DNA of 64,000 bases. Source: an uncultured Gammaproteobacteria bacterium. GTDB taxonomy: Bacteria; Patescibacteriota; Patescibacteriia; UBA1558; GWA2-36-10. The translations under genes and the position numbers were made by a program. Below are positions 1 to 64,000 of the stretch, in pieces. Under the pieces are notes generated by a model that ran no database searches, was not told the origin of the DNA, and was given only the letters and a program-made list of their open reading frames with translations. How positions within the stretch are numbered: the first letter of the stretch is position 1; each line of letters starts with the position of its first letter. The stretch covers positions 3,193 through 67,192 of the forward strand of contig CAZWIT010000003.1 of NCBI GenBank assembly GCA_964633905.1, read 5' to 3'.

Positions 1-1902
1 AATGAAAATGAAACAAGCACTCTTAAGGTAAAAATAGAAAAAATAAGTAGCTACCGCTCTTGGCGAAAAAAGATATTAATTACAGAAGCTAAAATCAGCG
101 ATGAAACAGGAACAGCCCAGGTTCTTTGGTTTAACCAAAAATTTATTAGCCAAATATTAAAAGTTGGTGACGAAATATTTTTAAGTGGCAACTTTACTTT
201 AAATAAAAAGACTTGGACTAGTTTAAGTCCTACTTATGAAAAAATAAAAGAACACACTATCCACACTGCTCGCCTAGTCCCTTTATACCACTTAAGTGGA
301 AAAATAAGCCAAAAACAAATTCGGTTTTTAATAGACAGAGCCCTAAAAATCAGTAGCTCAATTGACGATCCTTTGCCCGTTGATATTTTAAATAAAGAAA
401 AATATCCTTGGTTATTTACAGCTTTACAAGAAATACACTTCCCTACTGCTAGTGAAAAATTAGACCAAGCTGTGGCTCGTTTAAAATTTCAAGAGCTATT
501 TTACCTACAATGCAAATATCAATTAGCAAAACTTGATTATCAAAACAAGACTAGCCAAAAAGTACTCATTCCTGCCAAAATCTTAAACGAACAAATAAAA
601 GAATTACCATTTAAATTAACAGTTGACCAAAAAACTGCTCTTGATGATATTTTGACTGACTTGAATAAAACTAAAGCTATGAATCGTCTTTTGGAGGGCG
701 ACGTTGGCTCTGGTAAAACAATTGTTGCAATTCTGGCAGCTCTGGCAGTTATTACTAGCGGACAGCAAGTAGCTTTTATGGCCCCGACTGAAATTTTGGC
801 TTACCAGCACTTTATTAATTGCAAAAAAATATTAGGTAAAAAATACCTAGATCAAATTGCCCTATTAACTAATAATTATAATCAAGTAGCTGATAATAAT
901 ATTCTAAAAACTGAATTGACTAAACAAATTAATAAAAATAAAATAAAACTAGTAATTGGCACTCATGCCTTGATACAAGATAAAATAAATTTTGCTAATT
1001 TAAATTTAGTAATAATCGATGAACAACATCGTTTTGGAGTAAGGCAACGCCAAACTTTAAAAGAAAAAAATCCAAATAAACCACCGCACTTACTATCAAT
1101 GACCGCTACGCCTATCCCTAGAACCCTCTCTTTGACTCTTTATGGCGATTTGGATATTTCTTTAATAAAAACAAAGCCCGCTGGTAGGCAAGAAATAAAA
1201 ACCTTTATTATTCCGGAAAGCAAAAGAGCCGACGCTTATAAATTTATTAGGGAAAAAGTTGCCTTAAAACAACAAGTATTTTTTATTTGCCCCTTAATTG
1301 ACGAAAGTGATATTCTAGCCGTAAAATCGGTCAGCCAAGAATACCAAAAATTAAACGAAGAAATATTTCCAGAATTAGAAATCCGATATCTGCATGGCAA
1401 AATGAAAAATAGCGAAAAAGAAAAAATCATGAATGATTTTAAGACTAACAAATTTCCTATCCTAGTTGCTACTTCGGTAATTGAGGTTGGCGTTGATATT
1501 CCTCAAGCCACTGTTATGGTTATTGAAAGCGCTGAAAGATTTGGTCTTTCCCAACTACACCAATTTAGGGGCCGAATTGGTCGTAATGCTTTAGAGAGTT
1601 TTTGTTTATTATTTACTACTGACAAAACCCATGACAATATTAAACGCCTTAAAGCCTTAACTAAAACTAACGACGGCTTCAAATTAGCAGAACTTGATCT
1701 AGAATTAAGAGGAGCTGGCGAAATGTTTGGCACTCGCCAAACTGGCTTAATGGAGTTAAAAATAGCTAAATTATCTGATGTCGAACTAATCAAAAAAGCC
1801 CATACTTGGGCTAAAGAAATTATCAACAATAAAAAATATTTATCTAATATTGAGCTGCAAGCCTTATTAAAAAAACTAAAAACTGAAATGCATTTAGAAT
1901 AA
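1..1902 (+). CDS. recG: ATP-dependent DNA helicase RecG (5' partial). The reading frame is open from nt 1; the annotated Met at 373 is internal.
   Basis: Frame-1 translation is open from position 1 (NENETSTLKVKIEK...), giving the wedge/OB region. Walker A GDVGSGKT, DEQHRFG box and the helicase C-terminal motif QFRGRIGR are present. Confidence 0.85.
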   Translation, partial: NENETSTLKVKIEKISSYRSWRKKILITEAKISDETGTAQVLWFNQKFISQILKVGDEIFLSGNFTLNKKTWTSLSPTYEKIKEHTIHTARLVPLYHLSGKISQKQIRFLIDRALKISSSIDDPLPVDILNKEKYPWLFTALQEIHFPTASEKLDQAVARLKFQELFYLQCKYQLAKLDYQNKTSQKVLIPAKILNEQIKELPFKLTVDQKTALDDILTDLNKTKAMNRLLEGDVGSGKTIVAILAALAVITSGQQVAFMAPTEILAYQHFINCKKILGKKYLDQIALLTNNYNQVADNNILKTELTKQINKNKIKLVIGTHALIQDKINFANLNLVIIDEQHRFGVRQRQTLKEKNPNKPPHLLSMTATPIPRTLSLTLYGDLDISLIKTKPAGRQEIKTFIIPESKRADAYKFIREKVALKQQVFFICPLIDESDILAVKSVSQEYQKLNEEIFPELEIRYLHGKMKNSEKEKIMNDFKTNKFPILVATSVIEVGVDIPQATVMVIESAERFGLSQLHQFRGRIGRNALESFCLLFTTDKTHDNIKRLKALTKTNDGFKLAELDLELRGAGEMFGTRQTGLMELKIAKLSDVELIKKAHTWAKEIINNKKYLSNIELQALLKKLKTEMHLE

Positions 1903-1904
1903 GT

Positions 1905-2981
1905 TTAGTTTGGTTTGCAAACAACACCTTCTTCATTACGAGGACGGCAATAATCATAACGACCATCTCTAATTGAGCAACAATAGAAATCTCCAATTGC
2001 ATTACCGGCTGCACAGTCTAAATTAGTAACACAAGGAACATCAGTTATTTTTTTACAATCTTTAGATTCATAAGGATTATTGATTTCTATTGATTTTAAA
2101 CTAATGCCACAAATAGCACTAAAAGTTTGTCCGCTTAAAGTTTGCCTACCATAACAAATATTAGAGCGACAAGAATCGGCCGTTGCATAAGAGGCACAAC
2201 CATCATTATCATGATTCATACTAACATAAACTGATTTACAATAATCTTCAAGATTTTGCAAAAACAAAGGTCGACATTGGGTATCTTGTCCTAATACCCT
2301 AGTTTCTCGGCAGCTACAACTAGGCTCGATCGAAGAAACACCGTCATAACTACTACCATTGTCAGAACAAGCTGCTACTAAATATTCAACCTGATTAGCT
2401 GGACAACGCTCATAACCTTCGCTAGTAAAATAAATTTCATGAGCACAACCATAACCACTACTACAATCGCTATCTACTCTGCAAACATTTAAATCTTTGA
2501 CATCTATTTTGTCCATAATTTCAGTCAATGGCTTGAAGGTTACTAAATTTACGGAAATTTGAGCTAAAAGTAAATAACCACCAAATAAAAAAGCTAAACC
2601 AATCAAGGTGGTACTAACCGTTTCTTTGGCCATAGCGATCTTTGAAGCATTACCAGCTGCCATCAACCATTGCCAAGCGCCATAAACCAACATAAACATT
2701 GCAAAAGCGCCGGCAATGACACCAGCATAACGATAAATAGCCTTAATATACAAAGCCAAAGAATCCGGCCTAATTTCTATGACCCCATTTTTCACAAACT
2801 GACTGCCAGGTATACTAATATTTGGTCTATACTTGATATAATCTATAGCTAAAGCCGAGCTAGCACTGAGCGTAAAAATACCTAAACATAATAAAAATAA
2901 GATTAGATATTTTTTAGATTTTAAAATATTTTTTATTTTCATAAAATTGATTATGGGCCAGTATAGTAAAAATGCCACCAT
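1905..2981 (-). CDS. Membrane protein with a VirB2/TrbC-like two-helix hydrophobic hairpin and a Cys-rich C-terminal ectodomain (paralog A)
   Basis: N-terminal signal/TM segment. Core AGVIAGAFAMFMLVYGAWQWLMAAGNASKIAMAKETVSTTLIGLAFLFGGYLLLAQI is two TM helices joined by a short polar loop, as in conjugative pilins. More than 25 Cys follow in the last ~200 aa. The core is identical to the neighbouring paralog. Confidence 0.45.
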   Translation of the reverse strand: MVAFLLYWPIINFMKIKNILKSKKYLILFLLCLGIFTLSASSALAIDYIKYRPNISIPGSQFVKNGVIEIRPDSLALYIKAIYRYAGVIAGAFAMFMLVYGAWQWLMAAGNASKIAMAKETVSTTLIGLAFLFGGYLLLAQISVNLVTFKPLTEIMDKIDVKDLNVCRVDSDCSSGYGCAHEIYFTSEGYERCPANQVEYLVAACSDNGSSYDGVSSIEPSCSCRETRVLGQDTQCRPLFLQNLEDYCKSVYVSMNHDNDGCASYATADSCRSNICYGRQTLSGQTFSAICGISLKSIEINNPYESKDCKKITDVPCVTNLDCAAGNAIGDFYCCSIRDGRYDYCRPRNEEGVVCKPN

Positions 2982-4171
2982 TCAGAGGGAATGGTGCCGC
3001 CAAAACCAGTATCAGCCATTTTTTGACGTAAAAGTTTTTCGCCTCTGATCAATTTAGCAGTACAAGGGGCAACGGGGCGGTTGACATCCTGATTAAGGCA
3101 ATTGTAAGACTTATCTAAACAAGATCCGCCGTTACAACTGCAAGTATCAATGCCCTCAACAGTATTAATATAACATACATCTACCGCCTTACCATCCATA
3201 TGCTTTGGAATAGGTGGCTCACAGCTAGGAGCAGCTGCTTCATTACATTCTCCATTACAACTAGCTGTACAATTCTTATAGCAATTGTATAACTGTTCTT
3301 GTTTGGCATAGCTACGAAAAGCGCTTTTGATAATTATACTTTCTCCTTGTCCTAATTGTATTCCCTGTAGAGCCTGCCAAGCTTTAGGCACTAAACGTGC
3401 ATCCGAAGTGGAAACACGATCAATAATAATATTACCTCCAATTACTACCATATTTACTAAACCATTACCATCTTCTAGAGCACAACGTTTACTACTAGTA
3501 GCACTTGGTAAAGGCACGCAAGAACCACTAGCTGGTTGGTCAGCACTTTCAGCAATTGCTAACCAAGTGCAATAATTGTCTTCACAAATTTCTTTACTAG
3601 TAAAAGCACTACAATCTTCAGCAATAGAAACATCTTTGACTTGCAAAGCCTTAAAATTTACTAAATTAGAAGAAATTTGAGCTAAGAGCAAATAACTGCC
3701 AAATAAAAAAGCTAAACCAATCAAGGTGGTACTAACCGTTTCTTTGGCCATAGCGATCTTTGAAGCATTACCAGCTGCCATCAACCATTGCCAAGCGCCA
3801 TAAACCAACATAAACATTGCAAAAGCGCCGGCAATGACACCAGCATAGTTATAAATCGCTCTTATGTATTTAGCCAAAGACTCACCATTAATTCTATACT
3901 CAATATGTTTTTCGCCTGTTTTTTTATTTTCTACTTCTACTTTTTCAGTAAAAATTTTATCCATGCCTGGGATAAAAATATTTGGCCAAAAATATAAAGA
4001 ATCTTTTTGCTTGGCCTGCAGTTCTTCGGCTGTCGGCGTGTCTACTAGCGTACTGCCAGGCTCAGCTGGAACAAATCCTTGCGCTAAAACTTTTGGTAAA
4101 GCAAAAATAAAATTAATACCTAATATTATTAGCACTAAAAAACTAAGTATTATTTTTTTAATAAAAAACAT
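2951..4171 (-). CDS. Membrane protein with a VirB2/TrbC-like helical hairpin and a divergent Cys-rich C-terminal ectodomain (paralog B)
   Basis: Same core helical hairpin as 1905-2981, with a perfectly identical 147-bp nt stretch. The N-terminal region and the Cys-rich C-terminus differ. Confidence 0.45.
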   Translation of the reverse strand: MFFIKKIILSFLVLIILGINFIFALPKVLAQGFVPAEPGSTLVDTPTAEELQAKQKDSLYFWPNIFIPGMDKIFTEKVEVENKKTGEKHIEYRINGESLAKYIRAIYNYAGVIAGAFAMFMLVYGAWQWLMAAGNASKIAMAKETVSTTLIGLAFLFGSYLLLAQISSNLVNFKALQVKDVSIAEDCSAFTSKEICEDNYCTWLAIAESADQPASGSCVPLPSATSSKRCALEDGNGLVNMVVIGGNIIIDRVSTSDARLVPKAWQALQGIQLGQGESIIIKSAFRSYAKQEQLYNCYKNCTASCNGECNEAAAPSCEPPIPKHMDGKAVDVCYINTVEGIDTCSCNGGSCLDKSYNCLNQDVNRPVAPCTAKLIRGEKLLRQKMADTGFGGTIPSEWWHFYYTGP

Positions 4172-4182
4172 TTATAAATATT

Positions 4183-5403
4183 TTATTTTAAACGGATGGT
4201 TTGTAAACGCCCCGTATTATTATCCACGAAATATAATAAAGAACCGTCTGTCGAAGTAAATAAATTACTAGCCGAATAGCTACCATCTGCTCCCACTGGG
4301 CTTGCTAACAATGTTTTGACACCGCTATTTAGATCTACCCGATAAAAATTATCTGGATATTGATAAGCAATTTCTGGATAAATTCCCGCTCCTCTTGGCA
4401 AGCCTTGCGGCACAGCACAATACAAAGTGCTCTCGTCTGCAAAAGTACATTTATCTGGCCAAGTAGGCACATTTAAAGAAACCTTAAGATCTCCCAATTC
4501 ACTAGTACGGCCCTTGGTAATCCATAAATTAGGATTATAATTAGTATTTTCACTATAAACACTATAAAGCAAACTATTGCCTTGAGGCGACCACTGGGCT
4601 GTGAAACCGCCACCAGCTACTTCAAATGATTTTAGATTTTCTCCTTTAAATCCAATCGGAAAAACCTCCTGCCTTTGAGCATCTACATATTTAGTATGTA
4701 GAGCTGCCACTTGATTATCTGGAGAAAAAACCATTTGGGTACTATATGACTTATCCCCCAATGGTTCAAGTAAAGATAATTGTGAGCCGTCATCGTTGGC
4801 TGCTACTAACCAATTATTATCCTCTGTATCACCCATCCATTTAGCAACGATTTGCGACCCTTGATTATTTAAAGAAAAATCTTCTAATTCAATAGGCAAG
4901 GTTACTTGCTCGTTAGTACGAAAATTATACAAAATATTATTGCCGTCTGGATATTCAATAATAGCTTTTTCACCGCTATTATTCCAATTTACATTTTCTA
5001 CTCCATAAAATTTCTTATCACTCAAAGCCACAATCTGACCTTGATCATTAATTCTAAAAAACTGCTGCTTCTCAGCATCATAAAATTGTACACCTTGATT
5101 ACCTTTGGTAGTGCCTTCTACTTTACCATCAATAACTTTAGTAACTTCTGTTAAGCCACCATTAGCTACTGGTGATATTTTACCGCCAACATACTGTTGC
5201 CAAGGCAAACTAGTATTAGTGTTGGCATTAGCATTAATAACTGTAACGTTGCTATTTGGTATGTTGGGAATATTACCAGGCGTAAAATTATCATTAGTAG
5301 TTGTAATAGGACTTGTTCTAAAAAATACCCAATACAAAGCAAAACCTAAAAATAAAATTGCTAGAAAAAATAAAATTACTACTAATATTTTTTTGATGTT
5401 CAT
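4183..5403 (-). CDS. N-terminally membrane-anchored beta-propeller protein (TolB/PD40-like repeats)
   Basis: N-terminal TM helix, then repeated PD40-like motifs (YPDGNNILY, FSPDNQVAAL, WSPQGNSLLY, TDGSLLYFV). Confidence 0.45.
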   Translation of the reverse strand: MNIKKILVVILFFLAILFLGFALYWVFFRTSPITTTNDNFTPGNIPNIPNSNVTVINANANTNTSLPWQQYVGGKISPVANGGLTEVTKVIDGKVEGTTKGNQGVQFYDAEKQQFFRINDQGQIVALSDKKFYGVENVNWNNSGEKAIIEYPDGNNILYNFRTNEQVTLPIELEDFSLNNQGSQIVAKWMGDTEDNNWLVAANDDGSQLSLLEPLGDKSYSTQMVFSPDNQVAALHTKYVDAQRQEVFPIGFKGENLKSFEVAGGGFTAQWSPQGNSLLYSVYSENTNYNPNLWITKGRTSELGDLKVSLNVPTWPDKCTFADESTLYCAVPQGLPRGAGIYPEIAYQYPDNFYRVDLNSGVKTLLASPVGADGSYSASNLFTSTDGSLLYFVDNNTGRLQTIRLK

Positions 5404-5450
5404 AAACCCATATTACTTAAAATTTGATAATAAATTCTGAAATCAATTTG

Positions 5451-5996
5451 TTAATCTGGCAATAAATTCTTAAACCAATTTGTGAAAGTATCCCATATCT
5501 CCTGAACCAGAAATGAAGGGTCGGTTAACATTCTTATGCCCAATCCTAAAATAGCAATAATGATAATAATCAAAGCAAAAAGTAGAAGACTAACAATAGC
5601 CCAAAGTCCCATTTCTAAACCACTCAATTTTGGTATCAAAGGATTGCCTAATAAATTACCAACTATTATTTGAATAGTCCAAGTAATATAAGTAACTATT
5701 AATAATACCAAAGTGGCACTACAAGCTATATTAAAAATACGCAAAGAGCTTTTAGCAGCAAACTCCCTAACCCTTTTCTCCACCTCCTCTTTTACTTGCT
5801 TCTTCATCTTTTCCTGCAACATATCTGAACTATCACTTTGACGGAAGCGATCTAACAAACGCTTGCGATACTGTTCGTTCTGATTTTGCTTATCTAACTC
5901 AACTGGATCAAAAGATTCTGCTGGCGCTTGATAATTAGCCCCTGTTCTATCAGCAAATAACTCTCTACGATATTGATTTGGTAAGGTTTGTGCCAT
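5451..5996 (-). CDS. Small membrane protein: charged N-terminus and two or three C-terminal TM helices (T4SS-locus component)
   Basis: Hydrophobic helices LVLLIVTYITWTIQIIVGNL and LWAIVSLLLFALIIIIIAILGLGI. Located inside the T4SS-like gene block. Confidence 0.3.
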   Translation of the reverse strand: MAQTLPNQYRRELFADRTGANYQAPAESFDPVELDKQNQNEQYRKRLLDRFRQSDSSDMLQEKMKKQVKEEVEKRVREFAAKSSLRIFNIACSATLVLLIVTYITWTIQIIVGNLLGNPLIPKLSGLEMGLWAIVSLLLFALIIIIIAILGLGIRMLTDPSFLVQEIWDTFTNWFKNLLPD

Positions 5997-5998
5997 GT

Positions 5999-6559
5999 TT
6001 ATTTTTTATCCTGCCACCAAGCAGCATCAACTAGCCACTTGCCATTTGACTTTATTAAATCAAACTTAATATCTTGATAATATACTACTTGGGATAAATC
6101 AGTTTTAGTTTCAATTCTCTGAGTTTTGACAGTAATCACAGCACTATCTTCTGACCACTCATCAATAACACTAGAAATACTTTTCGTGCTAATACCATTA
6201 TAATTAGGCTGTTTTTCTCCTAGCTCAATACTACTCAAATATTTATTCATACTTTTAGTGCCCAAAGGAGCTAGTTCCTTCAAATTAACGCCTAGCTGAT
6301 CAGTGGACCAACTGCCAAATCTTTCTGCATAATTTTTGGCTAAATTAACGGCTGATAATTCATCGCTATTTAGAGCAGCCGGTAAATTTGGATCAAAATC
6401 AGCGTTGGCGCTAGGCGGAATAAATTTTGGCACTTCATTAGTATTGGTATTATTGATAGGTCTAAAAACATCCATTGAACGCCAAGCCCAAAATAGAAGT
6501 GCTAAAACCACTATAATGATAACTGCGATAATAATTTTCTTTCTTTTTTGTTGATCCAT
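5999..6559 (-). CDS. N-terminally anchored extracytoplasmic protein, possibly a VirB8-like (NTF2-fold) component
   Basis: A single N-terminal TM helix (IIIAVIIIVVLALLFWAW) and a ~150-aa soluble domain. The position just downstream of VirB4 matches where VirB8-like genes sit. The fold assignment is a guess. Confidence 0.25.
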   Translation of the reverse strand: MDQQKRKKIIIAVIIIVVLALLFWAWRSMDVFRPINNTNTNEVPKFIPPSANADFDPNLPAALNSDELSAVNLAKNYAERFGSWSTDQLGVNLKELAPLGTKSMNKYLSSIELGEKQPNYNGISTKSISSVIDEWSEDSAVITVKTQRIETKTDLSQVVYYQDIKFDLIKSNGKWLVDAAWWQDKK

Positions 6560-6581
6560 ATATTTTTATTATTTCCTTATT

Positions 6582-8501
6582 TTAAGCATGTTCGGCTTCA
6601 GCCATCATAGTTTCTTCAAATTCTTTTTTAGCCTCTTCAATCTCAAGCAACTGTCTCGGATCAGAAGTAATTACCTGATGTTCTGTATAAGAAGCTTGAA
6701 TTTTTATAGCCGCATGTTTAGCCCCAGCAAAAAAGATACCCTCACCCACACCAGATTCTAACAATAAATATTTTTCACCTTCGGTTAACATGAAGGTTTT
6801 TTGAATCAAATTAATAGCTGCTGGCGACTGTTTGAGTAACAATTGCATTGAAGAATTGGTAACAATAGCATTACCAAAAGGCGAAGTTAAAAAGTCATTA
6901 ACATCCTGAGTAATAGTCGTTACTCCTAAATAATATTTACGGCAACGTTTAACTAGTGCAAACATGAATTTAGCACTATCTTCATGACGCATCATAATCC
7001 AAGCCTCATCTACTACCAACATTCTCTTCTTCATTTCGCTACGAATAATATTCCAGATATAATTCATAATGACATACATAGCAATTGGACGTAATTCATC
7101 TTCTAAATCGCGAATACAAAATACTATCAACTGATTATTAACCTTAACGTTGGTGGGACTGTTAAACAAACCTGAAAAAGTACCTTGCGTATATTTTTTA
7201 ATACGCAAAGCCATGTCCTCACCACCTTCCATACTAGATAATATTTCTTCTAAATCAGACATCAAGGGTGGCTGAATATTAGTCAAATCACTGGCTGGAG
7301 TAATATCTTTTTTAGCATAAGTTTCGAGTAGCGCTCGATCAAGCAATGAATCTTCAACATTAGTAATGTCTCCAATCATCAAACGAATCAAACCCTTTAA
7401 AGTAATCACGGCGCTACGCAAAATATCCTCTGCTTTTGTATCCCCTCCCACTCCCCTAGGCAAATCAAAAGGATTAAGTTTACTTTCCGAATTTAAAGAA
7501 ACATTAATATAAGCGCCATTTACTGCCTCTGACAAATGTTGATACTCATTTTCTGGGTCAACAATAATTACATCAGTACCCAACATCAGAGAGCGTAATA
7601 CTTCGAGTTTTATAGCATAACTTTTACCAGCGCCAGAAGTAGCAAATACTACCATATTGGCATTTTGCAAACTAAAACGATCAAACAAAATTAAACTATT
7701 ATTGTGGCGATTAATACCATACAAAATACCATCATCAGAAGTAAGTTCTGAAGATACAAAAGGAAAAGAAGAAGCAATCGGTGAGCTGTTCATGTTAGTG
7801 GTAATAGCCAGCTCATCATTACCTAATGGCAAAGTTGAATTAAAGCCTTGCTCCGACTGGAAAAAAGCTCTTCGTGTATAGATCAATTGTGTGCCTAAAA
7901 TATTTTCAATTCTATCAGATGCTAAGTCCAGCTCTTTTAAATCTTTGGCGTAAATAGAAACATACAAAGCAAATTGGAAAAATTTTTCCGTACCTTGACT
8001 CAAAGAGTCACGCAAAGCTTCAATATCCCTTAGGGCAGTTTCAGCAATTGGATCACGAGGAGCTCCTTTTTCATGATCAGCAATAATCTGAGCTTCCATG
8101 GTACCGACTTTATTACGCAACTGTTTTAAGACAATATTAATAGCTAAAGGATAAAAAAACATACTAATATCCAAAGTCAGACTCTCATTGATGATTGGAG
8201 CAAACCAGCCAATAGTAACATAACGTGGATAAGTCACCACAAAAATAGTACGAACATATAAATCGTTAAGTTGTAAACATTTACTTTCTACTTTAAAAGC
8301 AGCCGGAGCAATAATATCACGAACCGAAACTATGCCCTCTCGAAAAACTTTTTCAGCTTCCAATAATTCTTTTTCTTTTTCTAACTTTGCTTTTTGGTCT
8401 GGTTGACCCTTTAAAGCAGCCATCTGCTCTTCGACTTCAGCAGCTGATTTTTTTTCTAAGCTAGCCTGTTTTATTTTATTGGCTTCAAACATTGGTTTCA
8501 A
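6582..8501 (-). CDS. virB4: Type IV secretion ATPase VirB4/TrbE family (C-terminal 639-aa portion, ATPase core)
   Basis: Walker A in VVFATSGAGKSYAIK, Walker B in LVVDEAWIM, and the overall VirB4/CagE arrangement. Overlaps the upstream N-domain ORF by 17 nt. Confidence 0.75.
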   Translation of the reverse strand: MKPMFEANKIKQASLEKKSAAEVEEQMAALKGQPDQKAKLEKEKELLEAEKVFREGIVSVRDIIAPAAFKVESKCLQLNDLYVRTIFVVTYPRYVTIGWFAPIINESLTLDISMFFYPLAINIVLKQLRNKVGTMEAQIIADHEKGAPRDPIAETALRDIEALRDSLSQGTEKFFQFALYVSIYAKDLKELDLASDRIENILGTQLIYTRRAFFQSEQGFNSTLPLGNDELAITTNMNSSPIASSFPFVSSELTSDDGILYGINRHNNSLILFDRFSLQNANMVVFATSGAGKSYAIKLEVLRSLMLGTDVIIVDPENEYQHLSEAVNGAYINVSLNSESKLNPFDLPRGVGGDTKAEDILRSAVITLKGLIRLMIGDITNVEDSLLDRALLETYAKKDITPASDLTNIQPPLMSDLEEILSSMEGGEDMALRIKKYTQGTFSGLFNSPTNVKVNNQLIVFCIRDLEDELRPIAMYVIMNYIWNIIRSEMKKRMLVVDEAWIMMRHEDSAKFMFALVKRCRKYYLGVTTITQDVNDFLTSPFGNAIVTNSSMQLLLKQSPAAINLIQKTFMLTEGEKYLLLESGVGEGIFFAGAKHAAIKIQASYTEHQVITSDPRQLLEIEEAKKEFEETMMAEAEHA

Positions 8502-9171
8502 CGTTTAGTTTATTTATGTCCTCTAGCGGTTGTTTTTGAAACATACTAGGATTATAACTATTGTAATATAATTCGATTAGAGCTTGCGTATTCAAACGTT
8601 GGCTTCTTAAGCCCATTGAACTTAAGCCTGATTCAATAAAATCACAACGTTTATTCAACTGGGAGTTAAATTCTTCAAAACGTTTGCGGCTTAAACGCAC
8701 TACTTTAGCTGTAGAAAAAACAGCCCCAAAACGACTAGAAAATTTGCGGCCCTTATCAGCTATCGGGCTATAAGGAATAATAATATAAAACTTTTTACTC
8801 ATAATTTTTTCTAGAGTCAAAAGTTCTTCCACAAATTGCCTATAATCTGCCGTTTGCATGCGCAGCAACTCATTGGTTTGTTCTTTTTCCATCTTTCTGA
8901 GACGTTGAAAATAATCATCAATATTAAGAGGCCTAGACTGAATCATAATTTGCAAAGGATAGTCCAAGGTGTTTAAAAAACCTACATAACTACTAATGAT
9001 AGCCGCTTGTTCGTCTTCAGCTTTTAAATCAAAATTGATCGAAGAAACAAGTAGCACACCTCTGACTGAGCCATCATTTAAAACAACCATATCCTCTCTT
9101 ATTTCTGCGATATCCAAAAATCTCTGAGTAGAGGTATTGGGACGATTACCGGCTAATTTTTTATTACGCAT
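8485..9171 (-). CDS. VirB4 N-terminal domain as a separate ORF (or a frameshifted VirB4 5' part)
   Basis: FLDIAEIREDMVVLNDGSVRGVLLVSSINFDLKAEDEQAAIISSYVGFLNTLDYPLQIMIQS matches the conserved N-terminus of Gram-positive-type VirB4 proteins. The 17-nt out-of-frame overlap with the ATPase ORF is noted. Confidence 0.55.
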   Translation of the reverse strand: MRNKKLAGNRPNTSTQRFLDIAEIREDMVVLNDGSVRGVLLVSSINFDLKAEDEQAAIISSYVGFLNTLDYPLQIMIQSRPLNIDDYFQRLRKMEKEQTNELLRMQTADYRQFVEELLTLEKIMSKKFYIIIPYSPIADKGRKFSSRFGAVFSTAKVVRLSRKRFEEFNSQLNKRCDFIESGLSSMGLRSQRLNTQALIELYYNSYNPSMFQKQPLEDINKLNVETNV

Positions 9172-9173
9172 AT

Positions 9174-9641
9174 TTATTTTTTATTTATTGCAGAATTATT
9201 AATAATGTTGGCATCCATTTCACCCTTATAAACACCGCCGGTATCAATAATCAAAGACAACTCTGATAATTTTTTATTAGGCAATAAGCTTTTGTTTATA
9301 ATAGGCGCCTCCGCTACCACGCCTTCGCCTTTAATTTTAAATTCTTCTACTTTGATATATTCTTTACGCCAAATACGAATTTTAGGGCGCTTAATCGTTT
9401 GAATGACATTTAATAAAAATAAATGAAAATTCACTCCATTTATTTTCACAAAAGCAAAAACCACTACGAATAAAACAATTAAGCCTGTTTGCGTCAAAAA
9501 TAAAGCAAAATCAGAAAGCTTGTAACTTAGAGCAATGAGCAAACCACCTGATAAAACAATAATAAACTGTCGGACAGTAATTGGCCCCCAGATTTTATCT
9601 TCAGCATCAATAAATTGTGGTACGATAAATCTATTCTGCAT
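9174..9641 (-). CDS. VirB3/PrgI-like small membrane protein
   Basis: 155 aa with two N-terminal TM helices, immediately upstream of VirB4 as in Gram-positive conjugation loci. Confidence 0.45.
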   Translation of the reverse strand: MQNRFIVPQFIDAEDKIWGPITVRQFIIVLSGGLLIALSYKLSDFALFLTQTGLIVLFVVVFAFVKINGVNFHLFLLNVIQTIKRPKIRIWRKEYIKVEEFKIKGEGVVAEAPIINKSLLPNKKLSELSLIIDTGGVYKGEMDANIINNSAINKK

Positions 9642-9644
9642 TTT

Positions 9645-10985
9645 TTAAAATCGTAATAATTTATTTAAATCACCAATGGTATTAAACTCTTCTAAGGTCA
9701 AAACTTGTTCACCTGTCTGTGTGCGTTTGCCAATTAAATTGGAAATTTCTTGACCCTGCATCAAACTGTTAGCCCCTAATTCCAAATATTGTTGATAAAC
9801 AGGACTCTGGCGCCAGGCTGCAATACCAGCTGCCTTTTTGCTCACTGAATCTTTTTCTAAAATAGCAATCTTTTCGTAAATTCTTTGTGCTCTAGAACTA
9901 GCATCAATACCTAGACGACGAAAATTATCAATGCTCATATTAGCTAATTCATCAACCGGACCAACTAAAACGTGTTTTACTGGCACTTTAGCGGGAGCCG
10001 GCGCTTGAGTAATTACATCGTGCAATTTAGCTTTAGCTGTATTTACATTTTGTGGCCTAATTACCTTTGGTAAACTAGGCGAACTGGCTATAGTTGTCTC
10101 TTTTTCTACTTCTTTGACTGGCTCAATAAGCGGTGCTGCTTTTGGCTCTGAGGCCACAACTGGCTTAATGTCTTTGTTTTCAGGAATAGACTCTTGATTA
10201 ATAACAGGCGCTTCGCTTTTGATTATCGGATCTGCTGGCTTGACTGGCCTTGTTTCTGGCATAGCAATCACTGGTGCCAGCACTGGCACAAAATCTGTTT
10301 TTAAAATAGCAACATTCTTTGGTTTTATTTCCAGCTTGGCAAAAGACTCTTTAATGCTATTTTTATGATCTATTTCATTAGCCTTAATAACTAGGCCTCC
10401 CTCTTTTTCAATATTAGCTTTAATGGTTTTAACAAGTGATAAAATAATATCGATGATTTTAGCGTCTATTATTTTATTATTTACAGTAAGCTTACTTAAA
10501 TATTCTCTAACAATAATGCTGTTCTTACGATTACGAAAAAAATCATACAATAAATCAGAAAATAATTGCCGATTATATTGATCTAGATTCAAAGTTTGTT
10601 TTTCTAGGAGCTTGTTGACTATTTTTTCTAAACTATATTTTTTACTATCATCAACAGCTGTTTTTATTGCTGCCTCCTGCAAATGTCTCTCGTCATCTGG
10701 ATGAAAAGCATGCTTAGCCTTATCTCGTGGCTTACCACCTAAACTAAGTAGATAAAAACTATCGTCTTTAGGAGCTACATAAATAGTCGGCAAAATATTT
10801 TCCGCTATTTCAATATCGTCTGACGCAGAATTACTTACTGCCGAAGCATCAGGAACTGTCACCATTACGTCTTGAGCCTGGTGCCAAGACTGTAGTTTAC
10901 CAGTCTGATCCTTGACTAACAGATCATCAAGCCAAGAACTATTTCGAGCTGAAGCATTATTGTTATTATTCAATCCTGATGGCAT
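9645..10985 (-). CDS. Hypothetical protein with a Pro/Lys-rich central linker, first gene of the VirB3/VirB4 block
   Basis: No TM segment. Central low-complexity PxxP/KP-rich segment. No recognisable catalytic motif. Confidence 0.3.
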   Translation of the reverse strand: MPSGLNNNNNASARNSSWLDDLLVKDQTGKLQSWHQAQDVMVTVPDASAVSNSASDDIEIAENILPTIYVAPKDDSFYLLSLGGKPRDKAKHAFHPDDERHLQEAAIKTAVDDSKKYSLEKIVNKLLEKQTLNLDQYNRQLFSDLLYDFFRNRKNSIIVREYLSKLTVNNKIIDAKIIDIILSLVKTIKANIEKEGGLVIKANEIDHKNSIKESFAKLEIKPKNVAILKTDFVPVLAPVIAMPETRPVKPADPIIKSEAPVINQESIPENKDIKPVVASEPKAAPLIEPVKEVEKETTIASSPSLPKVIRPQNVNTAKAKLHDVITQAPAPAKVPVKHVLVGPVDELANMSIDNFRRLGIDASSRAQRIYEKIAILEKDSVSKKAAGIAAWRQSPVYQQYLELGANSLMQGQEISNLIGKRTQTGEQVLTLEEFNTIGDLNKLLRF

Positions 10986-11009
10986 TATATTTTAGCTATT
11001 ACGCTCTTC

Positions 11010-11141
11010 ACCCTGTTAAATAGTCCCTGCTTAAGCTGGGACTCCCGCTAATAAAACTTTGTGAGTTTGTTTTAAATTTAGGGTAATAATTTTATTAATT
11101 TTTTATGATGAAAGCAATAAGATGGCGGGATTTAACAGGGT
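11010..11141. repeat. MITE-like element, copy 1, bounded by 12-bp perfect inverted termini ACCCTGTTAAAT / ATTTAACAGGGT
   Basis: Termini read directly. Internal GC hairpins AGTCCCTGCTTAAGCTGGGACT and CCCGC...GCGGG. Three more copies with identical termini are elsewhere in the window. Confidence 0.6.
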
Positions 11142-11170
11142 TAATTATAACATATTTTAGCCTCCATCGC

Positions 11171-11205
11171 CAATAACAAAACCCAGCTGCTCGAGAGCAG
11201 CTGGG
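11171..11205 (-). terminator. Intrinsic terminator downstream of efp
   Basis: A 10-bp perfect stem CCCAGCTGCT/AGCAGCTGGG with a CGAG loop, followed on the minus strand by a U-rich tract (rc of caataacaaaa). Confidence 0.5.
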
Positions 11206-11238
11206 AGTGTCCAGTTTTTATATTGTATATATTAAATT

Positions 11239-11796
11239 TTAAGCTCTAGAGACGTATTCACCACTTTCAGTATTGATAATTATCTGATCGTTGGCTTTGA
11301 CAAACATCGGCGTTCTAATTTCTAAACCGTTTTCAAGGGTTACTACCTTAGTAACTGCCCCGGCACTATTACCTTTTACTCCTTCTGGAGCAGATACAAC
11401 TGTAAAAGTCATCTTAGTTGGTAATTCAATGCTGATTGGCTTATTATTAAAAATCAAAACATCTACTTCTTGGCCTTCTTTTAAATACTTTACAGCATCG
11501 CCAAGATTATCTTTATCAAATTGAAATTGTTCAAAATCTTCATTATTCATGAAAAAATAATCATCCCCTTGTTGATAAAGAAAATTAGCCTTAGAGTGAG
11601 CCATATCAGCTAATTCTACAGTGTCTGAACCAGAAAAAGTTTTTTCTAGAGTATTACCGCTAATCAAATTTTTCAACTTAGTCTTAACAACTGCCCCGCC
11701 TCTGGCTACTTTAATGTGTTGATTAAAGACAACCTGATAAGGCTCATCATTAACGACTAAGACTTTGTTTAATTTTAAATCACTTAATGATCCCAT
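11239..11796 (-). CDS. efp: Translation elongation factor P
   Basis: 185 aa. The N-terminal KOW-like region and OB domains look typical of EF-P. Adjacent to a ribosomal protein operon. Confidence 0.8.
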   Translation of the reverse strand: MGSLSDLKLNKVLVVNDEPYQVVFNQHIKVARGGAVVKTKLKNLISGNTLEKTFSGSDTVELADMAHSKANFLYQQGDDYFFMNNEDFEQFQFDKDNLGDAVKYLKEGQEVDVLIFNNKPISIELPTKMTFTVVSAPEGVKGNSAGAVTKVVTLENGLEIRTPMFVKANDQIIINTESGEYVSRA

Positions 11797-11800
11797 AACT

Positions 11801-12019
11801 TTATCTGGCTACATAAGGTAAAATGGCCATAAAACGAGCGCGTTTAATGGCTTGAGCTAATTTACGTTGATGTTTAGAACAAACACCATTACGTCTTTTG
11901 GGAGTAATCTTGCCATAAGAAGAAATAAATCTCTGCAAGGACTGCCAATCTTTATAATCAATTTCATCAACATTATTTACACAAAAGAAACAATGTTTTT
12001 TATCTAATTTAACATGCAT
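11801..12019 (-). CDS. rpsR: 30S ribosomal protein S18
   Basis: 72 aa. KITPKRRNGVCSKHQRKLAQAIKRARFMAILPY is characteristic of S18. Confidence 0.85.
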   Translation of the reverse strand: MHVKLDKKHCFFCVNNVDEIDYKDWQSLQRFISSYGKITPKRRNGVCSKHQRKLAQAIKRARFMAILPYVAR

Positions 12020-12039
12020 AAAATTAAAATAATAAATTT

Positions 12040-12510
12040 TTAAAAAGGAATATCTTCTAAACTAATTTCCTCTTCGCCAATATTTGATCCACCATCCATA
12101 GGCGGTACTTGGCTATAATCATTAGAGCGCTTTGGAGCACTGCTAGCATTATCACTAAAATTACTAGCCCCGTTACCAGTACCCATCTTATCTAACATAA
12201 TCATATTGTCAGCAATGATTTCAGTGCGATAACGTTTGATGCCATTAGGATCATCCCAAGAACGGGTTTGCAAACGACCTTCAATATAAATCTTGCTACC
12301 CTTTTTGACGTATTGATTGACAATTTCAGCAAGTCTACGCCAAGCTACAATATTATGAAATTCAGCTTTTTCTTGCTTTTGGCCAGCTGCATCCTTCCAA
12401 GTAAAATTAGTAGCAATCGCAAAAGAAGTAACATTTTGACCACTGGGAGTTGTGCGCATCTCTGGATCACGAACAACGTTACCAATAATCATAACCTTGT
12501 TTAAATTCAT
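12040..12510 (-). CDS. ssb: Single-stranded DNA-binding protein
   Basis: OB-fold N-terminus MNLNKVMIIGNVVRDPEMR, a Gly/Asn-rich tail and a C-terminal DIPF motif. Confidence 0.85.
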   Translation of the reverse strand: MNLNKVMIIGNVVRDPEMRTTPSGQNVTSFAIATNFTWKDAAGQKQEKAEFHNIVAWRRLAEIVNQYVKKGSKIYIEGRLQTRSWDDPNGIKRYRTEIIADNMIMLDKMGTGNGASNFSDNASSAPKRSNDYSQVPPMDGGSNIGEEEISLEDIPF

Positions 12511-12520
12511 ATATTTACTA

Positions 12521-13045
12521 TTAATCTAAATTAGGTTCCTTAGTTAAAATTTCATCCAATTTTTTATCAATATCGTCCAAACTTAAAGTTGGCTGACCTT
12601 TGGACTCTTCTACTTTCTTAGTAGCTGAAGCAGTACTTCTGTGACTAGTTGTTCTAGCAGTAGTAGTAGTGGAGGTTTTTTTAGGACGACGAGTTAAGAC
12701 CTCTGGCTTACTAGCGTTCATTAACTTAGCAATTAAATTAGCAGGAGTTGGTTTATCCTTTTTTAATACTAAGTGACGTAAAATTTCTGGATTATGTTTT
12801 AAACTTAAATCCAGTTGTTTTAAATTAGCCTTATCTTCAGTCTCTAGGCTAAAATCTAAAAAAACATAAAAACCATGTTTTTGTGTTTTAATGGGATAAC
12901 TTAGTTTGCGACGACCCAAAAGGTGCCAATCGCCTACTATTTTGGCGCCGATATTATTCAAATATTCGGCTACTGTAGTCTGAATGCGTGCCTGATCATT
13001 TTCTGGCACCACTGGACTAACAATAAAAGATAGTTCGTAGTACAT
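12521..13045 (-). CDS. rpsF: 30S ribosomal protein S6 with a long charged C-terminal extension
   Basis: MYYELSFIVSP... is typical S6 over the first ~100 aa, followed by a Thr/Ser/Lys-rich tail. The rpsF-ssb-rpsR order is conserved. Confidence 0.8.
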   Translation of the reverse strand: MYYELSFIVSPVVPENDQARIQTTVAEYLNNIGAKIVGDWHLLGRRKLSYPIKTQKHGFYVFLDFSLETEDKANLKQLDLSLKHNPEILRHLVLKKDKPTPANLIAKLMNASKPEVLTRRPKKTSTTTTARTTSHRSTASATKKVEESKGQPTLSLDDIDKKLDEILTKEPNLD

Positions 13046-13224
13046 TATTATGACTATTAATTACCCTAGTTTTTAATAATTAGGGATCCTTTAAAATTAA
13101 ATTTAAAGAATGTGGTTAATCAAATTGTCCAATAATTTGGACTTCGAAACTCTACCATAAAAATTATACTAAGTCAAGACTAGCTGTCATTGCTTAAAAA
13201 GCATTTTTTTACTATTATTTATAC

Positions 13225-14412
13225 ATGTCAAAATATATTTTCATCTTAGGCCAAGCCAGTGATTTAAGTAGAGCTGAAATTTTTAGTCTCTACAAAAATA
13301 TTACTAATATTAGCGAAAATATCCTAATGTTAGAGGCTAAACTAGACCCTAAAATAACTTTAAAAAAACTAGGTGGCACTATTAAAATTGCCGAGTATTT
13401 AAAAACTATTGACGATTTAGAAGAGCTGACAGCTACTTGGTGGTCTGAGCAGCTTAATATTTCTGAAGATAAAGGTAAAATCAACTTTGGCTTTAGTCTC
13501 TACAACGATCACCAAAAAAATTATCAAAAAATTACTAAAATTGCTCTAGCTACTAAAAAAAATTTAAAAATAAAAAACCTTAGTTGCCGCTTAGTAGTTG
13601 GACGCGAAGCTATTTTATCATCTGTCATTGTAGCTAAAAATAAATTAATCGACCGCGAATTACTAATTATCAAAGATAATGGTAAATATATTTTAGCCCA
13701 AACTAAGGCTGTGCAAGATTTTGAAGATTATAGCCAAAGAGATATCAATCGCCCCATCAGAGACGACCGCTCTGGCATGTTGCCAATCAAAGTTGCTCAA
13801 ATGATGTTAAATTTAGCTGGCACAAAACTAACTGAAAATATACTTGATCCTTTTTGTGGTTCAGGCACAATTTTACAGGAAGCAGCTTTAGCGGGTTACC
13901 CCACTATCTATGGCAGTGATATTAGTGCTGACACCACCCGCTCTGCGCAAGAAAATATTAACTGGCTACAAAAACAACTAAATAAAACTAGCCAAATTAT
14001 TCTAAAAACTACTAGCGTCGAAAATTTAAGCCAGCATTTCAAAAAACAATCAATCGACTTAATAGTTAGTGAGCCCTTTATGGGCGAGGCTCGCTTGATA
14101 AAACAAAATCACCGTCCCGAGACAATTTATGATATTGCTCAAGATCTAAGCCAATTGTATATTAAGGCTTTTCAACAATTTAAAATTGTTTTAAAACCAA
14201 ACGCTAAAATTATTTTTATATTTCCTATTTTTAAAATTGGTAAAGAATACATTTATACTTTACCACAAGCTCAAATCAAAAAAATTGGTTTTAAGCCAAT
14301 TTTTAGTGCTGCTACTTTAAATTATCCTTCCAAAAATGGCAACATTATCTATGCTCGACCTGAACAAATAGTTCAAAGAGAAATTGCTATTTATTCTATC
14401 CAAGCTAATTGA
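13225..14412 (+). CDS. THUMP-domain class I SAM-dependent RNA methyltransferase (Trm11/RlmL-like)
   Basis: SAM motif I DPFCGSGTILQEAALAG and an N-terminal THUMP-like region. Confidence 0.55.
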   Translation: MSKYIFILGQASDLSRAEIFSLYKNITNISENILMLEAKLDPKITLKKLGGTIKIAEYLKTIDDLEELTATWWSEQLNISEDKGKINFGFSLYNDHQKNYQKITKIALATKKNLKIKNLSCRLVVGREAILSSVIVAKNKLIDRELLIIKDNGKYILAQTKAVQDFEDYSQRDINRPIRDDRSGMLPIKVAQMMLNLAGTKLTENILDPFCGSGTILQEAALAGYPTIYGSDISADTTRSAQENINWLQKQLNKTSQIILKTTSVENLSQHFKKQSIDLIVSEPFMGEARLIKQNHRPETIYDIAQDLSQLYIKAFQQFKIVLKPNAKIIFIFPIFKIGKEYIYTLPQAQIKKIGFKPIFSAATLNYPSKNGNIIYARPEQIVQREIAIYSIQAN

Positions 14413-15626
14413 TTATTGATCAGGTGCAGACCGCGCCACTTTAAAACACCCTCTTTTTGGTCAAGATAAACAACTTGTCCAGATTTGGGCCAAATATTAG
14501 TTAGATAAAAAGCCGCTACAGTTGATTCATCTTCGGCGAGCTTCATTTTCTCTTCCAAAACCATTTCTAAAAATAAACGCCGACTAATCAGCTTATCCTG
14601 ATTATTGTCTAACCAAGCAGCTAAACTATTACCATAACGAACAGTAATAAATCTTTTTAAGATATTACGAAAACGATTATCCTCTATAAGCAGAGCATCT
14701 AACACTTTTTTTTCAGCTAAAACCTTTAGACAGGTTAAAATTTTAGTTCTATCTTGCACACCTAAAGCTTGCCACAAAACATCTCTTAATTTAAAAATAT
14801 CATTACCAGCCTCTGACATAATAAAATCGGTTGGCAAAACCACGCTTTCAATTTGTTTAAGATTTTTTTCTAGATTTTTAACAGCTGCTTCCAAGTCAAC
14901 TTCTTTGGATTTATTAACATTTTGATCTTCAATAACTTTAGCAGTCAAAAATCCGTTAAGCAATTGCCACCATAAAATAACATTATCATCATAAGAAAGT
15001 AAAACATTGCGCAGACTTTCTTTTTCTTCACTACTCAATTCTAAAGCATTGGGAGCTTTAGCTAAATATTGAGCCCTTTGTAAAGAATTATGATAGCCAG
15101 CTCCTAAAAAGTGAACGTAATCCTGCAGCCAATTATCAAGCGAAGGCAAAAGCATACGGCCATCTTGGCTGTATATTTTTTTACCGGATAAGCGTAAATC
15201 TTTAAAATCATCATACTGCAAAAGAAGCTGCCTAACCATGCCCTTGATCTCTCCTGGAAAAGACTTTGTTTGATTTACAGAGCCCTTTAAATGCTGCGGT
15301 AAGGGCACTTTGCCGCCTAAGCGCAAAATTAAACGGTCAACACTAAATAAATAATCTTGAATTGGCCATAATAATTTAGTGGCAATTTGCAAAGATAATA
15401 AACGTAAATCTAAAATTTCTGCCCTTGGTATTTTAGCTAAACGCTGAGGCAAATCTAAAACATCTATTTTTTTCAAAAATATTTGGTCCTCTAGCTCACT
15501 GATAAAATCTAGTTGATCAGCATCCAGACTAAACTGCGAAACTAATTCTTGATTAATATTATCTAATTTGTACCAGACAAAATCTTGAATTGCTTCTGGC
15601 AATGTTAACCATTGCTCTCTGTCCAT
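14391..15626 (-). CDS. Hypothetical cytoplasmic protein, last gene of the giant-protein/VirB6 operon
   Basis: 411 aa with no TM segment. It sits 24 bp downstream of the VirB6-like gene. Confidence 0.3.
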   Translation of the reverse strand: MDREQWLTLPEAIQDFVWYKLDNINQELVSQFSLDADQLDFISELEDQIFLKKIDVLDLPQRLAKIPRAEILDLRLLSLQIATKLLWPIQDYLFSVDRLILRLGGKVPLPQHLKGSVNQTKSFPGEIKGMVRQLLLQYDDFKDLRLSGKKIYSQDGRMLLPSLDNWLQDYVHFLGAGYHNSLQRAQYLAKAPNALELSSEEKESLRNVLLSYDDNVILWWQLLNGFLTAKVIEDQNVNKSKEVDLEAAVKNLEKNLKQIESVVLPTDFIMSEAGNDIFKLRDVLWQALGVQDRTKILTCLKVLAEKKVLDALLIEDNRFRNILKRFITVRYGNSLAAWLDNNQDKLISRRLFLEMVLEEKMKLAEDESTVAAFYLTNIWPKSGQVVYLDQKEGVLKWRGLHLINNQLAWIE

Positions 15627-15649
15627 TTTTTATTTTTAATTTTAATATT

Positions 15650-18220
15650 TTAAGCTTCTTCGTCTTCAGCGCTACTATCCTCAGCGCTACTTGTTGTAGA
15701 TTTTTTAGATGCAACTGTACCAGTTTCTTCAAACTCGGCAAAAGCAGCCTTTAAACCTTCATCACTAGGAGCACTCTTTTTCTTAGAGCCAGACTTGCTA
15801 GCATCTGGGCCAGTTTTTGGATAGGCTGTATTGCGCACAATACTGTTAACAGCTAAGCCTGATTTTTCAAGAATACCCACAAAAGTTTGCAACATTTTCT
15901 GGTCTTTATTGGCTAACATAAATTGCTTTTGTTGTTCGCTGCTAGCTCGTCTAGCATATTCAACCATTAATTTATAATCATCTGACCCCTCAACATTCAT
16001 CTCGGGCATATCAGCTAAATTTAAATTACCAAAATCAGCCTTAGCAACTACGGAATCCCACAGTTTCTTACGTAAACCATTATTAACATCTTCAATAGCT
16101 GTTTTTTCTTCATCTGTTCTAGCACTAGCTAAGGCCCTACTAACAACTTCCTCAATCCTATCTGTAACATCACCCGGATTAAAGACACCAGCCACGCTAG
16201 CCATCTTAACAGCTGCATTATCAGCATTAGCTTTGATATCTAAATTGCCAGCTGCATCCGTGGCGATATTGCCATCTTTGTCTCTTTTTATCACATCTGA
16301 ACTATCATCTTTAATTGCATCAATATCTACCTTCATTTCTTTCATGGCAGCTTTGGCCGCTTTTTGAGCAGCTTTGTCCATCTTTTTCAAAGCATCAACA
16401 ATTTCTGTATGCGCCACTTTACTAGCTGGATCTAACAAAGAACTTATCAAATGCTTAAAGCCTTCGGTGGTACTACCATCTTCATCAGTAATACTCTCGG
16501 ATCTTAAGTTTTCTAAAACTTTAGCACCTTTATCTTTGACTGCTTCATCAGCTTCAGCAGCATTATAAGCATTAGCATAGCGCGATTGTAAATTTTTAAT
16601 TGCTTCTTCATTGCCACCCTTACGCAAAGTTTCAACAATAGTAGTAACCTGCTGCGGATCCAACTTTCTACCTGGTTTACCCATTCTCTCTGCTAAAGCA
16701 TATTCATAATCAGTGGAGCCACCAGCTGTCATTATTCTTTCAGCCAAACGTCTTCTTTCATCAGCAGGAGTAAGCGCCATTGGCCGTCGGCGCGATCCAT
16801 AGCCACCAGCACCAGCCCGAGAACGCAAATATTCTTCGCGATACCTTTCTGGTATAGCTGCTAATTCTCTCTTTAATCTTTCATCCCTTCTACGCTCATC
16901 AGCACCACGTATCTGCATTGCCCCGCTTTGTAAAAATCTACCAGCGCCAGGCACTTTACCTAAGGCCCTTGCCTTACCTTTTTCATCAATAGCGAATCCA
17001 GCCAATTGACCACTCAATTTACCTTTAACAGCGCCTGCGCGAGCACTAATCTCACCACCCAACATCTTATAGCCACCAGAATAAGCTGATTCAAAACGGC
17101 CAATGGTTTGACGAGCAACCCCTTTATTAACATTACTAGCATAAGATTCCAGCTTACCTAAGCCTGATCGTGCTATACCAGCGCCAGCTGTGCCTGATTG
17201 TGAGGCAAATTTTAAACCAGAAACAAGTAAGGCTATTGCTACAATATAATTTAAAAAAGAATCAACGGTAGTGCCTTTGGTTGGGCCACCACCACCTAAA
17301 CCTTCTTCAATAGTAGAATTATTACTACCAGCTCTTACTTCTGTTTTTTTCAAATTAGCCCTCAAATCCTCCTTTACTATTTTTGTAGAAACATCGCCGT
17401 TGCCAGTAATAGTAAAAGTCAACCACAAGAAAAAAGCTAAAGCTGGACCAATTATCAAACTCTTAGTTAATTCTTGCTCCCATTCATTATAATATTTTTT
17501 AGTTTGCGGATAAGCATAAGCTAAAAATGCTAAAGGCGATAAAATAGTTAAAATCCAAAGAGTAACAATACGCAATACCAGCATCAATAAAAAGATGCCA
17601 ATCAAAACTACTGCTACGATCAACATAATACCGCCCAAAAATACGGCTGATATAAAAGAAGACCAAGTAACACCAGCGCCATCACGATTTAAAGAGTCTA
17701 AATTCAAGGTATTATGAAGACCTAAAGCTGATTGGAAACTACCAGCGGCCACATCTTTCCAAGCCGCCACAAAAGTCAACATAATAATCTGGACAAAATC
17801 AACTGCCAAACCAATAATAGTGCGACTAAAATTAATTAAAATTGCCATTATCAAAATACTGGAAAGCAAGTTTTTATAACCATAACCTTTAAGTTGTAAT
17901 ATTGTACCAAAAGACATAATAAGCAAAAGGACAATAAAAAACATATTGGCCAAATCACGTAAAATTTTCCAGGTTTCAACTACTTTTTCTTCACGGACAA
18001 AATCGCCATATTGAGCAACAATAGGTAATAAAACCATTTCTAGTTGCATAATCAAAACAAAAGGCCAAAATAAAGTCCAGTAAATAATACTGCCAACAAA
18101 CTCTGCCAATTTGTCAATCATACCAGCTGAAGCGCCTAATGGTAATAAAAGTAATATTAAAAATATTGCTATAATACCGACCTTTTTAGGTGAAGAAAGT
18201 GATAAAGATTTTATGGTCAT
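15650..18220 (-). CDS. VirB6/TrbL-like polytopic membrane protein with a long charged low-complexity C-terminal extension
   Basis: At least six TM helices in the first ~300 aa, then a Gly/Ala/Lys/Glu-rich ~550-aa tail. This is the typical arrangement of extended VirB6 homologs. Confidence 0.55.
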   Translation of the reverse strand: MTIKSLSLSSPKKVGIIAIFLILLLLPLGASAGMIDKLAEFVGSIIYWTLFWPFVLIMQLEMVLLPIVAQYGDFVREEKVVETWKILRDLANMFFIVLLLIMSFGTILQLKGYGYKNLLSSILIMAILINFSRTIIGLAVDFVQIIMLTFVAAWKDVAAGSFQSALGLHNTLNLDSLNRDGAGVTWSSFISAVFLGGIMLIVAVVLIGIFLLMLVLRIVTLWILTILSPLAFLAYAYPQTKKYYNEWEQELTKSLIIGPALAFFLWLTFTITGNGDVSTKIVKEDLRANLKKTEVRAGSNNSTIEEGLGGGGPTKGTTVDSFLNYIVAIALLVSGLKFASQSGTAGAGIARSGLGKLESYASNVNKGVARQTIGRFESAYSGGYKMLGGEISARAGAVKGKLSGQLAGFAIDEKGKARALGKVPGAGRFLQSGAMQIRGADERRRDERLKRELAAIPERYREEYLRSRAGAGGYGSRRRPMALTPADERRRLAERIMTAGGSTDYEYALAERMGKPGRKLDPQQVTTIVETLRKGGNEEAIKNLQSRYANAYNAAEADEAVKDKGAKVLENLRSESITDEDGSTTEGFKHLISSLLDPASKVAHTEIVDALKKMDKAAQKAAKAAMKEMKVDIDAIKDDSSDVIKRDKDGNIATDAAGNLDIKANADNAAVKMASVAGVFNPGDVTDRIEEVVSRALASARTDEEKTAIEDVNNGLRKKLWDSVVAKADFGNLNLADMPEMNVEGSDDYKLMVEYARRASSEQQKQFMLANKDQKMLQTFVGILEKSGLAVNSIVRNTAYPKTGPDASKSGSKKKSAPSDEGLKAAFAEFEETGTVASKKSTTSSAEDSSAEDEEA

Positions 18221-18239
18221 AATATAATAAAATTATAAG

Positions 18240-21200
18240 TTATGGATTAACTACTATCCAACCATCAAAAGCAATAGCATCTGCTCCTGTGTCGTCCCCT
18301 AAACCCCAACGATCAACTATATACATCTTAGGCTTAAAGCAGGCAGCATTTGGAGCTTGCCCAGTTACGCCCTTGGCTGCACAAGAGTGAGTTGGATCAT
18401 TAGTATATTGATAGTCATGATAAAAAATCTTATAACCCTGGCGACAAGCATTATCCAAACCACCAAAACCTGCAAGTCCAGCCGGCGTAGTGTCACAAGA
18501 ACCTACTGTGTCATCAGCGCATACATTAGGCATATTTTGATCAGATCTACAACTGAATAAAGCATTTTTATAGCGACCAGGAGCTGAAGAAAATCTACTA
18601 TCATCCCAATCCATCCTAATATTTACTACTGGCATATGATCTGGATGGGCATAAAAATATGATTTTACTGCTACGAACAAACTTTCTTTTGAGCTGATAA
18701 TACCATCTTGCTCTTCATTGATAGTAATACCACTTTGATAACCAACTATGCTTTGGTCAGCATTTCTAACAGCGCAAGCTGTTTCACCACAAACTTTCAA
18801 AGCGCGCGGCTTATAATCATCGCCAGCATAAGTATTTGGACTTAAGGTACTGTCATCAATAAATTCACTATCGTCACTGACTGCCACATAACTACCATTT
18901 ACTAAATTTAAATTATAAACATTAGCAAAAATTTTAGTCATACGGCTCCGAGCTTCAGGCCAGGCTGAAGCCAATGTAGATGAAGAAAAGAAAGTTACAG
19001 CCGAAGGTTGCTGTGGCCAAATTTGAGTTGGCGGAATTCTAGTAATAACTGCTTTATTAGGATTAAAGTAATCTAAGGCTGCGCCAAAATGAGTAAATAA
19101 ATTATCGCCCTGTCCAGATATACCAAAATAATAAACATCACGGCCGAGCTGATAAATAGCTCTATTATTAGATGAACGATAATAATAACTCAGCCAATCA
19201 TTTGGATCAGTGTCGTGTATTCTTAAAGTATCATTAGCTCTAGAATAGCGCCACCACATATCAGTACGCACCCAAGATTTATCACCAGCTGCGTCTAATT
19301 GCGTGATCAATCTACACTGCTGATAGCAATCACTGCCACAATCTATACCTTCTTTTTCTGGATCGTATGGCGTATCCGTGCGAATAATATTTCTTCTACT
19401 AGTAATTCTGCGATAAGAGGACAAATCCAAGAAGCCAACACTATCAGCTATTGTAATATCCTGACAAACTGCTCCAGCCTCATCGCCAATCGGAGTTGTA
19501 CAGCCCTCAACCTCTTCACCTAAACTAGAATTAACACCAGCGCCAACATCCAATACTATGCTACCATAAGTTTGATTTTGAGGACCAATAATGGTACAGG
19601 ATCCGGTACCGCCTGGCAAAGGATTAGGTATCGAATTAGGAATATTAGCTGTGACAATATTATAAATAATATCTAAACAACCAGATACACTAGCATAATT
19701 ATCATAAGACTCTTGATGAATGATGGCGCCTGGACATTCATAATCAACGCTTAATGTTCCTGTATTTTGAAATTCACCAAAATCACTACACCAATAAATC
19801 ATAGTACCGTTCTCATTATGGCTTTCACTACCAACTGCATTTACACAATTTTTAAAAGCACAATTCAAATCACCATTACAAGGCTGGGAAACATCAATAG
19901 CGCTATAATAAGGTTCATTACTCAAACAAATTGGTGTACTGTTATTAGTATTACTAGGAGGATTTCCTTCTGTGTGGCTACAATTTTCTTGCTGACAAAC
20001 TGTTACTACATTATTCACTCCTGCTGGAAAGGCTGGTTTTACATATATACCATGAGACATTGGACTACACCAACGATCTTGTTCTTTTTTATTATGACCA
20101 TTCCAACCACGCTGATCAAAACCACCAACATTAGTATTGTTAAAATCGCCATCCAAATATTGATTAAGCCAACTTTCATGCCAACCAGGCGCGCACTGCT
20201 CTAAATTATCAGCTACCCCATCTCCTGTTTCTTGTACGCCATAATTTTTATAAGTACCAATCGGGAAATACTCTTGACCAGGACGACTAGCAAAAGGCCA
20301 AACAATAGCACTTTCACCCCAATTACCATCCCTATTAATATAAGCATCATAAAAATATAGCTCTACTAACCCTGTACTCAAGGCATTGGCGTCAAAAATA
20401 TAATCAAAATTACTTAAAGGTAATACAGGTACCTTGCTACTAGCCGTTAAACCTAATGTCCTAGTGCTATCAAAATCTGAGGCTAAAAATAAACTACTAC
20501 CTTCACCAGTCCCGTATTCACCAAGGGAAGGACCCATGCCCAGCGGACTGCGCCAATTATCATTCCAATTAGTCTCAGTAAACAAAGCATTGGCTCCATT
20601 GCGATGCAACCAAGAAACACCTAAGCCAGTATAGGCTGATTGCACTTCATTTTGCCAGCCCATTTTTCTGACGCCATTAAATAACTGACCCGAAATGCCA
20701 TCAGTTACACTATCATCAGGACCATAAGCGCGTAATACTTCTGGATCAGTGTTTAAATAGCCAGCCACCAAAGTTGTCAAAGCTGGAGTATTATTAAAAG
20801 TACTATCCATATAGCGCAAATGGACTTTGGTGCCAGCTGGCACTTTAGCTAAAACTGAACAAAATTGCATATTGTATGGCGCCCCAGCAGTAAAAGTACT
20901 AACACAATAATATCTAGTTTCCGGCACTACATAATCTTCAGTAGCTGCACAGAATAAAGCATCTTGCCCAGTTGGATTATAGTAGCCAGCTTCTTGGTAA
21001 TTTTCATATAAACTATTTGTACCAGAAATTTGTTCAGCAGGATACCATTGGTTACAATAATAATCATTACCAGCATCTTTGACTAATTGATTATTATAAT
21101 CATAGCTTAGACAAATGCCTGACCAATTATTAATATTTTCTATTTTAGTATATTTTTCACAAAGACCATTTTGTTGCGAAACGCCATTATTGTCTACCGT

Positions 21201-24200
21201 GTCGCACTCGGCATTATTATTACAGGAGTAAACACTATTATTACCTGATACATCTGTCTTGCCAGCAGTACAAATTGCATTTGGTTGTGGCAATGACTTT
21301 GGATAATAACGCACTGTACTAGCACCATAAGTTACCTTACGATAAGACTGCTCACAACCATTAGGAGTCATAATCCGCGGATTATTTTGACTATTAGTAT
21401 CATTCTGACAATAATTAGCCGCACTATAAGACCTTAAAGCACCTTTATTTTCTTCGGCTGGAAAAATACTATGCGGGAAAGGCGCATCAATAGCAGCATA
21501 ACCTCTAGTACTTAAAGCCATGGTCGAAGTGCTAGTATCATTGATCTTAGGATTGAGCCAACAATAACCTGAATCACACTCACCTACATAAACACCTGCT
21601 ACAGCACCGACACTGCAAGCTAAACCATCATAAAGCACTGTGCCAGCTGCATTGCGACAAGCCGCAAAGAAATTACCATCATTAGTAACATTATCAAAAT
21701 AAGGGTAAGCAACTCTCACACTGCCATCATCAAAAGTATTAACCACTAAATCTTTTACTGGTAGCATATTAGGCAAAGAATAACCTAAATATTCTTCATC
21801 GCTCCACTGTAAATGCTCATTAGTACCTGTATCACGATTTTGATAATAAGCTGTACTCAAAACTGTCAAAGCAGGGTTTGGCTCTGCCCATTCGCTACAC
21901 TTAGTAACATTATTATTGCGGTCGTACTCAGTACAAGCTGATACGTCATCACAAACCGTTTTATAGCGATTGCTATCCCTATCCCAAACAGCTGTTGAAG
22001 AACGACAAGCTAACCATTCACTACATTGTCGATCTTTTTTAACTTTAACTAACATATTGGCATCTAGAGAACAAGAACCATCAATTTCTGGATCACAAAC
22101 AACTGGGCTGACTGCTTCTGCTCTAGCTAAATTTTCATCATAAGTTTTACCAGAATCATAGAGAGCTATAACTTCTTCATGCTTAGACTGCCAATAGTTG
22201 GCATCATAAAGTAAAATACAGCCTCCATTTTTATCAACACCGCCAGCGCAGGATTTTTGATCAATACTACTATTATTATAGTAATAATATTCCTGACAAG
22301 CTGGTGTCCAACGACCAGGTCCATCAAGGTCAGGATTTACATTATTAGTTGCCCCTTCACAGGCTAAACGACTATCAAAATCAAGGATATGACCATCATC
22401 AACATTACGACAAACACCATCTAAAGAGTTTGGATCAATACTAGGATCACAAGCTTCTGGATCTGAAGGGTCTCTTAAAGTGGTACACAAATTTTTATCT
22501 GCCGGACAATTAGCAACTAAATTATCAGTAGCTAAATCCCCAGCATCAAGACCAGGTGTAGCATTTGGCCAACAACCAACTGGATTAACAGTGAGTAAAG
22601 AATCTTTCCTAAAGAAGCCAGTCAAACCGTCAGCAGTTGCCCAAACACAATTATTAAATGCTAAATCATCCCCGTCTTCATCTACATCAGACGTATCAAA
22701 AACACCGTCACTATCACTACAGCCTAAAATATTATCTGTATTAAGCGAACTTGTTTTAAACCAACCAGAGTAGCTAATACCATTAACAATAATATTTGTT
22801 TGATAAGTACAAGTACCGCTACCTGGATCACGGAAATAGTAGATACCCTTGTCAGAAGAAAATTCCTCACAACCTAAGCCATCAGAATCACAAAGCGTAC
22901 TAGCGTATTGATCTGGATTATTAATTTTATAAACTGTATTCAAAAGATAGGGGTTGTTACGATCTGGCAAACCCAAAGCTTGACAACCTTTATAATCTTG
23001 GGAGCAATATTTAGTATTATCTGGCACTAAGTAAGCCAAATTATCAGCTGGCACAACTATTTGAGCTGCATTGCCAGCATTAAAAGTTTCTTCAAAAGGA
23101 TAAGTAGAATTTTGAGTATCAATCACTGCCGAACAACCAATAGCCTCCACTCGGCAGAGATTAGAAAATGATCTTAAATTAAATACTTTATTATTAGTAT
23201 CAGTATAACTCTGACAACCTAAATGGTAACCAACATAAGGGCTATCACAAGCAATTGGTGTTTCCCATGAGTTCCTTACCACTGAGATATTATCCCCTAC
23301 TTCTTTAAGTATAATATTATCGACATAAACACTAAAACCGGAACCAGCAACAATAACATTGAAATTCAAACGTAGATTATTTAAATCTAAACCAGTTGGA
23401 TCGGCTGTATAAATATAACTAAAGTAATGCCAATCGCCTGCTGAAATATTACGTAATTGACTATCATTAGGATCATAAAACACCTTAGGAGTAAGTATAC
23501 TAGGACTAGATAATAATACTTCTACACTATTTACTTGTATTTCACTCTTCATCCACCAACTTAACTTGTATTGCCGTGGACCTTCACCAATATTAGACAA
23601 AGGACGATAAAATGCCGCGCTATTGTCATTAGCATTTATTTTGATTGAATGACCATTATTTTCCAAAGCTTCTGAAGATAAGCTAACCACATCACTACTA
23701 CTAGCCCATGGGGCAAAAGTACCTTGCTCAAAATTATTAGAAAATATTTCGCGGACATTATTAGCAGTATTGCCAGTATAAAGATGACAACCATTAAATT
23801 CGGCACTACAAGCAATGCTTAAACTAGGAATTGTTTTATAAACTTCGCCAGAAGCTGTGCGTCGATATTCATGACAATCACTACTTGCATAAATTACCCG
23901 ATCTTGCAAACGATAAGATGGGCGACCATCAGTGTCAAAAAATTGACGACAATTTGGATTTACATCAGCATCACTACAAGTAGCAACTGGATATTGTGGC
24001 GCTGTATTATCCAAACAAGTTTCACCACCCGGAGCAATATTAGTACAAGGAGCTAAAGAGCCATTAGCCTCGGGAGCAGCATTAGTAACAAGTATCTGCC
24101 AAGTACGAATTTGATAACCAGCTGTATCTGACCCTTCCCAAGTGTAATAAGTAGTTCCTAAACTTTCAGCCACACATTGACGAATATAAGTAAAGTATTC

Positions 24201-27113
24201 TTTACCTTCACCGCCTTGAGCTACTTCGTCTAAATTTGTAAATTCTTCACAACCAATAGCAGATGCTGGACAAGCCTGGGCTGTGTTAGGTATAAAATTA
24301 TAATATTGAGTATCCGTATCACCCTCCATCACACTAAAAATACTAGGTGTTTCTGCAAAGCTAGCATAACCAACACATTCGGCTGGACATAAGTCACTAG
24401 GATTCACTACCGCCGGAATCATTGTTCCGCCCTCAGTTGGTGTATAGCCCTGACAACCTAATTCATCGGCAGTACACATAAATCGACTATCGTTCATGGT
24501 AATTTTACCGCCTGCGCCATAATCACTATAAGGAGAGGCAATTCTATCTACACTACTAACTATCTCTACCTTAATATCATCAAACCAAATTAAATCTGTA
24601 CCAGAACTAGCTAATAAATTTAATAAAGCTCCACTAGTATATTGGTTGGTAGTAAAAATACAACTTGATCTTTGAAATTCAACACCATTAGGAGTAAAAC
24701 GTAAATCAGCATCTTCATCGTGAGGAACATCACAAAATCTTGTGTCACCTAAAGGTGGAGGTACTGGACCAGCTGCGTTAGTATTACCAACAGCATCATC
24801 GCAATTACCAGTATTATCACACATAATCAAAGATATTCTAGCAGCGGGACTAGTAGCATTAGCCACATGTTGAGCAGCTGCAGCTGATATAGTATAGGTA
24901 GTATTTGGTAATAAATAAATTTTCTGTTGAAAACGCTGTGAATCTGGATGAGACGGATTGCCATATGTATAGCCATTAGCTACCTTGCCAGTAACGCTAT
25001 CATATTCAACACCATCACTAGGATTACCGCCATTATCAAGCCAACCGTCTGGCATGTTGTCTGCATTAGTATCAGCCAAGCTACCATTTGCAACTACATT
25101 AATACCTCTGTCAGCTGCCATCACTATATATTCATGACAACCAGCTTCTGACGAAGGACAATCTTGGGCCTGACGATTTAAAAATAAATCATTATCGTCT
25201 GTATTTATATCTTGCAAGACCCAATTATTTTCCTGGTTCATTTCTTGACTATAGCGCTTACAGCCAGCCTGATCAGCAGTACAATAACTTAAAGATTGCT
25301 CTAGATAGGATTCCTGACCAATTTCTGGATTATCAAAAGTCAAACAACCAGAATAAATATCACCTTGATTACATTGATCAGCTCCTAGGCGCCAGATATT
25401 TTCTGACTTAGTACAATAACCATATTGGTTATCTAGACAATTACCATTTTCATCTTCACGCAAACAAACTTGAGCATCAGCACAATATTGCTGACGAGTA
25501 TCAGTTTCTGGCGAATCAAGTAAAGGCGAATACACATAGGCCGAACAATAAGCAGCTGGTGCTTTTAATACCCAATTAGGATCAACTAAATGATAAAATG
25601 GATTATGTTGCTCACCATCAACAATAAAATCAGGACTTACTGGAAATGGACATTTTTCATCTTCAAAACAATCCATTGCCTGACGTAAAGTAACTGGGGT
25701 AATCAAATCACTACGCTGACTAGCCATTTCCCATCCGACTGGTATGATATTAGCCTTACGTAATTTTACTAAATTATTATAGCAGAACGCTCCCTTATAA
25801 CACTCCTGATTAGTGCGCAAGGTATCACTAGGATTAATAAACTGCCAAGCGCCATTTAAAATACCATTTTCTACTGCTTCTTTTACTGTTAATTTATTAC
25901 TAATTGCCTGCAAAAGATCAGTAGACATTACACAATTGTCTGGCTTACGAAACTGAGCTTCTTCTGGGCAAATTGAAAAATCATTAAGAAAACTATAAGA
26001 CTCAATCGGACTAATTTTTATATTTTTAAAATCTGTAAAAACATCAGCTCCGCGTGGATTCCTAATATCACCACCGCCTCGTAATTGATCCAATAAACTA
26101 TCCCTAAAATCATCATCTTTGCCAAAAATGTCAGCCATGGACCACATGCCGCCCTTAATCCATTTTTGTAATAATTTAGAGCTTAAAGTATTGGCAAAAT
26201 TACTAGCCGCATCTTTCATAATATCAGTTAATTTGCGATTAGTAGCCGCTTCTTTACGAGAAGCAATACGATTAGCTGAGTCTCGTACAGCCGCCGTCCA
26301 TTCCTCTTCAGTCATTTTTAAGATAACGGCACAATGTGTTTTAACTTCTAATGTAATAGCCGTTGCTTTATCTTTAAAACCCCTACATTCTTCTTCGCCC
26401 ATCTTAAAAACATCAACCGAAACCGCTTTACGATTATTAATCTCCCCTTGTAATTTAGCAAAAACACCTAGATCGCTTTGCTCTAAAGAGTAGGCTTTAA
26501 AATAATCCTCTATACCCTGCACTCCTTGCTGAGGGCTAAGTTGAAATTTAACTAACTCCGCAAAATTTTGATTGCCAAAACTTTCCCATCTTTTTTTAAC
26601 ATTAGTCCAATTACAACGACTAGCATAAGTTGTCTGAGGCGGCGCTTGTTCATTAATTAAAGAAAGGGTCAAGGTTAGTTTTACTTCTAAACTAGGTTCA
26701 CAAAGATCCAAGCCTAAATCAGCAAAATAAGTATTACTCAACTGACCAATAAATTCACCAACCGCTGCTTTTTGAGCACGATCCAAACTTTTAGTTATAC
26801 TTTCTGTTCTAAATAATGGCACATTGCCTGTACCGCCAGTAGCTATTTCAGTTGCAACATTATAAGCCAAATCATTCATGAACATTTCTACAGTACGATT
26901 AGCCAGATCTGCTCCTACCCAGCCCTGCACTTTACTCCAAGCATCATTAATCTTATCAGCAACATCACGCCTAGTCTGCGGTAGAGATTGTATAATATAA
27001 GCCATTAACGGACCGACCATTTGAGCATTTGCCGACCTTACCTGCGCTAATATAGCAGTGCCCATCAAAATCATCAATAAAGCAGCAATAATAATTTTTT
27101 TGTAGCGATACAT
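18240..27113 (-). CDS. Giant (2957 aa) secreted Cys-rich surface protein with jelly-roll/CBM-like modules; putative adhesin of the T4SS-like apparatus
   Basis: N-terminal signal peptide MYRYKKIIIAALLMILMGTAILAQVRSANA. Well over 100 Cys. Segments resemble CBM_4_9/laminin-G jelly rolls (...YKLSWWMKSE...VYVDNIILKEV). It sits 20 bp from both flanking genes in one operon. Confidence 0.6.
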   Translation of the reverse strand: MYRYKKIIIAALLMILMGTAILAQVRSANAQMVGPLMAYIIQSLPQTRRDVADKINDAWSKVQGWVGADLANRTVEMFMNDLAYNVATEIATGGTGNVPLFRTESITKSLDRAQKAAVGEFIGQLSNTYFADLGLDLCEPSLEVKLTLTLSLINEQAPPQTTYASRCNWTNVKKRWESFGNQNFAELVKFQLSPQQGVQGIEDYFKAYSLEQSDLGVFAKLQGEINNRKAVSVDVFKMGEEECRGFKDKATAITLEVKTHCAVILKMTEEEWTAAVRDSANRIASRKEAATNRKLTDIMKDAASNFANTLSSKLLQKWIKGGMWSMADIFGKDDDFRDSLLDQLRGGGDIRNPRGADVFTDFKNIKISPIESYSFLNDFSICPEEAQFRKPDNCVMSTDLLQAISNKLTVKEAVENGILNGAWQFINPSDTLRTNQECYKGAFCYNNLVKLRKANIIPVGWEMASQRSDLITPVTLRQAMDCFEDEKCPFPVSPDFIVDGEQHNPFYHLVDPNWVLKAPAAYCSAYVYSPLLDSPETDTRQQYCADAQVCLREDENGNCLDNQYGYCTKSENIWRLGADQCNQGDIYSGCLTFDNPEIGQESYLEQSLSYCTADQAGCKRYSQEMNQENNWVLQDINTDDNDLFLNRQAQDCPSSEAGCHEYIVMAADRGINVVANGSLADTNADNMPDGWLDNGGNPSDGVEYDSVTGKVANGYTYGNPSHPDSQRFQQKIYLLPNTTYTISAAAAQHVANATSPAARISLIMCDNTGNCDDAVGNTNAAGPVPPPLGDTRFCDVPHDEDADLRFTPNGVEFQRSSCIFTTNQYTSGALLNLLASSGTDLIWFDDIKVEIVSSVDRIASPYSDYGAGGKITMNDSRFMCTADELGCQGYTPTEGGTMIPAVVNPSDLCPAECVGYASFAETPSIFSVMEGDTDTQYYNFIPNTAQACPASAIGCEEFTNLDEVAQGGEGKEYFTYIRQCVAESLGTTYYTWEGSDTAGYQIRTWQILVTNAAPEANGSLAPCTNIAPGGETCLDNTAPQYPVATCSDADVNPNCRQFFDTDGRPSYRLQDRVIYASSDCHEYRRTASGEVYKTIPSLSIACSAEFNGCHLYTGNTANNVREIFSNNFEQGTFAPWASSSDVVSLSSEALENNGHSIKINANDNSAAFYRPLSNIGEGPRQYKLSWWMKSEIQVNSVEVLLSSPSILTPKVFYDPNDSQLRNISAGDWHYFSYIYTADPTGLDLNNLRLNFNVIVAGSGFSVYVDNIILKEVGDNISVVRNSWETPIACDSPYVGYHLGCQSYTDTNNKVFNLRSFSNLCRVEAIGCSAVIDTQNSTYPFEETFNAGNAAQIVVPADNLAYLVPDNTKYCSQDYKGCQALGLPDRNNPYLLNTVYKINNPDQYASTLCDSDGLGCEEFSSDKGIYYFRDPGSGTCTYQTNIIVNGISYSGWFKTSSLNTDNILGCSDSDGVFDTSDVDEDGDDLAFNNCVWATADGLTGFFRKDSLLTVNPVGCWPNATPGLDAGDLATDNLVANCPADKNLCTTLRDPSDPEACDPSIDPNSLDGVCRNVDDGHILDFDSRLACEGATNNVNPDLDGPGRWTPACQEYYYYNNSSIDQKSCAGGVDKNGGCILLYDANYWQSKHEEVIALYDSGKTYDENLARAEAVSPVVCDPEIDGSCSLDANMLVKVKKDRQCSEWLACRSSTAVWDRDSNRYKTVCDDVSACTEYDRNNNVTKCSEWAEPNPALTVLSTAYYQNRDTGTNEHLQWSDEEYLGYSLPNMLPVKDLVVNTFDDGSVRVAYPYFDNVTNDGNFFAACRNAAGTVLYDGLACSVGAVAGVYVGECDSGYCWLNPKINDTSTSTMALSTRGYAAIDAPFPHSIFPAEENKGALRSYSAANYCQNDTNSQNNPRIMTPNGCEQSYRKVTYGASTVRYYPKSLPQPNAICTAGKTDVSGNNSVYSCNNNAECDTVDNNGVSQQNGLCEKYTKIENINNWSGICLSYDYNNQLVKDAGNDYYCNQWYPAEQISGTNSLYENYQEAGYYNPTGQDALFCAATEDYVVPETRYYCVSTFTAGAPYNMQFCSVLAKVPAGTKVHLRYMDSTFNNTPALTTLVAGYLNTDPEVLRAYGPDDSVTDGISGQLFNGVRKMGWQNEVQSAYTGLGVSWLHRNGANALFTETNWNDNWRSPLGMGPSLGEYGTGEGSSLFLASDFDSTRTLGLTASSKVPVLPLSNFDYIFDANALSTGLVELYFYDAYINRDGNWGESAIVWPFASRPGQEYFPIGTYKNYGVQETGDGVADNLEQCAPGWHESWLNQYLDGDFNNTNVGGFDQRGWNGHNKKEQDRWCSPMSHGIYVKPAFPAGVNNVVTVCQQENCSHTEGNPPSNTNNSTPICLSNEPYYSAIDVSQPCNGDLNCAFKNCVNAVGSESHNENGTMIYWCSDFGEFQNTGTLSVDYECPGAIIHQESYDNYASVSGCLDIIYNIVTANIPNSIPNPLPGGTGSCTIIGPQNQTYGSIVLDVGAGVNSSLGEEVEGCTTPIGDEAGAVCQDITIADSVGFLDLSSYRRITSRRNIIRTDTPYDPEKEGIDCGSDCYQQCRLITQLDAAGDKSWVRTDMWWRYSRANDTLRIHDTDPNDWLSYYYRSSNNRAIYQLGRDVYYFGISGQGDNLFTHFGAALDYFNPNKAVITRIPPTQIWPQQPSAVTFFSSSTLASAWPEARSRMTKIFANVYNLNLVNGSYVAVSDDSEFIDDSTLSPNTYAGDDYKPRALKVCGETACAVRNADQSIVGYQSGITINEEQDGIISSKESLFVAVKSYFYAHPDHMPVVNIRMDWDDSRFSSAPGRYKNALFSCRSDQNMPNVCADDTVGSCDTTPAGLAGFGGLDNACRQGYKIFYHDYQYTNDPTHSCAAKGVTGQAPNAACFKPKMYIVDRWGLGDDTGADAIAFDGWIVVNP

Positions 27114-27133
27114 AAGAAATATTTTACTTTTTA

Positions 27134-27940
27134 TTACTTACCAATTAATTGGTCCCTAATAGTTATTAATTCTGTTTCCGATAAAGCTTTGATTTTATCT
27201 ATTTCCGCATCAGGCTGGCTTAATAAAAAAGTCCGCACTTGTTCTGGTGTGGTAGTAGCAGTCCAGGCATCACTAGGTACAATTTGGCTTTCTGCCACAA
27301 TGGATAAAATATTTAATAAATCTTCATCAGTTAAATTTGCTAACTCAGCTTCGGTCATACCTTGTGCTAATAAAAATTTACGAAATTCATTAGCTGTTGC
27401 CTGTTCTAAAGTCAAATCCTTATTAAGGGATAAATCATTTAAAATATTAGCTAGTTTTGTATCAGGAGTAATTAGTTTTAATAAACCGCACTCTTCTCCA
27501 AAAGGACAAAGCGGATCATCTCCTTTGACCACTTCATCACCGTCTTTAATACCATCGCTATCAGTATCATCCAAAAACATACTAGTATAATATTGATAAA
27601 GTTCAGCAAAATCAGTTAAACCATCCTGGTCTGTATCTTTATTTTTTAATTCAGCAATAGTTTGCTCTTGGCTATCTTGATTGTTTACTAATTGTTCCTT
27701 TAAAAAATCTGGCAAGTCATAGCTTACTGTTTTTTTGAGATTTCGATACCAATAATTAGTTACAAAAACTAAAATTAACAAACTAATTATTGCTAAAGGC
27801 CAAAAAAAGCGATGTCTGCTGGCAACATGGAATTGATTATTTGATAATTTAGTTGACCGTCTAGAGTTATCTTCAGTACCAAGTAAATCTCTAAGGTCTA
27901 GTTCCTCACCAGTATCTATCTGGTATAATTTTTTTGGCAT
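27134..27940 (-). CDS. Single-pass membrane protein with thrombospondin type-3-like Ca-binding repeats
   Basis: TM helix FFWPLAIISLLILVFV. DxDxDG repeats DTDQDGLTDFAE and DTDSDGIKDGDE. First gene of the operon containing the giant protein. Confidence 0.45.
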   Translation of the reverse strand: MPKKLYQIDTGEELDLRDLLGTEDNSRRSTKLSNNQFHVASRHRFFWPLAIISLLILVFVTNYWYRNLKKTVSYDLPDFLKEQLVNNQDSQEQTIAELKNKDTDQDGLTDFAELYQYYTSMFLDDTDSDGIKDGDEVVKGDDPLCPFGEECGLLKLITPDTKLANILNDLSLNKDLTLEQATANEFRKFLLAQGMTEAELANLTDEDLLNILSIVAESQIVPSDAWTATTTPEQVRTFLLSQPDAEIDKIKALSETELITIRDQLIGK

Positions 27941-28047
27941 TAGCTTAAAATAATCTGGCTTTATTATAACATAAATTTATAAAAACTCCAAAAAAAATAA
28001 ACAGTCTTCCTGCCTACTTATCCCCAATAAAAAATATTAGTTTTAAT

Positions 28048-28881
28048 CTAGAGTAAAGCAACTAAATCAAGCCAATTTTTAGTGCTTAAATTCTCGGCTC
28101 TAATATTTTTGTCTAAATTAAGTTTAGCAAAAGCCTGCTCTACCTTGGCTTTTTCTAAACGAGTATCAGTTAAAATATTATTAATTAACTTTTTCCTTTT
28201 TTGAGCAAACCCACGATGAATTAACTGCCAGGTAAATTTTTCATCAACCCGATAAGGCCAAGCTTTAATATTATTAATATTAATTACAGCTGAATCTACT
28301 TGTGGCTCAGGATAAAAACAAGTTTTAGGGACTATTGCAGCTAAGCTCGCCTGTCCATAAAAAGCAACTGCCAGAGAAAGTAAGCTCTGCTTTTGATCAC
28401 TAGCTACTAGGCGTTGAGCTACTTCCTTTTGTATCATCAAAGTCAGACTTTTAGGAGCTGGTTTAAAATTCATAAATTTCTGAATAAATTTACCAGTCAA
28501 ATAATAAGGAATATTAGCCACAATCTTATATTCTAGTACTCCATATTTAGATAATATTGCTTGCCATTGTTGTTCTTGTAAAGATAAAATGTCCTGCCAG
28601 ATTATTTCTAAATTAGGACTAACTTTAGCAATTTTAGCCAAAGCTTGCTCAAAATTTTTATCAAGCTCTAAGGCAAGCACCTGTTTAACTTGGCTGGTCA
28701 AACTAGCTGTTAAGGCTCCTAACCCTGGGCCAACTTCTAAAACTAAATCGCTTGGACTAAGATCAGCTGTATCAATGATTTCTTCTAAAACTGAATCATC
28801 AATTAAAAAATTTTGGCCCCTTAATTTATTTGGGGTCAAATTATATTTTTTTAATAAAAATTTTAATTCTTCAATATTCAT
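28048..28881 (-). CDS. rsmA: 16S rRNA (adenine1518/1519-N6) dimethyltransferase
   Basis: GQNFLIDDSVLEEII...VLEVGPGLGALT is the KsgA signature. Confidence 0.85.
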   Translation of the reverse strand: MNIEELKFLLKKYNLTPNKLRGQNFLIDDSVLEEIIDTADLSPSDLVLEVGPGLGALTASLTSQVKQVLALELDKNFEQALAKIAKVSPNLEIIWQDILSLQEQQWQAILSKYGVLEYKIVANIPYYLTGKFIQKFMNFKPAPKSLTLMIQKEVAQRLVASDQKQSLLSLAVAFYGQASLAAIVPKTCFYPEPQVDSAVININNIKAWPYRVDEKFTWQLIHRGFAQKRKKLINNILTDTRLEKAKVEQAFAKLNLDKNIRAENLSTKNWLDLVALL

Positions 28882-28883
28882 AT

Positions 28884-30065
28884 TTATAACAACATATATA
28901 ATAAGGTCATAGCACCAGCAATAACAAAAGTCATTTTAAAAGCTAAAATATCTTGACCAATATAAGATAACAAAATATAAATCAAGGCAATGGCGAGTAA
29001 CTTACCAATTACTAAACTCATCTCAAAAAAAACAACATTACTCATAATATGATGATGCTGGTCTGCTTTTAGGACTTTAGCACGTTCATAAGTAATAGTA
29101 GTTAAAGGCACTGCAATAGTATTTTTACCTAATCTAGAAAAAGTGTCTAAAAAGAAGATACCAGTAGCATTTACTACAAAAATCCTAATAAACCAAGCTA
29201 AAGAATAAAAAACACTGCCTAAAGCCAGCACCCGATGTTTAATACCTTTGTCTGATAATTTACCAATATAGAGAGTAATAATAGTGGTAACTAACGTAGC
29301 CAAAGCAACAATTAAGCCAGTATCTAAAACATTGCTAATAACAATAGAAATAAAAATTGGCCAAATTACTAAAACTACAAATTCCTCACCAAAACCTAGA
29401 TAAGCAATTAGTGATTTACGATTTTGTTTGCTAAACAAGTTTTTGAAAACATTAGTATAAGAAAAATCCCCTGCTTCAAAATTTTCTTTAGTTACTAAAG
29501 TAGGAATATTAGAAGCAAAAAATATCAAGGAAACAACTACAAATAAAGTTGCATAACCTAAAGTAGAAATAATCAAGCCCGCTAAAGCAGGTCCAACAAT
29601 ATAAACCAAAGAAGTGACAACAGTCATGGCACTAACTTCTCTGCCCTGCTCATTTTCATTAGAAAATCTAGCAAAGTTAGCATGATAAGCTGGCCAGTAG
29701 AAAGTCTTTTGCAGAGTATAAATCAAAGCAACTATATAAAATAGCGATGAGTAGTCTTTGATTAAATACAAGCCAATATAGAAAAAGGCATATAAACAAG
29801 TGCCTAATAAAAGACTAACTTCATAGCCATATTTTTTAGAAAATTTAGCGCCCAGTGGCATCATTAACACATAACCAATATAAGTCACTAAATAAAAAAG
29901 TAGTATCTTTTGTAGAGAATAACCAATTTGATATAAATAAATTGGCTCCCAAAACATCACCATAGCTAAAGCAAAATTAACCATAGTGGTAGAAATATAA
30001 AGCTCTTTTATTTGACGTTTGACTGATTGAGGTAGCCACGTCCTAAATAAGCCTAAATGCAACAT
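28884..30065 (-). CDS. MFS-type transporter
   Basis: 393 aa with 12 predicted TM helices and an MFS-like topology. Confidence 0.55.
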   Translation of the reverse strand: MLHLGLFRTWLPQSVKRQIKELYISTTMVNFALAMVMFWEPIYLYQIGYSLQKILLFYLVTYIGYVLMMPLGAKFSKKYGYEVSLLLGTCLYAFFYIGLYLIKDYSSLFYIVALIYTLQKTFYWPAYHANFARFSNENEQGREVSAMTVVTSLVYIVGPALAGLIISTLGYATLFVVVSLIFFASNIPTLVTKENFEAGDFSYTNVFKNLFSKQNRKSLIAYLGFGEEFVVLVIWPIFISIVISNVLDTGLIVALATLVTTIITLYIGKLSDKGIKHRVLALGSVFYSLAWFIRIFVVNATGIFFLDTFSRLGKNTIAVPLTTITYERAKVLKADQHHHIMSNVVFFEMSLVIGKLLAIALIYILLSYIGQDILAFKMTFVIAGAMTLLYMLL

Positions 30066-30069
30066 TTTT

Positions 30070-30204
30070 ACCCTGTTAAATAAATTTAATTAATAAAAAG
30101 TAAAAAAATATTTTATCAAATATACTTTAATTATAACACATAAACCTACACTTATTAAATTTAATTTTTTAAAGTCATACTTTAAAAAATTATTTAACAG
30201 GGTA
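30070..30204. repeat. MITE-like element, copy 2 (AT-rich interior), with the same 12-bp inverted termini
   Basis: ACCCTGTTAAAT at 30070-30081 and ATTTAACAGGGT at 30193-30204. The left terminus lies 5 bp from the MFS start codon. Confidence 0.6.
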
Positions 30205-30209
30205 AATTT

Positions 30210-30830
30210 TTATTTAAATAATTCTAAATTAATTGCCAAAGCACCCTGCCTTAAAATTTCTGCACCATCTTGAGAACATTTAATCATAGTGGTAGCTGGT
30301 TGATCTAAGAGATCACCAACATTAATAAATAAATCAGGCTGAAATTTACTAGTAGCAAATTGCTCTTTGACGCTAGCCACTGTAAAACTAGAAGATTTTC
30401 CCGAAATATTAGCAGAAGTAGCAGTTAGCGGACAAGCCAAAAGCGAAGCAATTGTCTGGGCTAAAGGATAACTAGAAACTCTTAAAGCTAAAAACCTATC
30501 AAAATGGGCTTGCCAATGATGATGTTTAAAAGGCAAAACCAAAGTCAATGGCCCTGGCCAATATTGACTAGCAAGTTGTCTAGCTAAAACACTAAAATCT
30601 ACCAAAGAGCTAGCATAAACAAAATCCGAAACGATTACTGGCAAATGCTTGCTGCTATCTCGTCCTTTAATTTGATAAATTTTTTGAACAGCCTTAGCAC
30701 TAAAAAAATCTGCTCCTAAGCCATAAGAAGTTTCCGTAGGATAAACTATAACGCCATCGTTTTGTAAAACTTCTAAAGCAGTCTGTAAAACTGCAATCCG
30801 ATTGCTTGAATTTAAAATGATCTCTTGCAT
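30210..30830 (-). CDS. tsaC: L-threonylcarbamoyladenylate synthase (YrdC/Sua5 family)
   Basis: GVIVYPTETSYGLGADFFSAKAVQKIYQIKGRD is the YrdC fold signature. Confidence 0.8.
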   Translation of the reverse strand: MQEIILNSSNRIAVLQTALEVLQNDGVIVYPTETSYGLGADFFSAKAVQKIYQIKGRDSSKHLPVIVSDFVYASSLVDFSVLARQLASQYWPGPLTLVLPFKHHHWQAHFDRFLALRVSSYPLAQTIASLLACPLTATSANISGKSSSFTVASVKEQFATSKFQPDLFINVGDLLDQPATTMIKCSQDGAEILRQGALAINLELFK

Positions 30831-30832
30831 AA

Positions 30833-33259
30833 TTAGTTAGCGACAATGCTAATAATCTTATTTTTGATATAGATAAATTTTTGAACACTCTTATTATCTA
30901 AAGATTTTAAGACCTTATCCCTTTGTAAAATAGTTTGTTTTAACTTTTCATCTATTTCTGTATCTATGGCTAGTTCAATAGTATCACGCAATTTACCGTT
31001 AATTTGAATTGCTACTGTTATTGTCTTATTTTTTAATAAGTCATTATTGTAAATCGGCCATTTGGCTAAACTAATACTACTCTCATGATCTAACTGCCAT
31101 AATTCCTCACTGATATGAGGAGCAAATGGCGACAATAAAATCAATATACTATGCCACGAAGATTCTGTTATTTTAGTTTGCTTATCAAAATGGTTTATTA
31201 AAATCATTAGCTGGGAAATAGCTGTATTAAACCGCATGTTCATAATATCCTCGCCAATTTTTTTAATACTTTGATGCAAAATACGTTCACTATCTTGATC
31301 TTGTTTAAATTGAAGATCTTTTTTAGTTTGCAATTCCCAAACTCTGTTTAAAAATCTGACCAAACCAGCTACACCCTTATCATCCCAAGCAATTGATTGA
31401 TCAAATGGTCCCATAAACATAATATACATGCGCAAAGCATCAGCTCCGTATTTGGCTATATATTCATCAGGATTTACCACATTGCCCTTAGATTTTGACA
31501 TTTTGACATTACCTTCACCCAAAATCATTCCTTGGGCAGTGCGCTTTTTATAAGGCTCATCACCCACTGCTTTTGGTATTACTCCAATATCATACAAAAA
31601 TTTAAAAATAAAGCGAGAATACAAAAGATGTAAAGTAGTGTGTTCATTACCGCCATTGTACCAATCTACTGGCAACCAATATTTAATTTTTTTTGGGTCA
31701 GCTAATTTTTTTTCATTTTTATTATCAACATATCTGACAAAATACCAATTAGAACCCGCCCAATTAGGCATAGTGTCCGTTTCACGCTTAGCTTTAGCGC
31801 CACATTTAGGACAAGTAGTGTTTACCCAATCATCAATAACAGCCAATGGCGACTGGCCTTCTGGACCAGGTTTAAAATCTTTGACTTCTGGTAATTTAAT
31901 CGGCAAATCGCTTTCTTTAACTGGCTGCCAGCTGCATTTTTCACAAAAAACCATCGGAATCGGCTCGCCCCAATAACGTTGTCTAGAAAAAATCCAATCA
32001 TGCAAACGATAATTAACCGTGGCCTTCCCGATTTTATTTTTCTTTAGCCAATTAACAATCTTTATTTTAAAATCATCAACTGTAAGTCCAGTAAATTGAC
32101 CGGAATTAATCATTACTCGACCATTAAGAGCTGGATAAGCTTCTACTTCCAAATCCCCACCTTCAATGACTGCTATCATTGGCAGCTGATATTTTTTAGC
32201 AAACTCCCAATCTCTTTGATCATGAGCTGGCACAGCCATAATAGCACCCGTGCCATAATTCATAGTTACGTAGTCAGCTACAAAAAGAGGTATCCGTTCT
32301 TTACTAGCTGGATTAATTACTTGAATGCCTTTTAACTGCACTCCAGTTTTAGCCTTGCTTAAACTTGCCCTTTCTAAATCAGATTTAAGAGTTGCTTGCT
32401 TAATATATTCTTGAACTTCTTTTAGATTTTCAATCTGTTTAGATAATTTATTAATAATCGGATGTTCAGGCGCCACCACCATAAAAGTCACGCCAAACAA
32501 AGTATCCGGTCTAGTGGTAAAAACTTTTAATTTTTCTGCTGTGTCAGCAATTTCAAAATCAATCTCTGCACCTTCTGACCTGCCAATCCAATTTTTTTGT
32601 TGAACCTTAATCTGCTCTAGAAAATCGACTTTATCTAAGTCATCAATCAAACGATCAGCATATTTGGTAATTCTTAGCAGCCATTGCTCTTTTTCTTTTT
32701 TAACAACTTCACTGCCACAACGCTCGCAAACACCATTAACCACCTCTTCGTTAGCCAAGCCAATCAAACAAGAAGTGCACCAATTAATATTTTCTTTAGC
32801 TTTATAGGCTAAACCCTGCTCCCATAATTTAATAAAAATCCATTGTGTAAAGCGATAATACTCGGGGTCAGTGGTTTCTAAAAACCGAGACCAATCAAAA
32901 CTATAGCCAGCTGCTTTTAGCTGACGAATAAAATTATCAATATTTTTTCTAGTTGTTTCCTGAGGAGGAATATTTTTTTTAATAGCGTAATTTTCAGCTG
33001 GCAAACCAAAAGCATCCATACCCATTGGATACAAAACACTTTTACCTAAAAAACGCTGATAACGACTAATAACATCCATAGCCGTATAAGAGCGCAAATG
33101 TCCGGCATGCAAACCTTCGCCAGAAGGATAAGGAAACTCAACTAGCGCATAAAACTTATTATCATTTTTCTCATTAGCCTGAAAAGTATTATTGTCAGCC
33201 CAGTATTTTTGCCACTTGGCTTCAATTTGATTAGCTTGATATTGATTAATTTTATCCAT
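30833..33259 (-). CDS. leuS: Leucyl-tRNA synthetase
   Basis: HAGHLRSY (HIGH-type motif) and KMSKSKGN. 808 aa. Confidence 0.9.
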   Translation of the reverse strand: MDKINQYQANQIEAKWQKYWADNNTFQANEKNDNKFYALVEFPYPSGEGLHAGHLRSYTAMDVISRYQRFLGKSVLYPMGMDAFGLPAENYAIKKNIPPQETTRKNIDNFIRQLKAAGYSFDWSRFLETTDPEYYRFTQWIFIKLWEQGLAYKAKENINWCTSCLIGLANEEVVNGVCERCGSEVVKKEKEQWLLRITKYADRLIDDLDKVDFLEQIKVQQKNWIGRSEGAEIDFEIADTAEKLKVFTTRPDTLFGVTFMVVAPEHPIINKLSKQIENLKEVQEYIKQATLKSDLERASLSKAKTGVQLKGIQVINPASKERIPLFVADYVTMNYGTGAIMAVPAHDQRDWEFAKKYQLPMIAVIEGGDLEVEAYPALNGRVMINSGQFTGLTVDDFKIKIVNWLKKNKIGKATVNYRLHDWIFSRQRYWGEPIPMVFCEKCSWQPVKESDLPIKLPEVKDFKPGPEGQSPLAVIDDWVNTTCPKCGAKAKRETDTMPNWAGSNWYFVRYVDNKNEKKLADPKKIKYWLPVDWYNGGNEHTTLHLLYSRFIFKFLYDIGVIPKAVGDEPYKKRTAQGMILGEGNVKMSKSKGNVVNPDEYIAKYGADALRMYIMFMGPFDQSIAWDDKGVAGLVRFLNRVWELQTKKDLQFKQDQDSERILHQSIKKIGEDIMNMRFNTAISQLMILINHFDKQTKITESSWHSILILLSPFAPHISEELWQLDHESSISLAKWPIYNNDLLKNKTITVAIQINGKLRDTIELAIDTEIDEKLKQTILQRDKVLKSLDNKSVQKFIYIKNKIISIVAN

Positions 33260-33332
33260 AAATTTTGCAAAATATAGAATTATTTTAACATTTTAAAGCT
33301 TAAAAATCAATGCGATAAGCATTAAGCAAATA

Positions 33333-34760
33333 TTGACTAAAATACTAATTTTTATTATGATATTAGTTAGTTTACTAATAGTATTTAAAATAGATTATAT
33401 TAGTATTTTTATTAAAAAAATTCTTACTAAATTAGCGATCCGCTTAGCCGATGGCTTTATTTGGGCAAAAAAAAGATCTCCCAAAGCTCTACGTCCTCTG
33501 AGTAAGGCTTTATTTGTAATTACTAAATTTACCCTACTGCCAATTATTTTATTGATTTACAAAAATATTGTCTTAATCAAAATTAAATTAAAAGGATTTA
33601 ATTTACGTAATGCTAATTATATAAAATTTTTTAAACGCATTTTCCCTGGCGTAGTGGTGGCTTTGATTTTTATTGGCACTACTACTCAAAATATTTTTGC
33701 TAAAGATTACAATACTGAAGAATATGCTAATCATACCTTATTATCATCTTTAATCAGAGCCGATGAAACCCAGTGGAGTGAAATTATTGAAGATTCAGAA
33801 CCCGCTAAAGCTAATAATGAAAGCAATAATTTTTTAGCTGAGCAAGGAAATTTACAAGAAATTGTTTACAATGATCCTAGTAACCCCAGCGAAACTAATA
33901 ATAATGATACAGGTGGTATTTCTGCTGATGCTACCAGCCTAGTAGTCGGTCCAGAAGAAAATGAACCTAGCGTTATTACTCGTACTACTAATATTCAATA
34001 TACAGTAGAAACAGGCGATGTCTTAAGTACTATCGCTGATAAATTTAATATTACGGTCAACACTATTCTCTGGTCTAATAATCTAACTTGGACTTCAGTT
34101 ATTAAGCCTGGACAAAAATTAACCATACCGCCAGGCTCTGGTATTAATCACGATGTAGTGCGTGGCGACACGATTGCTTCAATTGCCAAAAAATACCAAG
34201 CTGATGCCCAAAAAATTATTAGCGCTAATGGACTGGCTAGTGCCAGCGATATTCAAGTTGGCGATCTTATTTTTATACCAGAAGGTGTCAAGCCAACTCA
34301 GATTGTTTCTTCTTATAAACCACCTAAGAATAGCGAAAAACCACAAACTGGCAACGCCTATAGCGATGAATATGTTCCTCCAGCTACGACTGCCGCTACT
34401 GGCACTAAATTATTGTGGCCCGTCTTAAGTCATCGTATTACTCAATATTATAGTTGGCGTCATACTGGCTTAGACGTTGGCGATAAGGTTGGTAATCCTA
34501 TTTATGCTGCTGAAGACGGCAAGGTAGAAAGATCAGGCTGGTCCAATGGCTACGGCTACAACGTAATTATTAATCATGGCAATGGCGTACAAACACTCTA
34601 TGGTCATGCTAGCAAACTATTGGTTAAAGCTGGCGACACTGTTTCCCGAGGACAAACCATAGCTTTGATAGGATCAACTGGCTGGTCAACTGGACCCCAT
34701 CTACACCTAGAAGTAAGGGAAAGTGGTGTTAGGAAAAACCCATTAAACTATATTAAATAA
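33333..34760 (+). CDS. M23 family peptidoglycan peptidase with two LysM domains
   Basis: LysM motifs YTVETGDVLSTIADKFNITVNTILWSNNL and HDVVRGDTIASIAKKYQADAQKII. C-terminal M23 motifs HTGLDVG...YGHASKL...GSTGWSTGPHLHLEV. Confidence 0.8.
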   Translation: MTKILIFIMILVSLLIVFKIDYISIFIKKILTKLAIRLADGFIWAKKRSPKALRPLSKALFVITKFTLLPIILLIYKNIVLIKIKLKGFNLRNANYIKFFKRIFPGVVVALIFIGTTTQNIFAKDYNTEEYANHTLLSSLIRADETQWSEIIEDSEPAKANNESNNFLAEQGNLQEIVYNDPSNPSETNNNDTGGISADATSLVVGPEENEPSVITRTTNIQYTVETGDVLSTIADKFNITVNTILWSNNLTWTSVIKPGQKLTIPPGSGINHDVVRGDTIASIAKKYQADAQKIISANGLASASDIQVGDLIFIPEGVKPTQIVSSYKPPKNSEKPQTGNAYSDEYVPPATTAATGTKLLWPVLSHRITQYYSWRHTGLDVGDKVGNPIYAAEDGKVERSGWSNGYGYNVIINHGNGVQTLYGHASKLLVKAGDTVSRGQTIALIGSTGWSTGPHLHLEVRESGVRKNPLNYIK

Positions 34761-34829
34761 AATATCTTCAAAATATAAAACCAGCCCTGCGCCATACGGT
34801 GCAGGGCTGGTTTTTAAATACCCTTTAAT

Positions 34830-36191
34830 TTACATGGGCAAGCTTTCCAAAAGTCCCGACCCTAATGGATTGTAACCATTTTCTATTTCTTCTGCATCCG
34901 AATAGCCGTCGCCATCTGTATCTACCTTATCAACATCGGTACCATAGAGATCTTCTTCAAAATCTAAAAGGCCGTCGCCATCTGTATCTACTGACATGTC
35001 TAAATTAGTTTCATCAAATTGTAAATAATTTTCTGGTGAAAAAAATTGTGACATTATTTTATTAGAAAAATCTAAAAATTTAATCGTGGGTTCTGGCTTA
35101 GTTACCGTTTGAGCATTAGCTTCACTAACTTCATAATTTAAAACAATGTCAAATTGACGACTACCAAAATCATCTTTAAAAGTAATATCCAAAGCCTCAA
35201 CGTTAATTTCTTGAATAAATCTAGTCTTAGTATTTATCCAAACCGAAACTTTAGCTACTTCCAAAAACTTAGCAAAAAAACTTTTTTCATCATCTGTCAT
35301 CTTGTTATCATACATCAACTCATCGATAGTCTTGACAAGATCATTCAATTTGCCTGGTGCTACACTATAATCAAATTTTCTAATCTGCCCAGAAGGTGTT
35401 GGTTTATTTTCGCGAGTATCTTTGTAAGTAAAAAAATTTTGTTCTGTAACTCGTTTAAAAAACTCTTCTTCTTTTTTCTGGCTATCTTGCAAATATTCCT
35501 CTACTGATTTATTAGCGTCAGCCGCATTACTCTCGCTAATCCATTTATCAATATCATTGATACTTATCTCTACCCACTCCTCTCCTAAATCAAGTGGATT
35601 TTGTAATGAAGGAATTTCTAATTTATTTAGCTCCGGCTTTACATAAATATCCTGATCAATTTTTTTAAAAAAAGTATTAAAATCAAAGCTAATATCTTTA
35701 GTATTTAAAGTTAATTTAACTTGCCCGCTAGCTTGATTGCCTGACTGGTGATTATTATAAATAACACCCAAACCAGCCCCCTCTAAAGAAACACCATCGC
35801 CTAAACCTAAAAAATCTTGATTACTACTCAGGCCTTTTTCATCCAAAATATCATGCAATTTTAAGCTAAAACTAACATTTTCCTTATAATTTTCCCAGGT
35901 AGGCAAATTTGCACCTTTATTTAGCCACAAACCCTGACCATAAGCCACATAAAACCAAGCCCCACCTCCTAAAAATAATAAAATCAGGACAATAATAATG
36001 ATTGATTTAATACTAAAACTTCTTTTAATCTTAGTAGCTTGATTAACACGCTTGGCTAGCCCTGGGTCCAAAGAAACACCGGGCATGCCTAATGGCTTAC
36101 CAGATATAGGCATCGTACTAACTGGTATTAATTCTGGACTACTCTCAGTCGGCGGATTTGGTATTTGCGTTGATTGATTTAAAGTTTCCAT
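34830..36191 (-). CDS. Membrane-anchored extracytoplasmic protein with C-terminal thrombospondin type-3-like Ca-binding repeats
   Basis: TM helix IIIIVLILLFLGGGAWFYVAY. C-terminus DTDGDGLLDFEEDLYGTDVDKVDTDGDGYSDAEE. Confidence 0.45.
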   Translation of the reverse strand: METLNQSTQIPNPPTESSPELIPVSTMPISGKPLGMPGVSLDPGLAKRVNQATKIKRSFSIKSIIIIVLILLFLGGGAWFYVAYGQGLWLNKGANLPTWENYKENVSFSLKLHDILDEKGLSSNQDFLGLGDGVSLEGAGLGVIYNNHQSGNQASGQVKLTLNTKDISFDFNTFFKKIDQDIYVKPELNKLEIPSLQNPLDLGEEWVEISINDIDKWISESNAADANKSVEEYLQDSQKKEEEFFKRVTEQNFFTYKDTRENKPTPSGQIRKFDYSVAPGKLNDLVKTIDELMYDNKMTDDEKSFFAKFLEVAKVSVWINTKTRFIQEINVEALDITFKDDFGSRQFDIVLNYEVSEANAQTVTKPEPTIKFLDFSNKIMSQFFSPENYLQFDETNLDMSVDTDGDGLLDFEEDLYGTDVDKVDTDGDGYSDAEEIENGYNPLGSGLLESLPM

Positions 36192-36198
36192 AAATAAA

Positions 36199-36684
36199 TT
36201 AATTATTTTTTAAACGTACATAAAAAAAGAAAGTAACTAAAGCCCACATATAAAGTGCTGGTAGCCAAGACCACATCCACCAAATAGTAAAACCGGATAA
36301 ACAAGCTATTAGCACTATCATTTGAAATTTTTCCGTAGAAGTAAACTTTTCATTAATACTAATAATTGATAAACACCAAGCTAGCGACATAAATAAAATT
36401 ACCAAAGTATCTACTCGATAATTTTTAATAATATACTCGCCCCAATATTTAATAATTATTAAATACACCAAAGCCACAAAAGAATTTAGAAAAAGTCCAT
36501 AAATATCAGTTGCTTCTGCATTACGTTTGACCAAGGAATCATAAATAAGCTCAAGCAAAGAGCCTATCAAAAAATAAAAAACAAGTGCCACTAATATTGC
36601 CACTAAAATAAAAAATAAATACGGCCAGTATTGCTGCAATAAATTTAAAAAATATTCCTGATTAATCATTAATTTAATCTCCAA
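36199..36684 (-). CDS. Integral membrane protein of unknown function
   Basis: 161 aa with 4-5 TM helices. Overlaps tspO by 16 nt. Confidence 0.35.
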   Translation of the reverse strand: MEIKLMINQEYFLNLLQQYWPYLFFILVAILVALVFYFLIGSLLELIYDSLVKRNAEATDIYGLFLNSFVALVYLIIIKYWGEYIIKNYRVDTLVILFMSLAWCLSIISINEKFTSTEKFQMIVLIACLSGFTIWWMWSWLPALYMWALVTFFFYVRLKNN

Positions 36685-37139
36685 ATAGTAAAATTTAAGA
36701 AACTGGCAAAACTAACCCACAGTAGATATGGAATTAATAAACTAGCTGCCAATTTATTAATTGGCCAAAATTTAACTATAATAATTAAAATAAAAAACCA
36801 CAAGAAAACAATCTCTGCTAGCGCCAATCCTGGATTCTGTAGACCAAAAAATAGAACTGACCATAAAACATTAGCCAAAAGATGCACATAAAAAAACCAC
36901 AAAGCTGATTTCTTTAGTTTAGATTTGCTCTGTCTAATATAATAAACTGATATTCCCATTAAAATAAAAAGTAAGGTCCAAACTGGTCCAAACCAACTAC
37001 TAGGTGGATTCCAACTAGGTTTGTTTAAAAACTGGTACCAACTAGCGATATTGGGTGTAGTAAAAATTGAGCCAATAGCTCCAGCCGCTAAACAAAGACC
37101 AATGCTCAAAATTAAACTTAAGGCTGATTTTTTATCCAT
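36669..37139 (-). CDS. tspO: TspO/MBR family tryptophan-rich sensory protein
   Basis: WYQFLNKPSWNPPSSWFGPVWTLLFILMGIS, five TM helices, ~155 aa. Confidence 0.75.
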   Translation of the reverse strand: MDKKSALSLILSIGLCLAAGAIGSIFTTPNIASWYQFLNKPSWNPPSSWFGPVWTLLFILMGISVYYIRQSKSKLKKSALWFFYVHLLANVLWSVLFFGLQNPGLALAEIVFLWFFILIIIVKFWPINKLAASLLIPYLLWVSFASFLNFTIWRLN

Positions 37140-37236
37140 ATAATAAATAATTACTCTAATATTATAACATTTTTTAAAATAAAATAAAAACGACCCAATT
37201 TCTTAACTTAAAGACTGGATCGTTTTAAAATAATAA

Positions 37237-37713
37237 CTAAGGTCGAGCTATGTACCATAATTTATTAATGCCTTGTCCTAAGACATCGCCCATTTTTTTA
37301 TCTTTGCTATAATAATACAAGGGCTGACCATTATAAGTTATCTGAACTTGACCATCATTACGTTCAATAGCACCTAAAACACCACTCAAGCCAAGCCCTA
37401 AAGCCATATCAGCTTCATTTAAAAGTGGCGGCCAATCTTTACTACAAGTGTCCAAACACTTACTTTGACCAGCACCATCATCTTTGAAGGTATATAAAGT
37501 CAGACCTGATTTATCTACTAAATAATTTCCTAGAATTTCATCACTATTTACTAATATTACTATATTGCTAGCAGCTGGCTCTGTTTGGTATAAACTGGTA
37601 ATAATTGATTTATTTAACTTAGCTGAGAATAATAATAAGGCTGAGCCAATGACTAAAAAATATAAAGCCATAATTGGCCAAAAGTGAGCTTGTTTCTTTT
37701 TATTATTTTGCAT
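37237..37713 (-). CDS. Secreted or lipoprotein-like protein with the COG4315 'secreted repeat' (YxxD/ tandem G-x-x-L) motif
   Basis: N-terminal TM/signal segment, then LVDKSGLTLYTFKDDGAGQSKCLDTCSKDWPPL...YNGQPLYYYSKD. Confidence 0.45.
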   Translation of the reverse strand: MQNNKKKQAHFWPIMALYFLVIGSALLLFSAKLNKSIITSLYQTEPAASNIVILVNSDEILGNYLVDKSGLTLYTFKDDGAGQSKCLDTCSKDWPPLLNEADMALGLGLSGVLGAIERNDGQVQITYNGQPLYYYSKDKKMGDVLGQGINKLWYIARP

Positions 37714-37805
37714 AAATATTTATTAATATTCTAATTATACCACTTTTTGCCTAATAAAAAAATACCGCTTTAGCGGTATTTTTATTTTATTTTTTATCTA
37801 GTAAT

Positions 37806-38186
37806 TTAACCTTCAACCTCCACTTTAAAGCCGCCGACAGCCATACGCTTCATATCAAATGGCATTTGAATATCGGTATTGTCTTTATACTTTTCGCTCA
37901 TTTCGTCCATTACTTTTTTAGTTACCTCGTCCCGATGTTCTTTGGATTTATAAACAATAAATGAAAACCAAACGGTCTCGTCTGAATTTGCTTTTGCTAA
38001 TTCAGTAAAGGCAAGCGACTTTATCCCACCCATCTCTTTTGCTCCTAAATCATCACCTATACACTCATAGTACTCGAGGGCACCATGTTTCATCCACATA
38101 TCTCTTCCCTCGCTTGCCATTTTTTTATATTCTTCGGTTTTGTCTCTTGGAACTACCAATACAAAACCATCTATATATTTTGTCAT
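37806..38186 (-). CDS. DUF1428-family small protein
   Basis: MTKYIDGFVLVVPRDKTEEYKKMA...HGALEYYECIGDD resembles DUF1428 family members. Confidence 0.4.
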   Translation of the reverse strand: MTKYIDGFVLVVPRDKTEEYKKMASEGRDMWMKHGALEYYECIGDDLGAKEMGGIKSLAFTELAKANSDETVWFSFIVYKSKEHRDEVTKKVMDEMSEKYKDNTDIQMPFDMKRMAVGGFKVEVEG

Positions 38187-38222
38187 AATGTTTAATTTAT
38201 TACCTGTTAATAAAATTTATCT

Positions 38223-38311
38223 TGGCGGAGGCGGAAGGATTCGAACCTTCGATCCCTTTGGGGGATAACACTTTTCGAGAGTGCCCCATTCAACCACTCT
38301 GGCACGCCTCC
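38223..38311 (-). tRNA. tRNA-Ser (anticodon CGA)
   Basis: RC reads GGAGGCGTGCCAGAGTGGTTGAATGGGGCACTCTCGAAAAGTGTTATCCCCCAAAGGGATCGAAGGTTCGAATCCTTCCGCCTCCGCCA. 7-bp acceptor stem, anticodon loop CTCGAAA, long variable arm, CCA encoded. Confidence 0.85.
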
Positions 38312-38441
38312 TAGTAATCCTAAGAATATTTAATTTTACTTGTAAAGTCAAATACTATGATTTATACTTAATAAGAAGAGGCTAGCTAAATTTACTTTAA
38401 TAAACATAGTCTCCGCACCAGCACAACCTTAAGGAGAAGGC

Positions 38442-38933
38442 ATGCTACTGCTTGTCACTCTAGCTCACCCTCGGATCTTTTACAAAGTCGTAAACGCTAA
38501 AATCTATCAAATCACATTGCCCAGCGGCCAATATATTTTCCGCAAAATTATTAACCCTATTAACCCAGAACTCAAGGATTGGCTTATCCTAGACGAGCCT
38601 CAACTTATCAACACTGATTTTTCAGCCAATGATATTATTGGCGCATGTTATGAATATATGATGTTTTGGTGCCAGACACCAAGTTTGTTTGCCTTTAACG
38701 ATATGATAATCGCCATGGAAGAACTTGCTACTGTAGCTGTAGCCAATGATCAATCAGAAGGTATAATCCTACAGCCAGCTAAATTAGCTAAAATCATACA
38801 CCTACCACCAAATTACCCTCCCTTTGCCCGAGTACCCAAGAGACATCAATTTAAAACTTACGTTACGACTCCGATAATCATCGGAAGGAGAAAATGGAAC
38901 CCGGCCGCGCGCCGAATCATGAGTTGCTCTTAA
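38442..38933 (+). CDS. Hypothetical protein (163 aa) lying between two tRNA genes
   Basis: Strong RBS AAGGAGAAGG 6 nt before the ATG. A strong intrinsic terminator follows. No recognisable domain. GC content looks higher than the flanking DNA. Confidence 0.4.
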   Translation: MLLLVTLAHPRIFYKVVNAKIYQITLPSGQYIFRKIINPINPELKDWLILDEPQLINTDFSANDIIGACYEYMMFWCQTPSLFAFNDMIIAMEELATVAVANDQSEGIILQPAKLAKIIHLPPNYPPFARVPKRHQFKTYVTTPIIIGRRKWNPAARRIMSCS

Positions 38934-38950
38934 GCAATATATCCTTCCCT

Positions 38951-38980
38951 GCCGCCGGACTAGGCTTCGGCGGCTTTTTT
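38951..38980 (+). terminator. Intrinsic terminator after the 163-aa ORF
   Basis: Stem GCCGCCG/CGGCGGC with a 10-nt loop, followed by TTTTTT. Confidence 0.7.
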
Positions 38981-39159
38981 ATAAAAAAATAGCCGGGTCG
39001 GCTATCATAAAATCTTTATTAATTATTTAATGACTTTCTCAAAACTCGTGCCTCTCGACTCGCTATGCTCGCTCGAGACATTCGACTACTAATAATAAAT
39101 AATTTTATTAGCTGGCCGAAGGCCATGAGCGAAGTTTTACGAAGTAAAACGGAGTCGAA

Positions 39160-39247
39160 TGGTGCCGAAGGGGAGATTTGAACTCCCACGACCTTTCGAT
39201 CACACGGCTCTGAACCGTGCGTGTCTACCAAATTCCACCACTTCGGC
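39160..39247 (-). tRNA. tRNA-Leu (anticodon CAG)
   Basis: RC reads GCCGAAGTGGTGGAATTTGGTAGACACGCACGGTTCAGAGCCGTGTGATCGAAAGGTCGTGGGAGTTCAAATCTCCCCTTCGGCACCA. Anticodon loop TTCAGAG, long variable arm. Confidence 0.85.
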
Positions 39248-39354
39248 ATATCAATAATTTAACCAGCAAAATTATACTACTATAAAACTCGCTAGTAAAG
39301 ACCGCAGACCCAATTAGCTTGCCTAAAAATATAAATAACAAAAAACCTCCTGGC

Positions 39355-39894
39355 TTAGGAAGTTTTTTGATTAAGATCAATTTCTAAATAATCAAATGGT
39401 TCTCCAAAATTATACCAATTATCCAAACGACGAATAAATGCCACTGCTGGCAACTTTTGCAAACGCTGGCTAAGGCCAGTCGAAACTCGAACATGCATAC
39501 TAATCTTATCAAAACCTTTTTGTTTAGCAATTTTTATCAGTTCATGAAAAACTAAGTTGGCCAAACCTAAGCCCCGATGCCCAATTTTAATAGCTATTGA
39601 ATCTATATATAGAGCCTTATCGTCTAAAACAAAATCCTTATCGTACTTTATTAAATCTGGGTACTCATCATTATGTGGCACAGACGCAAGGTAGCCAACA
39701 ATTTGCTCATTATTAAAAATTAATAAATGGATACCTTTTTTATTTGAAATAATTGTTTTTATTTCCTCTGGACTAGACTGCATCAGCGGCGGAAAAACTT
39801 CCCTTTCTACAGCCAATATTTGCTCTAGGCTAATTTCACTAAAATCATGCAATTGTTTAATACTGTCAATAGTATTTATCTTTTTTTTAATCAT
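39355..39894 (-). CDS. GNAT family N-acetyltransferase
   Basis: IGHRGLGLANLVFHELIKIAKQKGFDKISMHV is the acetyl-CoA binding motif R-x-x-G-x-G/A. Confidence 0.65.
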   Translation of the reverse strand: MIKKKINTIDSIKQLHDFSEISLEQILAVEREVFPPLMQSSPEEIKTIISNKKGIHLLIFNNEQIVGYLASVPHNDEYPDLIKYDKDFVLDDKALYIDSIAIKIGHRGLGLANLVFHELIKIAKQKGFDKISMHVRVSTGLSQRLQKLPAVAFIRRLDNWYNFGEPFDYLEIDLNQKTS

Positions 39895-41543
39895 ATATTA
39901 TCGTTAAGTATCTGCAGACTACCTTGATTATAATACAAAAAATAAACTGATTTATCTTTTGATTGTTCTAATAATTTATCTTTAAACTCTAAAAAAATAC
40001 GATCGCTTACAAAGGTATCATAATTATAACCCCATAATTCAAAAACTAAATCCTCGCCATAATAAGCAGCTTGCGGACCAGTAATTAATTTTTCTTTATT
40101 AAAAGTATGCCCTAAAAATTGATTAAGCTTATCTCTTTTTTCCCAAACAAATAAATCAGCTTCTTTGTTGTTTTTATTTAAAAGTAGATGAATAGGTAAA
40201 GATTTAATTTTTAATTTATGACCTGGATAGTACAAATCGATAGCTGGAGCCACCGCATTACGCAAGATTTGTGCTCCTTCTAAATTATCCGGCAGATAAA
40301 CAAAATAAATTTCACTTTCTTTTTGTGTATCAATTTTTTGTCCAAATTCTAAAATTATATTTTTGGAAATTTGAGACGCGGCTAGCCAAGTTTTATTCTT
40401 TTGATAAAGTAAAGCAGCAGAGCCAGCTACTACTAAAACTAATAAAAATACCACCGACTTGTGATAAATTAGCTGCCATTTGGCCAAAAAGTAAGCTAAA
40501 ATTGCTATTAAAAATAATATCGGTAAATAAACGTATCTTTCCCCTTCATTATTCATTGGGTTAGGAGCTAGAGATAAATAAGGTATTAAAATTACTAAAA
40601 ATAATAAAATATAAGGCAAAATATTTTTAATTTTTTGCCGCAAAATATAAATTAAACCAGTGGCGATAATTAAACTTAGGGGCAATATTATTTTTAAATG
40701 ATTCTTAGCTAAAGAAAATAAAAATACTCTAAAATCCCCCGAGCTAAAAAAGGTAAATAATAAATAATAAAAATTTTCTAAATATATTTTAAAGTTAAAG
40801 TCCAGCTGACTACGTCCATAATAGCCAAATAAAATGCCCGTAGTCTGGTAACGCCAATATAAATAAAAGAATGATATTATAAAATAACCAAAAATTAAAT
40901 AAAAAAACTTAGTCTTACTAAACCAAGTCTTATTTTTCTTAAGTTCAATAAAAAACCAAATCAAAATAAATAATGGTAAACTAATGGCAATTTCTTTAGC
41001 GCCCAAGGCTAAGACAAAGGATAACAAAGATAAAAAATAAATAAACCATTTTTTATTTTCTCTAAATCTTAACCACAAATAAAAAGTTAACAGAAAAAAG
41101 AAAGTAGCTAGTATATGTGGAATAGCCGCAATCCAAGCAACTGCTTCGGCATTATTAAAATAAACAGTAAATAACAAGGCGCTAATAATAGCTATTTTAT
41201 TTGCAAATAATTTTTTAATAACTAAATAAAATAAAAATATATTAGCAAAATGAAAAAATAAACTAAATAAATGGTAAGGTAAAGGATTTAAGTGTCCCCA
41301 TTGATAGCTCAAATAATAAACTAAGTTAACCAAAGGTCCAAAGCTACCACCCTGATGAGAGCCTGCGTAGTTAGTAACAAAAAAATTTAGCGGATTACGA
41401 TGAACACTTACAGCCAACCACTCAAAATCATCTGATACAAAAAAAGCTTGCAAAATCGGATAATACAAGGCAAGGGTCAATAAAAAAAAGGCGCTAAAAA
41501 ATAGAACTGTTTGATAACGATAAATTAAATTCTTTAATTGCAT
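39891..41543 (-). CDS. GT-C fold membrane glycosyltransferase (PMT/ArnT-like, family 39/83-like)
   Basis: 550 aa with more than 10 TM helices. An acidic DDFEW-type motif sits in the first extracytoplasmic loop. C-terminal soluble domain. Confidence 0.5.
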   Translation of the reverse strand: MQLKNLIYRYQTVLFFSAFFLLTLALYYPILQAFFVSDDFEWLAVSVHRNPLNFFVTNYAGSHQGGSFGPLVNLVYYLSYQWGHLNPLPYHLFSLFFHFANIFLFYLVIKKLFANKIAIISALLFTVYFNNAEAVAWIAAIPHILATFFFLLTFYLWLRFRENKKWFIYFLSLLSFVLALGAKEIAISLPLFILIWFFIELKKNKTWFSKTKFFYLIFGYFIISFFYLYWRYQTTGILFGYYGRSQLDFNFKIYLENFYYLLFTFFSSGDFRVFLFSLAKNHLKIILPLSLIIATGLIYILRQKIKNILPYILLFLVILIPYLSLAPNPMNNEGERYVYLPILFLIAILAYFLAKWQLIYHKSVVFLLVLVVAGSAALLYQKNKTWLAASQISKNIILEFGQKIDTQKESEIYFVYLPDNLEGAQILRNAVAPAIDLYYPGHKLKIKSLPIHLLLNKNNKEADLFVWEKRDKLNQFLGHTFNKEKLITGPQAAYYGEDLVFELWGYNYDTFVSDRIFLEFKDKLLEQSKDKSVYFLYYNQGSLQILNDNI

Positions 41544-41613
41544 CTATATAAAATAATTTGGTGGACCGTACCCCGTCTTTGGCGGGGCGACCTGTTCTAT
41601 TTTTTATTTCATT

Positions 41614-41690
41614 TGGTGGACCGTGGGAGAGTCGAACTCCCGACCTCTGCAATGCGAATGCAGCGCTCTAGCCAACTGAGCTAACGGCCC
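41614..41690 (-). tRNA. tRNA-Ala (anticodon CGC)
   Basis: RC reads GGGCCGTTAGCTCAGTTGGCTAGAGCGCTGCATTCGCATTGCAGAGGTCGGGAGTTCGACTCTCCCACGGTCCACCA. The G3:U70 Ala identity pair is present. Confidence 0.9.
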
Positions 41691-41695
41691 TAAAA

Positions 41696-41772
41696 TGGTC
41701 GGGGTGAGAGGACTTGAACCTCCGACCTCGTCGTCCCGAACGACGCGCGCTAGCCAACTGCGCCACACCCCG
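41696..41772 (-). tRNA. tRNA-Pro (anticodon CGG)
   Basis: RC reads CGGGGTGTGGCGCAGTTGGCTAGCGCGCGTCGTTCGGGACGACGAGGTCGGAGGTTCAAGTCCTCTCACCCCGACCA. Anticodon loop TTCGGGA. Confidence 0.85.
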
Positions 41773-41921
41773 CCTAAAACTATCTAATTCTAGCAAAAAT
41801 AATAGTTTAACTCAATAAAAAAACCACCCTTTTAGTGATTCACTATAATATAATAAACAAACAATTTTGTAAATAAATATCTTAGTCGATAGCACAAAGA
41901 ATTGTGCTACCTAAAAAACAT

Positions 41922-42128
41922 TTATTTCTTAGCTAATTTGCCAAGACTGGCCAAAACATAAATAGCAGATAAGCCAACTAAACCGTAGACAATACGAGCT
42001 AGTAATGACATTTCTCCTAAAAGAGTAGCCACTAAATCAAAATTAAAAGCCGCTACTAGGCCCCAATTTAATCCGCCGACAATAAGCAGGATAAAAAATA
42101 GCCAGTCTAAACCACTTAAATTTTTCAT
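41922..42128 (-). CDS. DUF378-family small membrane protein
   Basis: 68 aa. GLNWGLVAAFNFDLVATLLGE...RIVYGLVGLSAIY matches the DUF378 pattern. Confidence 0.5.
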   Translation of the reverse strand: MKNLSGLDWLFFILLIVGGLNWGLVAAFNFDLVATLLGEMSLLARIVYGLVGLSAIYVLASLGKLAKK

Positions 42129-42208
42129 AGTTTTTTTCTTTATGTTAATTAATAAAGAGCTTTAATATTTATATTATAACACAAAATAGCTCTAATGAAA
42201 ATTAAGCT

Positions 42209-42664
42209 TTATTTTACAAATAAACCAATAACTTTATCCCAAACGCTTTTTACCATTAAAATTGCTCCCAATACCATCAAGATTGAGCCAACAGCCAAAC
42301 GCAAATCAATTTTTTCACTTAAAAAAATGCCTGCCAAAATAACAACAAAAACTAAACTTAAACGATCCAAGGCTTGCACTTGACCAGCGTCAGCCTTAGA
42401 TAAGGCATAAAAATAAAACAGCCATGATATCACGCCAGCTAAAGCTCCTAATACAATAAATAACAAAGCATTACCATTAATAGTGTTTAATTTAGCAAAC
42501 TTGCCTGTTAAAGCCGAAAAAACTATCAGGAATAAAGACATGACTATAACTCTAACTGTAGTAGCTAAATTAGAATCAATGTTAGCTAAACCCTTTTTAC
42601 TAAAAATAGTAACTAAAGCGGCAAAAAAGGCTGATAAAATACCAAAGATGATCCAAGTAGGCAT
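42209..42664 (-). CDS. Small DMT/EamA-like transporter (4-5 TM)
   Basis: 151 aa. The hydrophobic helix pattern resembles a single EamA domain. Confidence 0.45.
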   Translation of the reverse strand: MPTWIIFGILSAFFAALVTIFSKKGLANIDSNLATTVRVIVMSLFLIVFSALTGKFAKLNTINGNALLFIVLGALAGVISWLFYFYALSKADAGQVQALDRLSLVFVVILAGIFLSEKIDLRLAVGSILMVLGAILMVKSVWDKVIGLFVK

Positions 42665-42683
42665 AAATTTATAATAAGTTTTA

Positions 42684-44210
42684 TTAAAAAATATTTTTTA
42701 AGACTCTAGCTGTCAAATACTCCACGGGCGCATGATTGTCAGTAAAAACCATGGCCTTAGAAAAATCAAATTTATTTAAGTCAATTTCTTTAGTAAGTAG
42801 CGGCAAAATAATATCTTTATCTTCTTTACTAAGATCTAAATTTTGCCAATCAATTTTTTTATCACTATTATATCCCAAAAAAACTATATTTTGTGTACCG
42901 GTATTTTCTGGAGATTCAGCTGCAAAAAAATAACTATTAGGAAAAACTGACTGGAAAGTTTTTATTTCTGACAAAATAAATTTCGATTCCTCGCCTGCTA
43001 AATCACCGATTAAATTAGCCATAAAAATACCATCGCTACTCATCTTATTTTTTGCAATTTCAAAAAACTCCTTAGTGGTAAAATGAGCCGGCACTGATAA
43101 ACCATTATAAACATCACTAAATATAAAATCATATTCTTTATCAGCATCATATAAAAACCTACGACCATCATCAGTAAAATTATGTAATCGATCAGATTTA
43201 ACTAGGCCAAAATATTTTTGAGCCAGTTCAAATAAAGACGCCTCTACTTCTGAAACATCCACTTCTGCCTTAGGTAAATCGCGCAACATTATTTTTGGTA
43301 TCGAATAAGCCCCGCCGCCTATCACTAAAGTATTTATAATATCTGTTTTTAAAAATTTATGCAAAAGATAATATTTTGAATAATCAAAAACCAAATCATC
43401 AGAGTCTAAAAAAGTAGCACTAGAACTTGCTCTATCCTGCATCAAAACCCTAACTTTCTTTCCCTGGTATTCCCTATCAAAAACGGAATATTTGGCATAT
43501 AAGCCATCATAACTATAAATAATATTATTATTCTCTACGCCTACTAACATTATAACTGAGGCAATCAACAAAAGATTCAAAATAAATATTTTAAAAAGCG
43601 TTTTTTTGGCTAAGCCTAATTTAATGAGCGGTAATAAACCTAATAATATCAATGCTATAGCTACTCCTAATATTATTTGATTAATACCAAAATGAGGAAT
43701 TAAGAAAAAACCAGTAAATAAACTACCAAAGATACTACCTAAGGTAGACCAAAAAAATATTTCTCCGCTAATGCTACCTATGCCCTTGTCCGGAAAATAT
43801 TTTTCCTGCAGCTTGATAGTAAAGGGCGACAAAGTACCTAATATCAGGCTAGGTATAAAAAATAAAATTACTGAAAAAATCAAAGGACCCGAGATCATTG
43901 GTAGTTTGTAGCCGATGTAGGGTAAGAGAAATAATGTTAATAAGTGCAAAACAATCACGCTAAAACCACTAAGCAAAATAATCGAATAAAAAAACTTTTC
44001 TGTCGGATATTTATCGGCTAATTTTCCACCAAAAAAATAACCTAAACTCAAAGCCGCTAAAACTACTCCAATCACACTAGACACTGTATAAATCGTACTG
44101 CCATAATATGGAGACAAGATACGAGTCGCAACCACTTCAATAACCAAGACGCAAGCTCCAGTTAAAAATACTACAAAAGGCAAAACGTATTTTTTTAAAT
44201 TAATCATCAA
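42684..44210 (-). CDS. Fused polytopic membrane domain plus spermidine/spermine synthase-like domain
   Basis: About 7 N-terminal TM helices, then LVIGGGAYSIPKIM...DFIFSDVY, an aminopropyltransferase-like Rossmann fold. Confidence 0.55.
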   Translation of the reverse strand: MMINLKKYVLPFVVFLTGACVLVIEVVATRILSPYYGSTIYTVSSVIGVVLAALSLGYFFGGKLADKYPTEKFFYSIILLSGFSVIVLHLLTLFLLPYIGYKLPMISGPLIFSVILFFIPSLILGTLSPFTIKLQEKYFPDKGIGSISGEIFFWSTLGSIFGSLFTGFFLIPHFGINQIILGVAIALILLGLLPLIKLGLAKKTLFKIFILNLLLIASVIMLVGVENNNIIYSYDGLYAKYSVFDREYQGKKVRVLMQDRASSSATFLDSDDLVFDYSKYYLLHKFLKTDIINTLVIGGGAYSIPKIMLRDLPKAEVDVSEVEASLFELAQKYFGLVKSDRLHNFTDDGRRFLYDADKEYDFIFSDVYNGLSVPAHFTTKEFFEIAKNKMSSDGIFMANLIGDLAGEESKFILSEIKTFQSVFPNSYFFAAESPENTGTQNIVFLGYNSDKKIDWQNLDLSKEDKDIILPLLTKEIDLNKFDFSKAMVFTDNHAPVEYLTARVLKNIF

Positions 44211-44235
44211 CTATTTTATTTAATATTAATAAATC

Positions 44236-44311
44236 TGGAGCAGGTAACGGGACTCGAACCCGTGACCTCTTCCTTGGGAAGGAAGCATTCTACCAACTAA
44301 ACTATACCTGC
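44236..44311 (-). tRNA. tRNA-Gly (anticodon CCC)
   Basis: RC reads GCAGGTATAGTTTAGTTGGTAGAATGCTTCCTTCCCAAGGAAGAGGTCACGGGTTCGAGTCCCGTTACCTGCTCCA. Confidence 0.85.
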
Positions 44312-44366
44312 TGAATTAACTCCGTATATAAATAAACTTTTCTGTAATAAAAAATTAGCATAAGTA

Positions 44367-44443
44367 TGGTGGGTATAGATGGACTTGAACCATCGACCCC
44401 GACTTTATAAGAGTCGTGCTCTAACCGACTGAGCTATATACCC
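44367..44443 (-). tRNA. tRNA with anticodon UAU (Ile, AUA-decoding type)
   Basis: RC reads GGGTATATAGCTCAGTCGGTTAGAGCACGACTCTTATAAAGTCGGGGTCGATGGTTCAAGTCCATCTATACCCACCA. Clean cloverleaf with anticodon loop CTTATAA. Confidence 0.75.
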
Positions 44444-44495
44444 TCGATAATTACTATGCTAATTATAATTAAACTATGATGTTTTGTGAAGATGT

Positions 44496-45605
44496 TTAAA
44501 ACGTGTGCAATAATTTCAATTTTTCCTGCAAACCATTTATTACTAATTGACGAGTATTGTCTAGATCTTTTTCTACTATAAAACGGACAAAACGTCGATT
44601 ACCAGTAGCTACCAAATCTTTACTTAAATCCAAAGCATTAACATTACTAGCTGTATACAACCAAACTTCAGTTTTACTAAAATCTAATTGATAAAAAATT
44701 GTAGCTACCAAAACATTCGGCGTAGACAAAATCAAATCTCTGACTAACTCTTGCAAATCCATAGGCAAAGCCTCAACTTCATTGTGCTGCAAATAAGAAC
44801 TAATAATAGCATCTTGTTTTTGCAAACGTGATAATACTTTGCCCCAATTTTTTAAAGTTTTTATATCTTTAGTCCGATATAAAGCTTCTATTATCTGCTG
44901 ACGCTCCGCCCCTTTAATAAGCAATAAACTGGCTAACTCTAATACTTGCGGCGTCACTTGCATTGATTGAAAACTATTGGTAGCTGCTATCATGCCTCCT
45001 AAAATACAAGTAGCTAAATCCTTAGTAAGATGTTTTTGTAAAGCATAATAACTAATTTCAGCAATGGAAGTAGCTTTTGGATCTATAATATTAAGTTGTC
45101 CAAAATTTTCATTTAATATCTGCCGATCAATATTTATTATAGGCACCTGCTCAAAAAAATGACGATTATCTTGATAGACAGAGCCTAATGATTCTAAATC
45201 AACTGCCCCTAAAGCTAAAATTAAATTATATTTATAGTCGCCTATTTCTGCTTTTAAATCATTGCTACTAAATACTCCCCCCTCGGGCACAATATCAATG
45301 ATTAACTCGCTGTCATTAATATCATAACTCAATTGTTTAACTTTAGTTTTAGTTACATCTAATTTAATCTTAAATTTATTAAGATCACTAATTGTGTCTG
45401 TAAGTGTGAAAGTGCTTGGTAAAAATTTCAAATCTGATTTACCACCAATCAAAACTACATCCGCTTGCTTTTTTTGATTTATCAAAAAAGTCTGCCAAGC
45501 TGCTGCACTACAGGTTACATCAATATTAGGGTCAGTGGGGCCAACAATCAAGATGTGCTGACCATTATTTAATAATCCACTTAATTCTTTGAGTGGTAAT
45601 TCCAT
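44496..45605 (-). CDS. DHH/DHHA1-fold protein: a degenerate, probably non-catalytic paralog of NrnA
   Basis: Collinear with the bona fide NrnA at 48349-49314, but every catalytic motif is replaced: HxxPDGD becomes GPTDPNID, D becomes G in motif II, DHH becomes IDRQ, TDTGGF becomes IAATNSF, GGGH becomes TGNRR. Confidence 0.5.
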   Translation of the reverse strand: MELPLKELSGLLNNGQHILIVGPTDPNIDVTCSAAAWQTFLINQKKQADVVLIGGKSDLKFLPSTFTLTDTISDLNKFKIKLDVTKTKVKQLSYDINDSELIIDIVPEGGVFSSNDLKAEIGDYKYNLILALGAVDLESLGSVYQDNRHFFEQVPIINIDRQILNENFGQLNIIDPKATSIAEISYYALQKHLTKDLATCILGGMIAATNSFQSMQVTPQVLELASLLLIKGAERQQIIEALYRTKDIKTLKNWGKVLSRLQKQDAIISSYLQHNEVEALPMDLQELVRDLILSTPNVLVATIFYQLDFSKTEVWLYTASNVNALDLSKDLVATGNRRFVRFIVEKDLDNTRQLVINGLQEKLKLLHTF

Positions 45606-45708
45606 AAATTATTGCCAAAATGACATTTAAATTTATAATAAAACATTAGCTTTGTCAAGAATTTTAAGATCTATAAACAAACACAAAGAGCCTGCTAGAT
45701 TAGCATTG

Positions 45709-45840
45709 ACCCTGTTAAATCCCATACTAGATTTATTAAGAAATAAATAAATTAAAATAAACACAAATATTACTTTTAAAATAAAGGAAAGTCTTTCTTA
45801 TGGGAAGCTAAACGCCAAGCGTTTAGCTATTTAACAGGGT
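45709..45840. repeat. MITE-like element, copy 3, in the divergent promoter region between the DHH paralog and infB
   Basis: ACCCTGTTAAAT at 45709-45720 and ATTTAACAGGGT at 45829-45840. An internal perfect hairpin AGCTAAACGCCAAGCGTTTAGCT abuts the right terminus. Confidence 0.6.
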
Positions 45841-45947
45841 TGACTTTTTTGCCTAAATTTAGTAGAGTTAGAGCAAATTTAAAGCTAATTAGGCAGAAAT
45901 CAAGCTTTAATTAAGCTCAAAAAGCTAATTCTTAACCTAAACAAATA

Positions 45948-47921
45948 ATGAATACTTCAGTACTAGCTCGACAACTTAAAGTAACTACAGCTGAACTCTT
46001 GGAAAAATTACCAAGTTTAGGTTTTGATATTGGTGCCAAGGCTATTAAAATTGATGATCGCTTGGCTCCAAAAATTATCGACGCTTGGAAAAGAGCTGAA
46101 AAAAAAGAAGCTTTTAAAAAAGAGCTTTCTAAAGTAACTGAAATTAGGGATAAAGGAAAAAATGATACCAGCGCTATTCAAAAAGAAGTAGCTATTGCCG
46201 ATACTATCATTGTCAAAGATATGGCTCAAGCTATGAATTTACCAGTCGCTAGATTAATGGCCGAATTAATGAAAAATGGCGTCATGGTATCTTTAAATGA
46301 AAAGATAGATTTTGACACTGCTACTATTATCGCTGAAGATTTAGGCTTTAAAGTAACTAGAAAAAACACTAATGAAAACGAGCAAGAAATCAGCTCTAAA
46401 GAAAAATTAAGCGAATTACTATCACACCGACAATCGGCAGATGCCAAACCTCCAGTGGTAGTTGTCATGGGACACGTTGATCATGGAAAAACTAAATTAC
46501 TTGATGCCATTAGACAAACTAACGTTGTTGCCTCTGAAGCTGGTGGCATTACCCAGCATATTGGCGCTTATCAAGTAACAACTCACAATAGGCTTATTAC
46601 TTTTTTAGATACTCCTGGGCACGAAGCTTTTAAAGCTATGCGTTCTCGTGGTGGCCAAATAGCTGATATTGCTATTTTAGTTATTGCTGCTGATGATGGT
46701 CTGCAACCACAAACCTTGGAAAGCTTAAGCGTTATCCAAAAAGAAAAATTACCATTTATTATTGCTATTAACAAAATAGATAAAGCTGGCGCTAATTTAG
46801 ACCGCGTTAAACAAGAATTAAGCGAGCTAAACCTAACACCTGAAGACTGGGGCGGTAGCACTATTTGTCAGCCTATTTCCGCTCTTAAAAAAGAGGGTAT
46901 TAATGAATTATTAGACTTGATTCTACTAGTAGCTGATATGGAAAATCTCAAGTCTGGTAGTGATGGCGCTGCTATTGGTACCATTATTGAATCAAATATC
47001 AATAAAAATGAAGGTCCAGTAGCCACTATCTTGGTTCAGGCTGGCACCCTAAGAATTGGCGACATATTTATAGTTGGCAACATTCCTGGCAAAATCAAAA
47101 CCCTAAAAGATTGGACCGGTAAAAACGTAACGTCTGCCACGCCCGCTATGCCTGTTAAAATTTTGGGGCTCAAACAATTGCCTCAGGTTGGAGAAATTTT
47201 AGAAGTAGTTAATGATAAAAAACTTTATCGTGAAAAAATAAAAAATTTATCTAGCTCCCAACTCCATCGTCCTGCTGGTCTTACTAAAATTAATAGCAAC
47301 GAAGACAATGATACTGATGTTAATTCTTTAAATATTATTATTAAATCTGACGTTTTGGGCTCAGCTGAAGCTATCGAAGAATCTCTAAATAAAATCGATA
47401 TACCTGGCGCTCGTGTCAAAATCTTAAAAAAAGGATTAGGCCTAATTAATGAATCTGATATCTTAAATGCCAGTGCTACTAATGCCTTAGTAATTGGTTT
47501 TCATATTAAAGAAAATAAAAATATTCAAAGTCTAGCTATTGAAAAAAAAGTTACCGTCCTCTACTTTGATATTATTTATAAATTACTCGAAGACTTAGAA
47601 AGTCGCCTTAAAACTTTGAAAATTAAAAAAACTATCCACAAAATTACCGGCAAGCTGCAAGTACTAGCTATTTTTAAAGCTGGTAAAAATAATATGATAT
47701 TTGGCGGTAAGGTTGTTGAGGGCAAAATCAATAAAAAATGTAAAATTAAAGTTTTAAAAAATGGTGAAGTAGAAGCTATTGGCGAAATTGTTAATTTACA
47801 AGCCGCTAAAGAAAATGTTAATGAAGTAGTAGCTGGCTCTGAGACTGGTATCGAATATAAAGGCGAGCCAATAATTGCCGTAGGTGACATCTTAGAATTT
47901 TTTGAAGAAAGTTATGAGTAA
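45948..47921 (+). CDS. infB: Translation initiation factor IF-2
   Basis: G-domain motifs GHVDHGKT, DTPGH and NKID. 657 aa. Confidence 0.9.
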   Translation: MNTSVLARQLKVTTAELLEKLPSLGFDIGAKAIKIDDRLAPKIIDAWKRAEKKEAFKKELSKVTEIRDKGKNDTSAIQKEVAIADTIIVKDMAQAMNLPVARLMAELMKNGVMVSLNEKIDFDTATIIAEDLGFKVTRKNTNENEQEISSKEKLSELLSHRQSADAKPPVVVVMGHVDHGKTKLLDAIRQTNVVASEAGGITQHIGAYQVTTHNRLITFLDTPGHEAFKAMRSRGGQIADIAILVIAADDGLQPQTLESLSVIQKEKLPFIIAINKIDKAGANLDRVKQELSELNLTPEDWGGSTICQPISALKKEGINELLDLILLVADMENLKSGSDGAAIGTIIESNINKNEGPVATILVQAGTLRIGDIFIVGNIPGKIKTLKDWTGKNVTSATPAMPVKILGLKQLPQVGEILEVVNDKKLYREKIKNLSSSQLHRPAGLTKINSNEDNDTDVNSLNIIIKSDVLGSAEAIEESLNKIDIPGARVKILKKGLGLINESDILNASATNALVIGFHIKENKNIQSLAIEKKVTVLYFDIIYKLLEDLESRLKTLKIKKTIHKITGKLQVLAIFKAGKNNMIFGGKVVEGKINKKCKIKVLKNGEVEAIGEIVNLQAAKENVNEVVAGSETGIEYKGEPIIAVGDILEFFEESYE

Positions 47922-48237
47922 GCGCACCGAACAAGTATCTGCTCTACTACAAAAAGATATTAACGAAATTATTATCCGCGACTTTGAACCGCCCTTAGGC
48001 ACATTAGTTAGCGTTTCTTTAGTAACTGTTTCTCCTGATTTAAAAAATGCCACGGTATATGTGAGCGTTTTACCTGACAATCGCATTGGCACTGGTCTGA
48101 CTGCTATTAAGAAATTTTCTGGGCACGTCCAAAAAGCTATTAATAAAAAATTGACCCTACATAATGTACCTAAACTACACTGGGAACTAGACGAAAGAGC
48201 TATTAGATACGATGAATTTGATAAAGCTTTAGAATAA
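47902..48237 (+). CDS. rbfA: Ribosome-binding factor A
   Basis: 111 aa. MSKRTEQVSALLQKDINEII is typical of RbfA. Conserved position after infB. Confidence 0.75.
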   Translation: MKKVMSKRTEQVSALLQKDINEIIIRDFEPPLGTLVSVSLVTVSPDLKNATVYVSVLPDNRIGTGLTAIKKFSGHVQKAINKKLTLHNVPKLHWELDERAIRYDEFDKALE

Positions 48238-48348
48238 TTACCATAAATAAAATAAACAAATAAAAAGCTAAATATAATTTAGCTTTTTATAATAACTAGC
48301 ATTTAAAACAATTGACTAATAAAAAAAACTAGCCTATAATACCAAGTT

Positions 48349-49314
48349 ATGAAAAATCACCAACATATTAGTCAAGCTATTTGGCAAAAAATCCAAGCTG
48401 CTGAAAATATTTTATTATTCTCCCACCAAAGTCCAGATGGCGATACCTTGGGCTCTAATTTAGCTCTAGCTAAATATTTAAAAAATATTGGCAAACAAGT
48501 TACCAGCTTTTGCATAGACCCTGTGCCTGATAATTTAAAATTTTTGCCAAACTACCATTGGTTAGATTCTGACCATATTATTTTTACTAAAAAATACGAA
48601 GTAGTAATTGCTTTAGATTCTGGCAGCCTTGATTATGCTGGTGTTGAAAGTTTACTCACTGCTCTAAACGGCAATTTTAGTTTTATCAATATTGATCATC
48701 ACGCTTCTAATACGCATTATGGCCAAATAAATTTAGTAATACCCGACGCCTCTTCTACTGCTGAGGTTGTTTATCGCCTGCTTAAAGACTGGAATATAGA
48801 TTGGGATAGCGATATTGCCAATTGCCTAGCCTGCGGCCTAATCACCGATACTGGTGGCTTTAAAAACGCTGCTACTAGCTACTTATCTTTAAGCGCGGCC
48901 GCTGATTTACATCGTCAAGGCGCGAAGTTACAACACATTATCAATAAGACTATTAATAATACTGAATTCCAACATCTAAAATTATGGGGTAGAGCCTTAG
49001 CTAGATTGCAATCAAGTAAGCAATATCAACTGGTCTATACTTTTTTAACTCAGGCCGATTTTCAAGAATGTGGCGTAGATGGTAATAAAATAGAAGGCTT
49101 AAGTAACTTTCTGCATATCCTTAATGAAGGAAAAATTGTCTTAATACTTAAAGAGGATAATAATAATGCCATTCGTGGTTCATTGCGTACTAATACTAAT
49201 ATTGACTTAGCCAAACTTGCTAAAGCTTTTGGTGGTGGTGGCCACAAAAAAGCCTCCGGCTTTATCTTGCCAGGACGACTTGAGTATGTTAATAATAAAT
49301 TGAAAGTTGTGTAA
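48349..49314 (+). CDS. nrnA: Bifunctional oligoribonuclease/pAp phosphatase NrnA (DHH family)
   Basis: Motifs HQSPDGD, DSG, NIDHH, GLITDTGGF and the DHHA1 motif GGGGHKKASGF. Confidence 0.8.
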   Translation: MKNHQHISQAIWQKIQAAENILLFSHQSPDGDTLGSNLALAKYLKNIGKQVTSFCIDPVPDNLKFLPNYHWLDSDHIIFTKKYEVVIALDSGSLDYAGVESLLTALNGNFSFINIDHHASNTHYGQINLVIPDASSTAEVVYRLLKDWNIDWDSDIANCLACGLITDTGGFKNAATSYLSLSAAADLHRQGAKLQHIINKTINNTEFQHLKLWGRALARLQSSKQYQLVYTFLTQADFQECGVDGNKIEGLSNFLHILNEGKIVLILKEDNNNAIRGSLRTNTNIDLAKLAKAFGGGGHKKASGFILPGRLEYVNNKLKVV

Positions 49315-49332
49315 ACAACTTTCATCCCGCAC

Positions 49333-49953
49333 TTGTTGCGGGATCCCAACTTAAAAATACCTTTAATAAAATATAAACATATGTTAATACCAACCGTTAT
49401 CGAAAAAGTTCCTGGCGGCGAAAGAGCCTACGATATCTACTCTCGCCTTTTAAAGGATAGGATTATTTTTTTAGGAGACGCTATTGATGATCGCGTAGCA
49501 AATATTATAATTGCTCAACTACTCTTTTTAGATGCCCAAGATAATACCAAGGCTATCAAAATGTATATCAACTGTCCCGGAGGCTCGGTTACTGATGGTT
49601 TAGCTATTTATGACACTATGCAGCATATCAAAAGCCCAGTCAGTACCATTGCCGTAGGGCTAGCTGCTTCTATGGCCGCTATACTATTAGCGGCTGGGTC
49701 AAAGGGTCAACGCTTTGCTTTACCAAACTCAGAAATACTCTTACACCAGATTATGGGTGGGGCTCAAGGTCAAGCCAGTGATATTAAAATCAAAGCTGAA
49801 CAAATATTAAAATTAAAAGACCGCTTAAATAAAATTATCCAACAACATACTGGGCAAGTTCTCAAAAAAATTGAAGGCGACACTGACCGCGATTATTATT
49901 TAACCCCCGAAGAAGCCAAAAATTATGGCTTGATAGACAAAATCATCAAATAA
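49333..49953 (+). CDS. clpP: ATP-dependent Clp protease proteolytic subunit
   Basis: [19 protein letters not shown], active-site region GLAASMAA, and a conserved His/Asp. Confidence 0.9.
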
Positions 49954-50053
49954 ATTTTGTCTAGATATTTACCACAAACGAAAAATGTGCTAATATATTT
50001 TCCAAGGTGAGTTTTGAGGATGCAAAACACCCTCAACACAAAAATCTCATCTA

Positions 50054-50132
50054 GAGATCATCGGTGCAGAACATCACTCATAGCCGAAAGACTTTGGTTG
50101 ATGTTATGCAATAGCCGATGATCTTTATTTTT
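50054..50132 (+). terminator. Long stem-loop plus T-tract downstream of clpP; probable terminator or structured RNA
   Basis: The 10-bp arms AGATCATCGG and CCGATGATCT enclose ~50 nt and are followed by TTTATTTTT. Confidence 0.45.
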
Positions 50133-50200
50133 GCAAAAAAAAGATTCTAGTTTTTACGTACAAAGCGCATAATATCGATTTAATTAAAAAATAAGCAATA

Positions 50201-50229
50201 TTGACTTTTTAGCCAATACTAAGTATAAT
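50201..50229 (+). promoter_or_regulatory. Consensus sigma70-type promoter upstream of rny (TTGACT-17-TATAAT)
   Basis: TTGACT at 50201-50206, a 17-bp spacer, TATAAT at 50224-50229. A 9-bp perfect hairpin TTTGAGAAT/ATTCTCAAA follows, then a ~250-nt leader before rny. Confidence 0.55.
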
Positions 50230-50484
50230 GCTATTTGAGAATAATTATATTCTCAAACATCATTTTATTAAATAATTTACTGTTTTGGTTGCTTGACTAT
50301 TGTATATTTTTAGAAAATCATAAAATGGTTCAAGATTATACTTAAAGATAAGAATCAGTCCTAAATTCTCCAATGATTTATAAATTTTTTTCTCTAAAAA
50401 AATCTCTATTTACCTTTATATCAGGACGATTTTTGGTTTAAACTAAAAATTTTTTCCAAGCAGTAAACTGGAAAGCATCTAAAT

Positions 50485-51999
50485 ATGAATCCAATTTGGT
50501 TATTAGCCAGCTTAGCACTGGGCATGTTTTTGGGTTATGTAATTAAAAAATTCTTTATCCAACAAAACATAGACTCTGCTTCTAGAAAAGCTGAGCAATT
50601 CTTAGCCGAAGCTAGACAAAAACAAAAAGACATCCTACTTGAAGCCAAAGATAAATCTTTAGCCTTAATTGAGGAAGCAAAAAACGAAGAACGAGAAAGA
50701 CGTCATCAATTACAAGAAATGGAAAACCGTCTTAGTAAAAGAGAGGCCTTGTTTGATAAAAAATTACTCGACCTTGAAAATAACAAACAGGCACTAGAAC
50801 AATCTCAAAAACATTTAGAAAAAAATAAAGAAGAAATAAAGCAAATTAAAGAAGAACAGCTTCTTAAGCTTGAAAAAATTGCTGCCTTAAGTCAAGCTGA
50901 AGCTAAAGAGGTATTGCTAAATAATACCGAGACCCGAATGAAAGATGAGCTCTTACACCGTATTCGTAAACTCGAAAATGAAGCTAGCGAAGAATTAGAG
51001 AGCAAGGCAAAATCAATACTAACCTCCGTAATTGAAAGGTGTGCTGCTCCTCATACAGTTGAGATAACTACTACTGCCGTTGATTTGCCCAATGAAGAAA
51101 TGAAGGGTCGTATTATCGGACGCGAAGGTAGAAATATAAAAACTATTGAACAATTAACTGGTGTTGAAATTATTATTGATGACACTCCTCAATCAATTCT
51201 CATTTCTGCTTTTAATCCTATCCGTCGACAACTCGCTAAAAGATCATTAGAAAAATTAATGGTCGATGGCCGCATTCACCCTGGTCGCATTGAAGAAGCA
51301 ATTACGCAAGCTAAAAAAGATTTGGCTTTAGATATTAAAAAAGCTGGCGAAGAAGCTGCCTACCAAGCAGGCATTGTTGGTTTGGATAGTAAACTATTAC
51401 AAATTTTAGGTCGTTTAAAATACCGTACTAGCTATGGCCAAAATCAATTACAACATGCTTTAGAAGTTTCCCACTTAGCCGGCTTACTAGCAGCTGAACT
51501 TAAAGCTGATATTTCTATCTGTAAAAAAGGTGGCCTACTACATGATATTGGTAAGGCTTTAGACCATGAAATTCAAGGTTCACACCCAGAAATTGGCTAT
51601 GATTTATTGAAAAAATTTGGTTTACCCGAAGAAGTAGCCTACATGTCCACTGCTCATCATGAAGACAAACCTAGAACCTTAGAAGGGATTATTGTTAAAA
51701 TTGCTGATGCAATTTCAGGATCCAGACCTGGTGCTCGTAGAGACTCTTTTGAAGACTATATCCAACGTTTAACTGAACTAGAAGATACTGCCAAATCTTT
51801 TGCTGGCGTTGAAAAAGCCTATGCCATTCAAGCTGGCCGCGAAATCCGTGTCTTTGTCTCACCTGAAGAAATTGATGACTACAAAGCCACAATTCTAGCC
51901 CGTGATATTGCTAATAAAATTGAAGCTGAACTTAAATATCCTGGGGAAATCAAAGTAACTATTATCAGAGAGAAAAGAGTAACTGAATATGCCCGTTAA
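50485..51999 (+). CDS. rny: Ribonuclease Y
   Basis: N-terminal TM helix, coiled-coil, KH domain (GRIIGREGRNIKTIE) and HD domain (HSHPEIG...LLHDIGKA). Confidence 0.9.
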   Translation: MNPIWLLASLALGMFLGYVIKKFFIQQNIDSASRKAEQFLAEARQKQKDILLEAKDKSLALIEEAKNEERERRHQLQEMENRLSKREALFDKKLLDLENNKQALEQSQKHLEKNKEEIKQIKEEQLLKLEKIAALSQAEAKEVLLNNTETRMKDELLHRIRKLENEASEELESKAKSILTSVIERCAAPHTVEITTTAVDLPNEEMKGRIIGREGRNIKTIEQLTGVEIIIDDTPQSILISAFNPIRRQLAKRSLEKLMVDGRIHPGRIEEAITQAKKDLALDIKKAGEEAAYQAGIVGLDSKLLQILGRLKYRTSYGQNQLQHALEVSHLAGLLAAELKADISICKKGGLLHDIGKALDHEIQGSHPEIGYDLLKKFGLPEEVAYMSTAHHEDKPRTLEGIIVKIADAISGSRPGARRDSFEDYIQRLTELEDTAKSFAGVEKAYAIQAGREIRVFVSPEEIDDYKATILARDIANKIEAELKYPGEIKVTIIREKRVTEYAR

Positions 52000-52783
52000 A
52001 AATATAAAAATATTATTTTTTGGCGATGTGGTTGGCTCCATTGGTCGTCAAGGAATAAAAAATATTTTACCCCAATGGCTAAAGAAATATAGGCCAGATT
52101 TAGTTATTGCCAATATTGAAAATTTAGCGCACGGTTCAGGCCTTACTGAAAAAACCGTTGCTGATATTCAAACGACTGGCGTCCAAATTTATACTGGCGG
52201 TAACCATACTTGGCGCAAAGAAAGTTTAGATAAATTCTTAGATCTAAAAATCGCCACTGCTCTCAATGACTCTCGCACTATAGCTGAACACCGCTATCAA
52301 AAAATAATAATTAATGATACCAAAATTGTAGTTATAAACTTATTAGGTGAAAGCTTAAATAATAAAGACAATACTATCACTAACCCATTTCTAAGTATCA
52401 AAGAAATATTGCCAGAGTTTGCTGACAGCATAATAATCGTCGATATGCACGCTGAGCTAACCAGTGAAAAAAGAGGGATGGGATTTTTACTTGATGGTAA
52501 GGCTAGTGCTGTCATTGGTACCCATACCCACGTGCCAACTGCTGATGCTCAAATTTTAACAAAAGGCACTGGCTACATCACTGATGTTGGTATGGTAGGA
52601 GCTTTTAATTCTAGTCTAGGTATTGATAAAGACCTAATGCTAGAAAGATTTTTAACTGGCGCGGCAGTTCGTCATGAATTACCTGAGTCTAGCCAAATTG
52701 AAATAAATGCAGTATTATTAGAAATAGATAAAATGAGTAAAAAATGTATTTCAATTACTCATTTAAGAGAAATAATAAATTAA
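51989..52783 (+). CDS. ymdB: YmdB-like metallophosphoesterase (TIGR00282 family)
   Basis: ILFFGDVVGSIGR and GNHTW are calcineurin-like motifs. Conserved position after rny. Confidence 0.75.
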   Translation: MPVKNIKILFFGDVVGSIGRQGIKNILPQWLKKYRPDLVIANIENLAHGSGLTEKTVADIQTTGVQIYTGGNHTWRKESLDKFLDLKIATALNDSRTIAEHRYQKIIINDTKIVVINLLGESLNNKDNTITNPFLSIKEILPEFADSIIIVDMHAELTSEKRGMGFLLDGKASAVIGTHTHVPTADAQILTKGTGYITDVGMVGAFNSSLGIDKDLMLERFLTGAAVRHELPESSQIEINAVLLEIDKMSKKCISITHLREIIN

Positions 52784-52792
52784 GTTAAACAT

Positions 52793-53077
52793 ATGCATAA
52801 AGCTCAGCTAATAGAAAGCCTAAGCATTAAAGCTGGCGTCAGTAAAAAACAAGTTGAAGATGTTTTACAGGCACTAGAAGACCTAACTATTGAGACTTTA
52901 CGGACTGGTGGAGAAATCACTTTAACTGGCTTTGGCACATTTTCAGCGCGTCGTCGCACTAGTAGGCGTGGCGTTAATCCACAAAATCCTACTGAGACTA
53001 TTACTATACCAGAAGTAGTAGTTCCTAAATTTAAAGCTGGTAAAACTCTCAAAGACGCTTTGAAAAAAACTGCTTAA
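52793..53077 (+). CDS. hup: HU-family DNA-binding protein
   Basis: 94 aa. GFGTFSARRRTSRRGVNPQNPTETITIPEVVVPKFKAGK is the HU beta-arm signature. Confidence 0.85.
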   Translation: MHKAQLIESLSIKAGVSKKQVEDVLQALEDLTIETLRTGGEITLTGFGTFSARRRTSRRGVNPQNPTETITIPEVVVPKFKAGKTLKDALKKTA

Positions 53078-53116
53078 AAATAAAAAATTGCCCCACTAAA
53101 GCTGGGGTAATTTTAT

Positions 53117-53797
53117 TTGAAAAAAAATATGAAACTACAATTAAAAAATATCAAACAAGATGCCCGCATCAACTCTTTTATTGACCACACCGATAAATAT
53201 TTAAGAGCTTTGGGCTATACTGACCATGGCCGACGCCACTTAACAATTGTTAGTGACCGCTCCCGAGAATTAGCTAAAAAAATTGGTCTAAATAATATTG
53301 AACAAGAATCAGCTGCTATTGCTGGCTGGTGCCATGATATGGGCAATTTTTTAGGTCGAACACAACACCATTATTGGGCAGCCATGTTATTTTCACAATG
53401 CTACATCAATCAAAGTAACGACTCTAATCAAATTGCTACAATTATCCAGGCCATCACCTCCCATGACAAAGATGATTTGAAAATAGTTGATAAAATAACA
53501 GCCTGCTTGATTATCGCTGATAAATCAGACGTTCATCGCTCAAGGGTAATTAATAAAAAAATACATAATATCAAATCTGATATCCACGACCGAGTTAACT
53601 ATGCCGTTACTGACAATAAATTATTAGTTAATAATAAAAATAAGACTATCACTTTAGTCTTAAAACTAGACACCAAATTTACCGATATGATGGATTACTT
53701 CACTATTTTTATTGAGCGCATGACCTATTGTGAAAAGGCTGCCCAATTTTTAAAATATGAATTTAAATTAAAGATAAATAATACTACTCTAGCTTAA
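53117..53797 (+). CDS. HD-domain phosphohydrolase
   Basis: The HGRRHL...CHDMGN arrangement is the His...HD metal-binding pattern. Confidence 0.5.
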   Translation: MKKNMKLQLKNIKQDARINSFIDHTDKYLRALGYTDHGRRHLTIVSDRSRELAKKIGLNNIEQESAAIAGWCHDMGNFLGRTQHHYWAAMLFSQCYINQSNDSNQIATIIQAITSHDKDDLKIVDKITACLIIADKSDVHRSRVINKKIHNIKSDIHDRVNYAVTDNKLLVNNKNKTITLVLKLDTKFTDMMDYFTIFIERMTYCEKAAQFLKYEFKLKINNTTLA

Positions 53798-54599
53798 ATA
53801 CTAAGCCTACTTTAGAGCCGACAGCAGCATGCTTGGCTTCATCCCAATCAGCAATAGAATACATTAAATTATCTTGAGTATAGATAAAGTCTGCTCCCAA
53901 TCTAGTGCCTGGGTCATTGGTAATAAATTTATCACCCGTATAACCCTTAATGACTAAAACATGATAAGCTGGTCCGCCATTTCTAAAATTTGGATTATTT
54001 AATTTTTTACCATCAGCAGGCACAATCACTGGCTTGCCCTGATCTAAAAGAGATTTTATCTTAGCAACTGTCAAATCGCTAACTATTTCCGTTTTTTGAT
54101 TATACATAGCCAAGGCTAAATCTGCTTCTTTGCTAATTGGCAATTCTGGGTGGCTGCCCCAATTATTAATTTGCCAATCTACCATATCAATAATTATTTT
54201 TTCGACTGCCGATTTATCTGGCATTTTTTTATTTTGATAATAATAATATACCATCATTAAACTAGCCTCTTCGCAGGCATTTTGAAATGGTTCAGCCCAA
54301 TTGGCAGTTGGCGCTTGCGAAGTAAATGGTACATTTAAATTAATTTGATCTCTAGTTACAACTAAAGGCTCAATATTTTCATTTACAACCGGCCTAGAAT
54401 TTGTACTTGTATTAGCTATTGATGGTTTGATAGTAGAAGTAGCAATAATTAGATCTAAATTCTGATTCACAAAATCCTGATAATCTTGAGCTGGCGGCAA
54501 AACAAGTGATGCTTTAGTATTAAAAAATTTCTGATAAATAAAAAAGGACGCTAAAATAAGCACCGCTAATAATATTATATACTTTATATTTTTCATCAT
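53784..54599 (-). CDS. Secreted papain-like peptidase C39-like domain protein
   Basis: N-terminal TM/signal segment. Cys in NACEEASLMMVYYYY and downstream HVLVIKGYTGDKFITNDP resemble the Peptidase_C39_2 Cys/His arrangement. Confidence 0.45.
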   Translation of the reverse strand: MMKNIKYIILLAVLILASFFIYQKFFNTKASLVLPPAQDYQDFVNQNLDLIIATSTIKPSIANTSTNSRPVVNENIEPLVVTRDQINLNVPFTSQAPTANWAEPFQNACEEASLMMVYYYYQNKKMPDKSAVEKIIIDMVDWQINNWGSHPELPISKEADLALAMYNQKTEIVSDLTVAKIKSLLDQGKPVIVPADGKKLNNPNFRNGGPAYHVLVIKGYTGDKFITNDPGTRLGADFIYTQDNLMYSIADWDEAKHAAVGSKVGLVFKLE

Positions 54600-54650
54600 A
54601 TGACTATTATAAACTGTTTTCTAATTATTGACAAAAGTTTAGGCTAAGAT

Positions 54651-55004
54651 ATGATTAATATAGTTGTATGTACCTCAATCAAACAGTCAGAAAGGATAAA
54701 AATGGAACAGCTACTAATTGCCTTGGTTCTACTGATAATCATCAATGTTTCTAGTCTTATTTATATGTTGCACTTTCACCAACAAATCAAAGCTATGCCG
54801 GTACCATTTATACTGCTCGGTATTTTTGGAGCTGATCTTGGTCTAATGATCATTTTAATTGCTATCATTGTTTTGATTTTTAATGGTTTTGATATTCATA
54901 ATAGCAAAATTATTAAAACCTTAGTACAGCTAGCCATTATCCTACTTAGTATCAGCATCATTAGTTGTTGTATTAATATCAAACGTGCTAAAAAAAATAT
55001 ATAA
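54651..55004 (+). CDS. Small membrane protein (three TM helices)
   Basis: 117 aa and highly hydrophobic. Followed by a hairpin plus T-run. Confidence 0.3.
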   Translation: MINIVVCTSIKQSERIKMEQLLIALVLLIIINVSSLIYMLHFHQQIKAMPVPFILLGIFGADLGLMIILIAIIVLIFNGFDIHNSKIIKTLVQLAIILLSISIISCCINIKRAKKNI

Positions 55005-55023
55005 CCTGACTGTCCCCTAGTGA

Positions 55024-55047
55024 AGCTCAACCTTGGTTGAGCTTTTT
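55024..55047 (+). terminator. Intrinsic terminator
   Basis: Stem GCTCAA/TTGAGC with a CCTTGG loop, followed by TTTTT. A second hairpin AGATCAGCGCATGCTGATCT lies ~20 bp downstream. Confidence 0.5.
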
Positions 55048-55573
55048 ATTAATACAAAAAAAGATCAGCGCATGCTGATCTTAAATCTAGTTTTTTAGGC
55101 TTGTGCCTAAAAGGTGGAAGGAACATTGCTTGCCATATTACTGACTACAGTATCGACTATAGTAAGAATATTAGTCAGAATCTGCAAGAGCTGCTGAGCT
55201 AAATTGGGGGCGAACATTTTGAACAAAATCACTAAAAATATTAGTTGGAAAAATCCATATAAAGCACGAAACATATGCTTGTGATTTAAGGCTAAGCCTT
55301 AGGAGAATATTTACCGGATGATTCGACTTCATCCTAGGGCTTAGTTGTCCAAGATATTCTCTTCAGGTAAAATACCCTCAAAAAAACCTTATTTTAAAGG
55401 CACTTGCCTGAAGAGAATTGTCCGCTAATTTAATGTACAAATATACCTTCTATATAATAAGACGGCCAAATATGCCAATATATTACAGTTATTTTAACGT
55501 GCTAAGCTAATAAATAAGCTAACTTCAAGCTTCTTGAGTATAATTTACTAAACTAAAATCAATACCCCACCAA

Positions 55574-57085
55574 CTACTGTCCCCAAAGCTTATTACGATA
55601 TTGCAAAGCTTCCAAAACATGCTTAAGCATAATATCATTACCACTCTCTAAATCCGCAATCGTACGAGCTACTTTTAAGACCTTAAAATAACCACGAGCA
55701 GTCAAAGCCATTTTATCAACTGCTTGATTTAAAATTTTTTGTGAATCAAGATCTAGTTTACAATAACTCCGACAAGCACTGACAGACATATCCGCGTTTA
55801 AAATATTTTGCCCCAATCTTTTATATTGTTTTAGTCTAGCACTCAACACTCTTTGTTTGATGAAACTAGATTTTTCCTGCTTTTCATCTTTATTTGTTAA
55901 ATCTAAACTTTTTACTTTACTTAAACCTAAATGCAAATCAATACGATCAAGTAATGGACCTGATAATCTTTTCTGATAACGCTTAATGTCATTGTGTCCA
56001 CAAATACACGCCTGTTCTAAATCGCCTGCATAGCCACAAGGGCAAGGATTAGCAGTCGCTAACATTATAAAATTAGCTGGAAAATCCAATGAGCCCTTAA
56101 CTCGTGAAACTGTAATTACTTTATCTTCCAAAGGTTGCCGCAGAGCTTCTAAAACTGCCCGCGGAAATTCTAAAATCTCATCTAAAAACAAAACACTACG
56201 GTGCGCCAAAGAAATTTCTCCTGGTCTGGGCCAAGAACCACCGCCAATCATAGCAGCCACCGAAGCAGAATGATGGGGCGAACGTAATATTCTCTGTTGG
56301 ATTAAATATTGCTCTTGAGAAAGCAAACCGGCTAAACTATATATCTTACTTATTTCTAAACTTTCAGAAAAATTTAAAGGTGGCAGAATAGATAAAAAAC
56401 TTTTAGCAAGCATTGTCTTGCCTGCTCCTGGTGGACCAACTAATAAAACATTATGACCACCAGCAGCGCTAATTTCTAAAGCTCTTTTAGCTTCTCTTTG
56501 ACCTTTAATATCAAAAAAATCATAGGTATTATTTTCGATTTGCTCTTGCCAGTTAGCTGCTAACACTTTATCTAATTTTAATTTTCCAGAAAAATGATCA
56601 ATTAACTGACGCAAGTTATCTAAAGGATAAATATCAATATCTTTTATTAGACTCGCCTCTCTAGAATTAGCAGCTGGTAAAAAAACTTGCTGAAAACCTC
56701 TTTCCTTAAGACTAGAAACCATTACTAATATACCAGGCACTGCTTTCAATTCCCCACTTAAAGATAATTCACCAATAAAAGCAATTTTGGCTGTTGGTAA
56801 AAATAAATCACCATTTGCTACTAACACAGCCACGGCCATAGGCAGGTCATAAGAACTCCCTTCTTTACGAATTTGGGCTGGCGCTAAATTAATTACTACT
56901 TTTTGCCGCGGAAATTTTAAATCGCTATTATCAATAGCTGCCCAAACACGCTCTTTTGCTTCTTGCACTGTCATATCTGGTAAACCAACCACAATTATCC
57001 TGGGCAAATGCCGTGATAAATTAGCTTCTACCTCCACTAAAACTCCTTTTAAGCCAAAAGTAGCAATAGTATAAATTTTTTTCAT
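55574..57085 (-). CDS. comM: YifB/ComM family Mg-chelatase-like AAA+ ATPase
   Basis: N-terminal Lon-like domain, Walker A GPPGAGKT, and a C-terminal Zn-ribbon-like Cys cluster. Confidence 0.8.
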   Translation of the reverse strand: MKKIYTIATFGLKGVLVEVEANLSRHLPRIIVVGLPDMTVQEAKERVWAAIDNSDLKFPRQKVVINLAPAQIRKEGSSYDLPMAVAVLVANGDLFLPTAKIAFIGELSLSGELKAVPGILVMVSSLKERGFQQVFLPAANSREASLIKDIDIYPLDNLRQLIDHFSGKLKLDKVLAANWQEQIENNTYDFFDIKGQREAKRALEISAAGGHNVLLVGPPGAGKTMLAKSFLSILPPLNFSESLEISKIYSLAGLLSQEQYLIQQRILRSPHHSASVAAMIGGGSWPRPGEISLAHRSVLFLDEILEFPRAVLEALRQPLEDKVITVSRVKGSLDFPANFIMLATANPCPCGYAGDLEQACICGHNDIKRYQKRLSGPLLDRIDLHLGLSKVKSLDLTNKDEKQEKSSFIKQRVLSARLKQYKRLGQNILNADMSVSACRSYCKLDLDSQKILNQAVDKMALTARGYFKVLKVARTIADLESGNDIMLKHVLEALQYRNKLWGQ

Positions 57086-57254
57086 AAAAAAATCGCCTTA
57101 TTTCAAGAAAAGCGATCAGCTCATTGGCCCTACCCATGCCTGGCGGCCTAAAAATAAATTGTCTTGGCTTAACTTTCTTAAGGCTAAACCTCTAATCGCT
57201 TTTCTTGTTGTTTGTATCTTAAATAATATGAAAAAAAATGTCAAGAAAATTAAG

Positions 57255-57683
57255 TTAAACTTTATTTTTTTTAGTTTTCTTAAGCTCATCAACTAAGAGC
57301 CAAATAACTCCTAATGATATATAAACATCGCTCAAATTAATCACAGTTAAACCGAAAAAATTTATAAAATCAATCACCCCGCCCTGATATATTCTATCTA
57401 ATAAATTACTAATAGCCCCAATAATAATTAAGGCCCAGGGCCAGATTAAAATACTAACTTTTTTAAGAGCTTGTAAATAAAAATAAAACAAAGTAACTAT
57501 AATCACTACTAAAAAAATATACAAATATGCACTAGGCAGGACCCAAAACCAAGCAATATTCTGATTTAATTCAAAAACCAAAAAGCCACCTGACTGTAGA
57601 GTTGTGGCTTTAATTAAAATATAATATTTAGATAAACGATCTAAGACAAATAGTAACAATAAGACTAAATAATGCTTTAGCAT
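57255..57683 (-). CDS. lspA: Lipoprotein signal peptidase II
   Basis: 142 aa with four TM helices and conserved Asn/Asp-containing segments (NLSDVYISLG, FINFFG). Confidence 0.6.
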   Translation of the reverse strand: MLKHYLVLLLLFVLDRLSKYYILIKATTLQSGGFLVFELNQNIAWFWVLPSAYLYIFLVVIIVTLFYFYLQALKKVSILIWPWALIIIGAISNLLDRIYQGGVIDFINFFGLTVINLSDVYISLGVIWLLVDELKKTKKNKV

Positions 57684-57690
57684 TCTAATA

Positions 57691-58053
57691 TTAGAGAGAC
57701 TTTTGTTTACAACTCATGCAAGCCATAGCTGAAGGAAAGGCCTCTAGACGCTTAGGATCAATCGGCTTATTACATTTCTCGCAAAGACCGTAATTGCCAT
57801 TATCAATTTTTTCAATAGCCTTATTAACGTTATATAAAGAAATCTCTAAAGTTTTTTCCATTGATAGATTTTTCTCAAAATCAGCTACCTCGGCTGCATT
57901 TTCGTCTTCTTTTTCACCATAGTCAACGAATTTGGCACTATAGTCATTATCAGTCACCTGTACAGTATCAACATTAAGCTCTTTAATAAGCTCAGATCGA
58001 CGACTTTCTAGATCTGCCCGACGGGCAGCAATAAATTTTGCATCAAATTTCAT
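57691..58053 (-). CDS. DksA/TraR family C4-type zinc-finger protein
   Basis: A coiled-coil N-terminus and CEKCNKPIDPKRLEAFPSAMACMSCK, a four-Cys finger. Confidence 0.65.
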   Translation of the reverse strand: MKFDAKFIAARRADLESRRSELIKELNVDTVQVTDNDYSAKFVDYGEKEDENAAEVADFEKNLSMEKTLEISLYNVNKAIEKIDNGNYGLCEKCNKPIDPKRLEAFPSAMACMSCKQKSL

Positions 58054-58710
58054 ATCTTTTTAAATACCCTGATATAATAACAGCTTTTAATCAAAAAATC
58101 AAGGTTTTTTGGGCAAATTGAAAAGGCGCATCCAGAGACACCCCAACATAAATTTTGTTTGTGGGCCGTAATGCGCCTCTGATGTATTCACTAATACTTC
58201 TGCTCGAGTATATGTTACTCGAAAAATTTTGTAAGTTTAAAATTGGCTAGAAGATATTATGTTGTAAACACATCACGTTTCCTTTTCTGACTCAAGGAAT
58301 TTTGTCCATTTTACCATTCTATGGTATCGGCTTCTAGTCTAGGACTAAGAGCGAACCTTTTTATATTTTTGTTTTTGTTTTTTTTGACAAAGCGGTCAGG
58401 GCGCTTCAAATTTGTAGAATAGTACAATGGAAAGATTTAGATATAAATAAATTTATATGCAAATCCTTAAATTTTTTAAAGATCTTACTTATCAACATTC
58501 TAATTATATCATATAATAGATAAAGTGTCAACGATAAATTAACGCTAATGTTAGATAAAATTTGATATATTTTTCATAACTGTTGACAAATTAAAATAAA
58601 AACACCAAAAGATATTAACAAGTTATCCACACCGTATAGTCGCTTTGCTCTTTACAGTGCCAGCACACTTCAAAAAAGATATAAAGTTATAAATATTGAT
58701 TATATTAAAG

Positions 58711-58733
58711 AAAAAACCAGCTCGTAGAGCTGG
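58711..58733 (-). terminator. Intrinsic terminator ending the pnp-downstream operon
   Basis: Stem CCAGCTC/GAGCTGG with a GTA loop; on the minus strand it is followed by UUUUUU. Confidence 0.65.
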
Positions 58734-58863
58734 GGGGCGGCAAGTCTCTTGATAGCAGAGCTATCATTGTAGGCGTCCCACTAACGCCTCGTTGTTCGGT
58801 GTAGTTTACCTACTCTTACCGTAATAAGAGTTTATAAAATACACCTTAAAATGTCAATATAAT

Positions 58864-60225
58864 CTAAAAACAAGCTTGCCAACCTATTTTTTCTTCATCC
58901 TGATAAGAGAATATAGTTAAATTAGTTACTCCCTTTGCTTCTAAAAGTCCTTTTAAGCTAGATTCTTCTAAACTATCGGCATTTAATAACAGTAAATCAT
59001 TAATTTGTAGCTTGCTGCTTGAGCAAGATTTCAGCAAATCAATTAATTTTACCTGACTAGCAATACTTTTCTCAATTATACTGGCTTGATTACTCAAATA
59101 ATAAGCCTCATTATTACCCCAGCCATACAAATTACCTATTTGCCAGTACTCTTGATCTCGATAATTATGAATTTGATTAGTGGGGGCATCTTCCATTTCA
59201 TAAGCAGTATAAGAAGTTTTATCAGGTAATAGTTTTTTTACCTCTTTTAGTTTAAAATCGGGTACGAGCTTAGCAGCCACTGCTTGCCAATCACTTAAAG
59301 ATAATAATAACCAGCCATCTTTATTCTTGATAATAAAACTACCCCTAAAAATAAGCTTACCTAGCTCCTCTTGCGAAATATTATAATATGGCAAATCTGG
59401 AAATAAATTGCTCAAAAAATATTGATTAATTAAATTTTGTTCTTCTTCATTTAAAGCACTAGAAAAACCAACGGCCAGATTACTATCATAAGGCACTAAC
59501 ACTTGATTAGGCCAGCTATAAGTAGAACTGGCATTTATTAAACGCCTTAACTTGTTCTGCCAAACATTAAAACTAAGTTTATTATTTTTAAGAACCTTCA
59601 AATTAGCATAAACGCTAGGATTTTCCGGGGCGATTTGCAACCACTTTGATAGTTCTGACAAGAATTCCGGAGCTGAATTTGTTTGCCAATAAATATTAAT
59701 GCCCGCATTAATACTAGTTTCTGCTAATAATGGCTCTGCGGCTGGCACTACCGCCTCTTTATCCTTAGCATAAACAAGTAAAACATCTTTTGCTAAAAGC
59801 TGATAATTAAACTCCGGTTTAATAGTAACTAAATTCTTGAGTACAGCCTTAGCATTATCAAGTCTTAACAGATAATAATCTGCTTTATTATCTTTAAGTT
59901 TAAACCAAATAACTTCTTCTGCCTGTGGCCAAGCATCTCCTAGTAAATTACTCAAAAATTGCTGCTGTTTGTTTGGCTCTTCTGATTTAATAATAGGCAA
60001 AGACTCTAAAATTTTATTATCTAAAAGATCGCGACTAGACCATTGCCAATAAAAACTAGTATTAGCTGGTAAATATTTTAAAGTAAAGCTAGCGCCACTT
60101 GGTGTCCAACGCATTAATAAAAATAAAAGCAATAAAAAAACCGGCAAAGCTAAAAAATATTTAACTTTAGAAAAATGCCGGTAATTTTTTACTTTTTCTT
60201 GCCAAGACACTTTTAATTTAAACAA
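58864..60225 (-). CDS. Hypothetical N-terminally anchored protein downstream of pnp
   Basis: 453 aa with a single N-terminal TM helix. No recognisable motif. Confidence 0.3.
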   Translation of the reverse strand: MFKLKVSWQEKVKNYRHFSKVKYFLALPVFLLLLFLLMRWTPSGASFTLKYLPANTSFYWQWSSRDLLDNKILESLPIIKSEEPNKQQQFLSNLLGDAWPQAEEVIWFKLKDNKADYYLLRLDNAKAVLKNLVTIKPEFNYQLLAKDVLLVYAKDKEAVVPAAEPLLAETSINAGINIYWQTNSAPEFLSELSKWLQIAPENPSVYANLKVLKNNKLSFNVWQNKLRRLINASSTYSWPNQVLVPYDSNLAVGFSSALNEEEQNLINQYFLSNLFPDLPYYNISQEELGKLIFRGSFIIKNKDGWLLLSLSDWQAVAAKLVPDFKLKEVKKLLPDKTSYTAYEMEDAPTNQIHNYRDQEYWQIGNLYGWGNNEAYYLSNQASIIEKSIASQVKLIDLLKSCSSSKLQINDLLLLNADSLEESSLKGLLEAKGVTNLTIFSYQDEEKIGWQACF

Positions 60226-62448
60226 TTAACGTTTAAAAAATGGTTTACGACCAGAGCCGCTAGCTGCTGGACGTCTCATCGGACGGCTATCTTGCTCTGT
60301 CCAACCTTCTGGCTTAGGTAATAAATCCTTAATAGATAAACTGACGCGATTATTTGCCTTATCAACGTCTACTACTTTTACTTTAACGGTGTCACCGATA
60401 TTAATTTGGTCAGTAATTTTAGCAATGCGTGTATAAGATACTTGAGAAATATGAACCATGCCATCTTTACCAGGCACAAGCTCTACAATTGCGCCAATTT
60501 CACTACCACTATTTCTATCTTTGATAATCTGAGTGACCTTGCCTTCATAAATTTCTCCCACTTCAATCTCTTTAACAATATTTTCAATCCAAGTTTTAGC
60601 TTTTTGTGCCCCTTCGCTATTAACAGAAGTGATTAACACTAAACCATCTTGTTCAATGTCAATTTGTACGCCACATTTATCAATAATCTCATTAATAATC
60701 TTACCGCCAGTGCCAATAACTTCTCTGATTTTTTCTGGATCAATCCGTAAAGTAATAATTCGAGGAGCATATTGAGAAAGTTCACTACGAGGAGCAGTGA
60801 TTGCTTTAGCCATGACTTCCAAAACTTTCATCCGAGCAACTCTGGCTTTGGTAATTGTCTCTTTAACAACATTATAAGAAATGCCGCCAAGCTTAATATC
60901 AAGTTGAATAGCAGTAATACCAGCTTCGGTGCCGGCTACTTTAAAATCCATATGACCAGAGTGGTCTTCGATGCCTTGAATGTCAGTCAAAATTTGATAT
61001 TTATTTGGGTCTTTGTCATCTACTACTAAACCCATGGCAATACCGGCAACTGGTGCTTTGATTGGCACACCAGCGTCCATTAAAGACAAAGTAGAACCAC
61101 AGATAGAGGCCTGTGAAGAAGAGCCATTGGAACCCAAAACTTCAGACACAACTCTAATAGTATAAGGAAAGTCCGCTCCGTCTGGTAAAACTGCTACTAA
61201 GGCTTTTTCAGCTAGAGCACCATGACCAATTTCTCTACGTCCTGGACCACGCAAAGGTTTAACTTCACCAGTAGAATAACCGGGGAAGTTGTAGTGGTGC
61301 ATATATTTTTTAGTACCCGACTCTTCCATACTGTCTAAAGTCTGCTCGTCTCCAGGTGCACCTAAGGTTACTACTGAAAGCACCTGGGTTTCACCACGAG
61401 AAAACAAAGCGCTGCCATGAGTACGTGGCAAAATAGCTACTTCAGCTGACAAGGGACGAATTTCATCAAAAGCTCTATTGTCTGGTCTTTTATTTTTTTC
61501 TAAAACCAAAGTTTTAAAAGTTTTTTCTAAGACCTGATCAAGCATAGCAATGCCCATGGCCCTAGCATCTTTAGAAACTTCATTATCAACTTTTAAAACC
61601 TGATCTAATTCTGTTTTTACTTCTTCAATAGCCGCTTTCATCTTAGACTTATCGGCTTGAAAACAATTATCTAAATTTTTAGTAGCCAAAAAAGTTTGGA
61701 CTTTATCCGTAACCAACTTGCGAATGGCAGCTTTTTCTGGATCAATGCTCGCTTCTTGTTTAGGAAGGCCAACTTCTTTGATAATTTTTTCAATAAAAGG
61801 CAAAATCTTTTGGATATGTTTACCAGCAAACTCAATGGCTTCAATCATCACTGCTTCTGGCACTTGTTTAGCACCAGCTTCAATCATAACTACTTGATCT
61901 TTGACACCAGCTACTAATAAATCAAAGTCGCTTTTTTGTCTAGCTTCAACACTAGGATTGATTACCCATTCCGAACCAATTCTACCAATCTTAATACCAG
62001 CCAAAGGCCCACCCCAAGTAATAGGAGAAATGCCCAAAGCTATTGAGGCGGCAATTAAACTAGGAAAATCAGGCTCATTAATACCATCATAAGACAAAAC
62101 CGTAACCACAACCTGCACGTCATTACGTTGACTCTCCTTAAATAAGGGACGGATGGAACGATCAATCAAACGAGCGGTCAAAATTGCATCATCTGTAGCC
62201 CTGCCTTCGCGTTTAATAAAACGGGAACCCTTAATCTTACCAGCCGCATACAATCTCTCCTCATAATCAACCATGAGTGGGAAATAATCTATACCCTCGC
62301 GTGGCGAGGAAGAAGAAACTGCTGTAGCTAAAACTACGGTTTCACCATAAGTGACCGTACAAGAACCTTGAGCCTGCTGAGCTAATTTGCCAACTTCAAC
62401 ACTTAACTCAATTCCGGCAACTTCGGTACTAAATTTTTTTACCGACAT
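60226..62448 (-). CDS. pnp: Polyribonucleotide nucleotidyltransferase (PNPase)
   Basis: Two RNase PH domains, a KH domain and an S1 domain. 740 aa. Confidence 0.9.
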   Translation of the reverse strand: MSVKKFSTEVAGIELSVEVGKLAQQAQGSCTVTYGETVVLATAVSSSSPREGIDYFPLMVDYEERLYAAGKIKGSRFIKREGRATDDAILTARLIDRSIRPLFKESQRNDVQVVVTVLSYDGINEPDFPSLIAASIALGISPITWGGPLAGIKIGRIGSEWVINPSVEARQKSDFDLLVAGVKDQVVMIEAGAKQVPEAVMIEAIEFAGKHIQKILPFIEKIIKEVGLPKQEASIDPEKAAIRKLVTDKVQTFLATKNLDNCFQADKSKMKAAIEEVKTELDQVLKVDNEVSKDARAMGIAMLDQVLEKTFKTLVLEKNKRPDNRAFDEIRPLSAEVAILPRTHGSALFSRGETQVLSVVTLGAPGDEQTLDSMEESGTKKYMHHYNFPGYSTGEVKPLRGPGRREIGHGALAEKALVAVLPDGADFPYTIRVVSEVLGSNGSSSQASICGSTLSLMDAGVPIKAPVAGIAMGLVVDDKDPNKYQILTDIQGIEDHSGHMDFKVAGTEAGITAIQLDIKLGGISYNVVKETITKARVARMKVLEVMAKAITAPRSELSQYAPRIITLRIDPEKIREVIGTGGKIINEIIDKCGVQIDIEQDGLVLITSVNSEGAQKAKTWIENIVKEIEVGEIYEGKVTQIIKDRNSGSEIGAIVELVPGKDGMVHISQVSYTRIAKITDQINIGDTVKVKVVDVDKANNRVSLSIKDLLPKPEGWTEQDSRPMRRPAASGSGRKPFFKR

Positions 62449-62639
62449 ATTTTTACCTTTCTGATGGTAAAAGACAGGCTAATTTTAAGTTGATTTGACA
62501 AATTTCAGCCTAAAAATATTTTAAGCTCAAATCTGCCAACCAACCTGACGACAAAACTGCTTTTACCCTAATTAAAATTTTATAAATATTATTTTTAAAG
62601 ACCCTGGGCCTAATATAAAGCTACAGGGTCTTATCAAAA

Positions 62640-62996
62640 TTATTCTTTAGTATCAACTTCCTCAATCGGATCTTTATCGATTTGAGCTTCTAGAATCAAA
62701 ACTTCTTCTAGATCTTTTCTTTCTTTTTTAGCAAACTTCAAACCCAAAGTTTTGATTAATTTACTAAAACGTTTTTCATCTTCTCTTTCTAAATAACGTA
62801 AGAGATGGTGACGTAAAGATACTTTAGCCAGTAAACCCCTGCGAGAAGAAAAATCCTTTTTATTCTCTTTTAAATGCTTGGTCAAATCCTTGATTTCTTC
62901 GGTTAGAATGGCTACCTGCACTTCTGGAGAACCAGTGTCATTTTTATGAGTTTTGAATTTCTCAATAATCCTCTGTTTCTTTTTTTTATCTAACAT
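62640..62996 (-). CDS. rpsO: 30S ribosomal protein S15 with a ~30-aa acidic C-terminal extension
   Basis: DTGSPEVQVAILTEEI...SRRGLLAKVSLRHHLLRYL is the S15 core. The rpsO-pnp order is conserved. Confidence 0.8.
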   Translation of the reverse strand: MLDKKKKQRIIEKFKTHKNDTGSPEVQVAILTEEIKDLTKHLKENKKDFSSRRGLLAKVSLRHHLLRYLEREDEKRFSKLIKTLGLKFAKKERKDLEEVLILEAQIDKDPIEEVDTKE

Positions 62997-63148
62997 TTTA
63001 CTTTTCCTTTCCCCTAAATCCTAGCCTAGGCTCTAAGTTAGTTAGTCAGCCTAAACCAAGTGTTTGGGATAAAAATAATTATTAAAGTAATAACAGACTA
63101 ACATTTTTAAAGAAAAAAGTCAATTCTAGAGCTTAAAATACTATAATA

Positions 63149-63177
63149 TTGACAAAATAAGGTAAATATGATATAAT
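63149..63177 (+). promoter_or_regulatory. Perfect consensus sigma70 promoter TTGACA-17-TATAAT driving the high-GC minigene
   Basis: TTGACA at 63149-63154, a 17-bp spacer, TATAAT at 63172-63177. A 7-bp hairpin TTAGGAG-CTCT-CTCCTAA lies at 63192-63209. Confidence 0.6.
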
Positions 63178-63241
63178 ATAAATATTAACTATTAGGAGCT
63201 CTCTCCTAATAAATTATTCACCCCGTCGAAAGCGAGTTGTC

Positions 63242-63415
63242 ATGTTCGATCGTTTCGCCAACAACTACGGCTACGGCGCGCAGCACGACATGGAGCGGGG
63301 AATGCTGGACTCCTGGTCCAGGATGCCCTTGCCCATCTTGATCGCCGTGACTGTCGCCTTCGTCGCTGGCCTGGGCCTGTGGCTCTGCCACGAGCTCCAT
63401 CTCTTCGGGATGTGA
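63242..63415 (+). CDS. Small (57 aa) hydrophobic peptide encoded in a high-GC patch; a foreign-looking minigene
   Basis: MFDRFANNYGYGAQHDMERGMLDSWSRMPLPILIAVTVAFVAGLGLWLCHELHLFGM. One predicted TM helix. Codons are GC3-rich (GCC, GTC, CTG, GGC), unlike the rest of the window. Flanked by a consensus promoter and an intrinsic terminator. The RBS is weak. Confidence 0.4.
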   Translation: MFDRFANNYGYGAQHDMERGMLDSWSRMPLPILIAVTVAFVAGLGLWLCHELHLFGM

Positions 63416-63447
63416 GCGTCTCCGGTCGTAAAACTCCACTGCGGTGG

Positions 63448-63476
63448 AGAGAGAGCCTGACCAGCTCTCTCTTTTT
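63448..63476 (+). terminator. Intrinsic terminator of the minigene
   Basis: Stem GAGAGAGC/GCTCTCTC with a CTGACCA loop, followed by TTTTTT. Confidence 0.75.
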
Positions 63477-63655
63477 TATTTAAAAACACTACTCCTACAG
63501 TCATCCTGAATTTATTTCCCACGGCCCGCCAAAGGCGGAGCCTCGCAGAATGCGGGGCGAGCAGGATCTCCAAATATAAATATAGCTATTTGGAGATGCC
63601 GAATCCGCCAGCCGGCGGATCGGCATGACGGTAGTGTCGTTTTATGATAAAATTA

Positions 63656-63710
63656 ACCCTGTTAAATAGTCCCGCCTTGCGGGACTGCCGCGAGCGGCAT
63701 TTAACAGGGT
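63656..63710. repeat. MITE-like element, copy 4 (minimal 55-bp form), directly abutting the recombinase start codon
   Basis: ACCCTGTTAAAT at 63656-63667 and ATTTAACAGGGT at 63699-63710. Internal hairpins AGTCCCGCCTTGCGGGACT and GCCGCGAGCGGC. Confidence 0.6.
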
Positions 63711-63716
63711 AAAAAC

Positions 63717-64000
63717 ATGAATAAACTTGATTTAAAAAAATACCAAGCTTATCTAAAGCTCCGTGGCCTAAAAAGCATTACTATTAAAAACTACCTTTGG
63801 CATGTTTCTAAATTTTTGCTGTGGCAACAAAATCAAGACCCTAAAAAAATTAATATTAGCAAATACCAAAGCCTGCAACTCAAAACTAAAAAAAATATTG
63901 GCAGTTTAAACTTGCATTTTACTATTTTAAATGATTATTTAAAATTTATTAAAAATAAAAACCAATTTAAACTACTATCCAAACCCTTTATTCCTAAAAA
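63717..64000 (+). CDS. Tyrosine recombinase/integrase (XerC/XerD-like), N-terminal SAM-like core-binding domain; 3' partial, runs off the window
   Basis: MNKLDLKKYQAYLKLRGLKSITIKNYLWHVSKFLLWQQ... matches the phage-integrase N-terminal SAM-like domain pattern (YxxYLxxxGxSxxTIxxYxxxLxxF). Confidence 0.55.
   Translation, partial: MNKLDLKKYQAYLKLRGLKSITIKNYLWHVSKFLLWQQNQDPKKINISKYQSLQLKTKKNIGSLNLHFTILNDYLKFIKNKNQFKLLSKPFIPK

Follow-up and report, generated by a model that had tools for sequence, protein, structure and literature searches.

The tyrosine recombinase gene that begins near the end of the window, by which we mean the whole 64,000-nt stretch of DNA analysed here, is probably a vertically inherited, fixed-position chromosomal Xer-like gene of one Patescibacteria lineage, whose upstream spacer has been overlaid with small palindromic insertions. 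Only the first part of the gene lies within the window; the full gene, together with 5.7 kb of downstream sequence, was read from a 99.75% identical contig, L001, where it occupies positions 5173-5961. The complete protein is XerA-like and 262 amino acids long, and the gene is expected to end near position 64505. In window coordinates, the relevant features are as follows.

63149-63177, plus strand: sigma-70 promoter of a minigene, with the consensus TTGACA-17-TATAAT and a TG (12/12)
63242-63415, plus strand: the minigene, an ORF of 57 aa whose codon usage is of the high-GC type and whose C-terminal part contains a hydrophobic helix
63446-63484, plus strand: intrinsic terminator of the minigene and T-run/ATTTAAAA junction, an 11-pair stem followed by a T-run, with the stem-loop at 63446-63474
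63503-63567, no strand: an older palindrome, ATCCTGAA-TTTAT-TTCAGGAT, interrupted at 63519-63562 by 44 nt of inserted GC-rich sequence
63566-63597, no strand: palindrome 2, ATCTCCAAATA/TATTTGGAGAT, a perfect 11-bp inverted repeat with a 10-nt spacer
63598-63624, no strand: palindrome 3, GCCGAATCCGCCAGCCGGCGGATCGGC, a hairpin GCCGAA..TTCGGC with an extra GC-rich palindrome in its loop, TCCGCC-AGCC-GGCGGA
63634-63653, plus strand: conserved block GTGTCGTTTTATGATAAAAT, putative recombinase promoter of the extended -10 type, with TG at 63645-63646 and TAAAAT at 63648-63653
63656-63710, no strand: 55-bp palindromic element with 12-bp arms ACCCTGTTAAAT (63656-63667) and ATTTAACAGGGT (63699-63710) and 31 nt between them
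63717-64000, plus strand: first 94 codons of the recombinase ORF, with its ATG at 63717, running past the end of the window
11010-11141, no strand: sister copy 1 of the palindromic element, which forms a flush three-way junction and whose 108-nt interior has z = -3.5, bounded by the efp terminator and the beginning of a 446-aa ORF
30070-30203, no strand: sister copy 2, with a 110-nt interior, its outer end followed by the AAAA-ATG of a minus-strand MFS transporter gene
45709-45840, no strand: sister copy 3, with a 108-nt interior (z = -4.7), between two divergent genes, an NrnA-like one and infB

Relatives of the recombinase were recovered at 82% (L005), 57% (L008), 55% (L006), 44% (L009) and 43% (L010) protein identity, with further ones down to ~38-40%, and a metagenome scan gave four close relatives, L130-L133. 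The gene, here called xer, is divergent from rpsO(-pnp) in the window and in L005, L006, L008, L009, L010, L131 and L132, that is, in at least eight lineages. Beyond nt 64000, L001 and L004 encode cytochrome b5, patatin, SdpI/ArsR, RlmH, ProRS, an M23 peptidase, a sigma factor and CorA; the genes downstream of xer are of host GC (0.32-0.34) and are housekeeping or common, and patatin, SdpI/ArsR and ProRS follow xer collinearly in L006. The gap between rpsO and xer shrinks to only ~165-177 bp in L009 and L010, which looks like the ancestral empty state of the spacer.

These neighbours bear directly on the initial annotation, in which the recombinase marked one end of an integrative island, with the cargo beyond nt 64000 and the palindromes serving as arm-type or core recombination sites. 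A tyrosine recombinase that sits beside repeats and a gene of foreign composition does invite such a reading; nevertheless, we now consider it extremely unlikely, because the gene is syntenic in at least eight lineages and the expected cargo turned out to be ordinary chromosomal genes of host GC, collinear with those of relatives. No tRNA or tmRNA gene was found within 19 kb of the recombinase. A second att-like repeat was sought as well, but the direct repeats between 62900 and 64000 are just short, AT-rich chance pairs, and no att-like ones were seen flanking the gene. As for the palindromes, none is kept across the family in the way expected of a recombination site, and two are insertions missing from the 82% relative L005. 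A hot spot for small foreign insertions does exist, in the ~0.5-kb spacer that precedes the recombinase gene rather than in the sequence following it. The automatic annotation of such genes as "site-specific integrase" should not be taken for a sign of mobile islands in Patescibacteria genomes.

The recombinase itself was correctly recognized from its ATG and its XerC/D-like N-domain, which belongs to the Phage_integrase family; in the full protein, the Pfam domain (PF00589, E = 3.5e-14) covers residues 96-260. XerA is both the best NCBIfam match over the full length and, as entry 4A8E (E = 2.5e-21), the closest structure in the PDB. The same gene product also resembles the XerA, XerS-difSL and XerH-difH systems in being a small two-domain tyrosine recombinase of ~260 aa encoded by a conserved gene in a fixed position. 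It differs from XerA, however, in scoring far under the equivalog cutoff (107.6 bits versus 220), in having lost the hairpin that bears the catalytic Lys, in carrying QxxR and in possessing an added FINxDRSxK; no dif-like site was recognized in the window, and the function of the protein, including any housekeeping role, is putative. The recombinase likewise falls below the equivalog cutoffs for XerD (66 versus 330) and XerC (63.5 versus 335), and the integron-integrase model TIGR02249 matches residues 7-153 only, with 34.4 bits against a cutoff of 265.

The catalytic residues expected from the initial annotation, R-K-H-R-H-Y, were sought in the full protein, and just Arg, Arg and Tyr are retained (R119, R226 and Y258, all invariant in the family alignment). 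The canonical R-K-H-R-H/W-Y pattern is broken across the whole subfamily by deletion of the Lys-bearing beta-hairpin, GKGxK(D/E)R; in addition, HxxR is replaced by QxxR, the late His is Leu or shifted, and an insertion, FINxDRSxK, is conserved. The canonical outgroups P0025 and P0026 retain all six catalytic residues in the same alignment. The fold of the protein is still that of tyrosine recombinases, and its catalytic activity is uncertain: this Patescibacteria Xer subfamily, which lacks the general-acid Lys and the two His of the canonical site, has either arrived at a new way of catalysis or been domesticated as a DNA-binding protein.

The spacer between rpsO and xer holds the minigene, whose foreign composition had been pointed out correctly: its GC1/2/3 values are 0.57/0.40/0.88, as compared to a GC3 of 0.27-0.32 in host genes. 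The GC3 of 0.88 in the plus frame shows that the GC-rich block is coding, and searches with ARAGORN and Rfam for a tmRNA or known structured RNA in this block found nothing. The terminator reported for the minigene is present at 63446-63474. Searches with the minigene ORF returned low-complexity matches only and no real homologues, and the whole unit behaves like a moron-type cassette.

The promoter motif of the minigene, TTGACAAAAT..TATGATATAA, recurs ahead of the GC-rich cassettes of L005, L011-L015 and L211, and is found nowhere else in 1.4 Mb of loci. Behind this one common promoter, different and unrelated high-GC3 ORFs fill the same slot in the relatives; no homology was found among the cassette ORFs, and the one in L006 is an ORFan. 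The other end is also shared: L005 and L008 keep the T-run and (G/A)TTTAAAA past the cassette, and the same sequence marks the cassette junctions of L211, where a tandem cassette array contains the same promoter and a homologous ORF as its third unit. The cassette junction takes the form TTTTTTATTT-N4-TTGACAAAAT. The same promoter with a homologous ORF occurs in another genome at an unrelated locus, L011, which has no recombinase beside it. A possible pair of inverted-repeat or att-like cassette ends, TTGACAAAA at the promoter versus the reverse complement TTAAACAAAA, was rejected as too AT-rich and too weakly similar. As a whole, the rpsO-xer spacer is a place where small mobile DNA has landed repeatedly, promoter-bearing high-GC3 ORFan cassettes among it, and the position of this hot spot beside a recombinase gene hints at a causal link. 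High-GC3 ORFan mini-cassettes with one common promoter in AT-rich genomes represent an unexplained way for genes to enter ultra-small bacteria that depend on a host.

The several palindromes described past the minigene terminator are all in the sequence, with small corrections to their coordinates. As a single strand, positions 63496-63716 fold with -59.2 kcal/mol, compared to -30.2 +/- 3.4 kcal/mol for shuffled sequences (z = -8.4). An older layer is represented by the split palindrome at 63503-63567, which is uninterrupted in L005 (positions 3773-3797 there), the 44-nt insertion appearing as a gap in the window/L005 alignment. This insertion folds as two overlapping hairpins: palindrome 1 of the initial annotation, GGCCCGCCAAAGGCGGAGCC, at 63523-63542, which is an imperfect hairpin formed by CCGCC/GGCGG and GGC/GCC with one bulged A, and a second one, GCCTCGC-AGAAT-GCGGGGC, at 63540-63558. 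The 11-bp inverted repeat with its 10-nt spacer holds exactly, with arms at 63566-63576 and 63587-63597 that are 100% complementary; it is weaker in L005, where 8 of the 11 arm positions pair across an 8-nt spacer, and is missing from L006, L008, L009 and L010. Palindrome 3 corresponds to a simple hairpin in L005, GCCGAA-ACAAG-TTCGGC, which is ~10 nt longer in the window through a GC-rich insertion. Read from this alignment, the stack is partly common to the closest relative, L005, and partly made of strain-specific GC-rich hairpins placed within the loops of older ones. Most likely, it merely provides extra stem-loops that would insulate the recombinase gene from the very strong promoter upstream.

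Two Logan contigs stop at 63519-63544. Because they overlap by ~25 nt inside hairpin 1 and show no other difference from the window, their ends are explained by a palindrome-induced graph break, and population heterogeneity was rejected as their cause. The split palindrome at 63503-63567 was also considered as a degenerate member of the 12-mer family described below and dismissed, only ATCCTG/CAGGAT being similar.

Downstream of the stack, the block at 63634-63653 is near-identical in the window, L005, L006, L008, L130 and L009 (at least six lineages). Its core, TATG(A/C)TAAAAT, is also present in L131 and L132; L010 retains only TGCTAAAAT, and L133 has ATGGTAAAAT. The block, which was scored as ATGACG-17-TAAAAT with a TG, is conserved and probably acts as an extended -10 promoter for the recombinase gene. 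The 55-bp element begins 2 nt past the -10 box and ends with AGGGT (63706-63710), 6 nt before the ATG; this AGGGT in the right arm reads as a Shine-Dalgarno sequence. Given the 2-nt distance, transcription should start inside the left arm, and when an RNA begun there is folded, the junction is retained and AGGGU is unpaired. Judging from these positions and folds, the xer mRNA would carry a three-way junction at its 5' terminus, and the right-arm AGGGT would stay free as a ribosome-binding site 6 nt before the ATG. The arrangement is not general: of 79 oriented family copies, only 11 have a -10-like hexamer at this 2-nt distance upstream of the arm, and a promoter-leader architecture was therefore rejected as a universal property of the family.

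The 12-bp stem of the 55-bp element closes two flush hairpins, AGTCCCGC-CTT-GCGGGACT and GCCGC-GA-GCGGC, which gives a perfect three-way junction of -33.6 kcal/mol. When the window was searched for the 12-mer with up to one mismatch, eight matches were found where 2.16 are expected; all are exact and form four inverted pairs, and none of 100 shuffled sequences reached eight. In L130 and L006, as in the window, a homologous copy of the element lies exactly 2 nt past the -10 box (with the opposite orientation in L006), and the element is missing at the same spot in L005, L008, L009, L010 and L131-L133. The orthologous site 5' of xer is thus polymorphic for presence and absence, being filled in three cases and empty in the seven others; of the four relatives recovered by the metagenome scan, L130 has the element and the other three have none. 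The copies in the window, L130 and L006 differ by compensatory changes in hairpin 1 (AGTCCCGC, AGCCCCGC and AGTTCCGC). An Rfam search of the whole window at the gathering score identified five tRNAs only, and a search of 63000-64000 at E <= 10 gave only chance-level matches, the best of them to a microRNA model (E = 0.086).

The inverted pair that had been called "TIR copy 4" is therefore real, but it is not an island repeat, as it belongs to a family that extends across many phyla and has no recurrent recombinase neighbour. A genome scan revealed at least 114 stretches with the family arms in many phyla, and among the matches listed, identical 12-bp arms occur in Patescibacteria, Scalindua, Desulfobacteraceae, Cloacimonadota and Chlamydiae. 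There are four copies in the 64-kb window and 139 in the fetched loci, with family sizes of 46-183 bp. The 12-bp arm is invariant, and its length rises to ~15 bp if the flanking TTY/RAA is counted. Between the arms, the sequences are either unrelated or nested, and both nested and tandem copies occur. Among the matches listed, the interiors have a median fold z of -2.3 and 59% form flush junctions. In nine Sungiibacteriota copies, 9 of the 18 pairs of the long helix have changed on both sides and none on one side only; the stems change only where Watson-Crick pairing is fully restored. The copies in the matches listed lie between housekeeping genes, including inside ribosomal-protein operons, and the genes downstream of them are assorted housekeeping genes as well. 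Also among these matches, an ATG stands exactly 2 nt past the arm in 17 copies. Of 80 oriented copies, 26 have an ATG no more than 10 nt from the AAA end, as compared to 5 with one equally near the other end. The elements thus often stop 2-10 nt short of a start codon.

No enzyme could be linked to the family: neither a recurrent transposase or recombinase nor a RAYT gene was found near the at least 114 loci. Next to nothing of the family was found in 2.9 million viral contigs, and BLAST of a family consensus against plasmid and phage collections gave chance-level matches only. No flanking direct repeat is present at 109 of 138 copies, and those at the rest measure 1-3 bp; likewise, the filled and empty sites that could be compared (window/L005 and L130/L008) show no target duplication. 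Among the features of MITEs, terminal inverted repeats, small size, many copies and polymorphism were found, and target duplication was not; a related autonomous element or transposase with the same ends was likewise not found near the loci listed or in the plasmid and phage collections. The family is not described in Rfam 15 or in the literature searched: keywords for Patescibacteria repeats gave nothing relevant, and the 11-mers, when sought in the literature by sequence, returned primers or chance matches only. As far as the sequences indicate, the behaviour of the family is that of a MITE/REPIN-like repeat whose structure is conserved at the DNA level. If real, it suggests that an activity specific for such structures, mobilizing or binding, is broadly shared, and that the element may serve as a portable 5'-leader/RBS module.

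The proximity of enzyme, palindromes and cassettes could be explained in other ways. In a xer/dif-type module, as known for xerS/difSL and some xerA/dif pairs, the recombinase would act at its own site directly upstream or bind there to autoregulate; the candidate sites are the 11-bp repeat at 63566-63597, the 55-bp element and the palindromic promoter core TTTTAT-G-ATAAAA. According to the review PMC5357621, genetic linkage to the dif site is frequent among single-recombinase Xer systems, and a lineage-specific site could therefore be among these palindromes. The 11-bp arms do have the usual half-site length, and the promoter block outlasts the protein, with ~20 nt near-identical at 43-55% protein identity. 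Also in favour is the end of the 12-mer arm, TGTTAAAT, which we take to be common to the XerD arm of E. coli dif. Nevertheless, the 11-bp repeat is found only in the window and, in degraded form, in L005, and its spacer is 10 nt rather than 6-8 nt. The 55-bp element is missing from 7 of 10 relatives, is present four times in the 64-kb window, whereas dif is single-copy, and occurs in phyla where the searches run found no member of this recombinase family. The one upstream palindrome that is common to the relatives, the promoter block, can be accounted for in full by an extended -10 promoter. Moreover, cumulative GC skew is monotonic across the window, with no switch within it, which argues that no terminus lies here. 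On balance, a module of this type is unlikely. Another alternative is that the four inverted-repeat pairs are invertons, i.e. promoter-bearing segments flipped by this recombinase, with the short copy as an autoregulatory site. This would agree with the identical 12-bp repeats around ~108-110 bp in three intergenic regions upstream of genes, with their AT-rich interiors in which promoter-like hexamers can be seen by eye, with the copy that abuts the recombinase gene and with the opposite orientation of the orthologous L006 copy. We regard it as highly improbable, however, because, of 201 pairs with similar interiors, none of the 27 that also have recognizable common flanks shows an interior clearly flipped relative to them; two weak-scoring exceptions involve a nested variant. 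An interior of 31 bp is too short for protein-mediated inversion, owing to the stiffness of DNA. Inversion would also require neither a flush three-way junction nor covariation that is restricted to Watson-Crick pairs, and the family is found in phyla where the searches run gave no member of this recombinase family. The sole flip, between L006 and the window, is seen at 55% protein identity, and is thus explained by rare repeat-mediated inversion or by re-insertion.

An integron-like platform, with a resident recombinase that inserts or swaps promoter-bearing cassettes beside its own gene and with the palindromes as folded-DNA, attC-like substrates, would account for several observations at once: each relative has a different high-GC3 ORF, with one common promoter before it and one common T-run junction after it; the same promoter and a homologous ORF recur at the unrelated L011 locus and in the L211 tandem array; and the palindromic elements, 55-137 bp in size, are conserved only at their ends, in a structure-conserving way, with GTTAAAT/ATTTAAC fitting GTTRRRY/RYYYAAC. 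The polarity of these boxes is the opposite of that in attC, however. In integrons, attC sites have the order 5'-RYYYAAC...GTTRRRY-3' and bound each cassette; the order in the elements is 5'-GTTAAAT...ATTTAAC-3', whichever strand is read, and they lie between housekeeping genes, neither flanking the GC-rich cassettes nor forming part of cassette arrays. Furthermore, the protein reaches 34 bits in the IntI model, which has a cutoff of 265, and is without the catalytic Lys and both His, and the L011 cassette has no adjoining recombinase. We consequently find an integron-like platform quite unlikely, and give just as little credence to a Patescibacteria capture platform of a new kind, composed of a XerA-like enzyme with a rebuilt active site (the DRSxK loop), exchangeable cassettes and three-way-junction palindromes, reversed in their attC-like polarity, that are substrates of this or another universal structure-specific enzyme.

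Under the preferred reading, a vertically inherited Xer-like gene with small insertions upstream, parallels to the inserted DNA exist among several known systems. Correia elements are MITEs with promoters, which form RNase III hairpins when transcribed; they are restricted to Neisseria, have common interiors and 26-bp TIRs, and duplicate a TA target. Similar to them, the family described here consists of short (~55-137 bp) intergenic inverted-repeat elements just upstream of genes, in two size classes, with outward expression signals at the ends and long stems when transcribed, but identical arms recur in different phyla around interiors that are unrelated or nested, and no sign of target duplication is seen. 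The Neisseria elements (CREE) appear among the titles cited in PMC11602168. With REP/REPIN sequences, which RAYT transposases mobilize, the family shares the character of palindromic extragenic repeats with compensatory stem changes, arranged as singlets, tandems and nested copies. REP families, in contrast, are species-specific and carry a GTAG/CGTC tag, and a RAYT gene flanked by REPs would be expected; here, a 12-bp arm is common to many phyla, and none of the at least 114 loci has a RAYT gene nearby. The likeness to attC and integrons lies in the size range, conservation of the ends only, the structure-specific character, the 7-mers and the nearby slot for exchangeable cassettes. In contrast to integrons, the boxes are reversed, the elements do not bound cassettes, the cassettes have their own promoter and terminator, and the recombinase is not IntI. 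Finally, the minigene and its counterparts resemble phage morons, which are autonomous promoter-gene-terminator units of deviant composition: each is a self-contained unit in which an ORF for a small membrane or secreted protein stands between a consensus promoter with a 5' hairpin and an intrinsic terminator, and its composition is far from that of the host. They differ from morons in that they are situated in Patescibacteria chromosomes rather than prophages, place one promoter before unrelated ORFs and can form tandem arrays.

The recombinase gene at the end of the window is probably a resident Xer-like gene with its own promoter, a clutter of hairpins upstream and, as its leader, a copy of a palindromic element that is widespread. 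Every feature listed for nucleotides 62400-64000 in the initial annotation was present on direct reading, with slightly shifted coordinates. The ATG at 63717 begins an ORF that leaves the window at its end; a search with the exact S15 protein (encoded at 62640-62996) led to a Logan contig, L001, that matches the final 8 kb of the window at 99.75% identity and extends 5.7 kb beyond it. The complete ORF on this contig (5173-5961) encodes 262 amino acids and matches Pfam Phage_integrase, bearing out its identification as a recombinase. The best NCBIfam model is archaeal-type XerA, matched over its full length at 107.6 bits, far below the cutoff of 220, and the nearest solved structure is Pyrococcus abyssi XerA (4A8E, E = 2.5e-21). 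Homologue searches returned Patescibacteria only. Wherever the contig permits inspection, rpsO is divergent from the recombinase gene, with pnp and the same set of genes beyond it, an arrangement kept at recombinase identities of 82% (L005), 57% (L008), 55% (L006/L007), 44% (L009) and 43% (L010, Nomurabacteria); the gene is also divergent from rpsO in L131 and L132. In L009 and L010 the rpsO-recombinase gap is no more than ca. 170 bp. On the 3' side lie genes for cytochrome b5, a small ORF, patatin, SdpI with an ArsR regulator, RlmH and ProRS, then, on a second contig further downstream, M23 peptidase, a sigma factor and CorA. All have host-level GC, and patatin, SdpI/ArsR and ProRS are collinear in L006.

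The active site is atypical. Of the expected R-K-H-R-H-Y residues, R119, R226 and Y258 are invariant in an alignment of the family, and the Lys hairpin and both His are missing: the GKGxK(D/E)R hairpin with the catalytic Lys is deleted in the whole subfamily, QxxR stands in place of HxxR, and the late His is replaced by Leu (NLNLSS) or shifted (ALHF). All six catalytic residues are present in the canonical outgroups of this alignment. A conserved, family-specific insertion, FINxDRSxK, could supply a relocated catalytic Lys; alternatively, the recombinase could be inactive or have turned into a DNA-binding protein.

The palindromes reported 3' of the terminator of the minigene, a 57-aa ORF between rpsO and the recombinase gene, are real.

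Palindromic features between the minigene and the recombinase gene
63446-63474, minigene terminator stem
63523-63542, palindrome 1, imperfect hairpin GGCCCGCCAAAGGCGGAGCC
63540-63558, second hairpin, overlapping palindrome 1
63566-63597, palindrome 2, perfect 11-bp inverted repeat with a 10-nt spacer
63598-63624, palindrome 3, GCCGAATCCGCCAGCCGGCGGATCGGC
63656-63710, inverted pair ACCCTGTTAAAT / ATTTAACAGGGT (element copy 4)

Three palindromes fall within 63523-63624, and the z score for folding of the single strand 63496-63716 is -8.4. Aligned with L005, the window shows an extra 44 nt of GC-rich DNA (63519-63562), an insertion that includes palindrome 1 and divides a palindrome, ATCCTGAA-TTTAT-TTCAGGAT, that is uninterrupted in L005. 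Palindrome 3 equals the L005 hairpin GCCGAA-ACAAG-TTCGGC with an additional GC-rich palindrome in its loop, and palindrome 2 is degraded in L005 (8/11 arm match, 8-nt spacer) and was not found in more distant relatives. Because of this pattern of insertion and degradation, none of the three is conserved in relatives as a family recombination site would be, and their earlier reading as arm-type or core sites is not upheld; they look like accumulated hairpin insertions. The block GTGTCGTTTTATGATAAAAT (63634-63653) includes an extended -10 (TGnTAAAAT) and barely varies across six lineages, at protein identities of just 40-57%; the simplest reading is that it is the recombinase promoter. The three palindromes lie between this weak promoter and the perfect consensus promoter of the minigene (63149-63177, 12/12 with TG); from this position, added insulation against read-through is their most plausible effect. 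Two Logan contigs (sample SRR13355620) terminate at 63519-63544 with a ca. 25-nt overlap inside the first GC-rich hairpin, probably an assembly-graph break induced by the palindrome rather than biological variation.

The minigene occupies a slot that holds a different gene in each of three relatives.

Self-contained transcription units in the rpsO-recombinase slot
Window 63149-63484, 57-aa ORF
L005 3112-3740, 161-aa ORF
L006 9250-9920, 156-aa ORF
L008 180-545, 29-aa ORF

The four products, which have no mutual similarity, are small membrane or secreted ORFans. GC3 is 0.88, 0.91 and 0.71 in the three larger ORFs and 0.57 in the 29-aa ORF, against 0.27-0.32 in host genes, and codon-position GC indicates real coding genes with high-GC usage. 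The window and L005 share a consensus promoter, TTGACAAAAT..TATGATATAAT, 5' of the ORF; in L006 and L008 the -35 part is kept and the -10 has diverged. A conserved T-run junction follows each ORF. For the L005 ORF, a homologue of 49% identity and equally high GC lies at an unrelated locus of another genome, one of 45% GC (L011, 4880-5520); its promoter is identical at 27/33 positions. A 51% homologue occurs in L211 (1-1270) as the third of three mini-cassettes arranged in tandem, whose promoter-ORF-terminator units are linked by TTTTTTATTT-N4-TTGACA. Across 1.4 Mb of fetched DNA, the promoter motif occurs only 5' of such cassettes. Thus, the same promoter and homologues of one ORF at an unrelated locus and in an array argue that the cassettes are mobile as whole transcription units. 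Directly upstream of the promoter, L008 (571-700) and L130 (1-85) share ca. 100 bp of noncoding DNA at ca. 95% identity, with recombinases only 40% identical; this stretch, a hairpin GTCATTGCGAG...CTCGCAATGAC plus GATAAACCAGTTCAGC...CTCCATCTACATTTTT, looks like one more small element that has spread recently and uses the same landing place. L132 (ca. 1890-2040) has an AT-rich insert of ca. 140 bp at the rpsO promoter -35 region, flanked on both sides by the 10-bp direct repeat GTCAACCCAG. Judged by these differing cassettes, the shared stretch and the repeat-flanked insert, small mobile DNA has landed in the spacer repeatedly.

Copy 4 begins exactly 2 nt past the -10 hexamer. The window contains eight occurrences of its 12-mer arm, forming four inverted pairs, where 2.2 occurrences are expected, and the 55-bp copy folds as a flush three-way junction with a 12-bp stem and two hairpins (-33.6 kcal/mol). 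Homologous copies with the same two hairpins occupy this position in L130 and L006, with compensatory changes among the three (AGTCCCGC, AGCCCCGC, AGTTCCGC); the element is absent upstream of the recombinase gene in L005, L008, L009, L010 and L131-L133. Transcription starting ca. 7 nt past the -10 would begin within the left arm, and in RNA from that assumed start the predicted fold retains a junction at the 5' end, with AGGGU unpaired 6 nt 5' of the AUG. Copies 2 and 4 each end right before a start codon, that of an MFS transporter (GGGTAAAAATG, within 30063-30081) and that of the recombinase (GGGTAAAAACATG, within 63699-63719); in both, the AGGGT of the arm is placed like a Shine-Dalgarno sequence.

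Other element copies in the window
11010-11141, copy 1
30070-30203, copy 2
45709-45840, copy 3

These share the architecture of copy 4, with exact arms and unrelated interiors of 108-110 nt. When one genome per species was scanned for the exact arm pair at a gap of 53-113 nt, at least 114 stretches from many phyla matched. The matches listed come from many Patescibacteria classes, Scalindua, Desulfobacteraceae, Thermodesulfobacteriota, Cloacimonadota, Bacteroidetes, KSB1, Chlamydiae and uncultured Gammaproteobacteria, and yielded 139 copies. Minimal forms (46-65 bp) resemble copy 4; in long forms a long stem or a second, nested element takes the place of one hairpin, and some copies stand in tandem. 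Among the matches listed, the interiors are more stably folded than shuffled sequences (median z = -2.3) and 59% of copies have arm-flush junctions. In some lineages the arms are extended outward by the lineage's own sequence, AAAATTCAGC in Sungiibacteriota and GCAACCTTY in Scalindua. In an alignment of nine 84-bp copies from one Sungiibacteriota genome (L030, L042, L053, L061, L063, L103, L112), 9/18 pairs of the long helix are altered on both sides (24 cells), with no one-sided changes. The differences are full Watson-Crick double changes only, and the absence of wobble intermediates points to DNA-level pairing or arm copying rather than RNA selection, which suggests that one arm was copied from, or corrected against, the other.

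These data bear on four alternatives to a resident gene. An xer/dif-type module, in which the product would act on a site nearby, is in our view unlikely. An integron-like platform that captures the slot cassettes would account for their diversity and appears quite unlikely; the L011 cassette has no adjoining recombinase. Invertons, in which the recombinase would flip element interiors, are very unlikely: the L006 copy does lie in the opposite orientation, and 201 pairs of copies have similar interiors, yet none of the 27 that also share recognizable flanks has a clearly flipped interior, two weak-scoring exceptions involving the nested variant. The edge of an island, as initially annotated, is extremely improbable. 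Foreign DNA does adjoin the recombinase gene, upstream in the spacer and in smaller form, and not downstream, where nothing past nt 64000 on L001 or the second contig resembles cargo; conserved rpsO-pnp synteny is exactly the outcome named beforehand as counting against a boundary. As first flagged, the finding is ordinary; it gains interest from the palindromic element family, the unusual active site and the high-GC3 cassettes.

In its behaviour the family is MITE/REPIN-like, a palindromic repeat from which the next gene often takes its leader and ribosome-binding site, and in this respect it resembles the Correia elements of Neisseria. Among the matches listed, 80/138 copies have polar ends (TTC|arm...arm|AAA), and a long ORF starts 2-10 nt beyond the AAA end in 26 of these 80, compared to 5/80 at the opposite end; 17 copies read ...CAGGGTAAATG. 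The genes that follow are assorted housekeeping genes. Unlike MITEs, the copies from these matches show no target duplication in their flanks and no recurrent transposase or recombinase nearby. A set of 2.9 million viral contigs is almost devoid of the family, plasmid and phage records gave no significant match, Rfam 15 does not include it, and the literature searched had no description of it. Identity of the arms across phyla is unusual. In four Nomurabacteria loci (L052, L078, L120, L055), orthologous copies lie between rpsQ and rplN, within the ribosomal-protein operon, and their interiors carry TTGCAA/TTGACG-N15-17-TATAAT-like hexamers that may form an internal promoter. A Bacteroidetes MAG (L024, 1800-2400) has tandem copies joined as ATTTAACAGGGT-AA-ACCCTGTTAAAT, one of which is interrupted by another inverted-repeat element, unrelated to the first (AACCCAAATCCGT...ACGGATTTGGGTT).
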